NCBI GenBank assembly: GCA_947380945.1
Contig: CANCTD010000001.1
Location: 849-64,848 of the forward strand
Origin: Comamonadaceae bacterium
GTDB lineage: Bacteria; Pseudomonadota; Gammaproteobacteria; Burkholderiales; Burkholderiaceae_C
Direction of reading: 5' to 3'
Length of the DNA: 64,000 nucleotides
Positions 1 through 64,000 of this stretch are shown in pieces; within the stretch, counting starts at the first letter, position 1, and each line of letters starts with the position of its first letter. A model generated the notes under the pieces. That model was given only the letters and a program-made list of their open reading frames with translations, did not search any database and was not told the origin of the DNA. A program made the translations under genes and the position numbers.

Positions 1-2
1 TT

Positions 3-428
3 GGCCAGCAGTCCGACCACACCACCCAGTACGCCCACACCCTGGGACGGGCTTTGCAGTTGACCAACATCATCCGCGACGTGGGCGAGGACGCACTGCG
101 CGGGCGCATTTACCTGCCGGTGGCGGAGCTGCAGCAATTTGACGTCAAAGCCCATGAACTGCTCAAACGCCAGTACTCAGAACGCTTTACGGCCTTGATG
201 CAGTATCAGGCACAGCGGGCCCACGCCCTGTACGACCAGGCCCTTGCCATCCTGCCTGATCTGGACAGGCGCAGCCAGAAACCGGGCTTGATGATGGCCA
301 GCATTTACCGCACCCTGCTGCTGGAAATCGAGGCCGCGCAGTTTCAGGTGCTGCACCAGCGTATCCGTTTGACGCCCGTGCGCAAGCTGTGGCTGGCCTG
401 GCGGGTGCAGGCATTGGGACGGATGTAG
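3..428 (+). CDS. hpnD: Presqualene diphosphate synthase HpnD (5'-truncated by window edge)
   Basis: Squalene/phytoene synthase motif QLTNIIRDVGED..GRIYLP; open from the window edge; directly upstream of an hpnE-like gene. Confidence 0.85.
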   Translation, partial: GQQSDHTTQYAHTLGRALQLTNIIRDVGEDALRGRIYLPVAELQQFDVKAHELLKRQYSERFTALMQYQAQRAHALYDQALAILPDLDRRSQKPGLMMASIYRTLLLEIEAAQFQVLHQRIRLTPVRKLWLAWRVQALGRM

Positions 429-438
429 GCACGCCGCT

Positions 439-1836
439 GTGTTGAAGTCCGGGTACAAAAATATCGCCGTCGTCGGTGCCGGTTGGGCGGGCATTGCTGC
501 GGCCGTCGATGTTTGCCGCAACGGCCACCAGGTCACGCTGATGGAAGCCAGCCGCATCCTGGGCGGCCGCGCCCGCGCCCTGCCCGCCCGGCCGCACCCC
601 GAACCGATGGCGCAGGACGCCTCGCTCACCCTGGACAACGGCCAGCACATTTTGCTCGGTGGCTACGCCCAAACCCTGCGACTCATGGAGGCGGTCGGGA
701 TTGACACGGCCGCTGCATTTTTGCGGCTGCCTCTGGACTTGCGCGACGCGCAAGGCCTGGGACTTGCGCTACCGGCGTTTGATCGCCCGTGGAACCTTCT
801 GGCGGGCTTGGCCATGGCGCGCGGCTGGACACTGGGCGACAAGCGCGCGCTGCTGGACCAGATGCGGGACTGGCGCAAAAAAGGCTTTTTGTGCGCGCCG
901 GGTCGCAGCGTCTCGGACATCTGCAGCGCTTTGCCACCGGTTATCCGCCGCAGCCTGATGGATCCTCTGTGCGTCTCTGCTTTGAACACCCTCCCCTTCA
1001 AAGCCAGCGGCCAGGTTTTCTTGCGGGTTTTGCATGATGCGCTGATGGGGGAAAACGGCCGCCGCAGCAAACAGGCTTTCGCCAGCTCGGATGTACTGCT
1101 GCCCCAGCGCGATCTGAGCCAGTTATTGCCCGACCGCGCGGCCCGCTGGCTGGAACAACGCGGCGCGCGGGTGCTGCGCCAGCACCGGGTCGAGCGCGTG
1201 GCCTGGAATGCCGGGCGCTGGGACCTGGTCAACGCGCATAGCGAGCGCAACACTTTTGACGCCGTCATTTGGGCGACCGCACCAGAACACGCTTTGCAGA
1301 CCATACGCCACAGTGCCGCTGAGGCACCACCCAATGTCGCGGCCCACTATGCGCGCTGGTGTGCCGCCGCTGAGAAATTGCGCTATGAATCCATTGCAAC
1401 CGTCTACACCTACGCGACCCATGCCGCGCTGCCACGGCCCATGTTGCGCCTCAACCATGCCCATGGCGCACCGGCCCAATTCGTCGTGGACCGCGGTGCT
1501 ATCGGAACCCCTGGACTGTGGGCATTTGTACTGAGCGCTGCGCGGGGTGAAAAAAGCCTGCTCGAGTTCCAGGTACTGAACCAGGCGCGCACCGAGCTGG
1601 CCGATTTTCTGGGTGGATCCGACATCGCCGTGTTGCAAACCGTGATCGAAAAGCGCGCCACCTTTGCCTGCACTGCGGGCCTCAAACGACCCGGACCGCG
1701 CATCGCTCCGGGCTTGCTGGCCTGCGGCGATTACACCTATGCGCCCTATCCCGCAACCTTAGAGGGCGCAGTGCGCAGCGGTCAGATGGCGGCGATGGCC
1801 GTGGAGGATCTGGGCGGGTTCAAGTGGAAAGACTAA
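439..1836 (+). CDS. hpnE: Hydroxysqualene dehydroxylase HpnE (FAD-dependent)
   Basis: GAGWAG FAD-binding motif, LDNGQHILLG, C-terminal GDYT..YPATLEGAVRSG; follows hpnD. Confidence 0.88.
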   Translation: MLKSGYKNIAVVGAGWAGIAAAVDVCRNGHQVTLMEASRILGGRARALPARPHPEPMAQDASLTLDNGQHILLGGYAQTLRLMEAVGIDTAAAFLRLPLDLRDAQGLGLALPAFDRPWNLLAGLAMARGWTLGDKRALLDQMRDWRKKGFLCAPGRSVSDICSALPPVIRRSLMDPLCVSALNTLPFKASGQVFLRVLHDALMGENGRRSKQAFASSDVLLPQRDLSQLLPDRAARWLEQRGARVLRQHRVERVAWNAGRWDLVNAHSERNTFDAVIWATAPEHALQTIRHSAAEAPPNVAAHYARWCAAAEKLRYESIATVYTYATHAALPRPMLRLNHAHGAPAQFVVDRGAIGTPGLWAFVLSAARGEKSLLEFQVLNQARTELADFLGGSDIAVLQTVIEKRATFACTAGLKRPGPRIAPGLLACGDYTYAPYPATLEGAVRSGQMAAMAVEDLGGFKWKD

Positions 1837-1865
1837 GAGCGCAAGCGTGATTGACAAGGCCCATG

Positions 1866-1901
1866 AAAAAGGCCGTTTGCTGCACTACAACAAACGGCCT
1901 T
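1866..1901 (-). terminator. Intrinsic terminator, probably the original host tRNA-Pro terminator displaced by integration
   Basis: AAGGCCGTTTG-N11-CAAACGGCCTT stem with U-tract on the minus strand, just beyond the duplicated tRNA 3' end. Confidence 0.7.
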
Positions 1902-1912
1902 GAACTGTGAAT

Positions 1913-1925
1913 TGGTCGTGTGAAA
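1913..1925 (-). repeat. Distal att core: copy of the tRNA-Pro 3' end with a 1-nt deletion
   Basis: TGGTCGTGTGAAA versus TGGTCGGTGTGAAA at 13340-13353. Confidence 0.8.
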
Positions 1926-1988
1926 CCTCTCGAAAAATAGCTTTAAGCCTTTGAAAATAAACGATTTTTTATTAAAAAAATCTATTTC

Positions 1989-2012
1989 GTTCCCCGGTTT
2001 GTTCCCCGGTTT
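1989..2012. repeat. Two tandem 12-bp GTTCCCCGGTTT repeats; putative integrase arm-type sites
   Basis: The same 12-mer recurs at the other island end (13163-13229). Confidence 0.8.
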
Positions 2013-2099
2013 TTGCTTTGCTACCCCTCTATCGCTAAGCTTTCATCCTCGCGCGAGGCACTTGAAAAATACCTAGAGATTTGGGGGAATGCCAGCCAA

Positions 2100-5000
2100 T
2101 CAGGACAACCATTTGTCAAGATAAGCCTGCTTGGCAATTTGTAACCGTTCCAGTTTTACTTGCTGTCGCTGCTTTTCAGCTTCAATATCGGTGGCCATTT
2201 TGCTCAGTTTCTTGACTTGGGAGCCGACATCGGGAACGGGAATCAGCATGACCTCACCGGGTTTGATGCGGGGCAGGCTGACGCCGCCCGTTTTTGCCTT
2301 GGCCTCTTCTACAAAGGTAGGGGCAAGCAACAAGTATTTCAGCAGCGTCGCTGGGATGCGCGGTTTGAGAACCAGAATTTCGGTGGAGCAGACACCATCG
2401 AAATCAGCAATCCAGACTTTGTTTAGGTAGGGGCGAAGTTTGCCGTACAACACGTCACCCTTGCGAAAGACATTCTTTGTGCTCTTAATCGTCGCGCCCT
2501 TGCACGGGCCAGTCCAGGTGCTTTCGCCAGTGCCTTCGGTGATGTGCTCAAGTCCGAGATAGTTGAAATCGGCGCTAGGTGCGTTGCCCGGATCGACACG
2601 TTCGCCCGACAGCGTACAGAAATCCCCAAGTGGACGACGTGTAGAGATAGCCAGCATCGCGGTGAAAAGTGGCTGCGCTATAGTTTGCACCCGCACCTTA
2701 CGGGCAGCCTCCAAAGATTCATATTTGCCTAGATGGCTGGCTACTGCCTGTTGTAAGGCGAGCGGCAATAGCGGGATGGTCACGTCACTGACTCGATCAA
2801 TATTCAAATTCTTGACGACTGGCCCCATCGCCTGTTCTGTAAACTGACTTTGTGAATGCTCACTTGACAGTACGTAGTACAGGTAGTCCCTGTCAATGTC
2901 AGACCGAATTTCGGATAAAACAAGCCATCCGTCATGAACACAACCGTTGATCTTTAGGATGTACGGCCTGCCAAAACTCATCGAATTTGAAATAATAAAG
3001 TCATCCGGCTGCACGGACTTGGACTTCTCCGCGCCGCTCATGGTGATCATCTCCGATGTGCTTTCTATGTATTTAGCTCCCGGCTTTACGTCGCCGATCT
3101 TTATCCAGTTGACACCATCAAGCGCCTTTGTGATGAAGCGATCTATTGGGCGAGGTGATGCGCCTCTCGAAATTTTTGCTGCATCGCTTAGTCGTATTAA
3201 CGGCCATCGCGTACTACGGGCTTTTTTTTTAACGCTTGTACCAATCGCTTTGTCGAAACGAACCTGATCAAAGCCTAACAAATCAGTCAGTGAAACGACA
3301 TTCACATAGTCGGTCAATTCTGTTGGCACGACTGGTGTTTCTCCAAGAAAGTTTTGGCGAATGAGGGTATTGATCTTGTTGGGGTCTGAGTCGTTGGTTT
3401 CGGAGTAGAGCGCCGTTTCAATTTGCCCAGACCCGGAAAGAATCTTTAGCCCTTCCGAGCCCTTTCGATTACTGAACTCGTAACCGAGAAACGCCTTTTC
3501 AGCGTTTTTGTCTGTTGGTGAATTGATCAGTACAACGCGCTGGTCGTTAACGAGGAAAAAGGTCAACATCTTTTCACCCTCTCGCCCACGGGCCCACACA
3601 CGGAACCGACTCTCCAACTGTACTGCTTGCTCTATCCTCGGCAGTGCCTTGAACTTCCTGTTTTTCTCGCGTAGCGCGCGAATCTCTGTCAGTTCGTCAA
3701 ACGCCTGGCGGTAGCTTGAAAGCAGAGTGTGTGCTGGCGCATGGGGATCTCCCCGCAGCAATGCCGAGAAAGTAGCAAGATCAACATTCCACACACTGCG
3801 GGCATAGAGTGCAAAAGCGTCTTCCTGTCCGGCTACGGTCATATCCCGCCAATCGCCGAAGTAGCTTTCTACCAGGCTGGCAATTCGCGCGTGTTCATCG
3901 TTCGCGCGCCTTTGCATGAACAGAATGACTGTATTCGTGCCGGTCGCCATGAAGGTGCCGCTGCCCATCACGGCAATGGCTTTGATTTGAAAATAGCGCA
4001 GCAATATGTCCCGTGCCGCTTCGTAGACACCACCGTTGGACAGAATGCTGGTTGGTAGCAAAAGACCGGTTACGCCACCGGGCTTGAGCACCTGTTTAGC
4101 CCGTTCTACAAACAGGCATTCAATCTCGCTGCTGGCATCAGTTAAGCGCGGCCAGAGGGTAAAAGATTTTTCTCCATGGCGAATGGTCTTTTTGCAGGCA
4201 CCTACGGAGTAAGGTGGGTTGGCCGCCACCACATCGAATTGCGGGTTGTCGCGTTCGCCGTCCGGCAGTGCTGTGTTGCGCAACCTTCCGGTGTACTCTT
4301 GGCTCAAGGCAAAGTTGTCCAACCCATCACCCAGGATCATGTTGGCTTCACCATCACCGTTCAAAAAGCAACTGACCTTCGCGGTCTTTGCCAGCCGGTA
4401 GTCCTTTTCAATGCCATAGACGAACTCATTGGCCCAGGCGTACTCTTCACGCCATTTGCGAAGGTTGCCCTTAAGCGCAGTTCGCATTTTGCTGCCGTCA
4501 ATGGTCTTAACGATGCGGTCAATTCGGTCCATGCCTTCAGTCATGAAATGCCCGCTGCCCGAGGCGTAATCCAAAAAGTAGGGCAGGAAGTTGGCATCGT
4601 TGGCCTTAATCTTGGCGGCAATGATGGCGCGCAATGGCAGGCTATCAATTAGGAACCGTGCAATAGGTATCGGGGTGAAAAATTGCCCGGCTTCCTGCTT
4701 GACGCTGGTGTTAAGCAGCAGCTCAAAAAAGTCACCCAAAAATTGCTGCTTGGAGGCATAGCGAAGCTTCTTGCCATGCAAAAGCCGGACTACTTCGCGC
4801 ACGATCTCTGCATTCGCGTTGAACGTTTTCTCGTCGAATACTTCTTTGAACGCGAATTCATTGTTCTTGAAGAGACGTAGCTCGGTGAAGATCGTATGCA
4901 GCGCCTGCCGGTCGGACTCTGTAACTGTGACCAGCAAGCGGCGGTCAATTTCGGCCTCGGAGTGGTCGGCGATCTCCATGCGCAGGTATTGGCTCATGCC

Positions 5001-5891
5001 CGCCTTGTAAAGGTCATTCAACCGGCTCAGGACGGTCTTTGCCGATTCACCGGCCTGCCATTGAAAATCCAGAGGTTCGTCGGCCTGCTTTTCTTCGTCC
5101 TGCACTTTGCAGATGAAAAGATTGAAAATCTTATTGAACGCATTGGGCTTGTCGGAAACGACGTACCGCCGCAGAATTTCAGCAAAGGCGTTGAATATGC
5201 GTCCACCGTCTTCCTGCTTCATGTCAACCAGATCGGCTTTGGTAAGACGCCGTTCTTGAATCTGATAGGGCTTGCCGTCAAATGCGCCGACTTCAAAACA
5301 TGACTTGTCCCATGACTCGAAAAGTTCGGCTACGGAATCACCCTCAAAAAACGAGGTATCGACCGCGCAGACTTTGGACTCGATGGCACTGGCAGAAAGC
5401 CGCGACGTATATAGGGCAATGAACTTTGCTGAACTGTCCTGTTGAAAGTAGCTCAACAACTGCCCCCCATCGTTGAATAGCTGGGTTTTTTCTTTCTCGA
5501 ACTCCGCACCCCATGTTTTGCATTCGACCATCAGGTAAGGCCTACCCTCCTGCAAAACGACTATATCTAGATAGCCGCCGGTATGGCCGAGTCGATATTC
5601 CTTTTCCAGAACAAGAGAATCCGGTGTGTAGCCCTGTGCCAGCAAGCGGTCAACGCATTCGAGCACAACCAGCGATTCGGATTGAGAGAGGTTTTGTGTT
5701 GATGTCCGGCCAGCGTTGCTTTTAATTGCGCTGCCGTAATCGATACGGCAATCGGCTGCTGTCCTGCCAAGCGCGATGCTGATGCTGTGCTTAAACGCCG
5801 AATAGGTCTTTGACCATTGCCCGCTTTTGCCGTCAACAGGTGCAAAACCCATAGCCTGCAAGGTGTTCTTGATTGTGTCGATGGATGCCAT
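2100..5891 (-). CDS. Single-chain restriction-modification enzyme (endonuclease + N6-adenine methyltransferase + two-TRD specificity domain), Type IIB/IIG-like
   Basis: N-terminal PD-(D/E)xK-like LEKEY..YLDIVV..MVECKTWG; MTase motifs GQFFTP, DYASGSGHF, NPPY; two HsdS-like TRDs (WPLIRLSDAAKISRGASPRPI; RRPLGDFCTLSGERVDP) each followed by a helical region; no helicase motifs. Confidence 0.9.
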   Translation of the reverse strand: MASIDTIKNTLQAMGFAPVDGKSGQWSKTYSAFKHSISIALGRTAADCRIDYGSAIKSNAGRTSTQNLSQSESLVVLECVDRLLAQGYTPDSLVLEKEYRLGHTGGYLDIVVLQEGRPYLMVECKTWGAEFEKEKTQLFNDGGQLLSYFQQDSSAKFIALYTSRLSASAIESKVCAVDTSFFEGDSVAELFESWDKSCFEVGAFDGKPYQIQERRLTKADLVDMKQEDGGRIFNAFAEILRRYVVSDKPNAFNKIFNLFICKVQDEEKQADEPLDFQWQAGESAKTVLSRLNDLYKAGMSQYLRMEIADHSEAEIDRRLLVTVTESDRQALHTIFTELRLFKNNEFAFKEVFDEKTFNANAEIVREVVRLLHGKKLRYASKQQFLGDFFELLLNTSVKQEAGQFFTPIPIARFLIDSLPLRAIIAAKIKANDANFLPYFLDYASGSGHFMTEGMDRIDRIVKTIDGSKMRTALKGNLRKWREEYAWANEFVYGIEKDYRLAKTAKVSCFLNGDGEANMILGDGLDNFALSQEYTGRLRNTALPDGERDNPQFDVVAANPPYSVGACKKTIRHGEKSFTLWPRLTDASSEIECLFVERAKQVLKPGGVTGLLLPTSILSNGGVYEAARDILLRYFQIKAIAVMGSGTFMATGTNTVILFMQRRANDEHARIASLVESYFGDWRDMTVAGQEDAFALYARSVWNVDLATFSALLRGDPHAPAHTLLSSYRQAFDELTEIRALREKNRKFKALPRIEQAVQLESRFRVWARGREGEKMLTFFLVNDQRVVLINSPTDKNAEKAFLGYEFSNRKGSEGLKILSGSGQIETALYSETNDSDPNKINTLIRQNFLGETPVVPTELTDYVNVVSLTDLLGFDQVRFDKAIGTSVKKKARSTRWPLIRLSDAAKISRGASPRPIDRFITKALDGVNWIKIGDVKPGAKYIESTSEMITMSGAEKSKSVQPDDFIISNSMSFGRPYILKINGCVHDGWLVLSEIRSDIDRDYLYYVLSSEHSQSQFTEQAMGPVVKNLNIDRVSDVTIPLLPLALQQAVASHLGKYESLEAARKVRVQTIAQPLFTAMLAISTRRPLGDFCTLSGERVDPGNAPSADFNYLGLEHITEGTGESTWTGPCKGATIKSTKNVFRKGDVLYGKLRPYLNKVWIADFDGVCSTEILVLKPRIPATLLKYLLLAPTFVEEAKAKTGGVSLPRIKPGEVMLIPVPDVGSQVKKLSKMATDIEAEKQRQQVKLERLQIAKQAYLDKWLS

Positions 5892-6167
5892 CGTTCATCT
5901 CACCTGGCTATCTTTGTTGTCTGCCGCTTGCAGCTGCGCTCCGCTTTGTGCCATTTTTTGCTTTACTTCTATTAGGACAAAAGGCTGTGTCTCCTGCTTG
6001 CCCAAATTAGCACCGCTCAGCCTTGAGCTTGATGCCCGCCAAAAACCCAATTGACAGCCCCATCTGAGCAGTCATCCGAAAAAAATCCTCATGAACCTGT
6101 TAATTCTTACGAGTTATTCCAAGTTTACTTGCAAAATATCGGTCTTTTTGCTCAAAAAAGGATCCAC

Positions 6168-7202
6168 ATGGCACACAACATCGGGCGTATGTTCTATTTC
6201 GGCGAAACACCTTGGCACGAGCTTGGCACCAAGCTCGACAAGCCAGCGACCCTGGAACAGGCTTTAAGCGCGGGTGGGCTGGACTGGACGGTGAGCATGC
6301 AGCCGCTGGTGCTGGCTGGGGAGCACCAGTCCGCAGTGCCACAGCGCCTGGCAATTGTCCGTAATGACGTGCTGCCCGGCCAACCCGGTCGGGTGCTGGG
6401 TGCAGTTCACCCAAACTTCAAAGTGCTGCAAAACCGCGACGGTGCTTCGTTGTTTGATTCATTGTTTGGCAAGGGCGCGGAGGTCTATCACACCGGCGGC
6501 TACCTAAAAAGGGGCGAAGTGGTCTGGCTAATGGCCAAACTGCCAAAGGGGATCGTCCTGCACGGCGAAGACAAGCTGGATACCTACCTGCTTTTCTCCA
6601 ACAGCCACGATGGCACATTGCCAATTGACATCCGTTTGACCACAGTGCGCGTCGTCTGCAACAACACCTTGACCCTTGCACTACGGAAGAAAAACCAGGC
6701 CCATGTTTTCCGCCGTGGTCACAGTGGCAACTACCAGGTCCTCAAAGCCGACGCTGAAGCATTCTTCAAGTCCATTTTGGCCCAGCAAGACGAAACGCAA
6801 GTGGTCATGGAAAAGCTGGTGCAGGCAGGGTGTAACGATGATGCCTTTGCCGCATTCTTAAAGCTGCTACTGCCTGACCCCACCCGGCCCGCCACAGCCA
6901 ACACGAACAAGGCAGTTGAGCGCGGGTTTGATACCCGGACCGCCACCATTACGGAACAGCGCGATCAAATCATGGCGGTACACCTAAACGGACATAAAGT
7001 AGCCGGTCAGTCAAACGTGGTTATTTCTCCAGCAGAAAAGACTTGGTGGGGTGGCTTGAACTCGATCACAGCATGGGTTGACCACGTCCGTGAAGTTGAT
7101 GGTGATCGCTATGCCAATGCCATCTTTGGCGGTGGGGATCGACTGAAAACGGTTGCGTATCAAAAAATACTGAATGAGGCCAGGGCATTTGAAAAGGTTT
7201 GA
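6168..7202 (+). CDS. DUF932 family phage/plasmid-like protein
   Basis: MAHN..ETPWHELG..AGGLDWTV, YLLFSNSHDG, TTVRVVCNNTL motifs; ATG at 6168 after an AAGGA SD preferred to the TTG at 6051. Confidence 0.85.
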   Translation: MAHNIGRMFYFGETPWHELGTKLDKPATLEQALSAGGLDWTVSMQPLVLAGEHQSAVPQRLAIVRNDVLPGQPGRVLGAVHPNFKVLQNRDGASLFDSLFGKGAEVYHTGGYLKRGEVVWLMAKLPKGIVLHGEDKLDTYLLFSNSHDGTLPIDIRLTTVRVVCNNTLTLALRKKNQAHVFRRGHSGNYQVLKADAEAFFKSILAQQDETQVVMEKLVQAGCNDDAFAAFLKLLLPDPTRPATANTNKAVERGFDTRTATITEQRDQIMAVHLNGHKVAGQSNVVISPAEKTWWGGLNSITAWVDHVREVDGDRYANAIFGGGDRLKTVAYQKILNEARAFEKV

Positions 7203-7259
7203 GCGGCGCTTCAATCGATGCACGGTCGCCAGCGCTGTACAACATTTGGAGATGACGGT

Positions 7260-7574
7260 ATGGCCGAGACAAACCCGACGACCATTTTTCTGACCAGCGA
7301 ACCAGAAAGCGCTTCGGTGCGGATTTATCAATGCCAAAAGAGATGGGAAGAATTGCAATCGTCAGGACGCGCAGGTGTGCGGTACTGCGACCACTGTCAC
7401 CAAAAAGTGCATCGCGTGGTCGATGCTGATGGTTTTGAGCGCTCTGTGGCCCGCGCGCAGTGCGTCATGGTTGCCGGGCTTGATCCTGTCGACAAGTCGC
7501 AGAAACTGTATGTGGGCAAACCGGGTGGGGTTAGTTATGCGGTGTATGCCGCGCTGCCCGTGCAGGACGACTGA
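7260..7574 (+). CDS. Small Cys/His-rich hypothetical protein (putative Zn-binding)
   Basis: CQKRWEEL..RYCDHCHQKVH..C pattern; GGAGA SD before ATG 7260; co-directional with the DUF932 gene. Confidence 0.65.
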   Translation: MAETNPTTIFLTSEPESASVRIYQCQKRWEELQSSGRAGVRYCDHCHQKVHRVVDADGFERSVARAQCVMVAGLDPVDKSQKLYVGKPGGVSYAVYAALPVQDD

Positions 7575-7973
7575 GTGCATTGATTCTGGTTGCACGGCAT
7601 GGCCCACAACTTCAGGTCGCTTGAGTTGCGCTTACCAGAGAGCGTCTTTGGCCTATCTGCCCGTCTACTGTGGGAGCATACCGAATTGGGTCAGATCAAT
7701 GTGCTCGGACATGCCACCAGCGGCCGACCAGGTCACAACGATCCCATTCCAAGTTTTTATCGGTTAGAATTTTTTTGCGTCCCCCATCACCGGGCAGCCC
7801 AGCCAATCGCGGCTGGAACGATTCGGTGATAAGGGCCGCTCAAATTTTTTTCGGTTTGAATTTTTCTAATTCCCGGTTTATTCTGAAGCGCCGTTTCGGG
7901 CAATTGCCGCCCGACCGATGTTGCAAAGATAGCCGGGAATCCTTTTTTGCGGTCAAAGTAGCGCATCAAACTG

Positions 7974-8543
7974 TCAAGCAGCACCCGCCGAAGAGATAAA
8001 TTGCGCACAAATCCGCCATTCGCCCATCGCCGGAACCGTTTGGCCACTTCCGGGGGACAAGCAGGTGAACCCAGCGCTCAGGTTTGCGCAGTCGCGGCAC
8101 TGCACCCTTACGGTTTGATTGGGGTTGTCGGGAGGGCTTATCTCTAGCAGTTGAGTCACTAGCCCTGGTGCTGCTTTCAAATTCACATCCGTGCCAAGAT
8201 ACCAACGGTTTTTAACGGAATCCGTAGGGTTTGGTTTGCGAACTCGCCCCCGACCACCTAACTTCCCGTTTTCCCCCGACTTCTGTTTACCAGCGTCACT
8301 TAAAGGTCCAGTCGATAAGCCTCCGTGCAGTTTGCAACGGCCAGATTCGTAAAGGTCTGTGCGACTACACGGTTGACCAGATCGGGTTTTGGCACCACAG
8401 GTCAAGTCGCGCAAGGCGGCCGGTAGAGGCGGATATGGGCGGTTCTTCGTCAAAGTCGTACTTTGAGTGTGCTCTCGATAGCCCTGCCAATAGTCCCGAT
8501 ATGCCTTCCGTAAGGAGGCATCCGAAATATTCTGATCGCTCAT
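7974..8543 (-). CDS. HGGxSTG domain protein with an extra C-terminal Cys4 cluster
   Basis: CGAKTRSGQPC..GRCKLHGGLSTGP; C-terminal CRDC..C..C; ATGA overlap with the upstream gene. Confidence 0.8.
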   Translation of the reverse strand: MSDQNISDASLRKAYRDYWQGYREHTQSTTLTKNRPYPPLPAALRDLTCGAKTRSGQPCSRTDLYESGRCKLHGGLSTGPLSDAGKQKSGENGKLGGRGRVRKPNPTDSVKNRWYLGTDVNLKAAPGLVTQLLEISPPDNPNQTVRVQCRDCANLSAGFTCLSPGSGQTVPAMGEWRICAQFISSAGAA

Positions 8544-8896
8544 GGTGCACCCTCAGAATAGGCCCGCCATAACGCCATGCCAGCACCACAGCGCAAACCA
8601 TATCGGCTGCCGCGCCCAGCGGCGATGCAAGTGGGGCAGCTGAAATGGTGGGCTTGGTAGGCGGCATCCAGCACGCTCCAACTGGCGAGCTCCGGGACTG
8701 CGGCCTCGGCCTGGACATGGGCTGGGCCTGCGGGCTCAGCGCGGAGCGCATTTACCAATGCCGCCCGGTGCTGACGTAACCGATCCAGCCAGAGCGTTAC
8801 GGATTGGCGGGGCCCGCATGCCTTGACTTTCCCGCCCACCAAGCGAAGCGCAACGCCCGATTCCTGCGCCTGGCGGATCAGTGCTTGCGGGCTCAC
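8540..8896 (-). CDS. Hypothetical satellite protein (TubC N-terminal docking-like domain + HHxxCxxC..C cluster)
   Basis: Translationally coupled (ATGA overlaps) between the helicase and HGGxSTG genes; GVALRLVGGKVKACGP..LRQHRAALVNAL pattern; HHFSCPTC..RC. Confidence 0.7.
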   Translation of the reverse strand: MSPQALIRQAQESGVALRLVGGKVKACGPRQSVTLWLDRLRQHRAALVNALRAEPAGPAHVQAEAAVPELASWSVLDAAYQAHHFSCPTCIAAGRGSRYGLRCGAGMALWRAYSEGAP

Positions 8897-10182
8897 AACT
8901 CCACCTCGATTACCTCATTCCTATCCGGGCCAACCGTCGAAGATTCCGAAAATTCCACTTTTTTAGATGGGAAATCTTCGGAACCTTCGGGCGATTGGGA
9001 ATCTTCGCAGGGTAATGCCATGTCAGTCCCGCCTGGTAAACGCCAATACCAACCACCGCGCATACCGTCTTTTTTTCGAGCGATGTTGAGCTTCTTGGAT
9101 GCAGTCCAAATTTGCTTCTTGGTAAACCCGGCATCTTTCAGCGGCTGGGTGGCCAGCTTCTCGGAAGTCCAACAATCTACCGTCAGCTCGGCCTGGAGCA
9201 AACTCACAGCATTAGCGTGGTCGGCGCCGTCCTGGCCCTGCACCGGGTCGGTCAGAAGGTCTTGGGCGGAGCCCTCTACCGCTTGGCCCCATTCGATACG
9301 GCTGGCATCAATACCGGGCAGCGCATTCACTTGGGCCAAGTGGTATTCAAACCCGCCGTTGTCTGGCCCGATGTTGGACTTGCCGCGCGCCAAAATGCGT
9401 TTATCGGTGCCGTCCTCACTTTTGACTCGCGCTGCCACCAGCACCACACGTGCAACAGCGGTGAACGCGATGCTTCCAATGACCCGCTGCGCCGGGTCAG
9501 AGCCCTGACCCCCTTTAGACAGATGGGTAATGCCCAACAACGCCGCGTTGATCTGTGTGGCTAAGTCAACCAAGGGTTGCAGGCCACGGCGTACCTCGGT
9601 GTTCTTGTGGCTGTCACCGGCCACAGCGGTCGATACCGGGTCGATCACGATCATGCGCACACTACCGATTTGCTCGATAGCTTCTTTCAAAGTGCGCGTG
9701 TCGATGGACGGGTCAAACGGTCTGATCCCCTTACCCGTGCGCATGCCGTTGACAAAGTGGACACGGCTACGGTCTGCACCGGCGGCGATCAGGCGTGGCA
9801 GCAGGGTGTCGGTGTAGTCATCCTCACCACTCCAGATTAGTACCTGGCCCGCCTCGCAACTGGTCCCGTCCGGCCAGCGCCCGCCGATGGTGACGGTGGC
9901 CGCCAGGCCCATGGCGATGGTGGTTTTTCCCTGCCCCGGTGCACCCGCTAACAGGTGGAACTTGCCCAGCGCCAGCCAGTCGGACCAGAGCCATTGCACG
10001 GGCTCTGGCGTAAGGTCTGCACCGCAAGTCAGCACCACAGTGCCCTTGGAAAGTGATTCAGTACCAACTTGGCCGCTGCCCTTAGAAGATCGCTTGTTAG
10101 CAGCTATTGAATTTCCAGGGAAGGCGAAGGCTACGTCGTCATCAAGACTGGTAGCCATGTGTTCATACTCTCGTGAATTCAT
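8893..10182 (-). CDS. AAA/RecA-family RepA-type replicative helicase
   Basis: VQWLW, Walker A GAPGQGKTT, SGEDD, Walker B MIVIDP, ITHLSK, GSIAFTAVAR, KSNIGP. Confidence 0.85.
   Translation of the reverse strand: MNSREYEHMATSLDDDVAFAFPGNSIAANKRSSKGSGQVGTESLSKGTVVLTCGADLTPEPVQWLWSDWLALGKFHLLAGAPGQGKTTIAMGLAATVTIGGRWPDGTSCEAGQVLIWSGEDDYTDTLLPRLIAAGADRSRVHFVNGMRTGKGIRPFDPSIDTRTLKEAIEQIGSVRMIVIDPVSTAVAGDSHKNTEVRRGLQPLVDLATQINAALLGITHLSKGGQGSDPAQRVIGSIAFTAVARVVLVAARVKSEDGTDKRILARGKSNIGPDNGGFEYHLAQVNALPGIDASRIEWGQAVEGSAQDLLTDPVQGQDGADHANAVSLLQAELTVDCWTSEKLATQPLKDAGFTKKQIWTASKKLNIARKKDGMRGGWYWRLPGGTDMALPCEDSQSPEGSEDFPSKKVEFSESSTVGPDRNEVIEVEL
8938..9007. repeat. Five 10-bp iteron-like repeats (consensus CGAAGATTCC) in opposite orientations around an AT-rich spacer; candidate replication origin
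   Basis: Forward copies 8938-8947 and 8947-8956; reverse copies 8971-8980, 8980-8989 and 8998-9007; spacer ACTTTTTTAGATGG. Confidence 0.65.
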
Positions 10183-10643
10183 GCGAAGGCCTCCACCAGT
10201 CGGTTGATGCGATTGACTGCCACCATCAGACGTGCCCGGTCTGTATCGGTCAGCACCAGACCGCTCGCCACATTGCCCGCAGCGACAGCCGCCAGCGTAG
10301 ATTCAAACGCCATCACCGACAGGGCCAGGCGCGGGCTCAGTGGCGTGGGTTTGGTTTGTACCTGCGGGCGGTCATCCTCCACCCAGCAGCCCAATGCTTT
10401 CGCAGCTTCGACAAACTCGCGACCACCGACCCTGATCTCATAGGCCAGCACATCGCCGCCTTTCGCCCCGCAGCTCATGCACACCCATGCGCCGGTGGCG
10501 ACGTTGACACGCATGGAGTCCGAGCCGCCGTGAAAGTTGCAGGTGGTGGTTCTCCACTTGGCAGAGCGTGGGCCTTTTAGCTGCAAGCCCTGATTTTCAA
10601 AATAAGTCGTTGCATCGGGTATTCGGGTGCGGTCAAAGCTCAT
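10179..10643 (-). CDS. Stand-alone CHC2 (DnaG-type) zinc-finger protein
   Basis: CNFH..SMRVN..WVCMSCGAKGGDVL..FVEAAKALG; ATG at 10643 overlaps the end of alpA; no TOPRIM domain. Confidence 0.82.
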   Translation of the reverse strand: MSFDRTRIPDATTYFENQGLQLKGPRSAKWRTTTCNFHGGSDSMRVNVATGAWVCMSCGAKGGDVLAYEIRVGGREFVEAAKALGCWVEDDRPQVQTKPTPLSPRLALSVMAFESTLAAVAAGNVASGLVLTDTDRARLMVAVNRINRLVEAFA

Positions 10644-10893
10644 AACGCACCGCCGATCCCAGGTCAGCGCGCTTGGCATGTAAAGCCCTTACCAGTTCGC
10701 GTATCTGCTCGTCGGACTTGCCAGCGATACGCGCCGTGATGATTGCGTCTACTTCGTAATCAGGCCACCCTCTTGCACGCTGCCCAATTGCTACGCCGGT
10801 TGTGAAAAGCCCGTCCCGTATTGCGTTGTAGATGCTGGCGTCCGAACGGTGTCCAGCCCGGCATTTGACGGCTGGCATTCTGAGAATCTGCAT
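10633..10893 (-). CDS. alpA: AlpA family regulator / excisionase
   Basis: ILRMPAVK..SDASIYNAIRDGLFTTGVAIGQRARGWPDYEVDAI, typical AlpA signature and position. Confidence 0.88.
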   Translation of the reverse strand: MQILRMPAVKCRAGHRSDASIYNAIRDGLFTTGVAIGQRARGWPDYEVDAIITARIAGKSDEQIRELVRALHAKRADLGSAVRYEL

Positions 10894-10979
10894 ACCTGTA
10901 TCCCCCTATCCCGCCTTGGCGGTTGTTGCGATAGAGGAATTGTCAGAATCGGTAAAGCATCCGTCACTGACGATAAGTA

Positions 10980-11804
10980 TCAGATCTTTTTTGTCAGTGG
11001 CCGACTACCGGCCGCTAGCTCTTGCGTCAACTCATCCAAATGCTCCACATAGTCATCTAAGCTCAACTTCGGCACCGGAACACGAGGTTCATACATTGAT
11101 CTGTAGAACTCCCATGCTCCAGGCTCACTGCCCGTCTTCCGCATAATCTGATTCCATTGTCGATTTCTCAATCGATCTTCAACTGTTTCTCCAACGATCT
11201 TTTTGTGCGGTGCGATTAACCGCATGATGTGGCGTTCGCTTTTGTGGAACTCTTTACTAAGCAGCTCGACGGCCTCCGGATACCCGATGCCGGAATCCAT
11301 CATTTCCCAGTATCGTTCGGCAGCATTGCGCCCCACTGAATCCAGTTCCTTCCGCTTTGGACGACCCAACTTTTCCATTGGCAATGCGCCGAACATCACT
11401 GCCTTAGCTACTATCAAATTGATCAAATTTTGAAACTTTGGATCGATTGCATCACCCCACACAACCAATCCTGCAAAGTGGCTTAGGGCCTCAAGCTCTG
11501 CACCGTTCTCTTGCGTCGCAACGCGCTGAATCAGCTTTTTTTCTTGGCTTTCGATCGTCACCGTTATTTTTTTTCGTCGCGTTTTTCCCTGATGCAAATT
11601 CCGAAGGTACTTGTGTAATTTTTGTTTGTCTGCAAGTGTCAGGCTGTCCAGGGCACTCGCCTTCGGCACTCCGGCATCCCGCAATTGTGTCAATAGCGAC
11701 TCCGGACTTTCCCCTAACTCCAGAGCAAAGTCGGCGACAGACTGCAGCTCGCGATCCGCTTCGATCTGCCGCAACCGTTGCTGATATTCGGTTATTTTTG
11801 ACAT
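10980..11804 (-). CDS. Putative island regulator: IF2 N-terminal-like domain fused to a GRPK + HTH-like C-terminal region
   Basis: ATG 11804 with AGGGGG SD; residues ~22-83 follow the betaproteobacterial IF2 N-terminus pattern; GRPKRK..YPEAVELLSKEFHKSERHIMRLI is HTH-like; lies between int and alpA. Confidence 0.75.
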   Translation of the reverse strand: MSKITEYQQRLRQIEADRELQSVADFALELGESPESLLTQLRDAGVPKASALDSLTLADKQKLHKYLRNLHQGKTRRKKITVTIESQEKKLIQRVATQENGAELEALSHFAGLVVWGDAIDPKFQNLINLIVAKAVMFGALPMEKLGRPKRKELDSVGRNAAERYWEMMDSGIGYPEAVELLSKEFHKSERHIMRLIAPHKKIVGETVEDRLRNRQWNQIMRKTGSEPGAWEFYRSMYEPRVPVPKLSLDDYVEHLDELTQELAAGSRPLTKKI

Positions 11805-11908
11805 GCGCCCCCTGCTACACCCCGATAAGGACCAGCGCCGCCAGATCCGGGTGTTCCGGTTTTCACCACGAGAAATTTGTCCGTGGCTAGGTGTGGTCAA
11901 AAACCGTT

Positions 11909-13147
11909 CTAAGCCGCCTTCATCTGAATCACATCCGCCCCCTGCGCCAGCTTGTCCAGGTAGTCAGCCCAGGCCTGCATCATGGTCGTGCGCTGTTTTA
12001 AGTATTGGGTTCGGTTGTAGGCGCGGCCGTTGGCGTCCTTCACCGCGTGGGCTAGCTGTGCCTCAATCACCAGCGGGTCGATATTCAATTCCTCTGCCAG
12101 TAGCGTGCGCGCCGTGGCTCTAAACCCATGCACGCTCTGTGCATCCGGGCCATAGCCCAAAGTCAGCAGCGCCGCGCGCAGCGTGTTGTCACTGATTGGT
12201 CTGGCGTGGCTGCGCTCACCGCGAAAGCACAGCGCGCCGTTGCCGGTGATGGGGTGTAACTCCCGCAGAATATTCACCGCCTGCCTAGGCAGTGGCACCA
12301 GGTGCGGGTCGCCGTTGCGCTTGCCGTCTACGCTGCGTTTCATGCGCGCCGCCGGGATAGTCCACAGTGCCGCGTCCAGGTCAAACTCTGCCCAGGCCGC
12401 CGCCCGCAGCTCGCCGGGCCGCTGAAACAGCATGGGTGCAAGTTGCAGCGCCGCGCGCACAATCGGCCCGCCCTGATAGCCCCGAATCACCCGCACCAGC
12501 GCGCCCAGCTTGGCCGGGTCGGTAATGGCTGCAAAGTGCTTGCCGTGGTGGGGCTTGAGTGCGCCGCGAATATCGGCGCTCACATCGCGTGGCGTGCGCC
12601 CGGTGGCTACCCCATAGCGCCATACCTGCCCGGCGGTTGTAAGTACCCTGTGCGCCACGTCAAGGGCTCCGCGTTCCTCTACCCTGCGCACCACGGCCAA
12701 CAGCTCTATGGCCTCTATGGTGGCAATGTCACGGCTGCCCAAAAAAGGGAACAGGTCTTTTTCTAGGTTGCGCTTCTCGCGGATAGCGTAGTGGCCGCTC
12801 CAGCTCTCACGCTTGAGGTCGAACCATTCCAGCGCGGTCGCCTGAAAAGTGTTCCCCGCCGGGGTCAGCTTCTTTAGCTTTGCGACCTTGCGTGCCAGCA
12901 CGGGGTCGATGCCTTCGGACTTTTGCGCTTTGGCAGCATCGCGCGCCTTGCGAACAGCCTTCAGGGTGACCTCTGGGTAGCTGCCGAGCGCCAGCCGCCC
13001 CTCTTTACCGTCCGAGTAGGTTTTCCAGAACCAGCGCTTCGACCCAGCGGGGCTTACCTCAAGGTACAGGCCGTTTGAATCGGTTAATCGAGCCCGCTGC
13101 TTATCCGGTGGACAGCTAGCGTTCTTGCAATCGGCATCGGTCAACAT
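11909..13147 (-). CDS. P4/CP4-like tyrosine integrase with N-terminal arm-binding domain
   Basis: MLTD..DSNGLYLEVSPAGSKRW..LGSYPEVTL arm domain; catalytic RPGELR, HGFRATART, QLAH, AYNR; GGAGA SD before ATG 13147. Confidence 0.95.
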   Translation of the reverse strand: MLTDADCKNASCPPDKQRARLTDSNGLYLEVSPAGSKRWFWKTYSDGKEGRLALGSYPEVTLKAVRKARDAAKAQKSEGIDPVLARKVAKLKKLTPAGNTFQATALEWFDLKRESWSGHYAIREKRNLEKDLFPFLGSRDIATIEAIELLAVVRRVEERGALDVAHRVLTTAGQVWRYGVATGRTPRDVSADIRGALKPHHGKHFAAITDPAKLGALVRVIRGYQGGPIVRAALQLAPMLFQRPGELRAAAWAEFDLDAALWTIPAARMKRSVDGKRNGDPHLVPLPRQAVNILRELHPITGNGALCFRGERSHARPISDNTLRAALLTLGYGPDAQSVHGFRATARTLLAEELNIDPLVIEAQLAHAVKDANGRAYNRTQYLKQRTTMMQAWADYLDKLAQGADVIQMKAA

Positions 13148-13162
13148 GGGGTTCTCCAGTGA

Positions 13163-13229
13163 AAACCGGGGAACAATCTCCAAAAAATCCCGTTTACCCC
13201 GGTTTGTTCCCCGGTATGTTCCCCGGTTT
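13163..13229. repeat. Arm-type repeats: one inverted and three tandem copies of the GTTCCCCGGTTT-like 12-mer upstream of int
   Basis: AAACCGGGGAAC 13163-13174; TTACCCCGGTTT, GTTCCCCGGTAT, GTTCCCCGGTTT 13194-13229. Confidence 0.8.
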
Positions 13230-13271
13230 GACCTTAGTTGTCAATAGTTATTGTTATTGGTCACTAGAGGC

Positions 13272-13284
13272 TAAGCGCTTGATT
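13272..13284. promoter_or_regulatory. IHF binding site between arm sites and att core
   Basis: TAAGCGCTTGATT matches the YAANNNNTTGATW consensus; a 1-mismatch counterpart TAAGCCTTTGAAA is at 1944-1956. Confidence 0.6.
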
Positions 13285-13292
13285 TACCAATG

Positions 13293-13328
13293 AAAAAGGC
13301 CTCTGAGTATCGCTACTTAGAGGCCTTT
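13293..13328 (-). terminator. Island-supplied terminator downstream of tRNA-Pro
   Basis: AAAGGCCTCT..AGAGGCCTTT stem with U-tract on the minus strand. Confidence 0.75.
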
Positions 13329-13339
13329 AGAGTTCCTAC

Positions 13340-13416
13340 TGGTCGGTGTGAAAGGATTCGAACCTTCGACCCCTTGCACCCCATGCAAGTGCGCTACCAG
13401 GCTGCGCCACACACCG
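13340..13416 (-). tRNA. tRNA-Pro(GGG)
   Basis: 77 nt CGGTGTG..CACACCG-ACCA; anticodon arm CTTGC-ATGGGGT-GCAAG; T-loop GGTTCGAATCC. Confidence 0.97.
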
Positions 13417-13487
13417 AAGCCGCAGATTATAGCCCTGAGGGGTCCTTCAAACTACCGGTACTTCCCGCGGAATCACGCAGATAGCGG

Positions 13488-13931
13488 CTAGTCGACTTCA
13501 GCCAACAAATCCCGGATTTGCAGCAGCTCATGCCGGGCTTCTGCCGAGAGAAAAACGCCAAGGGTGTCGATTCCCTGGGACACAGCCGAGGGCCCTTGCG
13601 CGTACGCCAAGTCACTGGCTTCGCCAGGCAACGCACCGTCCAGCGCGGGCGACTCTTTGAGCTGCCGCTCTTCGGCCACCATTTCGATCATTTTGTTGCG
13701 CGCGCCGCTGATCGTAAAACCCTGCTCGTACAAAAGTCCCCGGATGCGGCGGATCATCAGCACTTCGTGGTGCTGGTAGTAGCGGCGGTTGCCGCGCCGT
13801 TTCATGGGCCGCAGCTGGGTGAACTCCTGCTCCCAGTAACGCAAGACATGGGGTTTGACACAGCACAGCTCCCCCACTTCACCAATGGTGAAATAGCGCT
13901 TGGCAGGAATGGGGGGCAGACTGTTTTCCAT
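13488..13931 (-). CDS. MerR family transcriptional regulator (conserved ihfA-linked)
   Basis: IPAKRYFTIGEVGELCCVKPHVLRYWEQEF; canonical position after ihfA. Confidence 0.9.
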   Translation of the reverse strand: MENSLPPIPAKRYFTIGEVGELCCVKPHVLRYWEQEFTQLRPMKRRGNRRYYQHHEVLMIRRIRGLLYEQGFTISGARNKMIEMVAEERQLKESPALDGALPGEASDLAYAQGPSAVSQGIDTLGVFLSAEARHELLQIRDLLAEVD

Positions 13932-14024
13932 GGAAATCAAGGTCTTTGGATCTATATCTCAGAATTTACTGGAACGGGGGCGCGAGGTTACCCGAAGTTC
14001 GGGCAGGGCGGAAGACTTATTTTC

Positions 14025-14375
14025 TCAAGTCCCCGATGGGAGTGCGCGCGCAGGTTCGTCCTGGATCTGGTCTTTGAGTTTGTGGCTGGCGTGGAAGGTC
14101 ACAACCCGCCTCGCCGCGATCGCGATCGCTTCTCCGGTGCGCGGATTGCGCCCCGGTCGCGGCTTCTTGGTACGGATCTGAAAATTCCCGAAGCCGGTGA
14201 TCTTCACATCGGTTCCGGCCACCAACTGCTGCACCATCAGTTCAAAAAACGCATCGACCATGTCCTTGGCCTCGCGCTTGTTCAAGCCAATGTTTTCGTA
14301 CAAAAGCTCGGCCAAATGCGCCTTGGTCAGGGCCGGGGATTCAAGGCTGTTGACAGAGATTTCCATGGCGGGCAA
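14025..14375 (-). CDS. ihfA: Integration host factor subunit alpha
   Basis: LTKAHLAE..GFGNFQIRTKKPRPGRNPRTGE; follows pheT. Confidence 0.95.
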   Translation of the reverse strand: MPAMEISVNSLESPALTKAHLAELLYENIGLNKREAKDMVDAFFELMVQQLVAGTDVKITGFGNFQIRTKKPRPGRNPRTGEAIAIAARRVVTFHASHKLKDQIQDEPARALPSGT

Positions 14376-14402
14376 TGCAGGTGCGGATGTGGAATGTAGC
14401 GC

Positions 14403-16835
14403 TCAGGTACGGGGGTGCGCACCTAGGGTTTGCGCTAGGTGGTCCCATACCGCCTGCATGGTGGCGTCGATTTCAGCGTCTGTGAGTGTCGCCACCCGCG
14501 AGGCCAGCGTGAGGCGCAGGGCCAGACTGCGAACCTTGTCATCCGCCTGGGGGCTCTTGGGGCGGTACACGTCAAATAGCTGGGCGTCCTGCAAGAGCCC
14601 GCCGTGCGGTGCCTGGTGAATGGCTGCGATCAATGCCGCATGGGTGCAGCTGTGCGGCACCAATAAGGCGATATCGCGCTGCACCGCCGGGAATTTCGGA
14701 ATCGGTTCGAAAGCCGGCATGCGCCGCTCCAGCAGCGCAGCCAGATCCAGCTCAAACAAGACCGGCGCGGCGGTGAGCCCCCAGCTCTGGCGCCACTGCG
14801 GATGCAACTCGCCGACCACGCCCACAACACGACCGGCCAAGACCACCGAGGCACTGCGCCCCGGATGCAAAGCAGGATGGTGCGTGTCCGCGCTGGCCGG
14901 GACAAACTCCAGGACCTGGGGCGCAAACAAGGCTTCGACGTCGCCTTTGACATCGAAGAAATCCACCGCCGCGTCGCTGCGTCCCCATTGCAAGGTATCG
15001 GCACTGCCCATGGCAAGGCCGCCCAGGCGCATGGGCTGGTCGAACTGCGCCACTGTGGTGTCACTGTCGACCACCGAAGCGTCACGCAAGAACACCCGGC
15101 CCAGCTCAAACACCCGAACCCGGGACAGTTTGCGCGCCTGGTTGAATTGCGCCACCTGAACGAGCGAACCCATCAGTGAGGAGCGCATCACGCCCATCTG
15201 GCTGGCGATCGGGTTGAGCAGCTTGATGGGGTCCGGGTTGCCGGCGAGCTCATGCTCCCAGCGCGCGTCCACAAAGCTGAAGTTGATGGTCTCCTGGTAA
15301 CCCAGCGCGGCAACCGCGCGGCGCAAGGCGAACGGGCTGCGCTGGGTCTCCGCGCGCAGCTTGGCAGTGACCGGCGCTTGGGGCGGCGTGTGGGGGAGAT
15401 GCTCGAATCCGATGATGCGGGCGACTTCTTCGATCAGGTCTTCTTCGATCTGCAAATCAAAGCGGTAAGACGGCGGCTGCACCGTGATGACTCCGTCTTG
15501 CTCGTGCGGCTGCAGACCCAGCCGGTCCAGCGCCTGCACGCATTGCGCAGCACTCAGCGGCATGCCAATCACCTTGGCAGCACGCGCCACCCGCAATGGC
15601 ACAGGACGCGCCTGCGGCATGGCTACTTGCTGGTCATCGATGGGGCCGAAGCAGGTCGCGGATGTACCGCAAATCTCGGCGATCAGCTGGCTGATGCGCT
15701 CAATGTGGGCCACGGTTAAAGCCGGATCGACGCCACGCTCAAAGCGATGGCCCGCGTCGGTCGAAAAGTTAAAGCGGCGCGAACGTCCAGCCACTGCCGT
15801 AGGCCACCAAAAAGCGGCCTCTACGTAAATATGGCGGGTGGCATCGCCCACCGCGGTTGCCTCCCCACCCATGATGCCGGCCAGCGATTCGACCTGCAGT
15901 TCGTCGGCAATCACGCCCACCTGCTCATCGAGCGCGACGGTGTTGCCGTTGAGCAGCGTGAGCTGCTCGCCGGGACGGGCCCAGCGCACCTGCAAACCGC
16001 CGTGGATTTTTTCCAAATCAAAAATATGGGTGGGGCGACCCAGCTCGAACATCACGTAGTTGGAGATGTCCACCAAGGCGCTGACACTGCGCTGCCCGCA
16101 GCGCGCCAGCCGGTCGACCATCCATGCCGGCGTTTGGGCCTGCGGGTTGACGTGGCGCACGATGCGACCGGAAAAGCGACCGCACAAATCTATGGCGGCA
16201 ATTTTTACCGGCAGAATTTCCGACATACCCGCCTGGACCGGCGCGATGGCCGGAACTTTCAGCGGCACTCCGGTTAGCGCAGCGACTTCGCGCGCCACTC
16301 CCAGCACGCTCAGGCAATGCGCCAGATTGGGCGTGAGCTTGAGCGTAAACAAGGTGTCGTCCAACTGCAAGTGCGCGCGGATGTCCTGCCCAAGGGGTGC
16401 GTCGGCAGACAGTTCCAATAAACCGTCGCTGGCATCACTCACCCGCAACTCGCTGGCCGAGCACAACATGCCCTGACTTTCCACGCCCCGCAACTGGCCC
16501 AGCTTGATCCGCAAAGGCTTGCCATCTGATCCGGGGGGCAGCTCGGCGCCGACCGTCGCGCAGGGCACCCGTATGCCCACACGCGCATTGGGCGCGCCAC
16601 ACACAATATTGAGGAGCGCAGCCGCACCGACATCTACCTTGCACACGCGCAAGCGGTCCGCGTTGGGGTGCTGCGCGACCGCCTTGATTTCGCCCACGAC
16701 GACCCCGCTGAAGGGCGGCGCTACCGCTTGGAGTTCCTCGACCTCCAACCCGGCCATGGTCAGTGTGTCAGCCAGTTGCTGGGTGCTCAGCGCAGGATCG
16801 CAAAAGGTGCGCAGCCAGGATTCAGGGAATTGCAT
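14403..16835 (-). CDS. pheT: Phenylalanine-tRNA ligase beta subunit
   Basis: MQFPESWLR, HPNADRLRVC, RFERGVD, FPAVQRDIA; 810 aa. Confidence 0.97.
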   Translation of the reverse strand: MQFPESWLRTFCDPALSTQQLADTLTMAGLEVEELQAVAPPFSGVVVGEIKAVAQHPNADRLRVCKVDVGAAALLNIVCGAPNARVGIRVPCATVGAELPPGSDGKPLRIKLGQLRGVESQGMLCSASELRVSDASDGLLELSADAPLGQDIRAHLQLDDTLFTLKLTPNLAHCLSVLGVAREVAALTGVPLKVPAIAPVQAGMSEILPVKIAAIDLCGRFSGRIVRHVNPQAQTPAWMVDRLARCGQRSVSALVDISNYVMFELGRPTHIFDLEKIHGGLQVRWARPGEQLTLLNGNTVALDEQVGVIADELQVESLAGIMGGEATAVGDATRHIYVEAAFWWPTAVAGRSRRFNFSTDAGHRFERGVDPALTVAHIERISQLIAEICGTSATCFGPIDDQQVAMPQARPVPLRVARAAKVIGMPLSAAQCVQALDRLGLQPHEQDGVITVQPPSYRFDLQIEEDLIEEVARIIGFEHLPHTPPQAPVTAKLRAETQRSPFALRRAVAALGYQETINFSFVDARWEHELAGNPDPIKLLNPIASQMGVMRSSLMGSLVQVAQFNQARKLSRVRVFELGRVFLRDASVVDSDTTVAQFDQPMRLGGLAMGSADTLQWGRSDAAVDFFDVKGDVEALFAPQVLEFVPASADTHHPALHPGRSASVVLAGRVVGVVGELHPQWRQSWGLTAAPVLFELDLAALLERRMPAFEPIPKFPAVQRDIALLVPHSCTHAALIAAIHQAPHGGLLQDAQLFDVYRPKSPQADDKVRSLALRLTLASRVATLTDAEIDATMQAVWDHLAQTLGAHPRT

Positions 16836-16859
16836 GGTGGGGAAATATGAAGCGCGGCC

Positions 16860-17933
16860 TCAGGCCTGAAACTGGGACAAAAAGCGGATATCGCCATCGA
16901 AAAACAAGCGCAAATCGTTGACGCCATAACGCAGCATGGTCAAACGGTCGGGACCCATGCCGAAGGCAAAACCGATGTACTTCTCTGGCTCCAACCCCAT
17001 GTTGCGGATCACATTGGGGTGCACCTGACCGGAGCCCGCAACTTCCAGCCAGCGCCCGGCCAGAGGTCCCGTCTGGAACTGGATATCGATCTCGGCGCTG
17101 GGCTCGGTAAACGGGAAGAAGCTGGGCCGAAAGCGCAGCACCAGGTCTTCGCTTTCGAAGAAGGTGCGGCAAAAATTGGTGAACACGTATTTCAGGTCTT
17201 TGAAACTCACGTTCTCGCCCACCCACAGGCCCTCACACTGGTGGAACATGGGGGAATGGGTGGCGTCGCTGTCGACGCGGTAGGTGCGGCCCGGCGCGAT
17301 GACGCGGATCTCGGGCATATCGCCACTGAAAAGCGAACCGGATGCGGCACCGGCCCTGGCGCTGTACTTTTTGACATGCTGCACCGCGTAACGGATTTGC
17401 ATGGGACTGGTATGGGTGCGCAAAAGATTGGGCGCCTGGGCGCTGCCGCCTTCCACATAAAAGGTGTCGTGCATGGACCGTGCCGGATGGTCTTGCGGCG
17501 TATTGAGCGCGGTGAAGTTAAACCAATCCGATTCAATTTCAGGGCCGTCGGCTACGTCAAAGCCCATGGAACTGAAGATCGCTTCAATGCGCTCCAGCGT
17601 CAGTGACACCGGATGCAGCCCACCCTGCCCGCGTTGCCGGCCCGGCAGGGTGACGTCCAGTGCTTCGGCGGCCAACTGTGCATCCAACTCGGCACGTGCC
17701 AGCGCCGCACGGCGCTGCGTCAGGGCGGCTTCAATGGCCTGTTTGGCAACATTGATGGCGGCTCCACGTGACTTTTTTTCCTCCACACTCAAGGCCGCCA
17801 AACCCTTCATGAGCTCGGTCATGCGACCGGTCTTGCCCAGAAAAACGGCTTTGGCATTCTCCAGATCGGCAGGCCCTGGCGCAGCCGCAAAAGCCGATTG
17901 CGCGTCCTGCACAATGGTGTCTAAGTCAGTCAT
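16860..17933 (-). CDS. pheS: Phenylalanine-tRNA ligase alpha subunit
   Basis: [38 protein letters not shown]. Confidence 0.97.
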
Positions 17934-17961
17934 AGGGTGTGAAAGAGAGGGGTAGGAACGG

Positions 17962-17995
17962 AAAGGGCTAGCGCTCTTTCAAGCCCTAGCCCTTT
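17962..17995 (-). terminator. Hairpin/terminator between rplT and pheS
   Basis: AAAGGGCTAG..CTAGCCCTTT inverted repeat. Confidence 0.55.
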
Positions 17996-18046
17996 TGTGG
18001 CTCAAACAACCCGCCTGCGCTGCAGCAGCGGCAGCGCGGCCGGCTA

Positions 18047-18406
18047 TTAAGCCGCCAAGGCAGCCTTAACCTGGTTGACGATGCCCGCAAAAGCGGCCAT
18101 GTCGTGCACGGCGATATCGCTGAGCACTTTACGGTCGATTTCTATGTGGGACTTCTTCAGGCCGTTGGCAAACTGGCTGTAGGTCATGCCGCACTGACGT
18201 GCCGCCGCGTTGATACGGGCGATCCACAGCTGGCGGAACACGCGCTTTTTGGTACGGCGATCGCGGTAGGCGTATTGCCCCGCCTTCATCACCGCTTCTT
18301 TGGCGATCCGGAAAACATTGCCGCGGCGACCGCGGAAACCTTTGGCAAGGGCGAGAACTTTTTTGTGGCGGGCGCGAGCCGTTACACCACGTTTGACGCG
18401 AGGCAT
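18047..18406 (-). CDS. rplT: 50S ribosomal protein L20
   Basis: [26 protein letters not shown]. Confidence 0.98.
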
Positions 18407-18431
18407 TGTGTTACTCCTTGTTCGTCGTTAA

Positions 18432-18635
18432 TCAAAGGCCACGGCCGGGCAGCATCTGTGCCATACGACCCATGTCGGTCGCGTGCACACCTGTTGGTCC
18501 GCGCAAATGGCGCTTGTTTTTGGTGGTCTTCTTGGTCAGGATGTGACGTTTGAAGGCTTGGCCGCGTTTGACGGTTCCACCGGGACGGACGCGGAAGCGT
18601 TTTTTCGCTGCGCTTTTGGTCTTCATTTTGGGCAT
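18432..18635 (-). CDS. rpmI: 50S ribosomal protein L35
   Basis: [29 protein letters not shown]. Confidence 0.98.
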
Positions 18636-18773
18636 TTACATGCTCCTTCTTACATTGTGCTCGTGAGGCGTACGGGAAACTTTCCCGGCCTTGTTGGCCC
18701 CGAGCCACTTGGAGGGTCTGCAAACGCAGCCCCGACTTTTGTCCCGCTTGCGCGGAACGAAACCTTCTCTACC

Positions 18774-19364
18774 TCAACCTGCAGCCGCTTCAGAGGGGGC
18801 TTTTGCCACCGCTGCGGGCTTTCGCTTACCCGGCGCCAGCATCATCACCATCTGGCGGCCTTCGAGCTTGGGAAACTGCTCCACCACAATCAAATCCGCC
18901 AAATCGTCACGCATGCGGTTCAGTAGTGCCATACCAATCTCTTGGTGGGTAATTTCCCGCCCGCGAAAACGCAAGGTAATTTTGCATTTGTCGCCGTCAT
19001 CCAAAAAGCGCTTGATATTGCGCAATTTGATGTTGTAGTCCCCATCATCCGTCCCGGGCCGGAACTTGATTTCCTTGACCTCGATGACTTTCTGCTTGGA
19101 CTTGGCTTCAGCCGCCTTTTTTTGTTCCTGGTACTTCAGCTTTCCGTAATCGATCAAGCGGCAGACAGGTGGATTCGCGGTCGCCGCGATTTCCACCAGG
19201 TCCACATCAAGTTCCCCGGCCATTCGAAGGGCTTCGGTGATGCTCACCACGCCCAAGGGCTCGTTTTCAATGCCCGTCAAACGGACTTCGGAGGCCATGA
19301 TTTCCCGGTTCAACCGGTGCTTGCGTTCTTCGCGCTGACGGCGATCACGAAATTCTGTAGCGAT
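18774..19364 (-). CDS. infC: Translation initiation factor IF-3 (non-canonical ATC start)
   Basis: [27 protein letters not shown]; frame extends to ATC at 19364 after a GAAGGA SD, with an in-frame TGA two codons upstream. Confidence 0.95.
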
Positions 19365-19457
19365 GGTTCAATCCTTCACAAATTCAAATAAATGCAGCTT
19401 GCATGACGCGCTCAGTAACCTCAAACCCTGGGCTGGCGAAAAAATTCGCAGCAGCCC

Positions 19458-21371
19458 TCAGGACGAAGATTTTTCGGCAATATCGTGTTGGAGTTTCTCA
19501 AGAAAGGCCGCTAACGACATGGCACCGAGGTCTTGGCCTCCCCGTGCGCGCACCGCAACTGCTCCTGCTGCCACCTCTTTGTCTCCAACGACTAACAGGT
19601 AGGGCAGCTTTTGCATCGAATGCTCGCGGATTTTATACGTGATTTTCTCGTTGCGCAGGTCCAAATCGACCCTAAGACCTTGATTTTGCAACGTTTTAGC
19701 CACAGAACGTGCGTATTCCGCCTGCGCGTCGGTGATATTGAGCACCGCAACCTGCACTGGCGCGAGCCAGGCCGGCAGTGCGCCGGCACTCTCCTCGATC
19801 AAAATTCCGATAAACCGCTCTAGGCTTCCAACAATGGCGCGGTGCAACATCACAGGCCGGTGGCGGGCGCCGTCTTCGCCTACGTATTCGGCGTCCAAGC
19901 GCTCCGTCATGAAAAAATCGACCTGCATGGTGCCGCACTGCCACTGGCGGCCGATGGCGTCCTTCAGTGTGTATTCGATCTTGGGCCCGTAAAACGCACC
20001 GTCACCAGCTGAGATTTCAAACTCGCAACCCGAAGCCCGCAGGCTTTCCATCAGCGCGTGTTCTGCTTTGTCCCAGCTCTCGTCCGAACCGATGCGCTGC
20101 GCGGGGCGGGTGGCCACCTTGTAAATAATGTTCTTGAAACCGAAGTCGGTGTAGACCTTTTGCAGCAAACTTGTGTAGTTCACGCACTCCTGCAGGATCT
20201 GGTCTTCGGTACAAAAAATGTGGCCGTCGTCCTGGGTAAATCCACGCACCCGCATGATGCCGTGCAAGCCACCCGAGGGCTCATTACGGTGGCAGTTGCC
20301 GAATTCGCCATAGCGCAGCGGCAGGTCGCGGTAGCTTTTGATGCCTTGCTTGAAAATCAGAATATGCCCAGGGCAGTTCATCGGCTTCAAGGCGTATTCG
20401 CGCTTTTCCGACTCGGTGACGAACATGTTTTCGCGGTACTTATCCCAGTGGCCGGTTTTCTCCCACAAGCCCTTGTCGATGATTTGCGGGCCTTTGACTT
20501 CCAGGTAGCCGTTGTCCTGGTAGACGCGGCGCATGTACTGCTCCACGCCCTGCCACAAAGTCCAGCCTTTGGGGTGCCAGAACACCAGGCCAGGGGCATG
20601 GTCGTCTATATGGAACAAATCGAGCTCGCGTCCAAGCTTGCGGTGATCCCGCTTCTCGGCTTCTTCCAGCATGGTCAGGTGCTGCTGCAAATCCTCTTTG
20701 GTCGCCCAGGCAGTGCCGTAAATGCGCTGCAACATCTCGTTGCGGTGGTCGCCGCGCCAATAGGCACCTGCCACTTTCATCAATTTAAAGTGCTTGAGCC
20801 GCCCGGTACTAGGGACATGGGGCCCGCGGCACAGGTCTTCAAAAGCGCCCTCGCGGTACAGGCTGACGTCTTCGCCCGCAGGGATGCTGGCAATGATTTC
20901 GGCCTTGTAATGCTCGCCCAGCCCTTTGAAATACGCAACCGCCTCATCGCGCGGAAGCACCCGCCGGACCACGGGCTCGTCCTTGGCGGCCAACTCGGTC
21001 ATGCGTTTTTCGATAGCGACCAAATCCTCGGGCGTGAACGGGCGGCTGAACGCGAAGTCATAAAAGAAACCATGCTCAATCACCGGGCCGATCGTGACCT
21101 GCGCCTGCGGAAAAAGGTCTTTGACCGCATAGGCGAGCAAGTGGGCAGTCGAATGGCGAATCACTTCCAGCCCGTCGGCGTCCTTTGCCGTGACGATGGA
21201 CAGCGAAGCATCCGACTCGATGCGGTAGCTGGTGTCGACCACATGGGAGTCAAGCTTGCCTGCCAAGGCGGCTTTGGCCAGACCCGCGCCAATGGAAGCC
21301 GCCACCTCCGCCACCGACACCGGGCCGGGAAATGCACGTTGGGAACCGTCTGGCAGGGTGATGTGAATCAT
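19458..21371 (-). CDS. thrS: Threonine-tRNA ligase
   Basis: [40 protein letters not shown]; start set at ATG 21371. Confidence 0.97.
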
Positions 21372-21563
21372 GCGGGTATCAATATGGGAATGAATGGGCC
21401 AATCCGCGCCACCAAGGCTGTGGCGCTCGCGGCGCGGCAATGCGATGCCAAGGCGCTGCGGAAAGGCTTGGCATTCTAATCCCGCGTTCGCTGGCGGCCA
21501 CCCGCAAGGATGCACACCAGCCGCAGCGGCAACACGCCCGCGAAGCGGCCGCAGCCGCCTCGC

Positions 21564-22646
21564 TCAAACCGATTTGCTGGCAGCAGCCTGGCGGTTGCGC
21601 GCCAGCCAGGCATCCACACGGGCCACGGTTTGGTCCACGGAGTCCGAATGCCGCCCCCGCTGCGCGGCGACCAGCTTGATTAACAAGTCAATACGCTCGA
21701 CCTGAACCGCTCCGGCAACTAGCGCGCGCGCAGCGGACGAAGGTTTGAGCAAGCCCATGGCCGCCGCCGCGTACTTGTCAAACGGAACCATGTCCTCGGG
21801 AGAGGCTCCCAGGGATTCGCACAGTTCGGCGACCCAGGCGTACACGCTGCGGGACAGTTCCAGATCGCCGTGAACGGCTTGCTGAATAGGCTGCACGGTC
21901 TCGTCCAGCACGCAGCGGTAATTACCGGTAAGCAACATGCTCCATTTGGCCAGCGGCACAAACAGCGAGGCGTGCAATTTGAGCTTGACCGGGATGTCCA
22001 ACACCTGGCCGTCCACGGTCCAGCGGGCCGCTGCGATGTCGGCGTCGAGTTGGGCCAGCATGGCGTTGTGCGCCGGGTTGGCGAACTCGGCTACCTTGAA
22101 ATTCGTCGGCAAACCGACCTGCAAGATGTTGGCTGGCTCATCCGGCGGCCGGAAGGCCTGGGGATCCGGACTGCACAAAGTCATCAAACCCGGCTCAAAC
22201 CCCTCCCAGACTGCAGGCTCCAGAAAAGCGCTGCGCAGGCCTTGCGCATCCAGGCCGGGAATGCGGGCCAGATAGGGTAAAGGCGGCATGTTCATGATGG
22301 ACATGCATGGCACCCGCGCACTGGCGATGGCGTGCATCAACTCCCGTACACCCGATGCGCTGTACTGCGGCTCCTGCATGGCCAGGCACACCAGGTCGTA
22401 GTCAGCGGCCTGGACCTCCTCAGGCGCACGCGCGTCCAAGGTCCCCGGCGTGGCACGCGAATCGATCTCGACCAGGCCGTCGCGGCCCTTGACCGGTATG
22501 CGAACGCGCGTACCCTCACGCCGGATCAGGTCCGCAGTTTGGGCACGGCAGACCAAGGTCACCGCATGGCCAGCCATCAGCAATTTCGTTGCCAGCAGCG
22601 AACCATAGGATGCACCCAGTATCAAAACATGGTACTTTTTTTCCAT
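21564..22646 (-). CDS. Ketopantoate-reductase-like NAD(P)-binding hypothetical protein
   Basis: N-terminal VLILGASYGSLLA Rossmann-like motif; function not assignable. Confidence 0.65.
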   Translation of the reverse strand: MEKKYHVLILGASYGSLLATKLLMAGHAVTLVCRAQTADLIRREGTRVRIPVKGRDGLVEIDSRATPGTLDARAPEEVQAADYDLVCLAMQEPQYSASGVRELMHAIASARVPCMSIMNMPPLPYLARIPGLDAQGLRSAFLEPAVWEGFEPGLMTLCSPDPQAFRPPDEPANILQVGLPTNFKVAEFANPAHNAMLAQLDADIAAARWTVDGQVLDIPVKLKLHASLFVPLAKWSMLLTGNYRCVLDETVQPIQQAVHGDLELSRSVYAWVAELCESLGASPEDMVPFDKYAAAAMGLLKPSSAARALVAGAVQVERIDLLIKLVAAQRGRHSDSVDQTVARVDAWLARNRQAAASKSV

Positions 22647-22686
22647 GAAAAATCCCGCCGCCGCGCGGCGGGCCCCGCTTCAAAAA

Positions 22687-24018
22687 TTAATGGAACTGCT
22701 CTTCTTCGGTCGAGCCACTGAGCGCCTTGACGCTGGACTGGCCACCCTGGATCACGGTGGTGACATCGTCAAAATAGCCGGCACCGACTTCCTGCTGGTG
22801 CGACACAAAAGTGTAGCCCTTGTCGCGCGCAGCAAACTCGGGCTCTTGCACCATGTTCACATAGTGCTTCATGCCCTCGCCATTGGCATAGGCGTGGGCG
22901 AACTGGAAGCTGTTGTACCAGTTGATATGGATGCCGGCCAGGGTGATGAACTGGTACTTGTAGCCCAGTGCCGACAGGTCTTCCTGGAAGGTGGCAATCT
23001 GGCTGTCGTTGAGGTTCTTTTTCCAGTTGAACGAGGGCGAGCAGTTGTAGGACAACAGCTTGCCCGGATGCACCGCATGGATGGCCTGTGCGAATTCACG
23101 GGCAAAACCAATATCCGGCACGCCGGTTTCGCACCACACCAGATCGGCATGGGCCGCGTACGCCACGCCACGGCTGATCGACTGCTCCAGACCGTTGCGC
23201 ACCCGGTAAAAACCTTCGGCGGTGCGCTCGCCGGTCAAAAAGCGCTTGTCATTGGCGTCATGGTCGCTGGTGATCAGGTTGGCTGCCTCGGCGTCGGTAC
23301 GCGCCAGGATGATGGTTGGCACGCCCATCACGTCGGCGGCAAATCGCGCGGCAGCCAGTTTTTCGATGGCTTCCTGCGTGGGGACCAGCACCTTGCCGCC
23401 CATGTGGCCGCACTTTTTCACCGCCGCAAGCTGGTCTTCGAAATGGACGCCGGCCGAGCCTGCGGCAATCATGTTTTTCATCAGCTCAAACGCGTTGAGC
23501 ACACCGCCGAAACCGGCTTCGGCATCGGCCACGATGGGTAGGAAGAAATCGATGTAATCCTTGGTTCCGGGCTCGACGCCGCGTGACCACTGGATTTCAT
23601 CGGCGCGCTTAAATGTGTTGTTGATGCGGCGCACCATTGCGGGCACCGAATCGTAGGCATACAGGGACTGATCCGGGTACATGGTCTCCGAGGTATTGCC
23701 GTCGGCGGCCACCTGCCAACCCGACAAATACACCGCTTCGAGGCCTGCCTTGGCCTGCTGCATGGCCTGACCGGCAGAAATCGCACCAAAGGAATTCACA
23801 TAGCCTTTTTTGGACTCGCCATTAATCAGGCGCCACAGCTTCTCAGCGCCACGCTGCGCCAGGGTGTGCTCGATGTGCACGCTGCCACGCAAGCGCACCA
23901 CGTCGGCGGCGCTGTAGTTGCGGGTAATTCCCTTCCAGCGCGGATTGGAGGCCCAATCCTTTTCAAGCGCCGCAATCTGTTGTTCACGGCTGAGTTGGTT
24001 ATTGATCGCATGTGACAT
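22687..24018 (-). CDS. aceA: Isocitrate lyase
   Basis: [11 protein letters not shown] signature, [27 protein letters not shown]; GGAGA SD before ATG 24018. Confidence 0.97.
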
Positions 24019-24085
24019 GGTGTTCTCCAAAAGTGGGGTGGCGAGGGGCGTGCGGCCCAAAACCGCAGCGCACGGAGACAGTATA

Positions 24086-24129
24086 GTCTTATATAAGACA
24101 TAAGACACAACTTAACTCTTATATAAGAC
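24086..24129. promoter_or_regulatory. Two palindromic TCTTATATAAGA operator sites upstream of aceA (GntR/SdhR-like)
   Basis: GTCTTATATAAGAC+ATAAGAC 24086-24106 and TCTTATATAAGAC 24117-24129. Confidence 0.65.
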
Positions 24130-24184
24130 TAAAAATAATTGCACCCGGCGGCGGCCCGCCCGGTGGCGACCGGCTCTCTCAGGC

Positions 24185-25171
24185 ATGATGGGCGGGCTCT
24201 ACCCCACAAATTACGCCGTGCACGCCCGCTTCCATCGACCCTTGGCCTTTTTATGTCTGAGCGCCGCCATGGCGCTGGTGGGGTGCTACGTGGCCTTGTG
24301 CAAACCCCTGGTCGCAGCAGTTCCGGTGTTTTTGCTGGGCTGGATGCGTTTCGGCATTGCGGGAATTGCCATGGCAGCGTGGTGGCGCAAGCCCGCCGAT
24401 GAGCCGCCCATGAGCGCCCAGACCCAAAAATTGTTGTTCCTAGAGTCATTTGTTGGGAATTTTTTGTTTTCCCTGTGCATGCTTTTCGGGGTCAGCATGA
24501 CCAGCGCGGTATCGGCCGGATTGATTCTGGCCGCGATCCCGGCGACTGCTGCACTCATGGGCCATCTGGTGCTCGGCGACCGATTGAACGCACGCATAGG
24601 CATGGCGGTTGTGTGCGCCGCAGCGGGCATTGGCCTGTTGGCCCTTTCCAAGTCGCATCCAGAAGGCACTGCAGCAACCCTGGCCGCAGACGCAGCGCGC
24701 AGCCGCGAATGGCTGGGCGACTTGCTGGTGTTCGGTGCCGTGTTATGCGAATCCACCTTTATCGTGATCGGCAAGAAGCTCTCTGCAGGCATAGGCCCCA
24801 AGCGCATAGCCGCGATCATCAACGGCTGGGGCTTTGTGCTGATGACCCCCGCAGGCCTGTATTGGGCCTTGCGCTTTGACTTCAGCACCCTGGATGCCGG
24901 CCTGTGGGCCTTGCTGGTCTTTTATGCGATGGCCGCCAGCGTTTGGATGGTGTGGCTTTGGATGACCGGCATGAAGACCATCCCCGCTGCCGAAGCCGGC
25001 GTGTTCAGCGCCATGCTGCCCATTACGGCAGCAGCCATAGGGGTGCTGGTTTTTGACGAAAGCTGGACGGGTCTGCAAGCTCTGGCTTTCGGACTCGCGC
25101 TGGCCGGGTTGTTGTTGGCGACACTGCCAAACCGCAGCGCGCCTCAGCAGACAACGGGGGAAACCCCATGA
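24185..25171 (+). CDS. DMT/EamA family transporter
   Basis: About ten hydrophobic segments in two EamA-like repeats; start uncertain. Confidence 0.85.
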   Translation: MMGGLYPTNYAVHARFHRPLAFLCLSAAMALVGCYVALCKPLVAAVPVFLLGWMRFGIAGIAMAAWWRKPADEPPMSAQTQKLLFLESFVGNFLFSLCMLFGVSMTSAVSAGLILAAIPATAALMGHLVLGDRLNARIGMAVVCAAAGIGLLALSKSHPEGTAATLAADAARSREWLGDLLVFGAVLCESTFIVIGKKLSAGIGPKRIAAIINGWGFVLMTPAGLYWALRFDFSTLDAGLWALLVFYAMAASVWMVWLWMTGMKTIPAAEAGVFSAMLPITAAAIGVLVFDESWTGLQALAFGLALAGLLLATLPNRSAPQQTTGETP

Positions 25172-25289
25172 TAATTTTTGCCAGATAGGCGGCTTTTCAC
25201 AGGAAAAGCCCTGTTTTCTCAAGTAGCATTCTCCCATCGGGCCCTTTGTTGGCCCGGTGAATGATTAACGAACAAGAAGGAAATCCTTT

Positions 25290-25586
25290 ATGGCAACAGC
25301 AAAGTCAGCACCTGCAAAGAAAGCTGCACCCGCAAAACGCACCGCCAACGCGGCCTTCATGAAGCCCCTGACCCCCAGCGCCGCATTGGCTGCCGTGGTC
25401 GGAGCCAAGCCGCTGCCACGCACCGAAGTCGTGAAAGGTCTGTGGGATTACATCAAGAAGCACAAGCTGCAAGACGCTGCCAACAAGCGCAATATCAACG
25501 CCGATGACAAACTGAAAGCGGTCTTTGGCAAGGCCCAGGTCAGCATGTTCGAAATGGCCGGCCTGATCGGTAAACACCTGAGCTGA
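25290..25586 (+). CDS. Stand-alone SWIB/MDM2 domain protein
   Basis: NAAFMKPLTPSAALAAVVGAKPLPRTEVVKGLWDYIKKHKLQD. Confidence 0.9.
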   Translation: MATAKSAPAKKAAPAKRTANAAFMKPLTPSAALAAVVGAKPLPRTEVVKGLWDYIKKHKLQDAANKRNINADDKLKAVFGKAQVSMFEMAGLIGKHLS

Positions 25587-25594
25587 ATCGGCTC

Positions 25595-25637
25595 CACCAG
25601 AAAAAAGGTCGGTTTTCCCGGCCTTTTTTTTCTGGTG
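25595..25637. terminator. Intrinsic terminator after the SWIB gene
   Basis: CACCAGAAAAAAGGTCGG..CCGGCCTTTTTTTTCTGGTG. Confidence 0.7.
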
Positions 25638-25702
25638 CGCTGTGGTGATGGGTAACAACATGACGACGCCGGCTACGCCCTGATGCGCCTGCGACTGCCA
25701 CG

Positions 25703-26716
25703 ATGCTGAAATTCTTTCTCACGCGACTCGGATTGGTCATCCCGACTTTTTTCGGCATGACCTTGCTGGCATTCGTGTTGATCCGCCTGGTGCCCGGTGA
25801 TCCGATTGAAACCTTGGCCGGTGAACGCGGTATTGATGCCGCACGCCACGCCACGCTCTTACATGCCTATGGCTTGGATCAGCCGCTACCTACGCAATAC
25901 GGCATGTACATCCTGAAGGTCTTGCACGGCGATCTGGGCAAGTCCATCATCACGCAAGCACCGGTGCTGGAAGAATTTTGGGCTTTGTTCCCTGCAACCA
26001 TGGAACTGGCGCTGTGCGCCATGGTGTTTGCGCTTTTGCTGGGTATTCCGGCGGGGATTCTGGCCGCTGTGAAACGCAACTCCGTGTTGGACCATGGGGT
26101 GATGGGTGCCGCGCTGACGGGTTACTCCATGCCGATTTTCTGGTGGGGACTTCTGCTCATCCTGCTGTTTTCGGTGCTGCTTGACTGGACCCCGGTTTCC
26201 GGCCGGATCGCGGTTCTGTACTTTATTGAGCCACGAACCGGCTTCCTGCTCATTGACAGCCTGCTGTCCGACGAGCCCGGCGCATTCCGTTCGGTACTGG
26301 CCCATTTGATACTGCCAACCATTGTGCTGGGAACCAACCCCCTGGCGGTCGTCGCGCGCATGACCCGCTCGGCCATGCTCGAGGTCATGGGCGAGGACTA
26401 TGTGCGCACAGCGCGGGCCAAAGGACTGCCGCCCTGGCGCGTCCTGGGCGTGCATGCGCTGCGCAATGCACTCATCCCCGTGGTGACCGTGATCGGATTG
26501 CAAACCGGCGTGCTGTTTACCGGCGCGATCCTGACCGAAACCATATTCAGCTGGCCCGGTGTTGGGAAATGGCTGATTGAAGCTATCGCCCGCCGCGATT
26601 ACCCGGTCTTGCAGGGCGGCATGCTTTTGCTGGGTGGCGTGGTCATGGGCGTCAACGTGCTGGTGGACGTAACCTATGGCTGGATCAACCCGCGCATACG
26701 GACCGGTTCGGCATGA
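25703..26716 (+). CDS. dppB: Dipeptide ABC transporter permease
   Basis: PGDP, GLDQPL, FPATMEL, EAA-like loop EDYVRTARAKGL, RDYPVLQG. Confidence 0.9.
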   Translation: MLKFFLTRLGLVIPTFFGMTLLAFVLIRLVPGDPIETLAGERGIDAARHATLLHAYGLDQPLPTQYGMYILKVLHGDLGKSIITQAPVLEEFWALFPATMELALCAMVFALLLGIPAGILAAVKRNSVLDHGVMGAALTGYSMPIFWWGLLLILLFSVLLDWTPVSGRIAVLYFIEPRTGFLLIDSLLSDEPGAFRSVLAHLILPTIVLGTNPLAVVARMTRSAMLEVMGEDYVRTARAKGLPPWRVLGVHALRNALIPVVTVIGLQTGVLFTGAILTETIFSWPGVGKWLIEAIARRDYPVLQGGMLLLGGVVMGVNVLVDVTYGWINPRIRTGSA

Positions 26717-27606
26717 CGGGGACTGGTTCTGCAGCCCGCATGGCACCCGAAACCCCGGGCCAGGAGGTATGGCGCGCGCTGTGCGAGAACCGCGGCGCGC
26801 TGCTGGGTTTGGGGGCCATCGTCTTCATCACACTGGTCGCTATGCTCGCACCCTGGCTGGCGCCCTACCACCCCCACCTCACGGACAACACCGTGTTTCT
26901 CTCACCCCCCGCCTGGCAGCAAGGTGGAAGCCTGGCGCATCTGCTGGGCACCGATGCAATCGGCCGCGACATCTTGTCGCGACTGATGCACGGCGCAAGA
27001 CTCTCGCTGTTGATCGGACTGGCGGTGGTGGCGATTTCCATGGTTGCGGGCATGGCGCTGGGGATGCTGGCCGGCTATGTGCGTGGTGTTTTTGAAATGG
27101 CCGTCATGCGGGCCATGGATGTCATTCTGACCCTGCCCAGCCTGCTGCTGGCAATTGTGATCGTGGCCATACTGGGGCCCGGCCTGATGAACGCCATGCT
27201 GGCAGTTGCCATCGTGTGCCTGCCCCACTATGTGCGCATCACCCGGGCCGCCGTGATCGCGGAATCCGGCAAAGACTACGTCATGGCGGCGCGGCTGTCC
27301 GGCGCGGGCAATCTGCGCTTGATGCTGATCGAAATCCTGCCCAACTGCGCTGCGCCCCTCATCGTGCAGGCCTCCCTGGGCATTAGCACCGCGATTCTGG
27401 ACGCTGCGGCTTTGGGTTTTCTGGGACTGGGCGCGCAACCGCCCTCGCCCGAATGGGGAACCATGCTGGCGGATGCGCGTGAATTCGTGGTTCGCGCCTG
27501 GTGGGTCGTCACCTTTCCCGGCCTGGCAATTCTGATCACCGTGCTGGCCTTCAATTTGCTGGGCGACGGGCTGCGCGACGCGCTGGACCCCAAGCTCAAG
27601 CGCTAA
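26713..27606 (+). CDS. dppC: Dipeptide ABC transporter permease
   Basis: LLGTDAIGRDILSRL, LGFLGLGAQPPSPEWG, GDGLRDALDPKLK. Confidence 0.9.
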   Translation: MTGTGSAARMAPETPGQEVWRALCENRGALLGLGAIVFITLVAMLAPWLAPYHPHLTDNTVFLSPPAWQQGGSLAHLLGTDAIGRDILSRLMHGARLSLLIGLAVVAISMVAGMALGMLAGYVRGVFEMAVMRAMDVILTLPSLLLAIVIVAILGPGLMNAMLAVAIVCLPHYVRITRAAVIAESGKDYVMAARLSGAGNLRLMLIEILPNCAAPLIVQASLGISTAILDAAALGFLGLGAQPPSPEWGTMLADAREFVVRAWWVVTFPGLAILITVLAFNLLGDGLRDALDPKLKR

Positions 27607-27627
27607 GCGCCCTCCCAGGACCCCGCC

Positions 27628-28605
27628 ATGCCGCTGCTAGAAATCGAAGGTTTGACCGTTGAATTCCCGGCGCGCCAAGGCGTTTTGAAAGCGGTGAAAG
27701 ACGTCCACATCCAGCTCGAGCCCGCAGAGGTGCTGGGAATTGTGGGCGAGTCCGGCTCCGGCAAAAGCGTCAGCATGCTGGCCTTGATGGGCCTGGTTCC
27801 CTTTCCCGGCCGCGTTCAGGCTCGCACGATGCGATTCAAGGGCCATGATTTGCTGCGCCTGGATGCCCAGGAGCGCCGTCGCATGGTGGGACGGGATATG
27901 GCCATGATTTTTCAGGATCCGATTGCCAGCCTGAATCCTTGTTTCACAGTGGAGTACCAGCTCACCGAACCCCTGCGGCTGCACCTGGGTTTGACGCACC
28001 GGCAAGCGCGCACGCGTGCCATCGCGCTGCTCGAGCAGGTGGGGATCGCTGATCCGCAACGCCGCCTCACCGCCTACCCGCACCAACTCTCAGGCGGTAT
28101 GAGCCAGCGCGTGATGATTGCCATGGCGATTGCCTGCGGCCCCAAGTTGCTGATTGCCGACGAGCCGACCACGGCTTTAGATGTGACGATTCAGGCGCAA
28201 ATTCTCGACCTGCTGCAACGCCTGCAAAAGGAACTGTCGATGGCGGTGGTGCTCATTTCCCACAACCTGGGCGTGGTCAGCGACCTGGCGCAGCGGGTGG
28301 CGGTGATGTACGCCGGACAGGTGGTGGAAGTACAAAGTGCGGCAGCCCTGTTTGCCAAACCCCGGCACCCCTACACCGACGCACTCATGCGCGCACTGCC
28401 CCAGCACAACCAGGGGCGCAACCGCCTGCAAACGATTCCCGGGCTAGTTCCGGGCATGCTGGACCGGCCATCCGGTTGCCTGTTTGCCCCACGGTGCAGC
28501 CATGTGCAGCCGCTGGCGTGCACGCGCGCGCCCGCACTGCAGCAGGTGGCGGAACACGGGGGTGACTGCGTGCGCTGCCACTTCCCCCTGAAAGGCACGC
28601 CATGA
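27628..28605 (+). CDS. dppD: Dipeptide ABC transporter ATP-binding protein
   Basis: [34 protein letters not shown]. Confidence 0.9.
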
Positions 28606-29612
28606 ACGCAGCATCCACCGGCACGGTGAGCGGTTTGCCTATCGTGGAGGCGCAGGATCTGGCGCAGATCTACCGCATACGCCGCGGCTTTTTCAAGCAG
28701 CCGGCGCTTTTGCACGCCGTGCGCGGCGTGTCTTTCAGCCTGCACGCCGGCCGCACGCTAGCGGTTGTGGGGGAATCCGGTTGCGGCAAGTCGACCCTGG
28801 CGCGCATGCTGGCATTGGCCGAACCACCTTCCAGCGGCAAGCTGCGCATCGATGGACAGGCACTTGCAGATGCCCGCGGCGATGCGGTGCAGGCCATGCG
28901 CCGCAAGGTACAAATGGTGTTCCAAAACCCCTACGGCTCCCTCAACCCGCGCCAACGCATTGACCAGATCCTGGAAGGCCCGCTGGAGATCAACACCGCG
29001 CTGAACGCGACCGAACGCCGCAGCGCTGCCCAGGCTATGTTGGAACAAGTAGGCCTTCGGCCTGAACACGGCGCACGCTACCCCCATATGTTCTCCGGCG
29101 GACAGCGCCAGCGCATCGCCATCGCCCGGGCCTTGATGCTCAAGCCGGCCTTGTTGGTAGCCGATGAACCGGTATCGGCACTGGACGTTTCTATCCAGGC
29201 CCAGATTCTGAATTTGCTGGCCGACCTGCAGGCCGAATTCGGTTTGGCTTATCTGTTCATTTCCCATGACCTGGAGGTCGTGCGCTTTCTTGCACACGAT
29301 GTACTGGTCATGTATCTGGGACAGGTCATGGAATACGGTGACAAAACCACGGTGTACCAGCGCCCCATGCACCCCTACACCCGGGCGCTGATGGCAGCTT
29401 CCCCCGGTAGTGGTGCGGCGGGAAGGGCCAGACAGCAAGCCCTATTGCAAGGAGAGTTACCATCTCCGTTAGATCCTCCAAGCGGCTGCGTGTTTTCGAC
29501 GCGATGCCCCCACGCCGTAGGGCGCTGCCACCAGGAGCGTCCTGCGCTGGAAATGGTGCACGGGCGCCAGGTCGCCTGCCATGAGGCCCGCAAGCTGGAT
29601 ACCGATTCATAA
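28602..29612 (+). CDS. dppF: Dipeptide ABC transporter ATP-binding protein
   Basis: GESGCGKST, YPHMFSGGQRQR, ADEPVSALD, PPSGCVFSTRC. Confidence 0.9.
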   Translation: MNAASTGTVSGLPIVEAQDLAQIYRIRRGFFKQPALLHAVRGVSFSLHAGRTLAVVGESGCGKSTLARMLALAEPPSSGKLRIDGQALADARGDAVQAMRRKVQMVFQNPYGSLNPRQRIDQILEGPLEINTALNATERRSAAQAMLEQVGLRPEHGARYPHMFSGGQRQRIAIARALMLKPALLVADEPVSALDVSIQAQILNLLADLQAEFGLAYLFISHDLEVVRFLAHDVLVMYLGQVMEYGDKTTVYQRPMHPYTRALMAASPGSGAAGRARQQALLQGELPSPLDPPSGCVFSTRCPHAVGRCHQERPALEMVHGRQVACHEARKLDTDS

Positions 29613-29648
29613 CCCGCTGCGCTGCAGCATTTTTTAGGAGTAGCCGCC

Positions 29649-31268
29649 ATGCATTCTTTGTCCCGACCTGGTCCATCCGGCAAACGCGCCTTGTTGGCCT
29701 TGCTGGCGATTCCAGCGCTGCTGGCCCTGACGCCACTGAGCGCCAAGACCCTGGTGTACTGCTCCGAAGGCAGCCCGGAAAACTTCTACCCCGGCATCAA
29801 CACCACGGGAACTTCATTCGACGTATCCGAACAAATTTACGACAACCTGGTCGGATTTGAACGCGGCGGCACCTCGGTGGTCCCGGCGCTGGCCGAGAAA
29901 TGGACGGTGTCCAAGGACGGCCTGGAATACACCTTCAGCCTGCGCAAGGGTGTCAAGTGGCAGTCCAACAAGAACTTCAAGCCGAGCCGGGATTTCAATG
30001 CCGATGACGTGCTGTTCATGATTGAGCGCCAGTGGAAAGAAAGCCACCCGTATTTCAAAGTCACCAGCTCCAACCACTCCTACTTTGGCGACATGGGCAT
30101 GCCCAAGCTGCTCAAATCGGTAGAGCGCGTCGACGACCACACTGTCAAAATCGTGCTCAACCGCCCGGAGTCACCCTTTCTCTCCGACCTGGCAATGCAG
30201 TGGGCGGGTGTGCAGTCCAAGGAATACGCCGACGCCATGCTCAAGGCGGGAACGCCCGAGAAAATCGACCAGGAACCCATAGGAACCGGTCCGTTTTCGC
30301 TGGTCCAGTACCAGAAAGACGCCATCATCCGCTTCAAAGCCAACCCTGACTACTGGGCCGGCAAAGCGGCAATCGACGACCTGATTTTCTCGATCACACC
30401 GGACTCCGCAGTCCGCTGGGCCAAAGTGCAAAAAGGCGAATGCCATGTGATGCCCTACCCCAATCCGGCCGATCTGGACGCGATGCGCAAAGACCCCAAT
30501 GTGCAGGTTCTGGAGCAAGCCGGTTTGAACGTCGGCTACCTGGCTTACAACACCACCAAGAAGCCATTCGATGACGTGCGCGTGCGCAAAGCCATCAACA
30601 TGGCCATGGACAAAAACGCCATCGTGTCGGCCGTGTACATGGGAACCGGGGTGCCGGCGGTCAACCCGATTCCGCCCAGCATGTGGGCCTACAACAAGTC
30701 CATCAAAGACGATGCTTTCAATCCCGCAGAGGCCAAAAAATTGCTGGCCGCCGCTGGCTACCCCAATGGTTTCACCACCGATTTGTGGGCCATGCCGGTG
30801 CAACGTCCTTACAACCCCAATGCCAAGCGGATTGCCGAGTTGATGCAAGCCGACCTGGCCAAAATTGGCGTGACTGCGGAAATCAAGAGCTTTGAGTGGG
30901 GCGAGTACCGCAAGCGTATGCAGGCCGGTGAACACCAGATGGGCATGCTGGGCTGGACCGGCGACAACGGTGATCCCGACAATTTCCTGGACACGCTGCT
31001 GGGCTGTGACGCCGCGAAAACCAATGGCTCCAATGTCGCGAAGTTTTGCTACCAGCCCTATGAGGACCTGGTCAGCAAAGCCAAGTTGGTGACCAATGTG
31101 GCCGAACGCACCAAGTTGTATGAGCAAGCGCAGGTGATTTTCAAAGAGCAGGCGCCCTGGTTCACCATCGCACATGCGGTGCAACTCAAGCCGGTTCGCA
31201 AAGAAGTCGTGGGCTTTAAATTGAGCCCCTTCGGCCGCCACACTTTTTATGGTGTGGACCTGAAGTAA
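29649..31268 (+). CDS. dppA: Dipeptide ABC transporter periplasmic binding protein
   Basis: Signal peptide then KTLVYCSEGSPENF, PIGTGPF, WAMPVQRPYNPNA, GWTGDNGDPDNF. Confidence 0.92.
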   Translation: MHSLSRPGPSGKRALLALLAIPALLALTPLSAKTLVYCSEGSPENFYPGINTTGTSFDVSEQIYDNLVGFERGGTSVVPALAEKWTVSKDGLEYTFSLRKGVKWQSNKNFKPSRDFNADDVLFMIERQWKESHPYFKVTSSNHSYFGDMGMPKLLKSVERVDDHTVKIVLNRPESPFLSDLAMQWAGVQSKEYADAMLKAGTPEKIDQEPIGTGPFSLVQYQKDAIIRFKANPDYWAGKAAIDDLIFSITPDSAVRWAKVQKGECHVMPYPNPADLDAMRKDPNVQVLEQAGLNVGYLAYNTTKKPFDDVRVRKAINMAMDKNAIVSAVYMGTGVPAVNPIPPSMWAYNKSIKDDAFNPAEAKKLLAAAGYPNGFTTDLWAMPVQRPYNPNAKRIAELMQADLAKIGVTAEIKSFEWGEYRKRMQAGEHQMGMLGWTGDNGDPDNFLDTLLGCDAAKTNGSNVAKFCYQPYEDLVSKAKLVTNVAERTKLYEQAQVIFKEQAPWFTIAHAVQLKPVRKEVVGFKLSPFGRHTFYGVDLK

Positions 31269-31283
31269 GCCTTCGCAGCAAAG

Positions 31284-31310
31284 AAAAAACCGGCCTAGGC
31301 CGGTTTTTTT
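31284..31310. terminator. Bidirectional terminator between dppA and clpB
   Basis: AAAAAACCGGCCTAGGCCGGTTTTTTT. Confidence 0.85.
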
Positions 31311-31323
31311 GGGTCTGGAACAT

Positions 31324-33933
31324 TCACGCGGAGAACTGGAACTCCCCCGGGGCGCGGATGGGGTCCACGCTCACATGGATGCTGGACTTGGGCAAAAACC
31401 TGCCCTCGAGCAGCAGCTTGGACAGCGGGTTTTCAATCCGCTGCTGAATGGCCCGCTTCAAAGGTCGTGCTCCGTACACGGGATCAAAACCGACCTTGGC
31501 CAGTTCGGCAACCGCCGCATCGGACACATCCAAAGCCAGATCCATGTGCGCCAGCCGGGCGACCAGCCCCGCCAACTGGATCTTGGCAATGCTGGCGATG
31601 TGTGCCGCGCCAAGCGCGTGGAACACCACCGTCTCGTCGATGCGGTTAAGAAACTCGGGGCGGAAATGGGTTTTGAGTTCCTCCAGCACCGCTTCCTTGA
31701 TGTCCTCGCTGCTTTTGCCCACCATGCTCTGGATGATGGGAGAACCGATATTGCTGGTCATCACGATCACCGTGTTCTTGAAGTCCACGGTGCGGCCCTG
31801 GCCGTCGGTCAGGCGGCCATCGTCCAGAACCTGCAGCAACACGTTGAAGACGTCCGGATGGGCTTTTTCAATTTCATCCAGCAGCAGCACGCTGTAGGGC
31901 TTGCGCCGCACCGCTTCGGTCAGGTGGCCGCCTTCTTCGTAGCCCACATAGCCGGGAGGCGCACCGATCAGGCGCGCGACCGAATGCTTTTCCATGAACT
32001 CGCTCATGTCGAGCCGGATCAAATGGTCTTCGCTGTCGAACATGAAACCCGCCAGCGCTTTGCACAGCTCGGTTTTGCCCACGCCGGTCGGTCCCAGAAA
32101 CAGGAAGGAGCCGGTCGGGCGGTTCGGATCAGACAGGCCCGAACGGGCGCGGCGTATCGCGTTGGAAATTGCGGCAATGGCTTCGTCCTGCCCGACCACG
32201 CGTTCGTGCAATTTGGCCTCCATGACCAGCAGCTTGTCGCGCTCGCCCTGCATGAGCTTGGCCACTGGGATGCCGGTCGCACGCGCCACCACCTCGGCGA
32301 TTTCCTCCGCGCCCACCTGGGTGCGCAACAGTTGCGGGGCCGCAGCGTGACCGCCTTTCGCGCCCTGGGCCTTGCCGGTTTCCAGGTCCTGCGCCTCTTT
32401 CAGATGCTTCTCCAGCGCAGGCAATTTGCCGTATTGCAATTCGGCGACTTTGGCTAAATCGCCTTTGCGCGTGAGCGTCTCAATCTGCTGGCGCAGGCTG
32501 TCGATTTCCTGGCGGATCTGGGCGCTGCCCTGGGCAGCGGCTTTTTCCGCTTTCCAGATTTCATCCAGATCGGCAATCTCTTTTTGCAGACTGGTGATTT
32601 CCTCTTCAATCAATTCAAAACGCTTTTGGGATGCATCGTCTTTTTCGCGCTTAACGGCTTCGCGCTCAATTTGCAGCTGGATCAGACGGCGGTCGAGCTT
32701 GTCCATGACCTCAGGCTTGGAGTCGAGCTCGATTTTGATTTTGGCCGCCGCCTCGTCGATCAGGTCAATCGCTTTGTCGGGCAAAAAGCGGTCGGTGATA
32801 TACCGGTGGCTGAGTTCGGCCGCAGCCACGATGGCCGGGTCGGTGATGTTCACGCCGTGGTGCACCTGGTAGCGTTCTTTGAGGCCGCGCAAAATCGCCA
32901 CCGTGGCTTCGACCGAGGGCTCGCCCACCAGAATTTTCTGGAAACGGCGCTCCAGCGCGGCGTCTTTTTCGATGTACTTGCGGTATTCGTCCAACGTGGT
33001 GGCGCCCACGCAATGCAGCTCGCCACGCGCCAGCGCGGGCTTGAGCATATTGCCCGCGTCCATGGCGCCTTCGGCCTTGCCCGCACCCACCATGGTGTGC
33101 AGCTCGTCAATGAAAACAATGGTCTGGCCTTCGTCTTTGGCCAGGTCTTTGAGCACGTTTTTCAGGCGCTCTTCAAACTCGCCGCGAAACTTGGCGCCAG
33201 CCAGGAGTGAGGCCATGTCCAGCGACAGCACGCGCTTGCCCTTGAGCGAATCGGGCACTTCACCGGCCACGATGCGCTGGGCCAGGCCCTCCACAATCGC
33301 GGTTTTGCCCACGCCGGGTTCGCCAATCAGCACGGGGTTGTTTTTGGTGCGGCGTTGCAGCACCTGGATGGCGCGGCGGATTTCGTCGTCGCGGCCAATC
33401 ACCGGATCCAGCTTGCCCATGCGTGCGCGCTCGGTCAGGTCCACGCAGTATTTTTTGAGCGATTCACGCTGCTCTTCGGCGTCGGCGCTGTCCACGTTCT
33501 GGCCACCGCGCACGGCGGCAATCGCGGACTCCAGGCTTTTGCGGGTCAGGCCCTGGGCGCGTGCCGCGTTGCCCAAATCGGACTTGCTATCGGCCAAGGC
33601 CAACAGAAACAACTCGCCGGCAACAAACTGGTCACCGCGCTTGATCGCCTCTTTTTCCGCCGCCTGCAGGAGCGACACCAGATCACGCCCGACCTGCACC
33701 TGGTCCTGGCCATGCACTTCGGGCAGCTTCTTCATGGCGGCCTCGGCCACACCCAAAAGTCCGGCGTGGTTCACACCGGCGCGCTGCAGCAAGGCTTTGG
33801 GCCCATCGTTTTGGTGCAGCATCGCCGCGACCACGTGGGCGGGCTCAATAAAGGCATGGTCTTGTCCGAGCGCAAGGGTTTGGGCCTCCGACAGGGCCTC
33901 CTGGAATTTGGTCGTCAGTTTGTCGATACGCAT
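31324..33933 (-). CDS. clpB: ATP-dependent chaperone ClpB
   Basis: [11 protein letters not shown], two AAA modules ([16 protein letters not shown]), coiled-coil middle domain, [10 protein letters not shown]. Confidence 0.97.
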
Positions 33934-34001
33934 GGTGATCTCCGGTTCACCACCACCTGAGGCATTACCGGGGAATTTCAAGCCCCGGGGCGGTTGAGGG
34001 A

Positions 34002-34499
34002 TTAGCCCGCGTTACCGGCCCGGATACCCCAGCGTGCCAGCGCGGCATCGTCGCTCACCCGGGCATCCACCCAGCGTGCGCCCTGCGGGGTTTGCTCCTT
34101 CTTCCAGAACGGAGCCTGGGTTTTCAGGTAATCCATCACGAACTCGCAGGCCTGAAAACTCTCGCCACGGTGCGCCGAACTCACCACGACCAGGACAATC
34201 TGATCCAAAGGCTGCAAGCGTCCGATCCGGTGGATCACACGGGCACCCAGAATGTCAAAACGCGCGTGGGCAGCGTCAATCATGGCCTCAATGGCGCGCT
34301 CGGTCATGCCGGGATAGTGCTCCAATTCCAGCGACGCGATGTCACCCGGACCACCCGCGTTGCGGTCACGCACCGTGCCCACGAAACTGCAGACCGCACC
34401 GACGCGGGGATCGGCAGCGCGCAAATCCGCGACTTCCGCACCCAGGTCAAAGTCCTGGCTTTGAATTCGCACGCGGGCTGGAACGAACACCGCCCTCAA
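34002..34499 (-). CDS. moaE: Molybdopterin synthase catalytic subunit
   Basis: [41 protein letters not shown]. Confidence 0.95.
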
Positions 34500-34747
34500 C
34501 CCCCGGTGACCGGTGGAAAAAAGGCCACTTCGGCACCCTCGGACAGGGTCGCGGCCTCGTCGGCCATCACCTGGTTGAGCGCCATGCGCAAGGCCCGGCC
34601 CGGCGCCAGGGCCTCGGCATAAACGCCACCCCGGGCCAGCAACTCGGCGCGCAATTGCGCCAGCGTAGCGGCTTCTGTGTCCCAGTCTTCGGCGCTGTGC
34701 CCAAGAGCTTCGCGGATGGATGCGAAATACCGGATCTGTACCTTCAT
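34496..34747 (-). CDS. moaD: Molybdopterin synthase sulfur carrier
   Basis: [18 protein letters not shown]. Confidence 0.95.
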   Translation of the reverse strand: MKVQIRYFASIREALGHSAEDWDTEAATLAQLRAELLARGGVYAEALAPGRALRMALNQVMADEAATLSEGAEVAFFPPVTGG

Positions 34748-35994
34748 GTCAGCAACTCCGCAAAACCCAGATAAGCAACCATCTCGCCGCGCGCAACGGT
34801 CTGCCCGGGTGCCAGGTTCACCAGCCCGTCACCCCAGACCAAAGAGGTCAGCACACCCGAACTCTGGTTGGGAAACACATCCAGGCCGCCCTGTGCGTTG
34901 CGGCGCACCCGCACAAATTCCTGCCGCTTATCGGCACGCGGCCAGTCGAAGTCCGCCCGGGTCGGTACACCGCCCGGGTCGCCCAAGCCGGACTGCGACA
35001 CGCCCTGCAACTTGCGCAAGAGCGGCCGCACCAACAACAAAAAGGTGACAAAGCTGGAGACCGGGTTGCCTGGCAAGCCGACAAAATGCGCCCATCCGAT
35101 ACGGCCGTGGGCAAAAGGTTTGCCCGGCTTGATCGCGATTTGCCACAAATCCAGGCTGCCCAGCGCCTGCACAGCGGGCTTGATGTGGTCTTCCTCGCCC
35201 ACCGACACGCCACCGCTGGTGACAATCAGGTCGTGCGTGTGCGCGGCATTGCGCAAGGCCTCGACGGTGGCAGCGCGCTGGTCGGGAACAATGCCCAGGT
35301 CGCTCACCTCGCAACCCAAGCGCCGCAACAGCGACACCAGAAAAAAACGGTTGGAGTTGTAAATCGCCCCAGGCGGCATATCGGCCGGCGCGCAGTCGCC
35401 CGGCATCACCAGTTCATCGCCAGTGGAAAACAGCGCAACCCGCACGCGCCGCAGGACCTGCAAGCTGCCCATGCCCACTCCCGCCGCCTGGCCCAGTTCG
35501 GCCGGCCCCAAGCGGATTCCACGGGCCAAAACTACGTCGCCGCGCGCCACGTCTTCGCCGGCACGGCGTATCCATTGCCCATGCTGCGGCAGGACATTGA
35601 CGCGCACCGATGGCACTGCGCCGTCCGCCGCGTCCTGCACCGTGCAATCCTCTTGCATGACCACCGCATCGGCTCCGGGGGGCAGCGGCGCGCCGGTGAA
35701 TATGCGCGCCAGCGTGCCGGCCTCCAAAGGCTTTGCGCCCATTCCCGCAGCGATGCGCTGGCTTTGCGGCAGAAGGGTTCCCACCTGCGGAACATCGGCA
35801 CAGCGCAGGGCATAACCATCCATGGAACTGTTGTCCTGCGGCGGCACATGCAAGGCCGACACCACGTCCTGCGCAAGCACGCGGCCGTCGGCATCCAGGG
35901 TCGCGACCTGCTCGGTAGCGTTCAGCGGCTCGACCGCCGCGAGCAGCTGGGCCAGGGCTTGGGACAGCGGCTTGAGCGGCGGGCGCGGGTTCAT
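34744..35994 (-). CDS. moeA: Molybdopterin molybdotransferase
   Basis: NSSMDGYA, RIFTGAPLP, STGDEL, SGGVSVG, KPGKP, GLPGNPVS. Confidence 0.95.
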   Translation of the reverse strand: MNPRPPLKPLSQALAQLLAAVEPLNATEQVATLDADGRVLAQDVVSALHVPPQDNSSMDGYALRCADVPQVGTLLPQSQRIAAGMGAKPLEAGTLARIFTGAPLPPGADAVVMQEDCTVQDAADGAVPSVRVNVLPQHGQWIRRAGEDVARGDVVLARGIRLGPAELGQAAGVGMGSLQVLRRVRVALFSTGDELVMPGDCAPADMPPGAIYNSNRFFLVSLLRRLGCEVSDLGIVPDQRAATVEALRNAAHTHDLIVTSGGVSVGEEDHIKPAVQALGSLDLWQIAIKPGKPFAHGRIGWAHFVGLPGNPVSSFVTFLLLVRPLLRKLQGVSQSGLGDPGGVPTRADFDWPRADKRQEFVRVRRNAQGGLDVFPNQSSGVLTSLVWGDGLVNLAPGQTVARGEMVAYLGFAELLT

Positions 35995-36010
35995 GGGGTC
36001 GGCAGGGCCC

Positions 36011-37450
36011 TCAGGCCCCGCAGGTACGGGCGATCAGGGCTTTGACTGCCGCAACGTCGGCATCCATCTCCACCACGCGCTTGGGCAAGGCTTCTATGCC
36101 CTCAAAACGCGCAGGCCGCTGCGGCTCGCGGCCCAGGGCTTCGACGATGGTGGACGCAAACTTGATCGGCAAGGCGGTTTCTAGCACCAGCATGGGCACG
36201 CCGCTTGCGCGCTGCTCCTGGGCGACCTTCAAACCGTCTGCCGTGTGCGTATCGATCACCACCCCGTAGCGTGCGGCGCAGTCGCGGATGGTGGCCAGGC
36301 GTTGCGCGTGCGTGCTCTTGCCGCTGGAAAAACCATAGCGGGAGGTTGCCTGCGCAAACGCCGGGTCACCGCTCAAATCAAAGCGCCCATCCTGCGAAAT
36401 CGCATCGCTAAAAAGGGCTTTGGTGCGTGCGCCGTCGCGACCCAGTAAATCAAAAATGAAACGCTCGAAATTGCTGGCCTTGGAAATATCCATAGACGGG
36501 CTGGATGTTTCGTGGGTGTCGGCGCTTGCGCGCACGCGGTACACACCGGTGCGGAAAAATTCGTCGAGCACATCGTTCTCGTTGGTCGCAACCACCAGCT
36601 TGTCGATCGGCAATCCCATCATGCGGGCCACATGGCCGGCGCACACATTGCCAAAGTTACCGCTGGGCACGCAAAAACTCACGCGCTGCGTGCTGTGCGT
36701 GGTGGCCTGCAAATACCCGGCAAAGTAATAGACCACCTGCGCCATCAGGCGCGCCCAGTTGATCGAGTTGACGGTACCGATGCGGTAGCGGCGTTTGAAA
36801 TCCAGATCGCCTGAGACCGCCTTCACCAGGTCCTGGCAATCGTCAAACACGCCACGCACGGCGATGTTGATGATGTTCTCGTCCATCAGGCTGAACATCT
36901 GCGCCTGCTGGAAAGGGCTCATGCGACCCTGGGGGCTGGTCATAAAGACGCGCACGCCTTTTTTGCCGCGCATGGCGTACTCGGCGGCGCTGCCGGTGTC
37001 GCCGCTGGTGGCACCAAAAATATTCAGCTCCTCGCCCCGGCGTGCCAGGTGGTACTCGAACAAATTACCCAGCAGCTGCATGGCCATGTCTTTGAAGGCC
37101 AAGGTGGGGCCGTTGGACAGCCCGAGCAAATACAAACCTTCGTCCAGACGCGTCAGCGGCGTGATCTGCGGCGTGCCGAAAACCGAAGGCGTATAGGTCT
37201 TGCGGCACAGGGCGCGCAGATCCTCAGCGGGTATATCGTCCACGTACAGGGAAACAATTTCAAATGCCAAATCCGCGTAGTCCAGCGCGCGCCAGCGGTC
37301 CAGCGTAGCGCTGTCAATTTGCGGGTAGCGCTCGGGCAGATACAAGCCGCCATCGGGTGCCAAGCCCTCCAACAAAATGTCACAGAACTGCCGCCCGGCG
37401 GGCGCGCTCTGCCCGGCGGAAGACGTGGCGCGGGTCGAAAAATACAGCAT
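36011..37450 (-). CDS. thrC: Threonine synthase
   Basis: GLAPDGGLY, GPTLAFKD, ATSGDTG, NSINWAR, VPSGNFGN. Confidence 0.96.
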   Translation of the reverse strand: MLYFSTRATSSAGQSAPAGRQFCDILLEGLAPDGGLYLPERYPQIDSATLDRWRALDYADLAFEIVSLYVDDIPAEDLRALCRKTYTPSVFGTPQITPLTRLDEGLYLLGLSNGPTLAFKDMAMQLLGNLFEYHLARRGEELNIFGATSGDTGSAAEYAMRGKKGVRVFMTSPQGRMSPFQQAQMFSLMDENIINIAVRGVFDDCQDLVKAVSGDLDFKRRYRIGTVNSINWARLMAQVVYYFAGYLQATTHSTQRVSFCVPSGNFGNVCAGHVARMMGLPIDKLVVATNENDVLDEFFRTGVYRVRASADTHETSSPSMDISKASNFERFIFDLLGRDGARTKALFSDAISQDGRFDLSGDPAFAQATSRYGFSSGKSTHAQRLATIRDCAARYGVVIDTHTADGLKVAQEQRASGVPMLVLETALPIKFASTIVEALGREPQRPARFEGIEALPKRVVEMDADVAAVKALIARTCGA

Positions 37451-37456
37451 AGGGAA

Positions 37457-38797
37457 TCAGGCCAGCTCTTCTTTGCGGATACGCACGATTTTCTGCAACA
37501 CCGTGGGCAGCGACTGCATGCGGGCCAGGGCGGAATCCATGCGCGATTCAATGCAATCGTGGGTGAGGATGATCAAGTCGGTTTGTGCCGCGTTGTCGCC
37601 ATCGATCTCGTCGGCTTCCCGTTGGATTACCGCGTCGATGCTGATGTCGCAGTCGGCCAGAATGCCCGCGACCTTGGCCAGCACACCGGCCTGGTCGGCG
37701 ACCCGCAAGCGCAGGTAGTAGCTGGTGACAACCGCGCTCATGGGCAGCACGGGCTCGGAACTCATGGCGTCGGGCTGGAAGGCCAGATGCGGCACACGCT
37801 GCGCAGCGTCTGCCGTATGCAGGCGCGCGACATCGACCAAATCGGCAATCACGGCCGAGGCGGTTTGTTCGGAACCGGCGCCCGCACCGTAGTACATGGT
37901 GATGCCGGCAGCGTCGCTTTTGACCATGATGCCGTTCATCGAACCTTCCACATTGGCCAGCAAACGCTTGGCCGGGATCAGCGTGGGATGCACGCGCAAT
38001 TCAATGCCCTGGCTGGTGCGCTTGGCGATGCCCAGCAACTTGATGCGGTAACCCATCTGAAACGCGTAGCCAATATCTGCGGCCGCCAGTTTGGTAATGC
38101 CCTCCACATGGTCGGGCTTGAACTGGATCGGAATGCCAAACGCCACCGACGCCAGGATGGTGGCCTTGTGCGCAGCGTCGAAACCTTCGATGTCGAAACT
38201 CGGATCGGCCTCCGCATAACCCAGCGCCTGGGCCTGCGCCAGCACCGCATCAAAGCCCAGGCCCTTGTCACGCATTTCGCTCAAGATGAAATTGGTCGTA
38301 CCGTTGATGATGCCGGCCACCCACTCAATCCGGTTGCCTGACAGGCCTTCGCGCAAAGCCTTGATGATGGGAATACTCACCGCGACCGCGCCTTCAAACG
38401 CCACCATCACGCCATGTTGCTGCGCGGCCGCAAACACTTCGTTGCCATGCTCCGCAAGCAGCGCTTTGTTCGCCGTCACCACATGCTTGCCGTTGGCAAT
38501 CGCACGCATGACCAGGTCTTTGGCCAGCGTGGTACCACCTATGACTTCGACCACGATTTCCACATCCGGATGGTCCACCACCGCAAACGGATCGGCGGTG
38601 ACGTGAGCGGCCGATCCGACCACGCTGCGCGCACGGTCCAGGTCGCGGGCAGCAACGATGGAAATTTCAATACCGCGCCCGGCGCGGCGTTTGATTTCCT
38701 GTTGGTTGCGCTGCAACACGCGGAAGGTGCCGCCGCCTACGGTGCCTATGCCCAAAAGGCCGACCTGTATGGGTTTCATGGAAAACGTGTCTGACAT
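37457..38797 (-). CDS. hom: Homoserine dehydrogenase
   Basis: GIGTVGGG, HVVTANK, GIINGTTNFIL, GYAEADP, C-terminal ACT domain; alternative start ATG 38779. Confidence 0.96.
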   Translation of the reverse strand: MSDTFSMKPIQVGLLGIGTVGGGTFRVLQRNQQEIKRRAGRGIEISIVAARDLDRARSVVGSAAHVTADPFAVVDHPDVEIVVEVIGGTTLAKDLVMRAIANGKHVVTANKALLAEHGNEVFAAAQQHGVMVAFEGAVAVSIPIIKALREGLSGNRIEWVAGIINGTTNFILSEMRDKGLGFDAVLAQAQALGYAEADPSFDIEGFDAAHKATILASVAFGIPIQFKPDHVEGITKLAAADIGYAFQMGYRIKLLGIAKRTSQGIELRVHPTLIPAKRLLANVEGSMNGIMVKSDAAGITMYYGAGAGSEQTASAVIADLVDVARLHTADAAQRVPHLAFQPDAMSSEPVLPMSAVVTSYYLRLRVADQAGVLAKVAGILADCDISIDAVIQREADEIDGDNAAQTDLIILTHDCIESRMDSALARMQSLPTVLQKIVRIRKEELA

Positions 38798-38808
38798 GGT
38801 GGGGGAAC

Positions 38809-40038
38809 TTACGCTGTCGCGTGGGTGTGGCGGTAATGGGCCAGGAAGCGGGCGATACGCGCAATGGCCTCGCGCAAATCGTCCTCATGGGGCAAAAAGA
38901 CAATGCGGAAATGATCAGGTGCGGCCCAATTGAATCCGGTTCCCTGCACCAACATCACGCGGGTTTCATTCAGCACATCGAGAAAGAATTCGCGGTCATC
39001 GGCAATCGGGTAGACCGTGGGATCCAGACGGGCAAACATGTACAACGCGGCAACCGGTTTGACGCAGCTGACGCCGGGTATCGCGGTAATCAGCTCGTAG
39101 GCCAGGTCACGCTGGCGGCGCAGACGGCCGCCCTCGGCCACCAGGTCATCGATACTTTGGTAGCCGCCCAAAGCGGTCTGCACCGCGTACTGCCCTGGCA
39201 CATTGGGGCACAGGCGCATGTTCGAGAGCATGTTCAAACCCTCAATGTAGTCCCTTGCGTGGCGCTTGTCACCGGACACCACCATCCAACCGGCACGGTA
39301 GCCGCAAGAGCGGTAGCTTTTGGACAGGGAGTTAAATGTCAGCGTCAGCACATCGGTGCTCAAGGACGCAATCGCTGTGTGGCGCACACCGTCGTACAGC
39401 ACCTTGTCGTACACCTCGTCGGCAAATATCACCAGCCCGTGCTGGCGTGCCAACGCCACAATCGCACGCAGGGTCGCATCTGCATAGAGCGCGCCGGTCG
39501 GGTTATTGGGGTTGATGACGACAATGCCTTTGGTGCGCGGCGAGATTTTGGCGCGCATATCGTCCAAATCGGGCTCCCAGCCCTTGGATTCGTCGCACAG
39601 GTAATGCACCGGCTTGCCGCCCGACAAGCTGGCAGCGGCGGTCCACAAGGGGTAATCGGGTGCGGGCAGCAGCAACTCATCGCCATCGTCCAGCAATGCG
39701 TTGGTGGCCATCACAATCAGTTCGCTCGCACCATTACCCAGGTAAATGTCGTCGAGGGTGACGCCGTGGATGTGCTGTTTCTGGGTCTCATGCATCACCG
39801 CCTTGCGCGCCGCGAAAATGCCTTTGCTGTCCGAATAACCGGAGGCGTTGGACAGGTTGCGCACCATGTCCTGCTGGATTTCCTCCGGCGCATCGAAGCC
39901 AAATACCGCCAGGTTGCCGATATTGAGCTTGATGATTTTTTGCCCCTCCTCCTCCATCTGCCGGGCGCGGTCCATGATGGGGCCGCGGATGTCGTAACAC
40001 ACGTTGGCCAGCTTGGCGGATTTGAGAACGGGCTTCAA
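38809..40038 (-). CDS. alaA: PLP-dependent aminotransferase class I (AlaA-like)
   Basis: KSAKLANVCYDIRGP, LNIGN, NPNNPTG, SLSKSYRSCGYRAGW; TTG start 40038 after AAGGAGG. Confidence 0.85.
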   Translation of the reverse strand: MKPVLKSAKLANVCYDIRGPIMDRARQMEEEGQKIIKLNIGNLAVFGFDAPEEIQQDMVRNLSNASGYSDSKGIFAARKAVMHETQKQHIHGVTLDDIYLGNGASELIVMATNALLDDGDELLLPAPDYPLWTAAASLSGGKPVHYLCDESKGWEPDLDDMRAKISPRTKGIVVINPNNPTGALYADATLRAIVALARQHGLVIFADEVYDKVLYDGVRHTAIASLSTDVLTLTFNSLSKSYRSCGYRAGWMVVSGDKRHARDYIEGLNMLSNMRLCPNVPGQYAVQTALGGYQSIDDLVAEGGRLRRQRDLAYELITAIPGVSCVKPVAALYMFARLDPTVYPIADDREFFLDVLNETRVMLVQGTGFNWAAPDHFRIVFLPHEDDLREAIARIARFLAHYRHTHATA

Positions 40039-40130
40039 GGTCCCTCCTTGGGGGATGCGGTGATTGCGGAGCCGATAATTGGAACACAATCGGCGTGCTT
40101 TCGGCGGCATCGGAAGCCGCTTCGCAATCT

Positions 40131-40496
40131 ATGAAATTCAACCCAGACCCCACGACCGGCAACACCATCTCCGGCTACGGCCCCGGCTGGGTGTCGGTCA
40201 ACGGCCAGCGCTTCCACGGCAACGTGTTGATTGGCCACACGCTTTTGGAGCCCTGGAATTGTGGCGATTTCGCCTCGCTGCGGGCGGAGAACTTCAGCCC
40301 TATTGCCAGCCAGAATCCGGAAGTGCTGATTTTCGGTAGCGGCGAGCGTTTGCAATTCCCGCCGGCGGAGGTACTGCGCGGGCTGTACGCCCGGAGAATC
40401 GGTGTGGAGACCATGGACACGCAGGCGGCCTGCCGCACCTACAACTTTTTGCTCGGAGAAGGCCGCCGGGTGATTGCCGCCCTGTTGATCGCTTGA
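40131..40496 (+). CDS. Mth938-like (DUF498) domain protein
   Basis: PEVLIFGSG..IGVETMDTQAACRTYNFLLGEGRRVIAALL. Confidence 0.9.
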   Translation: MKFNPDPTTGNTISGYGPGWVSVNGQRFHGNVLIGHTLLEPWNCGDFASLRAENFSPIASQNPEVLIFGSGERLQFPPAEVLRGLYARRIGVETMDTQAACRTYNFLLGEGRRVIAALLIA

Positions 40497-40660
40497 ACCT
40501 GCTGGCTGCAATGGCTGACAACTTGCGGTCAACGCAGCTCCCTGGCGGGCGAATTACGGCTAAAATACGCGGCTTCGGTCGGGGCACCCGCAGACTAGCA
40601 ACCATCGGTCACTCTTCCACCTTCCCTGACACATACAGCACGCGAGACTGAATCAATCCT

Positions 40661-41209
40661 ATGGCGATCGTTGTCAATAAACCCCTTCCCGAGTTCGAAG
40701 CCATGGCCACCGGTGGCGTGCGGGTGTCCAACACCTCCCATGTTGGCAAAACCATGGTGCTGTACTTCTACCCCAAGGACAACACCCCCGGTTGCACAAC
40801 CGAAGCTATGCAGTTCCGGGACAAGTACAAAGATTTCGTCAAAGCCGGTGCCCAGGTTTTTGGCGTATCGCGCGACAACATGCGTTCGCACGATGAGTTC
40901 AAAAGCAAATTGGAACTTCCTTTTGAGCTGGTTGCCGATACCGAAGAAAAGATGTGCCATATGTTTGGCGTCGTCAAGAACAAGATCATGTACGGCAAAA
41001 AGGTCAAAGGCATTGAACGCAGCACCTTTTTGATAGGCCCGGACGGTGTCTTGCGCGAAGAGTGGCGCGGCCTCAAAGTGCTGGGTCACGTAGATGAAGT
41101 GCTGAAAGCCGTCAAAGCCTTGAAGAAGGCCAACGGCAAACCCCTTGAAAAGCAGTCTGAATCCGTTGCGGAAAAAGTTGGCACCAAGGTCGCAGAAGTC
41201 GCGCAATAA
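40661..41209 (+). CDS. bcp: Peroxiredoxin, Bcp/PrxQ type
   Basis: VLYFYPKDNTPGCTTEA, GIERSTFLI. Confidence 0.9.
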   Translation: MAIVVNKPLPEFEAMATGGVRVSNTSHVGKTMVLYFYPKDNTPGCTTEAMQFRDKYKDFVKAGAQVFGVSRDNMRSHDEFKSKLELPFELVADTEEKMCHMFGVVKNKIMYGKKVKGIERSTFLIGPDGVLREEWRGLKVLGHVDEVLKAVKALKKANGKPLEKQSESVAEKVGTKVAEVAQ

Positions 41210-41291
41210 GGGCGCGCAGTGGCACCGCGGGTGTCATCCGGCTTGTGCATAATGTTCTGATGCGTACAGCCCAAAAGGTTTTTTCTCTGTA

Positions 41292-41320
41292 GGCCGCCTG
41301 TAATCCAGGCGGCTTTTTTT
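41292..41320 (+). terminator. Intrinsic terminator upstream of the PIN-PhoH gene
   Basis: GGCCGCCTG-TAATC-CAGGCGGCT followed by a T-run. Confidence 0.75.
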
Positions 41321-41363
41321 CGTCCTGATCGGGGATCTTCCCCGCTCCAACTGATTGCCATTC

Positions 41364-43019
41364 ATGCCCTTGCCTCCCGCACCCGCCAAGCGCGCTGACC
41401 GTATTGCGCTGGAAAAAGTCGCGAAAAACCAAGCTACCGAGCGAAAAATCCCCACCGCAGCCGCCGCACCGTCGCGACAGGCCGCAACCCACGCCCCGGC
41501 TGCACCAAAGGCAGCCGCACCTGCCTTATTGCAAGCGGACAAGGCAGCAGCCGGTGCGCCGGTTCGGTACTTGCAGACCGGCGGTGGCAAGCCCGCGCCG
41601 GCCAGCCAGGCCCAACGCAAACGCAGCAGCGGTCCGGCCAAACTGTTCGTGCTGGATACCAATGTGTTGCTGCACGACCCGATCTGCCTGTTCCGTTTTG
41701 AAGAGCACGATATTTTTCTGCCCATGGTGGTGCTGGAAGAGCTCGACGGCCACAAAAAGGGCATGACCGAAGTTGCCCGCAATGCGCGCCAGACCAGCCG
41801 CACGCTCGACGCTTTGGCGGCCAACCCGGACGCCGACATCACCCGTGGCCTGCCCCTGCACACCACCGGCCATAGCGATGCGCGCGGCAACCTGCTGTTC
41901 CAGACCGAGCCGCTGGACTACACCCTGCCCGCCAGCCTGCCCCAAGGCAAAGCGGACAACCAGATTCTGGGTGTGGTGGAGGCCCTGCGCCGCAAGTTGC
42001 CCCAGCGCGAGGTGGTGCTGGTGTCCAAAGACATCAATATGCGGGTCAAGGCGCGGGCGCTGGGCCTGAACACCGACGACTACAAAAACGACAAGACGCT
42101 GGAAGACGGCGATTTGCTCTACTCCGGTGCCTTGGCCCTGCCATCGGACTTCTGGGCCAGCCACGGGCAGGCAGTGGAGAGCTGGCAGCAGGGGCCGCAC
42201 ACCTTTTACAAGGTGGACGGGCCGGTGGTGCCGGATATGTATATCAACCAGTTTGTGTACTTCGAAGCCCCGGGCGAGCCCAGCCTGTACGCCCGGGTGG
42301 CTGAGATCCGGGGGACCACGGCCGTCTTGCGCACGCTCAAGGACTTCAACCACCTGAAAAACGCGGTTTGGGGCGTGACGGCTCGCAACCGGGAACAGAA
42401 TTTTGCGATGAACCTGCTGACCGACCCCGAGGTCGATTTCGTCACCCTCACCGGCACGGCGGGCACCGGCAAAACCTTGATGGCCTTGGCAGCGGGGCTG
42501 ACGCAGGTGCTGGATGACCGGCGCTATACCGAGATCATCGTCACCCGCGCCACCGTCAGCGTGGGCGAAGACATCGGCTTTCTGCCCGGCACCGAAGAGG
42601 AAAAAATGGGTCCCTGGATGGGCGCACTCGATGACAACCTCGAAGTGCTCGCCAAAACCGAGAACAGCGCCGGTGAGTGGGGACGCGCTGCGACCAATGA
42701 ACTGGTGCGCAGCCGCATCAAGATCAAAAGCATGAACTTCATGCGCGGACGCACGTTTTTGAACAAGTACGTGATCATCGATGAGGCCCAGAACCTCACG
42801 CCCAAGCAAATGAAAACCCTGATCACCCGCGCGGGTCCGGGTACCAAAATTGTCTGCATGGGCAATCTGGCGCAAATTGATACGCCTTACCTGACCGAGG
42901 GCTCGTCTGGCCTCACGTTTGCAGTCGACAAGTTCAAAGGCTGGCCGCATGGCGGCCACATCACACTGGCACGCGGTGAGCGCTCGCGCCTGGCCGACTT
43001 TGCCAGCGAAGTGCTCTAA
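41364..43019 (+). CDS. PIN-domain PhoH family protein (PhoH2/YlaK-like)
   Basis: FVLDTNVLLHDP PIN motif; GTAGTGKT; IGFLPG; MRGRT; IIDEAQN; GNLAQID. Confidence 0.92.
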   Translation: MPLPPAPAKRADRIALEKVAKNQATERKIPTAAAAPSRQAATHAPAAPKAAAPALLQADKAAAGAPVRYLQTGGGKPAPASQAQRKRSSGPAKLFVLDTNVLLHDPICLFRFEEHDIFLPMVVLEELDGHKKGMTEVARNARQTSRTLDALAANPDADITRGLPLHTTGHSDARGNLLFQTEPLDYTLPASLPQGKADNQILGVVEALRRKLPQREVVLVSKDINMRVKARALGLNTDDYKNDKTLEDGDLLYSGALALPSDFWASHGQAVESWQQGPHTFYKVDGPVVPDMYINQFVYFEAPGEPSLYARVAEIRGTTAVLRTLKDFNHLKNAVWGVTARNREQNFAMNLLTDPEVDFVTLTGTAGTGKTLMALAAGLTQVLDDRRYTEIIVTRATVSVGEDIGFLPGTEEEKMGPWMGALDDNLEVLAKTENSAGEWGRAATNELVRSRIKIKSMNFMRGRTFLNKYVIIDEAQNLTPKQMKTLITRAGPGTKIVCMGNLAQIDTPYLTEGSSGLTFAVDKFKGWPHGGHITLARGERSRLADFASEVL

Positions 43020-44413
43020 AAGTCGCCGCCCCCCCCGTGGGCCAGGCTTTCGAACTTGGTGATGTTGCGCAGGAAGGCCAGCTTCACCGTGCCGGTGGGG
43101 CCATTACGTTGCTTGGCGATGAGGATTTCGGCCACACCCGGCTCTTTGCACGCGTCCTTGGTGTAGTACTCATCGCGGTAAATAAACATGATGATGTCGG
43201 CGTCCTGCTCAATCGCGCCCGACTCGCGCAGGTCACTCATCATCGGGCGTTTGTCGGGGCGGGACTCCACGCTGCGGTTGAGCTGTGACAGCGCAATCAC
43301 CGGGCACTGCAGCTCTTTGGCCAGGGTTTTGAGTCCCCGGGAGATTTCGCCCAGCTCGGTCGCACGGTTCTCGCCGTCGCTGGCAGTGCCGCTCATGAGT
43401 TGCAGGTAGTCAACCACAATCAGCCCGAGCTTGCCGCACTTGCGCGCCAAGCGGCGCGCGTTGGCACGCAACTGGGCCGAATTCAATCCCGCGCTCTCGT
43501 CAATATGCAGCGACACCGTGCGCAGCTTTTCAATCGCCTCGGTCAGGCGCGGCCACTCATCGTCGGTCAGCTTGCCTGTGCGCAAATGGCCTTGGTCGAT
43601 ACGGCCAATAGAGCCCACCACCCGCACCGCCAACTGTGCGGCACCCATTTCCATGGAAAACACCGCAACCGGCAAGCCCTCGTTCAAGGCCACGTGCTCT
43701 GCGATATTGATGGCCAGCGCGGTTTTCCCCATGGACGGACGCGCGGCAAGAACAATTAAATCGCCCGCCTGAAAACCCGCCGTCATTCGGTCCAGGTCGT
43801 AAAAACCCGATGCGACCCCGGTGACGTCGTTGGGGTTGTCGGCCATTTCCTGCACGCGGTCCAGCAAGGTGACAACCAGGCTGCCCATGTCCTGAAAGCC
43901 CTGTTTGTGGCGTTGCCCCTGCTCGCCAATGCTGAAGATCTTCTGCTCCGATTCGTCCACGATATCGGATACCGGCCGGCCTTTGGGATTGAATGCGTTG
44001 GTGGCGATCTGGTCGCTGGCGGTTAGGAGCTTTCGCAGAATCGAGCGGTCCCGCACGATCTCGGCATAGCGGCGGATATTGGCGGCACCGGGCACGTACT
44101 GCGCCAGCGCATTCAGATAGGCCAGGCCACCGGCCTCGTCCGCCTTACCCTGGCTCTGCAAATGCTCGAAAACCGTGATGACGTCGGCCGGTCGGCTGGC
44201 ATTGATGATGGAAAAAATCGCGCCAAACACCAAACGGTGCTCGTAACGGTAAAAGTCCTCCTCGGTCAGGATGTCTGCGACCGCATCCCAGGCCTGGTTG
44301 TCGAGCAGCAAACCACCGAGCACGCTGGATTCGCCCTCAAGCGAGTGTGGCGGCACGCGCAGCTGCGCTATCTGCCGGTCCGGCGCTGTCTCTTCGCTGC
44401 TTCCAACTGCCAT
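43016..44413 (-). CDS. dnaB: Replicative DNA helicase
   Basis: VPPHS, AARPSMGKT, FSMEM, VVDYLQLM, SDLRESGAIEQDAD, KQRNGPTG. Confidence 0.97.
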   Translation of the reverse strand: MAVGSSEETAPDRQIAQLRVPPHSLEGESSVLGGLLLDNQAWDAVADILTEEDFYRYEHRLVFGAIFSIINASRPADVITVFEHLQSQGKADEAGGLAYLNALAQYVPGAANIRRYAEIVRDRSILRKLLTASDQIATNAFNPKGRPVSDIVDESEQKIFSIGEQGQRHKQGFQDMGSLVVTLLDRVQEMADNPNDVTGVASGFYDLDRMTAGFQAGDLIVLAARPSMGKTALAINIAEHVALNEGLPVAVFSMEMGAAQLAVRVVGSIGRIDQGHLRTGKLTDDEWPRLTEAIEKLRTVSLHIDESAGLNSAQLRANARRLARKCGKLGLIVVDYLQLMSGTASDGENRATELGEISRGLKTLAKELQCPVIALSQLNRSVESRPDKRPMMSDLRESGAIEQDADIIMFIYRDEYYTKDACKEPGVAEILIAKQRNGPTGTVKLAFLRNITKFESLAHGGGGDF

Positions 44414-44505
44414 AGATTCTCCAAAGAAAAAGCCGCTCGGCGTCAACCCAGCGGCTTCTTGTCAGGGCTGCCCGCGGACCTGCGTCCGCGCGCGCCCGGC
44501 GGGTG

Positions 44506-44958
44506 TCAGGCCGTTTCGCCGTAAACCGAAACCGTGATGTCAACCACCACATCGGTATGCAAAGCCACCGAAACCGTAGTATCGCCCACGGTTTTGATCG
44601 GGCCGTTGGGCATGCGGACTGCGGCTTTGACCACCTTGTAACCGGTCTTACCCAGCTCTTCGGCAATGTCAAAGTTGGTCACCGAGCCGAACAAGCGGCC
44701 GTCGACGCCGGCTTTTTGGGTCAGCTTGACGGTGGAGCCGGCCAGTTTTTCGCCCAAAGCGGTGGCTTCGGCCAATTTGGCGGCGGCTGCAGCCTCGAGC
44801 TCTTTGCGGCGGGCTTCGAATTCGGCTTTGGCCGATTCGGTTGCGCGGCGTGCGCGTCCCGAGGGGATCAAAAAGTTGCGGGCGTAGCCGTCTTTGACTT
44901 TGACAATCTCACCGAGGTTGCCCAGGTTCACGACTTTGTCGAGAAGAATAATTTGCAT
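44506..44958 (-). CDS. rplI: 50S ribosomal protein L9
   Basis: [32 protein letters not shown]. Confidence 0.98.
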
Positions 44959-44969
44959 GCTGGTACTCC

Positions 44970-45251
44970 TCAGATTTTGTGCTGGTCGCTGTAGGGCAAC
45001 ATGGCCAGGAAGCGAGCGCGCTTGATGGCGGTATTCAACTGGCGTTGAAAAATCGCGCGGGTTCCGGTCAAACGCGCGGGAATGATTTTCCCGTTTTCAG
45101 CGATGAAGTCACGCAGGGTGTCGATGTCCTTGTAGTCGATTTCCTCGACACCGGTCACGGTAAAGCGGCAAAAGCGCTTGCGTTTGAAAAGCAAAGACTG
45201 GGTGTTGCGCTTGGGGCGCTTGTCTTTGTTGAATTTTTTGAATGTAGCCAT
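44970..45251 (-). CDS. rpsR: 30S ribosomal protein S18
   Basis: [29 protein letters not shown]. Confidence 0.98.
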
Positions 45252-45264
45252 CTCTATTCCTCAA

Positions 45265-45552
45265 CTAATCTTGAACAAATTCCTGAACCTGGAAAACCAG
45301 CGACTTCGATTGCCGCCCGTTTGCCAAAAAACCACTGAACTTCCAACTGCTGCCCAAAGGCTGCGCTGCCAACCGTTCTGCAACCGCTCCAAAGGCCATG
45401 GACTTCACCGTCACATCAACTTTGCGCTGCGCATGCACATCGTGCACCTGCGAGCTGTGTTGCACGATGAAACCAAGGGCCGGTAGTCCCGCCGGTGTGT
45501 AACGCATAGCGTCACGCTCGACCAGCACGCCACTGAGCTGGACCTGGTTCAT
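45265..45552 (-). CDS. priB: Primosomal replication protein PriB
   Basis: RYTPAGLP OB-fold motif; canonical rpsF-priB-rpsR-rplI order. Confidence 0.92.
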   Translation of the reverse strand: MNQVQLSGVLVERDAMRYTPAGLPALGFIVQHSSQVHDVHAQRKVDVTVKSMAFGAVAERLAAQPLGSSWKFSGFLANGRQSKSLVFQVQEFVQD

Positions 45553-45580
45553 CGCCCGGTTGCTGCCGCGCGCGCTCCGG

Positions 45581-45946
45581 TCAGGCGTGGAAATCCGAGG
45601 GTTGCGAGCGACGCGCTTCTTCGCGCTCGACCGAACGCATCATGGAAGACGGGCCGGTTTCAGCCTTCTTCTTGGAAACGGTCAGGTGGCGCAGTACTGC
45701 GTCGTTGAACTTGAAGGCATGCTCCAACTCAGCCATGACGGCTTGGCTGGCTTCGATATTGATGCACAGGTAGTGGGACTTGGCCAGCTTGTTGATCATG
45801 TACACCATCTGGCGACGGCCCCAATCCTCAACCCGGTGGATATGACCACCGCCAGCGGTGATCATCCCTTTGTAGCGCTCCAGCATGGCCGGAACCTGTT
45901 CGCTCTGATCCGGATGGATCATGAGAATGATTTCATAATGACGCAT
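45581..45946 (-). CDS. rpsF: 30S ribosomal protein S6
   Basis: [27 protein letters not shown]. Confidence 0.98.
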
Positions 45947-45955
45947 TGAAACTCC

Positions 45956-48430
45956 TTATGGAAAGCCCCTTAAAGGGCGTGAAGTCACCCCCAGCGTCTG
46001 CGGGGTGTGACAAGGCGAAGCCCGCGATTCTAGCAGTAAAGCGCCGGCCAGCTGCTTCCAGGTCGCGATCACGCTGTCGGGATTGAGCGAAATCGACGAA
46101 ATCCCCTCCTCCAGCAGCCAGCGCGCAAAGTCCGGGTGGTCACTGGGACCCTGGCCGCAAATGCCGATGTACTTGCCCTGTTTTTTGCAGGCCGCAATCG
46201 CCATGCGGATCAGCGCCTTGACCGCCGGGTCGCGCTCATCAAAGTCCGCCGCCAGCAATTCCATGCCGGAATCGCGGTCCAGACCCAGGGTGAGCTGGGT
46301 CAGGTCGTTTGAGCCTATCGAGAAGCCGTCGAAATACGCGAGAAATTCCTCCGCCAGGATCGCGTTGCTGGGGATCTCGCACATCATGACCAGTTGCAAG
46401 CCATCTTTGCCCCGCTCCAATCCCTGGGTGGCCATCAGCTCGGTCACCCGGCGCGCCTGCTCGAGCGTGCGCACAAAGGGCACCATCACCTGCACATTGC
46501 TCAAGCCCATGGTGTTGCGCACGCGCTTTATCGCTTCGCACTCCATGGCAAAGGCTTCGCGGAAATCGGCGCTGACATAGCGCGCCGCGCCGCGAAAACC
46601 GAGCATGGGATTCTCTTCCTCGGGCTCGTAGCGGCTGCCGCCAATCAGTTTGCGGTATTCGTTGCTTTTGAAATCGGACAGACGCACGATGACCGGCTTG
46701 GGCCAGAAAGCCGCGGCGATGGTGGCCACACCCTCGGCGACCTTGTCGACGTAAAAAGCCCGGGGTGAGGCATGGCCGCGCGCCACGGATTCCACTGCAT
46801 TTTTCAGATCCGGGGCGACATTGGGGTATTCCAAGATTGCCTTGGGATGCACGCCGATGTTGTTGTTGATGATGAACTCCAGGCGGGCCAATCCCACGCC
46901 GGCGTTGGGCAGCTGGCAAAAGTCAAAAGCGAGCTGCGGATTGCCCACATTCATCATGATCTTGAGATCCATCTCGGGCATGGTGCCGCGCTGCACCTCG
47001 CTGACCTCGGTTTCCAGCAGCCCATCGTAGATAAATCCGGTATCGCCTTCAGCGCAGCTGACCGTCACCAGCATGCCGGTTTGCAAATGGTCCGTCGCAT
47101 CACCGCAGCCGACTACGGCTGGAATCCCCAACTCGCGGGCAATGATGGCCGCGTGGCAGGTGCGACCGCCCCGGTTTGTGACGATGGCCGAGGCGCGTTT
47201 CATGACCGGCTCCCAGTTGGGATCGGTCATATCGGTCACCAAGACGTCACCGGCCTGGACCTGGTCCATATCGTCCAGGCTGTGCACCACCCGCACCGGA
47301 CCGGTTCCGATTTTTTGTCCGATTGCCCGCCCCTGCGCCTTGATTGCGCCGCGCCCTTTGAGCGCATAGCGCAACTCGGGCGCATTGCCCGCCTGGCTTT
47401 TCACCGTCTCCGGGCGGGCCTGCAGGATGTAGAGGCCGCCGTCCACGCCGTCTTTGCCCCATTCGATGTCCATGGGACGGCCGTAGTGCGCCTCGATTAC
47501 CAGCGCATAACGCGCCAGTTGCAAGACATCGGCATCGCTCAGCGAATAACGGTTGCGCATCTCAGCGGGCACGTCGCTGGTCTTCACCAACTTCCCGCTT
47601 GCCGCCTTTTCCGCCGCGTCGGCAAATTCCATCTGGATCAGCTTGGAGCCCAGGCTGCGCCGGATCAGGGCGGGGAAGCCGGCGCGCAAGGTCGGCTTGT
47701 GCACATAAAACTCGTCCGGATTGACCGCGCCCTGCACCACGGTTTCGCCCAGGCCGTAGCTGGCCGTGATGAAAACCACGTCATCAAAGCCCGACTCGGT
47801 ATCCAGGGTGAACATCACGCCTGCGGCGCCCTTGTCCGAGCGCACCATGCGCTGCACGCCGGCGCTGAGTGCGACCACGTCGTGGGCAAAACCCTTGTGG
47901 ACGCGGTAGCTGATGGCGCGGTCGTTGTACAACGAAGCAAACACCTCCCGCATCTTGTGCAACACGTCGTCGATGCCGGTGACATTCAAAAACGTCTCTT
48001 GCTGCCCGGCGAAGGAGGCGTCCGGCAAATCTTCGGCGGTGGCGGACGAGCGCACGGCGAACGAAGCCTGGGCGTCGCCTGCGGCCAGCGTGGCAAATGC
48101 CGTGCGCACCGCTTGCTCAAATGCAGGCGGCAAGGGCTGCGCCTCGACCAGGGCCCGGATGCGCGCGCCGGTTTGCGCCAGCGTGCGCACGTCTTCTCCG
48201 TCCCATTGCGCCAACTCGGCACTGATTTTTTGATCCAAACCGCCGTAGCGCAAAAATTCGCGGTAGGCGTGCGCGGTGGTAGCAAAGCCGCCGGGTACCT
48301 TCACGCCCTGCGGCAACTGGGAAATCATCTCGCCCAGGCTGGCGTTTTTGCCCCCTACAGCCTCCACATCGGACATTCGCAGGTGCTCAAAAGGCACGAC
48401 CCAATCGGTCGCTTGGAACAGGTTTGACAT
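45956..48430 (-). CDS. ppsA: Phosphoenolpyruvate synthase
   Basis: [53 protein letters not shown]; GGAG SD before ATG 48430. Confidence 0.96.
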
Positions 48431-48605
48431 CACAACTCCTAAGTTAAAAACCGGTTTTGCAAGGCCTGCTTCGCCCGCTCCCGCGCCGGCGCGCATGCGC
48501 CAGAAGCCGGCCTGTAGTTGTGTTCTGGGACGGCTGGAAAAGCCTGATTACAAATTGGTAACAATTGTAGGCCGCGCAATCGCGCCCCACCCGCTAGGTT
48601 TTCGC

Positions 48606-49427
48606 ATGTCCCAACGCAGCGTATTTTTTGTCTCCGACGGCACCGGCATCACCGCCGAAACCTTTGGCAACGCCATCCTGGCGCAGTTCGAAACCACCAC
48701 CCGCCACGTGCGCCTGCCCTTTGTGGACACGGTGGACAAAGCCTACCAGGCGGTGCGCCAGATCAACCATGCCGGCGAGATCGACGGGACCCGCCCCATC
48801 GTCTTCACCACGCTGGTGGACATGCAGGTGCTGGCGGTGCTGCGTGAGGGCTGCAAATGCATGTTCCTGGACATGTTCGGCACTTTTGTGGAGCCCTTGG
48901 AAGCCGAGCTTGATCTGAAGTCCAACCACCGCGTGGGGCGCTTCAGCGATGTATCCAAAAGCCAGGCCTACCACGACCGGATCGAGGCGATTAACTTTTC
49001 TTTGGCCCACGACGACGGCCAGAGCAACCGCGATCTGCAGCAGTCGGATGTGATTCTGGTGGGCGTGAGCCGCAGCGGCAAGACGCCTACATCGCTGTAT
49101 CTGGCCATGCAATACGGCTTGAAGGCCGCGAACTACCCCTTGATCCCGGAAGATTTTGAGCGCCAGCAGCTCCCGCCGGCGCTGCTCCCGCACCGGGGCA
49201 AGATGTTCGGCCTGACCATACTGCCCGAACGCCTGAGCGAAATCCGCAACGAGAGGCGGCCCGATTCGCGTTACGCCTCGCTTGCCAACTGCCGCATGGA
49301 GGTCAGCGAAGCCGAAGCCATGATGCGCCGCGCCGGCATCCGCTGGCTGTCGACCACCACCAAATCCATCGAAGAGATTGCCACCACCATCCTGCAGGAA
49401 TTGCACCCGCAGCGGCTGGCTTACTAG
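48606..49427 (+). CDS. ppsR: PEP synthase regulatory kinase/pyrophosphorylase
   Basis: [26 protein letters not shown]; divergent from ppsA. Confidence 0.93.
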
Positions 49428-49442
49428 CGCGCGGCCAGCGCG

Positions 49443-49853
49443 TTACAACCCGATTGCGGCGATGCCCGCGCGCGCCACTTGGGCATCTTCGGGCGATTTG
49501 ACGCCGCTGACCCCGACAGCGCCCAGGCACTGACCGTCTTTCATGATCGGTACGCCACCTTCGAGCATGCCCTCAATGGTGGGCGCGCTCAGGAAAGACA
49601 CACGGCCTTCCTTGTTGATGACCTCTTCGTAAATGCGCGACTCGCGGCAACCCAGAGCCGAGGTGCGGGCCTTGGCGGGAGCGATCAGTGTGGAAATAGG
49701 TGGCGCGCCATCAAGGCGCTGAAACCACAGCAAATGGCCGCCGTCATCCACGATACAAATACACACGGCCCAATTGTTTTTGACAGCTTCGGCCTCGGCG
49801 GCGGCGGCAATCGCCTTCAGGTCGGAGGCTTCCAGTACAGATTTATTTTTCAT
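49443..49853 (-). CDS. GlcG/HbpS family heme-binding protein
   Basis: IVDDGGHL..RLDGA..AKARTS..GGVPI..GAVGVSG. Confidence 0.9.
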   Translation of the reverse strand: MKNKSVLEASDLKAIAAAAEAEAVKNNWAVCICIVDDGGHLLWFQRLDGAPPISTLIAPAKARTSALGCRESRIYEEVINKEGRVSFLSAPTIEGMLEGGVPIMKDGQCLGAVGVSGVKSPEDAQVARAGIAAIGL

Positions 49854-50043
49854 GGTTCAGGCTTTACAGTGGTCAAAAGTCCAAGCATACCGCGCCCGCA
49901 GCGCCCACAACGCGGCCCGGCGCGCCTTGAAAAGACTGTGTTGTGCAGGGGTTTTACGGCGCGCACTTGCAATCGGCGCGGATGGCGCAAAATAGCGATG
50001 TGGTCAGACAACACGGCCGCATTACCTTTTGAGGAGTTTCATC

Positions 50044-50739
50044 GTGAACCAACAGTACGACACCCTGGAACAGACGTTTGGCTACGCCCTGTCGGGTGCG
50101 GAGCGCAACCGCGTTTTGCGCAATACCTACTGGCTTTTGGCCATCAGCATGGTCCCCACCATTTTGGGTGCATGGATCGGTGTGGAAACCGGGGTTGGCG
50201 CAATTTTTAACGGTATTTTGGGCTTTGTCCTCATGCTGGCCGGCATGTTCGGCTTTATTTACGCCATTGAGCGCACCAAGAATTCGGCCGCAGGCGTCCC
50301 GGTTTTGCTGGGATTCACCTTCTTCATGGGCCTGATCCTGTCGCGCCTGATCGGCCATGTGCTGGGCTTTCGCAATGGCGCCGAGCTGGTAATGACAGCG
50401 TTCGGCGGAACGGCGGGCGTGTTTTTCGTCATGGCCAGTCTGGCCACCGTGATCAAGCGTGATCTGTCTGGAATGGGCAAATGGCTGTTCGTCGGCGTCG
50501 TCGTTTTGCTGGTTGCCAGCGTGATCAACATCTTTTTGGGATCAAGCGCTCTGATGCTGGCCATGTCCGTCATTTCCATGGCGATTTTCAGCGCCTACAT
50601 GCTGTACGACCTGAAACAAATCATTGACGGCGGCGAAACCAACTACATCAGCGCCACCCTGGCCCTGTACCTGGACATCATCAACGTGTTCCAGACTTTG
50701 CTCAGCCTTCTGGGAATTTTCGGCGGTGAACGCGATTAA
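50044..50739 (+). CDS. Bax inhibitor-1/YccA family membrane protein
   Basis: NRVLRNTY, multiple TM segments, GGETNYISATLALYLD; GTG start after GAGGAG. Confidence 0.9.
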   Translation: MNQQYDTLEQTFGYALSGAERNRVLRNTYWLLAISMVPTILGAWIGVETGVGAIFNGILGFVLMLAGMFGFIYAIERTKNSAAGVPVLLGFTFFMGLILSRLIGHVLGFRNGAELVMTAFGGTAGVFFVMASLATVIKRDLSGMGKWLFVGVVVLLVASVINIFLGSSALMLAMSVISMAIFSAYMLYDLKQIIDGGETNYISATLALYLDIINVFQTLLSLLGIFGGERD

Positions 50740-50758
50740 ATCAGCGACCTTGCAGAAG

Positions 50759-50783
50759 AAAAAGGCCCTTCGGGGCCTTTTTT
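50759..50783. terminator. Bidirectional terminator
   Basis: AAAAAGGCCC-TTCGG-GGCCTTTTTT. Confidence 0.85.
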
Positions 50784-50830
50784 GCGGCTCACCGTCGGCG
50801 GTATACATCGCCGGGCCCCATCCATTCCAC

Positions 50831-52276
50831 TTAATCCCGCTCAAACACCGCCATGCTTTCCACGTGCGCCGTGTGCGGGAACATATTCACCACGCCCGCA
50901 GATACACAGCGGTAGCCTGCCTGCTCAACAAGCACACCGGCGTCGCGGGCCAAGGTAGCGGGATTGCAGCTGACGTAGACCAAGCGCTGGGGCGCGCGCC
51001 AGTTCCCACGCAGCTCGGGCGACTGCTCCAGCGCGGCCAGGGCTTGGACCAAGGCGTACGCACCCTCGCGGGGCGGGTCCAGCAACCATTTATGCGCCAC
51101 GCCATCGGCGACCAGTGCCTGCGGCGTCATCTCGAATAAATTGCGCACCACAAAACGGGTGGATGCCAGCGCGGTCGGGCGCTCGGGGCGCTCGGCGTTT
51201 TCCCGGTAATTGTCCTGGGCGCGCTGCACCAGCGAAGCCGCGCCTTCCACTCCCAACACATCGCCCGCGAGCGTGGCCAAGGGCAGCGTGAAATTACCCA
51301 AACCACAAAACCAGTCAATCACCCGCTCCTGCCGGGTCGGAGCCAGCAGCGCCAGCGCGCGTGCGACCAGCGTGCGGTTGATATGCGGGTTCACCTGCGT
51401 GAAATCCGTGGGCCTAAAAGGCATGCGCACGTCAAACTGCGGTAAGGCGTAGGCCAGCGCAGCGGTCGTGTGGTCCAAGGGCTCAGACAGGCGAACAATC
51501 GCCTCCGGCCCCTTGGCCTGCAACCACCACTGAACGCCGGGGTGCTGCAGCGCAAACTCCTGCAAACGTGCCACATCGTCCGGACTGAGTGGCTGCAAAT
51601 GGCGCAAGACCAGTGCTGTGGTGGGACCCGCGCTGCCGTCCGCCGGGGCCTCCCCCACCGCCAACTCAATTTGCGGAATCAGCTGAACCGCGTCGAGTGC
51701 GCCAATCAGCGTGCGCAGCGGCATCAGCATGGCGCTGACGTGGGGTGGCAGTACCGGGCATTGGCCCATGTCCGCTACAAAATGGCTTTTGCGCTCATGA
51801 AAGCCGATCAGCACCGTGCCCTTTTTGCGCACAAAACGCACCGACAAGCGGGCCCGGTAGCGGTAGCCCCAGGCCGGCCCCTCGATCGGGCGCAACACCA
51901 TCCCGGCCTTGACCTTACCGATATGCGCCAGGTTGTCTTCGAGCACACGCTGCTTGACCGCCACTTGCGCGCCGGCATGAAGATGCTGCATCTTGCAGCC
52001 GCCACACGATCCGGTGTGCAGGCCGAAATGCGGGCAGCCGGGCTGCACCCGCTGCGATGATTCCCGGTGGATCTCGGTCACCACGCCTTTGTCAAAGCTG
52101 TTCTTGCTGCGGTGAATCTGGGCGCTGACCACCTCATAGGGCAAGGCCCCATCGATGAACACCACCTTGCCATCCTCCCGGTGCGCAACGCCCTGCGCTT
52201 CCAGGTCCATGGCGAGCACGCGCAACTGCCCAGGCGGCAAAGGCGCGGGCAAGGGTGTGGTGAGAGAAGGATTCAT
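50831..52276 (-). CDS. rlmD: 23S rRNA m5U1939 methyltransferase
   Basis: TRAM domain, [45 protein letters not shown]. Confidence 0.92.
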
Positions 52277-52315
52277 AAATAGATGCGGTACAAGCCCGCC
52301 AAAGCTGCGCCGGCT

Positions 52316-53362
52316 TCAGCGGCTGACAAGGTATTTGAGTGGGTCAACGGGCTTTCCGAGCCGGCGAATTTCAAAATGCAGCTTGACCCGGTCGGCGTCA
52401 GTGCTGCCCATCTCGGCAATCTTCTGGCCTTTTTTGACACTTTGGTCTTCCTTGACCAGTACCGCCTGGTTGTGGGCGTAGGCCGTCAAAAACGTGTTGT
52501 TGTGCTTGATGATGATGAGCTTGCCATAGCCGCGCAAACCCTCGCCCGCATACACCACCTTGCCCTCGGCGGCGGCCAGGACCGGGTCACCGGCACCTCC
52601 GGAGATATCCACGCCTTTGCGGTTTTTGCCTTCGTCAAATCCCGCGATCACCTCACCTTTGGCAGGCCACACAAATTCCACGGACTCATCCGCGGCAGGG
52701 GCTGATGTGCCGGAAACAATGGGTTTGGACGGCGCGGGAGCAGGAAGTGGCGTCGCGTTAGGCAGGGGCGCCGCAGCAGGCACTTCAGGGCCGGGGCTGG
52801 CAGCAGATGCAGACGCTGGCGCAGCAACCGGTGCCGCCTTGGCCTGTGCGGGGCTGGGGGCTGGGGCAACACCGGAGACAGCGCTAGGCAGTGGCGTTGC
52901 ACTCAGACGGGCACTTGTCACCGGTTTGGCCAGTACCGGTTCTTCCGGCGGAACCACCCGGTACACATCGCCTATTTCAATTCTGTTGGGGTTTTCGATG
53001 GCATTCCAGCGTGCGATGTCGCGGTAATTTTGACCGGCATCCAGGCCGATGCGGATCAGCGTATCGCCCTTTTGAACGGTGTAGTAGCCCGGTTTGCCGG
53101 CGTTTTCCACGCCAACCGGCGCGCGGCGCACCACCGTTTCAGCAGACGCCTTTTCGGGTGCGGCATCCTCACTAGGTGCCGAAACCGACGCAGAAGCGCC
53201 CTCGGCGCTGGCTGCCGGTGCGGCAGCTTTGGGTTTGGGCTTGCTCCAGTCCACCACCGGTGCGCGGCGCTGGTGACCCCAGCCGCAGGCAACCAAAGTC
53301 ATTGCCAGCGCCACCGCCGTCCACGCTCCGATTCTCAGACGCACCATGCACAAGCCTTTCAA
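52316..53362 (-). CDS. nlpD: LysM + M23 peptidase-family lipoprotein NlpD
   Basis: Lipobox LVAC, YTVQKGDTL LysM, M23 domain AYAHN / KLHFEIR; surE-pcm-nlpD synteny. Confidence 0.9.
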   Translation of the reverse strand: MKGLCMVRLRIGAWTAVALAMTLVACGWGHQRRAPVVDWSKPKPKAAAPAASAEGASASVSAPSEDAAPEKASAETVVRRAPVGVENAGKPGYYTVQKGDTLIRIGLDAGQNYRDIARWNAIENPNRIEIGDVYRVVPPEEPVLAKPVTSARLSATPLPSAVSGVAPAPSPAQAKAAPVAAPASASAASPGPEVPAAAPLPNATPLPAPAPSKPIVSGTSAPAADESVEFVWPAKGEVIAGFDEGKNRKGVDISGGAGDPVLAAAEGKVVYAGEGLRGYGKLIIIKHNNTFLTAYAHNQAVLVKEDQSVKKGQKIAEMGSTDADRVKLHFEIRRLGKPVDPLKYLVSR

Positions 53363-54105
53363 GCAGAGCCGGATTTTAGGGGGACAAAATGCACCGCTTC
53401 CAGCACCGTCTGGCGCAGGCCCTGGGGCGTTTTGTCAACCACCATCAGCACCTGCTCCCCGGCGGCGTTACCCGCCACCGGCGCAACCAGGCGACCACCC
53501 GGCGCCAGCTGCTCCAGCCAGGCCGGCGGTATCGCCTCTCCCCCTGCCGCAGCAATGATGCCGGCATAGGGCGCACCCTGCGGGAAACCGAGCATGCCGT
53601 CGCCAAACAGCAAATGCACATTGGGCAAAAACAGCGCGCGCAAATTGGCCCGCGCCTTGTCGTGCAAGCCGCGCAGGCGCTCTATCGAATAGACCTCGCT
53701 GGCCAACTGGCTCAGGACCGCCGCCTGGTAACCGCAGCCTGTGCCGATTTCCAGCACGCGGCCCAGTTTGGCGCTGCCGCCGTTGCGCAGCAACTCAGCC
53801 ATGCGCGCCACCACGCTGGGTTTGGAGATGGTTTGCCCCAGGCCTATGGGCAAACTGGTGTCCTCGTAGGCCTGGTTGGCCAGTGCGCTGTCCACAAACC
53901 GGTGGCGCTCAACAAAGGCCATGGCCTGCAGCACGGCTGCGTCGCGCACGCCCAATGTCGCCAGCTTGTCCACCATGCGCTGGCGCACGGCGCCGGAATC
54001 CAAGCCGATTCCCTGGGGTGTTTCAATCGGTGGCGGGGCCGGCCGGGCCTTGGGCTGCGCGCCCAGGCCCTGGACCCGCGCGGGGAAGGATGGGCGCTCC
54101 TTCAT
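53359..54105 (-). CDS. pcm: Protein-L-isoaspartate O-methyltransferase
   Basis: QAYEDTSLPIGLGQTISKP, VLEIGTGCGYQAA, FVPL. Confidence 0.95.
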   Translation of the reverse strand: MKERPSFPARVQGLGAQPKARPAPPPIETPQGIGLDSGAVRQRMVDKLATLGVRDAAVLQAMAFVERHRFVDSALANQAYEDTSLPIGLGQTISKPSVVARMAELLRNGGSAKLGRVLEIGTGCGYQAAVLSQLASEVYSIERLRGLHDKARANLRALFLPNVHLLFGDGMLGFPQGAPYAGIIAAAGGEAIPPAWLEQLAPGGRLVAPVAGNAAGEQVLMVVDKTPQGLRQTVLEAVHFVPLKSGSA

Positions 54106-54120
54106 CGAACCGCCGCAGCC

Positions 54121-54885
54121 TCAGACCTGCTGCACGGACCAGACCGGTTTGTCGGCCCACACCTGCAAAGCGGAATGGTCGGTCAAATCCACTTTGAGCG
54201 GCGTGATCGCCACATGGCCCATGGCGGTTGCGTGGAAATCGGTGCCGTCGGCGTCGTCCTTGGCCGGACCTGCCGCGCCGATCCAGTACATGGTTTGGCC
54301 CCGCGGGCTGTGCTGGGTGATGACCGGCTCCGCAGCGTGGCGCTTGCCCAGGCGGCACAAGCGGGTGCTGCCAATGCGGTCAAAAGGCAAGTTGGGGATA
54401 TTCACATTGAGCAACCAGGGCGCGCCGCCGATTTGCCCGTGGTGCATCAGGCCCTGGACGATTTCCCGGGCCTTGCGGGCAGCGGATTCAAGCTCATGCC
54501 AATCTTTGTCGACCTGCGAAAACGCGATAGCCGGAATATCGAACAAATAGCCTTCCATTGCCGCACCCACGGTGCCGGAATAAATGGTGTCGTCGCCCAT
54601 GTTGGCGCCGTTGTTGATGCCTGAGACCACCAGATCCGGCCGGTAATCCAGCAGCCCGGACAGGGCAATGTGCACGCAATCGGCCGGGGTGCCGTTGACG
54701 TAGCGGAACCCGTTGCTGCCGCGCTGCACATACAGGGGCGCGGTCAGGGTCAGGGCGTTGGATTTGGCACTGTTGTTGTGTTCCGGGGCGATGACCTCGA
54801 CCGTCGCAATATCTTTGAGCGCCTCGTACAGCGCCACGATGCCAGGTGCGGTATAGCCGTCGTCGTTGGAAATCAGAATGTGCAT
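54121..54885 (-). CDS. surE: 5'/3'-nucleotidase SurE
   Basis: [33 protein letters not shown]. Confidence 0.96.
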
Positions 54886-54906
54886 GTGCCTGCCCGCAAG
54901 GACGGC

Positions 54907-55077
54907 TTAGCCGCCCTTTTTGGAGCGCTTGCCGGGATTCTTTTTGCTGCGCGTGGCCACACCACGCTCTAGGCTGACGCGCTGACCGCGACCGGCGGTG
55001 GGGATGGACATGCCGGGCAGCGGTTTGGGAGCGGGAGTGGCGCGGCGGTCGGCCTCGGTGACGATCTTGTTGCCCAT
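54907..55077 (-). CDS. 56-aa basic small protein (absent from the ORF track)
   Basis: MGNKIVTEADRRATPAPKPLPGMSIPTAGRGQRVSLERGVATRSKKNPGKRSKKGG; AGGA SD; GC3-rich codons; fills the gap between the SDR gene and surE. Confidence 0.7.
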   Translation of the reverse strand: MGNKIVTEADRRATPAPKPLPGMSIPTAGRGQRVSLERGVATRSKKNPGKRSKKGG

Positions 55078-55150
55078 GGCGGAAATTCCTGAAAGGTTGA
55101 AAACGAAGGCGCGTATTTGAACACTGTTTTCGCGGCGGCTCCTTGGCCGC

Positions 55151-55942
55151 CTATCCGCAACCTACGACGCTGGCGCCGCCGTCCACGGCCAGCCATTGGC
55201 CGGTGATGTGTTTTCCCGCGTCGGACGCGAATAACACGCACAGGCCCTTGAGGTCCTCATCATCCCCCAGGCGTTGCAGCGGCGCGGACGCCGCCAAGCG
55301 CTCCTCGCCGATGGAGGCCAGCAGGCCGGCGCTCATCTTGCTGGGGAAAAAGCCCGGACAAATCGCGTTCACCGTGATGTTGTATTTGCCCCATTCCGCC
55401 CCCAGCGTGCGGGTGAAATTGATCACCGCACCCTTGGATGTGTTGTAGGCAATCGTGTTCATGGACGGTGTGTTGCCATTCAGGCCGGCGATGGACGCCA
55501 CGTTGATGATGCGCCCGCTGCGCCGGGCAATCATGGAATTTTTGGCAATGCTTTGGCTGAGCAAAAAATAACCGCGCACATTCAGGTTCATCACCTTGTC
55601 CCAGGCCTCCACCGGATGATCCTCGGCGGGTGCGCCCCAGGACGCACCGGCGTTGTTGACCAGAATATCCACCTGCCCGAGCTGCGCAATCGTCTCGTCA
55701 GCCAGCCGCTTGATCTCCGAATCTTGCGCGCAATCGGCCGCGATCCAGCGGGCATCGATTCCGGCAGCCTGCAAATCGGCCGCTGCTTGCGCCAGGTCTT
55801 GCGCCTTGCGCGAACTCAGCATCAGCGTGGCCCCGGCCTCGCCCAGCGCGCGTGCCATTTGCAATCCCAGGCCGCGCGATCCACCGGTGACCAGGGCGGT
55901 CTTGCCGCGCAAGTCAAATAATTGCTGAATGGTTTTGCTCAT
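55151..55942 (-). CDS. SDR family oxidoreductase (gluconate 5-dehydrogenase-like)
   Basis: TGGSRGLG, NNAG, YNTSK catalytic motif. Confidence 0.9.
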   Translation of the reverse strand: MSKTIQQLFDLRGKTALVTGGSRGLGLQMARALGEAGATLMLSSRKAQDLAQAAADLQAAGIDARWIAADCAQDSEIKRLADETIAQLGQVDILVNNAGASWGAPAEDHPVEAWDKVMNLNVRGYFLLSQSIAKNSMIARRSGRIINVASIAGLNGNTPSMNTIAYNTSKGAVINFTRTLGAEWGKYNITVNAICPGFFPSKMSAGLLASIGEERLAASAPLQRLGDDEDLKGLCVLFASDAGKHITGQWLAVDGGASVVGCG

Positions 55943-55999
55943 GGGGCGGTCCTCGTCAATCAAACAGCAGGCATGGCAGCCCGCACGGCGGGTACAAAG

Positions 56000-56221
56000 C
56001 TATTCTTCCATGCGGCTGCGCACATAAATCAGCACGCAGCCCAGCACCACCAAGGGCAGCCCCAGCCAGAAAGCCCAGTCAGCCAGGACCGCGTCCATGG
56101 CTTGAACAAAATGCGACAAGGTCAGCAGCAGCAAGCCGCCATAAATGCAGATCCACACCCAGCGCTGAATGCGCTTGAAACGCGGGTTATCGACTTTGTA
56201 ATGGGATTTGATCAGGGACAT
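56000..56221 (-). CDS. Small two-TM membrane protein
   Basis: WVWICIYGGLLLL..LVVLGCVLIYVRSRM. Confidence 0.7.
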   Translation of the reverse strand: MSLIKSHYKVDNPRFKRIQRWVWICIYGGLLLLTLSHFVQAMDAVLADWAFWLGLPLVVLGCVLIYVRSRMEE

Positions 56222-56301
56222 GGGGCGCTTTCGCTTTCTGGTGAGGCAAGGGGGACCTTGGCCAGCGCTCCATCATAGGCGCGGGAGCTACCCGAGCGGC
56301 T

Positions 56302-56853
56302 TCATACGTAGGTGAGATTCACCATGATGGTGGGTACTGTGGCGTCCATGTCGCCAGACCCGCCGGCGCCGGGAACCGTGCGGTACTGCAGGTAGAGGTC
56401 GGCATGAGCGGCTTCATTGGTTGCTGCTGCGGCGCTTGGCGTAAGCGAAACAGCATTGGGATTGGATGCGTCCAGGTGGTACGCCGCCGACCCTGTGCCC
56501 AACTCAATAACCAGGTTTTTCACCCCGGTCGCAATGTAACCACCGACCGCCTGTCGCGAGCTGATCGACACGCTAGGCACGGCATACGAACTCGCCGTAC
56601 AACCGGTCATACCGATCGTGAATGCTGTCTTAGCAAAGGTGTTTTCACCGGTGGCGGCCGGAACTGAGAGCGCATCCGGCAGCGTAATCGTTCCGGCGTG
56701 AGAGGAGGCAGCGGCCCCGGATACAGCGAGCGCGCAGGTAGGGTTGATAACCATGCCCGTAAAGCCAATAAATGCACTCTGCGCCATCGCACCCGTGCAC
56801 ACCACTGCCAGCGCAAAAGCCGTCCAACGGCTTTTCACTTCCAACGTATTCAT
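56302..56853 (-). CDS. Chaperone-usher type fimbrial (FimA-like) subunit
   Basis: Signal peptide, IGFTGMVINPTC, second Cys in FTIGMTGC, penultimate Tyr (VNLTYV); AAGGA SD. Confidence 0.78.
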   Translation of the reverse strand: MNTLEVKSRWTAFALAVVCTGAMAQSAFIGFTGMVINPTCALAVSGAAASSHAGTITLPDALSVPAATGENTFAKTAFTIGMTGCTASSYAVPSVSISSRQAVGGYIATGVKNLVIELGTGSAAYHLDASNPNAVSLTPSAAAATNEAAHADLYLQYRTVPGAGGSGDMDATVPTIMVNLTYV

Positions 56854-56883
56854 ATTTTTTTCCTTGGTGACCCAAGGTCGTCA

Positions 56884-56899
56884 TGCAAGCAATATGCCA
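56884..56899 (-). promoter_or_regulatory. Putative sigma-54 (-24/-12) promoter of the fimbrial gene
   Basis: TGGCATATTGCTTGCA fits the TGGCAC-N5-TTGCW spacing, ending 30 nt before the ATG. Confidence 0.6.
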
Positions 56900-57095
56900 A
56901 AGCGAAAGCAGAAATGCACGCCGGCATCCCCCTGCTTTGGGCATGGGGCGGTTTACGCAGGCATCAGGGCCCGGCGAACGGCGCTACCTTCGCACCAAAA
57001 GCAGTCGGTTTTCTGACACTTTCCAGCCGCAGCTGGCAGGAAAGTGGCACCCGCCAAGGCTACGGCGCATGCAAGGCCGTGGGGCGACCAAGCAC

Positions 57096-58271
57096 TCAAA
57101 GAACCTCAAACACCCCCGCCGCGCCCATGCCACCGCCTATGCACATGGTCACGCACACCCGCTTGGCGCCACGGCGTTTGCCTTCGATCAGCGCATGACC
57201 GGTCAGGCGCTGGCCACTCGCGCCATAGGGATGACCAACCGCAATGGCACCCCCATTGACATTGAGCGCCTCGGGTGGAATGCCCAGTTTGTCGCGGCAG
57301 TACAGCACCTGCACCGCAAAGGCTTCGTTGAGTTCCCACAGATCGATATCGCTGACCTTCAGACCCAAACGCGCCAGCACTTTGGGCACGGCGAACACCG
57401 GGCCTATGCCCATCTCATCGGGCTCGCAACCCGCCACCGCAAAACCCAAGAAGCGCCCCAGCGGCTGCAGACCGCGTTGCGCCACCAGGCGCTCGTGCAT
57501 CAGCACCACCGCACCGGCTCCGTCAGAGAATTGGCTGGCGTTTCCTGCGGACACCAGACCGCCGGGTAGCGCGGAGCGCAGACCGTGTATGCCCTCAAAG
57601 GTGGTGCCCGCGCGTATGCCTTCGTCGTCCCGCACGGTCACTTCGCGGGTGACCATGCCGGTTTGCTGGTCGGCCACGCCCATGGTGACGGTAATCGGCG
57701 CGATCTCGTCGGTGAACCTTCCGGCCTGCAGCGCGGCGCTGGCTCTTTGCTGGCTTTGGGCACCGTACACATCCATCGCTTCCCGGCTGATCTGGTAGCG
57801 GCTGGCCACCTTCTCGGCGGTTTGCAGCATGTTCCAGTACAGCTCAGGTTTGTGCTGCACCAGCCAGGGGTCGGTCGCCATGTGCTGGTTGGCCTCCTGC
57901 TGCACGCAGGAGATGGACTCCACGCCACCCGCCACATACACATCGCCCTCGTTGGCCACCAGGCGCTGCGCGGCTAGCGCAATGGTTTGCAAGCCCGAGG
58001 AACAAAAGCGGTTCACCGTCAGGCCAGACACCGTCACCGGACAACCGGCGCGCAGCGCCGCCTGGCGGGCGATGTTGGAGCCGGTTGCGCCTTCGGGAAA
58101 GGCGCATCCCATCAGCACGTCCTCCACCTCGGCGGCTTCAATGCCCGAGCGCTGGATGGCGTGGGCGATCGCGTGCCCGGCCAGTGTCGCGCCGTGGGTC
58201 ATGTTGAACGCGCCCTTCCAGCTTTTGGTCAGCGGCGTGCGGGCGGTGGAAACAATCAGGGCGGCAGTCAT
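57096..58271 (-). CDS. Acetyl-CoA C-acyltransferase (thiolase)
   Basis: [38 protein letters not shown]. Confidence 0.93.
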
Positions 58272-58281
58272 GGGGAAATCC

Positions 58282-60381
58282 TCAAGTAAACGTTCTTCCA
58301 GCAGCCGCCAGGCTGGCCAGCAGGGGCGCGGCTTGCCAAAAGCCCGGGTCGGCATGCGGGTTGGCGGCGAAGCGCCGCATGGTTTGCGCCACCGTGAACA
58401 AGCCCAGCTCGTCCGCGTAGCGCATAGGCCCGCCCCGAAAGGCGGGAAAGCCATAACCGTACAGGTACACGATATCAATGTCACCCGCAAGCAGCGCAAT
58501 GCCCTCTTCCAGGATATGCGCAGCCTCATTGACCAGGGCGAACACCAGGCGCTGCACGATCTCGGGCGCGCCGATGGTGCGCGGGGTGATGCCCAGCGCG
58601 CTGCGGCAGGCTGCAATGGCGGCGGCCACGTCCGCACTCGGCAGGGCATCGCGCTTACCCGCCACGTAGTCGTACCAGCCTGCGCCACTCTTTTGGCCGA
58701 AGCGGCCCAGTTCGCAGACCGCGTCCGCCGTGGGGCTGTAGCGCATGCCGGGGTTCTCGATGGCGCGGCGCTTGCGGATGGCCCAGCCGATGTCGTTGCC
58801 CGCCAGATCGCTCATGCGGAACGGCCCCATGGCCATGCCAAAGGCTTCCATGGCCTTGTCCACTTGCTGCGGGCTGCAGCCCTCGTCCAGCAAAAAGCCG
58901 GCCTGGCGCAGGTACTGTTCAACCATGCGGTTGCCGATAAAGCCGTCGCACACGCCAGACACCACCGCCGTTTTGCGGATCTTCTTGGCCAGCGCCATCA
59001 CGGTTGCCAGCACATCGGGTGCGGTCTTGTCGCCGCGCACCACTTCGAGCAACTTCATCACATTCGCCGGGCTGAAGAAGTGCAAGCCAACCACGTCCTG
59101 CGGGCGCTGCGTGCAGGCGGCAATCAGGTTCAGATCCAGCGTGGACGTGTTGGACGCCAGGATCGCACCGGGCTTCATCACCCGGTCCAAGGCTTGGAAC
59201 ACCGCCGCCTTGACGCCCATGTCCTCGAATACCGCTTCAATCACCAGATCGGCCTGCGCCAGTTCTTCGTAGCGCAGCGTGGTGCGCAACAAGGCCATGC
59301 GCTGCTCCAGGGTCGCGGGCTTGAGCTTGCCCTTGCTGACCTGCGCCGCGTAATTGCGGCGCATGGTGGCCACGCCGCGCTCCAGCGCCTCGGGCTGCAA
59401 CTCCAGCAGCTGCACCGGGATACCGGCGTTCAAAAAATTCATGGCGATACCACTGCCCATGGTGCCCGCGCCGATGATGGCCACCGATGCAACCGGACGC
59501 AGCGCCGTGCCAGGCGGCACATCCGGAATCTTGGACGCCGCACGCTCGGCCGTAAAAAGGTGGCGCAACGCCCGGCTTTGCGGCGTGGCCATGAGGCGCT
59601 CAAAAATGGTCCGCTCAGTGGCCAACCCCGTATCGAATGCCTGCCGCGTGGCAGCCTGCACCGCGTCCACACACTGCAGCGGCGCGGGCAGGTTCCTGGA
59701 AGACGGGCCAAGCATATTGCGCACAAACTGGAAGTACGCATCGCCCTGCGGATGGCTGCAAGGCAGCACACGCACAAGCGGCAAGGGGCGTACGGCCACC
59801 ACCGAACGGGCAAATTCAACGGCCTCGTCCAGCAGCGAATCCGCGCTCGCGCTCATGCGCTGGAACAGGCTTTGGCCGGGAATGGCTGCCAGCCGCTCGC
59901 TGGCCACGGCCTGGCCGCTGACGATCATGTTCAGCGCAGCCTCCACCCCGACCACGCGCGGCAGGCGCTGGGTGCCCCCGGCGCCGGGCAGCAGCCCCAG
60001 CTTGACCTCGGGCATCGCCACCTGGGTACCCGGCGCGGCCACGCGGTAGTGGCAGGCCAGCGCCAGCTCCAAGCCGCCGCCCATCACCGTGCTGTGAATC
60101 GCCGCCACCACCGGCTTGGTGGACTGCTCCAGCGCAGCAATCAGCGTGTGCAAATTCGGCTCCTGAAAAGCCATTGGCGTGCCGAACTCACGGATGTCCG
60201 CCCCGCCGCAAAAGGCCTTGCCTGCACCCGTAATCACAATGGCCTGCACGGCCGCGTCAGCCAGCGCTTGCGCCAAGGCTTCCATGGCGGCCACGCGGGT
60301 CGCGTAGCCCAGGCCGTTGACAGGCGGGTTGTTCAGGGTGATCAGGGCCACGTCGCCGTGGAGCTGGTAATCGGCTTGCAT
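58282..60381 (-). CDS. Enoyl-CoA hydratase / 3-hydroxyacyl-CoA dehydrogenase (FadB/FadJ-like)
   Basis: [26 protein letters not shown]; GAGTMG, SNTS, HFFSPA, GFIGNR. Confidence 0.93.
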
Positions 60382-60482
60382 GGGGGAATCCTCAGGGGAA
60401 CACAAAAGCGGTCATTGTCGGGGCATATCAGCGCGGCACAGACCCGCGGGCAGGCGCATCCGGGCGTCGGTGCGTCGCCTAC

Positions 60483-61196
60483 TCACAGCTCCAGCCATTC
60501 CCTGCGCACCCCGGCATCTGCCAGCAGCGCCGCAGGCGCTCCGTCAAACACCACCCGCCCATGGCCCATGACCAGGCAGCGGTCGGCGATGCGCAGCGCT
60601 ATCGCGAGTTTTTGCTCAATCAGCAGCACGGACACACCGCGCGTGCGCAGCAGCAGTAAAAAATCGCCGACCTGCTCCACCAACTGCGGGGCCAGCCCCT
60701 CTGTGGGTTCGTCAACGATCAGCAGGTCCGGGTCGCCCATCCATGCGCGGCCCAGCGCCAGCATCTGCTGTTCACCACCGGACAGCACGCCCGCAGGCGT
60801 ATCGCGGCGCAGGGCCAGTTGCGGGAACAGGCGGTACACATCGGCATCGGTCCAACGCGCGTGCCGCTGGCCGGGTTTGACGCCCAGCGCCAGGTTGTGC
60901 TGCACGCTCAGGCCCGCAAACACATCGCGGCTCTCGGGCACATAGCCCAGGCCGGCGCGGGCCCGTGCGTGCACAGGTTGGTCTCGCAAATCCTGCCCGT
61001 GTAATCGGACGCTGCCCGTGCAGCGCACCCAGCCCATGATGGCGCGCGCCAGGGTGGAGCGGCCCGAACCGTTGCGGCCCAAGAGCGCGACGATCTCGCC
61101 TGCACCCACATGGAAGTCCACACCGTGCAGCACCTGGCTTTGGCCGTAGCCGGCGCGCAAGCCGCCAAGCTCCAACACAGGCTTGTGGGCGACCAT
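60483..61196 (-). CDS. Branched-chain-type ABC transporter ATP-binding protein (LivF-like)
   Basis: GRNGSGRST, GYVPESR, LSGGEQQML, DEPTEGLAP. Confidence 0.9.
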   Translation of the reverse strand: MVAHKPVLELGGLRAGYGQSQVLHGVDFHVGAGEIVALLGRNGSGRSTLARAIMGWVRCTGSVRLHGQDLRDQPVHARARAGLGYVPESRDVFAGLSVQHNLALGVKPGQRHARWTDADVYRLFPQLALRRDTPAGVLSGGEQQMLALGRAWMGDPDLLIVDEPTEGLAPQLVEQVGDFLLLLRTRGVSVLLIEQKLAIALRIADRCLVMGHGRVVFDGAPAALLADAGVRREWLEL

Positions 61197-61198
61197 AG

Positions 61199-61951
61199 TC
61201 AGACCACCGCACCCAGATAGGCGGCTTGCACCGCCGGGTCCGCGCGCACCGCCTGCGGGGTACCAAAAGCGATGATGCGGCCCTGGACCAGCACGGCAAT
61301 TTTGTCGGCCAGGTCCGCAACCACCGCCATGTCGTGTTCGACCAGCAGCAGGGTTTTGCCCTCGGTCAGCCTGCGGATCAGCGCGGTGAAGTGCGCCGCC
61401 TCGCTGCGGTTCATGCCGGCCGTGGGCTCGTCCAAGAGCAGCACATCGGCACCGCTGCCCAGGGTGATGCCCAGCTCCAATGCGCGCTGCTGCGCATAAG
61501 GCAGATGGGCGGCCAGGGTCTGCGCCTGCGCCGCCAAACCCAGGCCTTCGATCAGCGTGTCGGTGCGCGCCGTGGCGTCACGCAAAGAACCCACCAGCCG
61601 CACAAAGCTGTAGCCATAGCCCAGGCTCCACAACACGCTGCAGCGCAGGTTCTCGTACACGCTGAGCTGGGGGAACACCTTGCTGATCTGGAAGCTGCGC
61701 GCCAGCCCCAAGCGGGCAATCGCAAAAGGCTTCATGCCGTGGATGCTTCGGCCGTGCAGCTCAACAGTTCCGGCGCTCGGTCGGGCATGTCCGCTGATCA
61801 AATTGAATACCGTGGACTTGCCCGCGCCGTTGGGGCCTATGAGCGCGACCCGTTCACCGGCTTGCACGCACAAATCCAGGCCGCAAACGACCTCGGTGCT
61901 GCCAAAGCGCTTGTGCAGCGCCTGCAAGGTCAAGGCCGGTGGCGGCGTCAC
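61199..61951 (-). CDS. Branched-chain-type ABC transporter ATP-binding protein (LivG-like)
   Basis: GPNGAGKST, ARSFQI, LDEPTAGM, VEHDM, AAYLG; GTG start overlapping the upstream stop (GTGA) chosen, start uncertain. Confidence 0.88.
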   Translation of the reverse strand: MTPPPALTLQALHKRFGSTEVVCGLDLCVQAGERVALIGPNGAGKSTVFNLISGHARPSAGTVELHGRSIHGMKPFAIARLGLARSFQISKVFPQLSVYENLRCSVLWSLGYGYSFVRLVGSLRDATARTDTLIEGLGLAAQAQTLAAHLPYAQQRALELGITLGSGADVLLLDEPTAGMNRSEAAHFTALIRRLTEGKTLLLVEHDMAVVADLADKIAVLVQGRIIAFGTPQAVRADPAVQAAYLGAVV

Positions 61952-63240
61952 CACTGGCCTCGCTGCAAGTGCGCTTGCGCGTTCCATTCCGCAGCTGTGT
62001 GGGCGCGCGCGTGGCGCGCTGCACAACGCGGGTACAGCCAGGCGATGGGTAAAACCCCCGCCACGAAAAACGCCAGCGCAGTCAGCCAACTGCGCGGCGT
62101 GGCGAAGTCCAGCGCCAGGCCCATGAAGTGGAATGCGCTGCCGCTGGCCGCGTCCAGTTGCCGGTGGTAGAGCATCTCCACCGCCAGCGCCAGACCCCAG
62201 AACGCCAGGGCTGTGCACGCCGCCAGCGCGCCATACCAGGGCAGCAGCGCCGCAAGGCGTCCGCTGCGCGCCAGGCGCAGCTGCTGCGCCAGCAAGCCGG
62301 ACACACCGCCGGGCGCGTACAAGACCACCAGCACAAAGCCCAGCCCCAGGTAGAGCAACCAGGCCCGGGTCCAGGCGCTGAGCAGCACGGTGCAAACAAC
62401 CATCAAAATGCCGCCGAGCACCGGCCCGGCAAAGCTGCCAGCGCCACCGATCACCGTGAACACCAGGTAGGCACCTGAGCGGGCCGCGCCCACCGCCTCG
62501 GCATTGACGACTTCAAAATGCAGCGCAGCCATGCCCCCTGAAACGCCTGCAAAAAACCCGGCGACCACCATGGCGAGGTAGCGCACGCGCTGCGGGTCAT
62601 AGCCGAGCGACGCGACCCGCTGTGGGTTGTCGCGCACCGCACAAAGCATGCGCCCCAGCGGCGTTTGCGTGAACAGGTACATCAGCCCGGCGCAGACCAG
62701 TGTGTACAAGGCCAACAGGTAATACAAAGCGATGGGCGGGCCGAAACGCAGGCCCCAGACCGCAGGGCCGGTCGCCCGGTTGCAGCTGATGCCGGCCTCG
62801 CCCCCAAAAAATCCCGGCAACAGCGTGGTCAGCGCGTAGACCAGTTCGCCCAGGCCCAGGGTCACCATCGCAAAACTGCTGCCCGCATGGCGCGTGCTGA
62901 AGTAGCCGAACACCGCCGCAAACACCAAACCACCCAGACCACCGCACAGCGGCACCAGCGACACCGGCAGGTAAGCCCCTGCAGTGCTCCAAGTATTGAG
63001 CGCGTGCATGGCCACAAAACCACCCAGCCCCACATAGACCGCATGGCCGAAACTCAGCATGCCGCCCTGACCGAAAAGCAGATAAAAGGACAGGCAAGCG
63101 ACCACTGCAATGCCCATTTGTGACAGCAGCGCGAGCGCAAAGCTGCCGGGGAAAAGCAGGGGCGCAAGCACCAGCGACAGGGCGCACACAGGCCAGACCA
63201 TCCAGTCGCGCCAGGCTGGCAAACGGTGCATCGCGTTCAC
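61948..63240 (-). CDS. Branched-chain-type ABC transporter permease (LivM-like)
   Basis: GQGGMLSFGHA, FAMVTL, GGEAGI, AVRDNPQR, IGGAGSFAGP; start at GTGA overlap or ATG 63231. Confidence 0.88.
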   Translation of the reverse strand: MNAMHRLPAWRDWMVWPVCALSLVLAPLLFPGSFALALLSQMGIAVVACLSFYLLFGQGGMLSFGHAVYVGLGGFVAMHALNTWSTAGAYLPVSLVPLCGGLGGLVFAAVFGYFSTRHAGSSFAMVTLGLGELVYALTTLLPGFFGGEAGISCNRATGPAVWGLRFGPPIALYYLLALYTLVCAGLMYLFTQTPLGRMLCAVRDNPQRVASLGYDPQRVRYLAMVVAGFFAGVSGGMAALHFEVVNAEAVGAARSGAYLVFTVIGGAGSFAGPVLGGILMVVCTVLLSAWTRAWLLYLGLGFVLVVLYAPGGVSGLLAQQLRLARSGRLAALLPWYGALAACTALAFWGLALAVEMLYHRQLDAASGSAFHFMGLALDFATPRSWLTALAFFVAGVLPIAWLYPRCAARHARAHTAAEWNAQAHLQRGQW

Positions 63241-64000
63241 GCTGAAGGCCGACCCAGCAAGCCCTGCGGGCGCAGCACCAGGACAGCGAGCATCAGCACA
63301 AAGGGCAGAACGGGTGCCAGCCGGGCCAGTGTCACACCCGGCAGCAGCGACACATCCAGCGAGACCGCTGCGGTTTGCAGCAGCCCGATCAGCAAGGACG
63401 CGGCAAAAGCGCCACCCAGCGAACCCAAGCCGCCCACCACGGCCACCACGAAAACCATCGCCCCCATGCTGGCGGCCATGCCAGGCTCGGTCAAATAAGT
63501 GCTGCCACCCACAACCCCGGCCAGAGCCGCCAGGGCACTGCCCACACCGAACAGCAACATGTGCAAGCGCGGCAGATCGTGGCCCAGGCTGTTGACCATC
63601 TCCGGGTGGGTCAGCGCAGCCCGTATCACCAGCCCGGTGCGCGTGCGCGTGAGCACGGCTGCAATCACTGTGAGCATCAGCAAAGCCACGAGCACCATCA
63701 ACGCCCGTGTGGCGGGAAAAGGCGAACAGCTCAAAGCCACCGCAGCGCTTGCGCCGCACAGCCCCTGCGGCGCGGCCCCCCAGACCCAACGCAAGCCCTC
63801 GCCGGTCTGCTGCACCAAGGTGAAGGCCGGCCCTTGCAGGAGCGACGCAGGCTGGAAGTCCAGCGCCGCGCGGCCCCACATCAGTTGCACGATTTCCAAA
63901 ACCACATAAGAGAAGCCGAAGGTGACCAGCAACTCGGGCACATGGCCCAAAACATGGACCCGCCGCAGGCAGCAGCGTTCAAACAAGGCACCCAAAAAGC
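63237..64000 (-). CDS. Branched-chain-type ABC transporter permease (LivH-like), 5'-truncated
   Basis: LLVTFG, TRTGLVIRAA, VVGGLGSLGG, LRPQGLLG. Confidence 0.88.
   Translation of the reverse strand, partial: FLGALFERCCLRRVHVLGHVPELLVTFGFSYVVLEIVQLMWGRAALDFQPASLLQGPAFTLVQQTGEGLRWVWGAAPQGLCGASAAVALSCSPFPATRALMVLVALLMLTVIAAVLTRTRTGLVIRAALTHPEMVNSLGHDLPRLHMLLFGVGSALAALAGVVGGSTYLTEPGMAASMGAMVFVVAVVGGLGSLGGAFAASLLIGLLQTAAVSLDVSLLPGVTLARLAPVLPFVLMLAVLVLRPQGLLGRPSA

Follow-up and report, generated by a model that had tools for sequence, protein, structure and literature searches.

How does a restriction enzyme made as one chain, with a single nuclease-methyltransferase (RM) part and two TRDs, provide an RM part for each TRD? 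Among two-gene Type IIB enzymes, BsaXI pairs each TRD with one RM in an (RM)2S heterotrimer (PMC11997821), whereas the 1 RM : 2 TRD imbalance of the single-chain enzymes has been called "a mystery" (PMC3874165) and "not entirely clear" (PMC4081073). The question arises at one gene in a 64,000-nt stretch of a Comamonadaceae contig (CANCTD010000001.1; hereafter the window), where an earlier note, made from the letters alone, had proposed that a run of nine A between methylase and specificity parts either supplies the second subunit by programmed recoding or serves as a phase-variation switch. The gene and its two parts are the following.

2100..5891, minus strand: single-chain nuclease-methyltransferase-specificity (RMS) gene, 1263 aa, Type IIB-like with the AloI/TstI layout, from its ORF and its Pfam, PDB and PADLOC matches
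3231..5891, minus strand: R-M part, residues 1-887, with a D109..ECK125 nuclease-type motif, DYASGSG at 441, NPPY at 558, a helical knob and a fold match to the BsaXI RM chain
2100..3212, minus strand: S part, residues 894-1263, TRD1-CR1-TRD2-CR2, from PADLOC (Specificity_I, 894-1258) and the structure model

Domains, motifs, model and fold all place the protein among single-chain Type IIB enzymes of the AloI/TstI type. It carries the Pfam domains N6_Mtase, Methylase_S and HSDR_N_2, its best PDB match is RM.BsaXI (E 1.8e-50), and PADLOC assigns it to REase_MTase_IIG (E 2.7e-212). The structure model (mean pLDDT 89.7) has a helical insert at ~666-781 and two globular domains in S, each followed by a long helix (TRD+helix units); residues 875-897 form a coil that links the RM part to TRD1-CR1-TRD2-CR2. 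In fold comparison the RM part has the BsaXI RM chain as its top match and the S part matches type I S subunits. A knob domain and TRDs tethered via a flexible loop are described for the Type IIB architecture (PMC11997821), and the model contains both the knob and a TRD1-CR1-TRD2-CR2 array on such a loop. Length and order of parts (~1250 aa, R-M-TRD1-CR1-TRD2-CR2) are shared with AloI, PpiI, TstI and CjeI (PMC3874165, PMC4081073, PMC4027205), the motifs just upstream of the junction are common to TstI and the window's protein, and the RM chain is homologous to that of BsaXI and BcgI (PMC11997821), in which RM and S come from separate genes, whereas they are fused here.

The coil linker is encoded across the run, and three features define the proposed recoding site.

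3222..3230 (plus-strand T9), minus strand: A9 run, codons 888-890 (KKK), proposed slippage site in the RM/S coil linker; A9 or A10 in 126/158 loci
3214..3216, minus strand: TAG in the -1 frame, terminating the +1 A product at 892 aa; a -1-frame stop lies within 3 codons in 115/122 homologues
3197..3199, minus strand: TAA in the +1 frame, terminating the -1 A or +2 A product at 897 or 898 aa; a stop lies directly after the run in 96/122 homologues

Codons 887-891 read GTT AAA AAA AAA GCC on the sense strand, and both the position of the run between RM and TRD1 and the two truncated products that the earlier note had predicted are borne out by the sequence. One added A gives a chain ending in KKKSP (892 aa, 100.3 kDa) and one lost A a chain ending in KKKPVVRDGR (897 aa, 100.9 kDa), against 141.4 kDa for the full-length protein. 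Because the run lies inside the linker and either shift cuts the chain there, 2-6 residues ahead of the start of S, either product is a whole RM chain without S. No other A-run in the gene is longer than 6, and the 1.91-Mb genome has five A/T runs of 9, this one included. The use of AAA for all three lysines had also been called notable in a GC-rich context; the run is real, but that context was overstated, since the gene has 51.6% GC and 35 AAA to 50 AAG codons (41% AAA), and its own codon use gives AAA three times at a KKK with a chance of ~0.07. Nearby stops are likewise unremarkable by themselves in this gene: a stop follows within 3 codons at 16% of -1-frame positions and within 9 codons at 46% of +1-frame positions. 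With close stops common in the other frames and AAA and AAG mixed, the window alone proves little, and the case for more than chance comes from the homologues.

We read the junction DNA of 166 related loci, drawn from genomic, metagenomic and viral contig sequences, plus further loci, and counted run length at 158 distinct junctions; these sequences are related, so that counts overstate independence, and most of the loci are AT-rich. The longest A-run is A9 at 103 junctions, A10 at 23, A8 at 2 and A7 at 3, and none reaches 11 or more; elsewhere in the same homologous genes, 179,264 codons hold 10 A9 runs. Where the junction encodes KKK, it does so as three AAA codons in 110 of 121 cases, against 61.6 expected from each gene's codon use, and 9 more are AAA-AAA-AAG; mixed AAA/AAG codons here had been named as grounds for giving up the idea, and the alignment instead found run, length and the stops behind it conserved. 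AAA makes up 99, 97 and 94% of codons at the three junction Lys columns; for 13 conserved Lys columns elsewhere the share is 46-90%. When only rows more than 0.5 substitutions/site apart are retained, the first two codons are AAA in ~33/33 KKK junctions (21.5 expected). The run occurs in Bacteroidota, Campylobacterota, Spirochaetota, Fibrobacterota, Pseudomonadota and others, and its state changes 19 times on a 155-row tree. The homologue P0214 of Methanococcus maripaludis also has KKK at the junction, at the protein level.

The window's own clade is informative because AAA and AAG are near parity there. All 12 of its genes (AAA at 42-67% of lysines; identity to the window of 0.30-0.65 at four-fold sites) have A8-A10 at the junction, whereas of the 32 further columns that are Lys throughout, a single one uses AAA in every gene. 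If the third codon reads AAG, AAC or AAT, the base preceding the run is A in 10/10 junctions, as opposed to 13/110 otherwise, and this compensating shift, with the third-codon A lost and a preceding A gained, appears at 6-7 separate places on the tree; by this comparison, run length is kept while codon phase moves. Loci with a run shorter than 9 retain KKK in only 2 of 34, one of them the A8 allele. These patterns point to the run, not the lysines, as the selected item, and on the alignments the A-run is a real signal, evidently selected at the nucleotide level.

Codon choice behind the run follows the same direction. By synonymous resampling, the -1 A frame should stop directly behind the run in 48 ± 4 of 122 loci and does so in 96, and the +1 A frame should stop within 3 codons in 84 ± 4.5 and does so in 115; both shifted frames stop within 15 codons in 122/122. 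These stops arise because Val before A is encoded GTA or GTG (73/78, against 59% elsewhere) and Ile before GA is encoded ATT (67/71, against 57% elsewhere), and codon choice behind the run thus favors stops in both shifted frames. The stops seen in the window, ordinary for its gene alone, belong to a pattern enriched across homologues. Tails after the run in the window's clade (2 and 7 codons) are longer than in the main clade.

We consider the best reading to be transcriptional slippage giving RM + RMS, with a probability of about 0.6. With T9 as template, RNA polymerase would realign its 9-bp hybrid and produce mRNAs that differ in their number of A: those with 9 (or 9+3n) A would encode the 141-kDa RMS chain, and those with other counts would reach a stop in 2-8 codons and yield the complete 100-kDa R-M chain without S. 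The free RM chain would occupy the second TRD of RMS, giving from one gene the 1 RM : 1 TRD ratio of (RM)2S in BcgI and BsaXI. What is expected of such a site is found here, namely a coding-sequence tract of nine or more A/T whose length is conserved among homologues, stops near in both shifted frames, and a short product cut at a domain boundary. In vivo, bacterial RNA polymerase slips from a threshold of nine A upward (PMC5009743, PMC1088944). The closest parallel is Thermus thermophilus dnaX, in which gamma is made from the intact tau ORF by A9 slippage (PMC5009743, PMC1088944): it shares the intact ORF, the sense A9, the close stops in both shifted frames and a short product that lacks the C-terminal module, and in both cases the two chains would serve one complex. 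It belongs to another gene family, and slippage is demonstrated there (about 50%), whereas we infer it for the RMS genes. In the A11 slippage of Citrobacter rodentium tssM1 (PMC4256274), two length variants are likewise both needed in one complex, but the zero frame gives the short form. A reporter study in Escherichia coli counts against slippage, as the host polymerase showed only weak slippage on A-runs of no more than 8 and favored T-runs (PMC6260861). A promoter and terminator scan gave matches at chance level only.

Recoding of some kind into RM + RMS we regard as quite probable, and transcriptional slippage is favored over its ribosomal counterpart, in which the ribosome would make the same two products by -1 frameshifting on A_AAA_AAA or A_AAA_AAG, or by poly(A) sliding. 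An A_AAA_AAA heptamer does lie in -1 phase inside every run, and the -1-frame stop within 3 codons in 115/122 loci suits it. The E. coli dnaX frameshift relies on SD-like and hairpin stimulators. Neither kind is present here: an SD-like element upstream of the run is found at 0 of 121 junctions (10.8 expected), and folding of the homologous junctions gives no signal of a downstream hairpin (mean z -0.3). A heptamer moreover requires 7 A, yet the run is held at 9-10 with A7 and A8 rare, the strongest stop signal belongs to the other frame, and sliding in vitro is robust at A11 but slight at A9/A10 (PMC4363877), so that we consider a ribosomal origin unlikely. Replication slippage, by which the tract would toggle the system on and off between cells, is similarly unlikely. 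An A9 tract is mutable in principle and two alleles one A short exist (P0027 and P0028, the latter on 6 contigs), but phase variation would predict mixed lengths and frequent off alleles, whereas the 122 other loci whose run has 9 or more A all stay in frame through it (further loci likewise) and lengths are 9-10 only, with A10 arising from neighboring codons. The two short alleles stand among about 170 loci, a sample in which assemblies and contigs hide minor variants and queries slightly favor in-frame alleles. The window's protein is identical on 11 contigs, no indel at the run is listed for related-strain contigs from four studies, and conserved run length is a published criterion for transcriptional use (PMC1088944). 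Neither the exact RM/S boundary nor codon choice for stops in two frames is needed for switching, and the short alleles, in which an ATG overlaps the RM stop, may function as two-gene systems. The poly-G tracts of phase-variable Type IIG genes, such as those of Campylobacter jejuni NCTC11168, also lie within single-chain R-M genes, but they reportedly switch at the DNA level (PMC4889913), whereas here the base is A and length and frame are nearly invariant. Of the two possibilities raised in the earlier note, recoding is thus the one favored by conservation among homologues, and phase variation has become the less likely one because loci are in frame.

Two further explanations would make the short protein irrelevant or the run incidental. 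The junction could be a conserved DNA anchor for TRD-swapping recombination, or another DNA or RNA signal; S modules are far more variable than RM, and, beyond the stop-forming bases, some synonymous sites beside the run are biased as well (TCG at 884, AGT and AAG downstream of it; log-odds 1.5-2.1). Flanking synonymous sites nevertheless vary freely between clades (GCC CAT AGC against GTA AAA ATT) while the run stays constant, upstream synonymous sites are mostly at background, and an anchor gives no reason for a 9-A threshold or for the phase shift, all of which makes it quite improbable. Alternatively, KKK might be required in the protein, with AAA use reflecting codon bias or shared descent, since KKK is present in 85 of 120 top homologues and mean AAA use in the genes compared is 78%. 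This is very improbable and largely refuted: KKK outside the junction in the same genes is encoded AAA three times in 0 of 64 cases, KKK vanishes along with the run, KKN variants retain the run, and TstI is functional without KKK.

TstI also limits how far slippage giving RM + RMS can be extended. It has PKKG at the RM/S junction, so that a native A9 is impossible, and, studied from a codon-optimized gene, it works as a homotetramer of RMS chains (PMC4027205); hence the family as a whole does not require a free RM chain. About one-fifth of homologues lack the run yet have an intact fused ORF, among them Campylobacter-order loci of the SLNP type, and no other A/T run of 9 was found near the junction in run-less genes. 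Together with TstI, these fused genes make the run a trait of a subfamily, and the idea does not cover every single-chain IIB enzyme; the family probably has two solutions side by side. That a large cross-phylum set of such enzymes makes its own second RM subunit by slippage and acts as an RM:RMS heterodimer is plausible, at slightly less than even odds. Reviews point out that fusion leaves one TRD without RM (PMC3874165, PMC4081073); RM + RMS would rebuild the trimer and restore one RM per TRD, the ratio of BsaXI and BcgI, with the free chain stemming from recoding instead of a separate gene; the second TRD of RMS is the most likely place for it, though the short chain could merely tune expression. 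In four run-less Campylobacterales loci (L228, L229, L232 and L234), homopolymers of 9-11 lie within S, ~570-650 nt past the junction and near the TRD1/TRD2 boundary, and are possibly phase-variable tracts; L224 has a 13-mer homopolymer upstream.

The alleles one A short belong to two relatives (L001:6650-6700 and L005:2935-2985) and encode an 897-aa RM ORF followed by an S ORF; the S frame continues through the run without a stop, and the S ORF has an ATG that overlaps the RM stop (ATGGTAA). In Methylobacter MAGs the L001 allele lies beside tniB/tniQ; it is found on 6 contigs and retains A9. Such alleles may be off alleles, two-gene forms, or a mirror arrangement in which slippage yields the fusion, the zero frame giving the short form as in tssM1. 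Eight loci break 16-180 codons further into S, away from the run; in L034, L071, L074, L075, L091, L102 and L128 the run is intact and S is broken downstream by stops or frameshifts. L072, considered as an out-of-frame allele, was dropped, its gene being multiply broken. A plasmid search returned distant matches only.

In the literature, mainly that openly accessible, we found no paper on slippage or frameshifting at the RM/S junction of Type IIB or other restriction-modification genes; a frameshift at the C-REase fusion of another system was tested with a negative result (PMC3850674). A9 slippage would give a simple answer to the 1 RM : 2 TRD imbalance in the KKK subfamily, though not in TstI. 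Transcriptional slippage that truncates a protein was deliberately excluded from a genome survey as hard to detect (PMC1088944), and the RMS genes would add a widespread cellular example. Genes annotated with one product would then encode two, and codon-optimized clones of these enzymes would lose a subunit.

The RMS gene is carried by a low-GC element of ~11 kb whose integrase lies next to a tRNA gene.

11909..13183, minus strand: tyrosine integrase of the element, which adjoins tRNA-Pro (13340-13416)

The remaining cargo (6051-13183) has a satellite-like layout, with genes for a DUF932 protein, an AAA_25 helicase-like protein and a CHC2 zinc finger, an AlpA-like ORF and the integrase. Both ends of the element (1986-2012 and 13162-13229) carry a TTCCCCGGTTTG-type repeat, as direct copies and one 15-nt inverted pair, and these repeats are possible arm-type integrase sites. 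A near-copy of the tRNA-Pro 3' segment (13351-13364) lies at the far end (1913-1926) and is possibly a decayed att site. The second longest A-run of the element is an A8 at 11567-11574, on the sense strand of the ORF at 10980-11900.

What the first reader, a model, noticed from the sequence alone, without database searches (positions are those of the whole stretch)
10980..11804. Satellite regulator carrying an apparent captured copy of the host IF2 N-terminal domain
Seen: residues ~22-83 (nt ~11556-11741) read SVADFALELGESPESLLTQLRDAGVPKASALDSLTLADKQKLHKYLRNLHQGKTRRKKITVT. From memory of the family, betaproteobacterial IF2 begins approximately TVAEFA-EL---LLEQL-AAGV-K----D-LT--DKQ-LL-YL---H-----RKKITL, so the match spans the whole IF2_N domain and the following KKIT motif. 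There is no GTPase domain; a GRPK + HTH-like region follows instead, and the gene sits in the regulator slot between int and alpA. Established: IF2_N is a small MerR/excisionase-like fold, and SaPI repressors are switched by binding helper-phage proteins. Inference: the domain may be an integrated decoy or sensor for a phage factor that targets IF2, a ribosome/RNA tether linking induction to translation state, or a repurposed DNA-binding module.
Basis: partly seen in the sequence, partly recalled or inferred. Interest (0 to 1): 0.85.

Follow-up and report, generated by a model that had tools for sequence, protein, structure and literature searches.

The report
Satellite protein with stolen IF2 domain
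A small mobile island in a Comamonadaceae-type bacterium encodes, between its integrase and AlpA genes, a conserved DNA-binding-type protein whose front end is a genuine copy of the small N-terminal domain of translation factor IF2. That domain was recently shown to bind the transcription factor NusA, so the island may plug into the host's transcription machinery, but this is untested.

Summary
The ORF at 10980-11804 (- strand, 274 aa, called X here) carries a significant IF2_N domain (Pfam 28.1 bits, cut-off 25.3). Residues 20-82 are 48% identical to residues 3-66 of the host's own IF2 (E 2e-7), RKKIT motif included.

X belongs to a rare, conserved family of about 40 clusters. In the loci read that held an integrase (five island types, the window's among them) it lies int > X > alpA > replication genes, in capsid-less islands.

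The IF2-like domain is as conserved as the rest of the protein. All 38 copies are closest to IF2 of the host's own family. The best tree groups them with that family's IF2 (98/89), but an AU test does not reject placement outside Burkholderiales IF2. Two N1-less relatives occupy the same slot, so the domain looks added once.

The rest of X is helical, with a GRPK motif and a helix-turn-helix.

E. coli IF2 N1 binds NusA (Metelev & Johansson 2025). My best guess is therefore that X uses a stolen NusA-docking module. This is inferred, not shown. "Regulator" is also unproven: the gene in this slot in PICMI115, the Vibrio PICMI prototype, is an excision factor.

Other notes in this scan report IF2 N-domain copies on other mobile or defence genes in other genomes.

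The parts
10980..11804 (-). Gene X: 274-aa protein, conserved family (about 40 clusters of 90% identity), between int and alpA
   Evidence: ORF and translation. Homologues 42-66% identical over full length. Alignment A1.
11748..11804 (-). Residues 1-19: conserved N-terminal helix (MSKIsdY..; M1, K3, Y7 invariant). It is absent from IF2 and from the N1-less relatives.
   Evidence: Alignment A1. AF2 helix 3-18. N1-less sequences.
11595..11747 (-). Residues 20-70: IF2 N1-like domain
   Evidence: Pfam IF2_N 28.1 bits. BLASTP 48% to host IF2 residues 3-66. PDB profile hits to IF2 only. Best structural match IF2 4b3x_A, Z 7.0, rmsd 4.3, 60 residues.
11556..11576 (-). Residues 77-83: RRKKITV, matching the RKKITL strand that follows N1 in IF2 (the start of Pfam IF2_assoc). 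The second IF2 strand (IQVEVRKKR) is absent.
   Evidence: IF2_assoc is not hit in X but is hit in other IF2N fusions. The N1-less Acidovorax relative starts MERKRITIP.
11385..11549 (-). Residues 86-140: three-helix unit with the invariant NGAE motif
   Evidence: A1 invariant columns. AF2 model of residues 84-274, pLDDT 86. No specific fold match.
11175..11366 (-). Residues 147-210: invariant GRPK arm followed by a helix-turn-helix-like unit (HK.ERH.MR). This is the best conserved segment (66% mean pairwise identity).
   Evidence: Structural matches: DeoR/SorC N-terminal HTH (8r7y_A Z 6.4, rmsd 1.7, 52 residues; 2w48_A Z 5.4), TnpE, Mu transposase I-beta.
10983..11174 (-). Residues 211-274: C-terminal helices ending in the conserved PLTKKI
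10963..11000 (-). Conserved DNA element across the X stop codon: CCACTGACA, then 21 nt, then G-Y-CAGTGAC (inverted repeat CACTGAC/GTCAGTG). It also reads as a -35 CTGACA, 16-nt spacer and TATCGT.
   Evidence: Invariant at synonymous sites in five diverged loci. Present in all N1-bearing loci held and absent from N1-less loci. Promoter-scan hit. RNA fold z -2.1.
11909..13183 (-). Tyrosine integrase (Arm-DNA-bind_3, Phage_int_M, Phage_integrase)
10633..10893 (-). AlpA-family protein (Phage_AlpA, 24.5 bits)
10179..10679 (-). CHC2 zinc-finger (primase-type) protein
8893..10182 (-). AAA_25 (RepA/DnaB-like) ATPase
13340..13416 (-). tRNA-Pro(GGG), the integration site. The core TGGTCGGTGTGAAA recurs imperfectly at about 1913-1927.

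Best explanation
X is the conserved accessory protein of the integrase-AlpA module of a small capsid-less, satellite-like island (about 11.4 kb, in tRNA-Pro) found in Comamonadaceae-type Burkholderiales. Its C-terminal 190 residues are a helical module with a GRPK arm and a helix-turn-helix, most likely DNA-binding. That module also exists on its own in the same slot of related islands. One branch of the family acquired, probably once, the N1 sub-domain plus the first following strand (RKKIT) of IF2 from bacteria of the host's own family, and has kept it under purifying selection. E. coli IF2 N1 plus its two following strands bind the KH2-AR1 region of NusA. So the most likely role of the stolen domain is to dock X onto host NusA. 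That would tie X's DNA-bound function (excision control or alpA/early-operon expression) to transcribing RNA polymerase, or let X compete with IF2 for NusA. Shown here: homology, family distribution, conservation, gene order, predicted HTH. Inferred: DNA binding, NusA docking, and any effect on excision or transcription.
For: IF2_N is significant, and X is 48% identical to host IF2 residues 3-66. The domain is as conserved within the family (55% mean pairwise identity) as the rest of the protein (43-66%). All 38 X N-domains are on average closest to IF2 of the host family: 47.5% identity, against 39.5% for other Burkholderiales families and 31% for other orders. X-profile scores are 91-98 bits for the host family, against 64-86 and 39-70, with no overlap. 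The best ML tree puts X and host-family IF2 on one side (98/89). The C-domain tree puts all N1-bearing proteins on one side against the two N1-less ones (98/91). The order int > X > alpA > Zn-finger/primase-helicase holds in all five island types read that included an integrase: the window, the P0012 and P0002 islands, and the most diverged forms P0157 and N1-less P0040. The Roseateles and Acidovorax loci show int > X > an AlpA-like ORF by ORF reading only. The HTH-like unit matches DeoR/SorC, Mu and TnpE HTHs (Z 5.3-6.4). Published: IF2 Domain I (N1 plus strands 57-90) binds NusA KH2-AR1 by pull-down, in vivo crosslinks and loss in NusA-deltaC (PMC12297416). NusA AR1 and AR2 are the surfaces used by lambda N and Q (PMC7171158). 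The host NusA is 500 aa and has the C-terminal repeat region (HHH_5 at 434-488).
Against: No direct evidence of NusA binding. X keeps only the first of the two strands that the published model places at the NusA interface; IF2_assoc is not hit. The IF2-NusA contact is shown only in E. coli, and the authors stress that neither the IF2 N-terminus nor the NusA C-terminus is conserved. N1-less relatives work in the same slot, so the domain is not needed for the core function. The N1 fold also resembles MerR-type winged-helix DNA-binding domains (pSK1 Par Z 5.7, RacA Z 4.8), so it could bind DNA instead. The AU test does not reject a tree with all Burkholderiales IF2 together and X outside (p 0.28). 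HTH matches are at Z values common for small helical units.
Confidence: 0.4

Rival explanations
1. Repurposed fold: the IF2-derived domain has lost any link to IF2's partners. It serves X as a second winged-helix DNA (or RNA) binding unit or as an oligomerisation domain in an Int/AlpA recombination or repression complex.
For: Structural neighbours of residues 19-78 include DNA-binding winged-helix domains: pSK1 Par 8csh_A Z 5.7, RacA 5i41_B Z 4.8, and PICI Rpp/TerS entry 6hn7_A Z 5.1. X sits with recombination genes. In PICMI115 the gene in this slot is needed for excision. A conserved inverted repeat lies at the X/alpA junction.
Against: IF2 N1 is not known to bind DNA. After long divergence the X domains still score highest against host-family IF2, and the IF2-specific RKKIT strand is kept. 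That fits retention of an IF2-like surface better than free drift towards a new ligand.
Confidence: 0.2
2. Decoy or sensor: the domain mimics IF2 N1 to catch a phage protein that targets IF2 (or the IF2-NusA contact). Helper or enemy phage infection then switches X and activates the island.
For: Satellites are typically induced when a helper protein binds their regulator (established for SaPI Stl). IF2 N-terminal regions are also fused to defence-type proteins in the same bacterial group. P0183 has IF2_N + IF2_assoc on an ABC-type ATPase (best PADLOC hit mad3) in an operon with a 1283-aa methyltransferase. P0068 sits beside a RES toxin in Tn7-like cargo. An earlier unchecked note of this scan (e1-5326610) describes an OLD-type nuclease with the same domain.
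Against: No phage factor that targets IF2 N1 is known to me. X is co-directional with int and alpA rather than divergent like Stl-type repressors. No relative of X occurs in the 50,697 phage records or in IMG/VR.
Confidence: 0.15
3. Translation tether: the domain brings X to ribosomes or to initiating 30S subunits, linking island activity to the state of translation.
For: The domain comes from a translation factor. Older biochemical work, recalled from memory, assigns the IF2 N-terminal region a role in ribosomal subunit affinity.
Against: In living E. coli cells isolated Domain I behaves as a NusA/nucleoid binder, and its slow-diffusing state nearly vanishes without the NusA C-terminus. X lacks the long linker and the G/C domains that hold IF2 on the ribosome.
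Confidence: 0.1
4. Passenger: the domain is a neutral leftover of an old recombination with infB (for example at the shared RKKIT-coding stretch) and has no function.
For: The N1-less Acidovorax relative begins exactly at RKRIT, so the junction could mark an illegitimate recombination site. N1-less proteins fill the same slot.
Against: The domain is retained in every one of 38 diverged full-length members, with conservation equal to the rest of the protein. Invariant residues include V23, A27, L30, L41, K48 and T56.
Confidence: 0.05

Closest known systems
Domain I (N1 sub-domain plus two strands) of bacterial IF2, the NusA-binding module (Metelev & Johansson 2025, PMC12297416; structures 1nd9, 7uiu, 4b3x)
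   Same: Same domain family by sequence (Pfam IF2_N over cut-off; 48% identity to host IF2 N1) and by predicted fold (Z 7.0). The RKKIT strand follows at the same spacing.
   Different: It is not at the extreme N-terminus, because a conserved 19-residue helix precedes it. The second strand (IQVEVRKKR) and the rest of IF2 (linker, GTPase, C domains) are missing. It is fused to an HTH protein of a mobile island. NusA binding is untested.
iolg/icg genes of PICMI satellites (Vibrionaceae; PMC10803314)
   Same: Same position and strand, directly downstream of int and upstream of alpA, in a minimal capsid-less island with a primase/replicase. In PICMI115 this gene is essential for excision. The 13 families are all of unknown function.
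   Different: No sequence relation was tested or expected. X is separated from int by 104 nt rather than overlapping it (5 nt in the P0157 island). The host group differs. No IF2 domain is reported for PICMI genes.
Lambda N and Q antiterminators using NusA AR1/AR2 (PMC7171158)
   Same: Mobile-element proteins that act through the C-terminal repeats of NusA. This would be the same host surface if X binds as IF2 N1 does.
   Different: N and Q are unrelated in sequence, and N is an intrinsically disordered RNA-binding peptide. No nut-like or terminator signals were found near X.
SaPI Stl-type master repressors
   Same: A satellite-encoded DNA-binding protein next to int that could be switched by a protein partner.
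   Different: X is co-directional with the genes it would control. No XRE-type HTH is detected by Pfam. No helper is known.
Other IF2 N-terminal fusions in mobile or defence genes
   Same: Host-like IF2 N-terminal region placed at the front of a non-translation protein on a mobile or defence locus.
   Different: Those carry the longer region (IF2_N + IF2_assoc, about 100 residues) on ATPase or unknown modules. X carries N1 plus one strand on an HTH module and forms its own old lineage.

Membership tests
Pfam IF2_N (PF04760) domain | HMM score at or above the gathering cut-off (25.3 bits) | tested here: met
   28.1 bits, E 1.7e-6, residues 22-67. 29.5 bits in the six-frame genome scan. 32 of 40 family clusters carry a precomputed PF04760 hit.
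Pfam IF2_N (PF04760) domain | Homology to the first (N1) copy at the N-terminus of IF2 | tested here: met
   BLASTP to host IF2 residues 3-66: 48% identity, E 2e-7. The family profile hits IF2 N-termini only in the PDB and in 137 of 150 genomes of the host family.
Pfam IF2_N (PF04760) domain | Fold like the solved IF2 N-terminal domain | tested here: met
   The top match of the whole-PDB-representative scan is IF2 4b3x_A: Z 7.0, rmsd 4.3, 60 residues, model residues 19-78. Z is modest, and the model pLDDT there is about 80-84.
Bacterial translation initiation factor IF2 (infB) | GTPase G domain and C-terminal fMet-tRNA binding domains | tested here: not met
   274 aa. Pfam finds IF2_N only. 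The genuine infB is elsewhere in the genome (957 aa).
NusA-binding Domain I of IF2 (PMC12297416) | N1 sub-domain (residues 1-50 of IF2) | tested here: met
NusA-binding Domain I of IF2 (PMC12297416) | Both following beta strands (IF2 residues 57-90; Pfam IF2_assoc) | tested here: not met
   Only RKKITV is present. IF2_assoc is not hit in X, though it is hit in P0183, P0049 and P0044.
NusA-binding Domain I of IF2 (PMC12297416) | Direct binding to NusA KH2-AR1 | not testable with these tools
   Needs a binding experiment or a validated co-fold with an IF2 positive control.
PICMI-type int-contiguous gene (iolg/icg) | Lies directly after int and before alpA on the same strand in a minimal island with a replicase | tested here: met
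   Window. Related islands with Pfam-called genes. The Roseateles and Acidovorax loci by ORF reading.
PICMI-type int-contiguous gene (iolg/icg) | Required for excision | not testable with these tools
   Genetic test needed. Shown for PICMI115 iolg only.
SaPI Stl-type master repressor | Divergently transcribed from the operon it represses | tested here: not met
   int, X, alpA and the replication genes are all on the - strand.
SaPI Stl-type master repressor | Derepression by a helper-phage protein | not testable with these tools
   No helper is known.
Phage satellite (P4-like / PICI / PICMI sense) | int + alpA + primase/replicase, with no virion structural genes | tested here: met
   int, AlpA, CHC2 zinc finger, AAA_25 ATPase. 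The remaining island genes are a Type IIG R-M enzyme, DUF932 and small ORFs. Related islands carry Toprim/DUF3987 or DUF927 primases.
Phage satellite (P4-like / PICI / PICMI sense) | Induction and packaging by a helper phage | not testable with these tools
   No helper is known. No relative of X in the phage collections.
Helix-turn-helix DNA-binding proteins | Three-helix HTH unit superposable on solved DNA-bound HTHs | tested here: inconclusive
   DeoR 8r7y_A Z 6.4, rmsd 1.7, 52 residues; SorC 2w48_A Z 5.4; Mu I-beta 2ezk Foldseek probability 0.80. These are Z values common for small helical units, and there is no Pfam HTH hit.

The most novel reading that the evidence does not exclude
A family of satellite-like islands has stolen the NusA-docking domain of its hosts' IF2 and fused it to its int-adjacent DNA-binding protein. 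The island would then read or hijack the transcription-translation coupling interface: X rides on NusA-bound RNA polymerase (or displaces IF2 from it) to time excision and alpA expression. Together with the IF2-N fusions on defence ATPases, this would make the IF2 N1-NusA contact a recurrent target in conflicts between mobile elements and hosts.
Probability: 0.3. Interest if true: 0.85.

Novelty: new variant of a known kind. Interest (0 to 1): 0.66.

Why it matters
The function of the IF2 N1 domain was obscure until 2025, when it was shown to bind NusA in E. coli. Whether that contact exists beyond E. coli is open. A mobile element that has kept a copy of this domain for a long time, always resembling the IF2 of its host family, is independent evolutionary evidence that the domain has a host partner worth mimicking in Burkholderiales. 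It also gives a compact natural probe (about 65 residues) for testing the IF2-NusA link. For satellite biology, it puts a testable function on the poorly understood gene between int and alpA in minimal islands. If the domain instead acts as a decoy, it would point to unknown phage factors aimed at IF2.

Tried and rejected
- **Complex prediction.** The job for X(1-100) with host NusA(200-500), both given as alignments, returned no verdict (score 0.02, mark 0.32). It is not used for or against binding.
- **Foldseek against the PDB.** No match at E <= 0.001 for the whole model or for the C-terminal model.
- **Family libraries.** NCBIfam, PHROGs and PADLOC gave no meaningful hit for X.
- **Other collections.** No relative in the 50,697 phage records or in IMG/VR. 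The only plasmid-collection hits were Neisseria chromosomes matching through their own IF2.
- **Named genomes.** The pattern scan of 185,579 species genomes found only two loci, in Roseateles and Acidovorax MAGs.
- **Fused forms.** The search for longer fused forms of the C-module found none, which is weak evidence. The search with N1-less P0040 found only itself.
- **Nesting test.** The AU test did not reject all Burkholderiales IF2 as one group with X outside (p 0.69 on the quick tree; p 0.28 on the careful tree). Nesting inside the host family is favoured, not proven.
- **Empty-site check.** In the same-genus genome G228 the two flanks lie about 136 kb apart at 69% identity, so the check is uninformative.
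- **Slippery run.** The A8 run in the RKKI codons of the window's X is not conserved in homologues, so a programmed frameshift is rejected.
- **False leads.** A second IF2N match in G247 is an ordinary nusA-infB at a contig end. P0052 (2177 aa) is a spurious cadherin-like hit.
- **Transcription signals.** No intrinsic terminator-like site on the - strand between int and the helicase gene.

Full report
**1. The observation**

The ORF at window 10980-11804 (- strand) encodes a 274-aa protein, called X here, that starts MSKITEYQ behind a GGGGG ribosome-binding-like run. A longer TTG-initiated frame exists, but every homologue starts at MSKI.

Pfam finds one domain, IF2_N (PF04760), at residues 22-67 with 28.1 bits against a cut-off of 25.3. 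The assembly's real infB lies on another contig, directly downstream of nusA, and encodes a 957-aa IF2. BLASTP aligns X residues 20-82 with IF2 residues 3-66 at 48% identity (E 2e-7), through the RKKIT motif.

A profile of 26 family members hits only IF2 chains in the PDB: P. aeruginosa 7uiu at E 2.4e-7 and E. coli IF2N 1nd9 at E 9e-4. The best structural neighbour of residues 19-78 of the AlphaFold model is Thermus IF2 (4b3x_A: Z 7.0, rmsd 4.3, 60 residues). The quoted sequence, coordinates and gene order are all correct.

**2. The family and its setting**

X has about 40 relatives at the 90% cluster level, nearly all 270-280 aa and alignable end to end at 42-66% identity. 32 of the 40 carry a precomputed IF2_N hit.

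Where the contigs read hold an integrase, the order is int > X > alpA > small ORF(s) > zinc-finger/primase-helicase. This holds in the P0012 and P0002 islands and in the island of the diverged P0157. A Roseateles MAG shows int > X > an AlpA-like ORF by ORF reading. One locus (L110, P0033) shows no integrase next to X.

In the window the island runs from tRNA-Pro(GGG) (13340-13416) to an imperfect copy of the tRNA 3' core near 1913. It holds int, X, AlpA, a CHC2 zinc-finger protein, an AAA_25 ATPase, small ORFs, DUF932 and a Type IIG R-M enzyme. No virion genes are present.

The family is rare:
- 3 of 151 genus representatives of the host's family carry it.
- A pattern scan of 185,579 species genomes found two loci, in Roseateles and Acidovorax MAGs.
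- Nothing turned up in the phage, plasmid or IMG/VR collections.

The Acidovorax locus is identical to one from a genome of the host's family. The host therefore belongs to the GTDB family that contains Acidovorax.

**3. Where the domain comes from**

I compared the N-domains of 38 X proteins with three sets of IF2 N-termini: 28 genomes of the host family, 28 other Burkholderiales families, and 22 other orders of the class.

| Comparison set | Mean identity to X N-domains | X-profile score (bits) |
|---|---|---|
| Host-family IF2 | 47.5% | 91-98 |
| Other Burkholderiales families | 39.5% | 64-86 |
| Other orders of the class | 31% | 39-70 |

X domains are 47% identical among themselves. All 38 of 38 are closest on average to the host family.

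The trees gave the following:
- With the host as the only member of its family, X was one clade (99/82), inside Burkholderiales IF2 (99/90) and sister to the host IF2 (100/95).
- With 14 host-family sequences, X and host-family IF2 form one side of a branch (98/89).
- The alignment has only 68 columns. AU tests do not reject a tree with all Burkholderiales IF2 together and X outside (p 0.28), nor X as a single clade (p 0.46).

My reading is that the domain derives from IF2 of this bacterial lineage, most likely of the host family, and was acquired once. It is not a recent copy from this particular host. One of the 22 outgroup sequences (L068) comes from an unpublished genome (G079). No conclusion depends on it.

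**4. The domain is maintained and is an add-on**

Mean pairwise identity within the family is 55% for the N1-like domain. The other segments give 54% (N-terminal helix), 58% (middle helices), 66% (GRPK-HTH) and 43% (C-terminus).

Two natural N1-less relatives fill the same slot. P0040 (192 aa) lies in int > X' > AlpA > zinc ribbon > DUF927. The Acidovorax protein (199 aa) begins MERKRITIP directly after int.

On a tree of the C-terminal module, all N1-bearing proteins sit on one side of a 98/91 branch against these two. The protein atlas lists several clusters of 180-200-aa hypothetical proteins from Pseudomonadota as nearest by features to the C-module (scores 0.95-0.96). I found no forms with a different N-domain and no longer fusions.

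**5. The rest of X**

Residues 84-274 fold with good confidence as an all-helical module (pLDDT 86). No whole-module match exists in the PDB.

Residues 150-209, preceded by the invariant GRPK, superpose on DNA-bound helix-turn-helix units: DeoR 8r7y_A (Z 6.4, rmsd 1.7, 52 residues), SorC, TnpE, and Mu transposase I-beta. These Z values are ordinary for small helical units. DNA binding is therefore a reasonable inference, not a result.

**6. What the domain may do**

Metelev and Johansson (2025) showed that Domain I of E. coli IF2 binds the C-terminal part of NusA. Domain I is N1 (residues 1-50) plus two strands (57-90). Their evidence was pull-down, in-cell crosslinks at positions 13, 50 and 88, and loss of nucleoid binding in a NusA C-terminal deletion. 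An AlphaFold3 model placed the contact on KH2-AR1.

NusA AR1 and AR2 are the surfaces used by lambda N and Q. The host NusA has the full domain set, including the C-terminal repeats.

By homology, the most economical reading is that X carries a NusA-docking module. Several caveats apply:
- X keeps only the first of the two strands.
- The contact is proven only in E. coli.
- N1-less relatives show the domain is not required for the slot's core function.
- My single complex-prediction job gave no verdict.

The label "regulator" is also unproven. In PICMI115, the Vibrio PICMI prototype, the gene between int and alpA (iolg) is essential for excision. Across PICMIs these iolg/icg genes fall into 13 families of unknown function.

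**7. Rivals**

- The domain may have been repurposed as a winged-helix DNA-binding or oligomerisation unit. Its fold resembles pSK1 Par, RacA and TerS-type domains at Z 4.8-5.7.
- It may be a decoy for a phage factor aimed at IF2. Support is circumstantial: IF2 N-terminal regions on a mad3-like ATPase (P0183) and in Tn7-like cargo beside a RES toxin (P0068), plus earlier unchecked scan notes.
- It may tether X to ribosomes.
- It may be a neutral leftover. The conservation data argue against this.

**8. Verdict**

The "captured IF2 domain" reading is supported, as an old, single, lineage-matched acquisition. The functional readings remain open.

I found no paper describing this family or an IF2 N1 domain on a satellite. 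The finding is a new variant within known kinds (satellite int-module accessory proteins; host-domain mimicry by mobile elements), and it comes with a sharp, cheap experimental test.

Noticed in passing
window 10963-11000 (- strand); also L007:8800-8834, L013:8815-8849, L076:2436-2470, L110:2527-2569: DNA across the X stop codon is conserved far beyond the protein: invariant CCACTGACA (codons P-L-T, identical at all synonymous sites), 21 nt, then G-Y-CAGTGAC. The arms CACTGAC/GTCAGTG form an inverted repeat. The element also reads as -35 CTGACA, 16 nt, TATCGT. It is present in every N1-bearing locus held and absent from N1-less loci. It is a candidate alpA promoter/operator or RNA hairpin (RNA fold z -2.1).
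   Followed up: partly
L111:6001-7935 (protein P0183): A 644-aa protein with the first 100 or so residues of a Burkholderiales-type IF2 (IF2_N + IF2_assoc) fused to an ABC/SMC-type ATPase. The best PADLOC hit is mad3 (MADS), E 1.6e-10. Its start overlaps the end of a 1283-aa N6_Mtase/Eco57I gene. It looks like a defence ATPase carrying the IF2 N-terminal region.
   Followed up: partly
L113:6001-6873 and L114:1975-2847 (P0068); P0049, P0057: A second family of 225-290-aa proteins starts with an IF2 N1-like domain and continues into an unrelated shared C-terminal part. P0068 lies in Tn7-like cargo (TniQ, AAA_22) next to a RES-domain toxin gene.
   Followed up: partly
protein P0044 (1217 aa, metagenomic): A protein with two copies of IF2_N + IF2_assoc about 540 residues apart, a zinc ribbon, and a long helical-repeat-like tail. 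I did not check whether it is a real gene or an assembly chimera.
   Followed up: no
window 11566-11573 (- strand, codons RRKKI of X): An A8 homopolymer run (CGA CGA AAA AAA ATA) inside the RKKIT codons. Homologues use other codons, so it is not a conserved slippery site.
   Followed up: yes
L110:6924-8546: One X-bearing contig carries a Bub-like ubiquitin-type module (BubE, ThiF/DUF6791, Multi_ubiq) downstream as likely defence cargo, and shows no integrase next to X.
   Followed up: no
window 2100-5891 (- strand): The island's cargo is a 1263-aa single-chain enzyme matching PADLOC REase_MTase_IIG at E 2.7e-212, with two Type I-like specificity domains at its C-terminus.
   Followed up: partly
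window 1992-2010, 13197-13215, 13209-13227: Three copies of a 19-nt direct repeat (CCCCGGTTTGTTCCCCGGT) lie just inside both island ends. They look like integrase arm-type sites.
   Followed up: no
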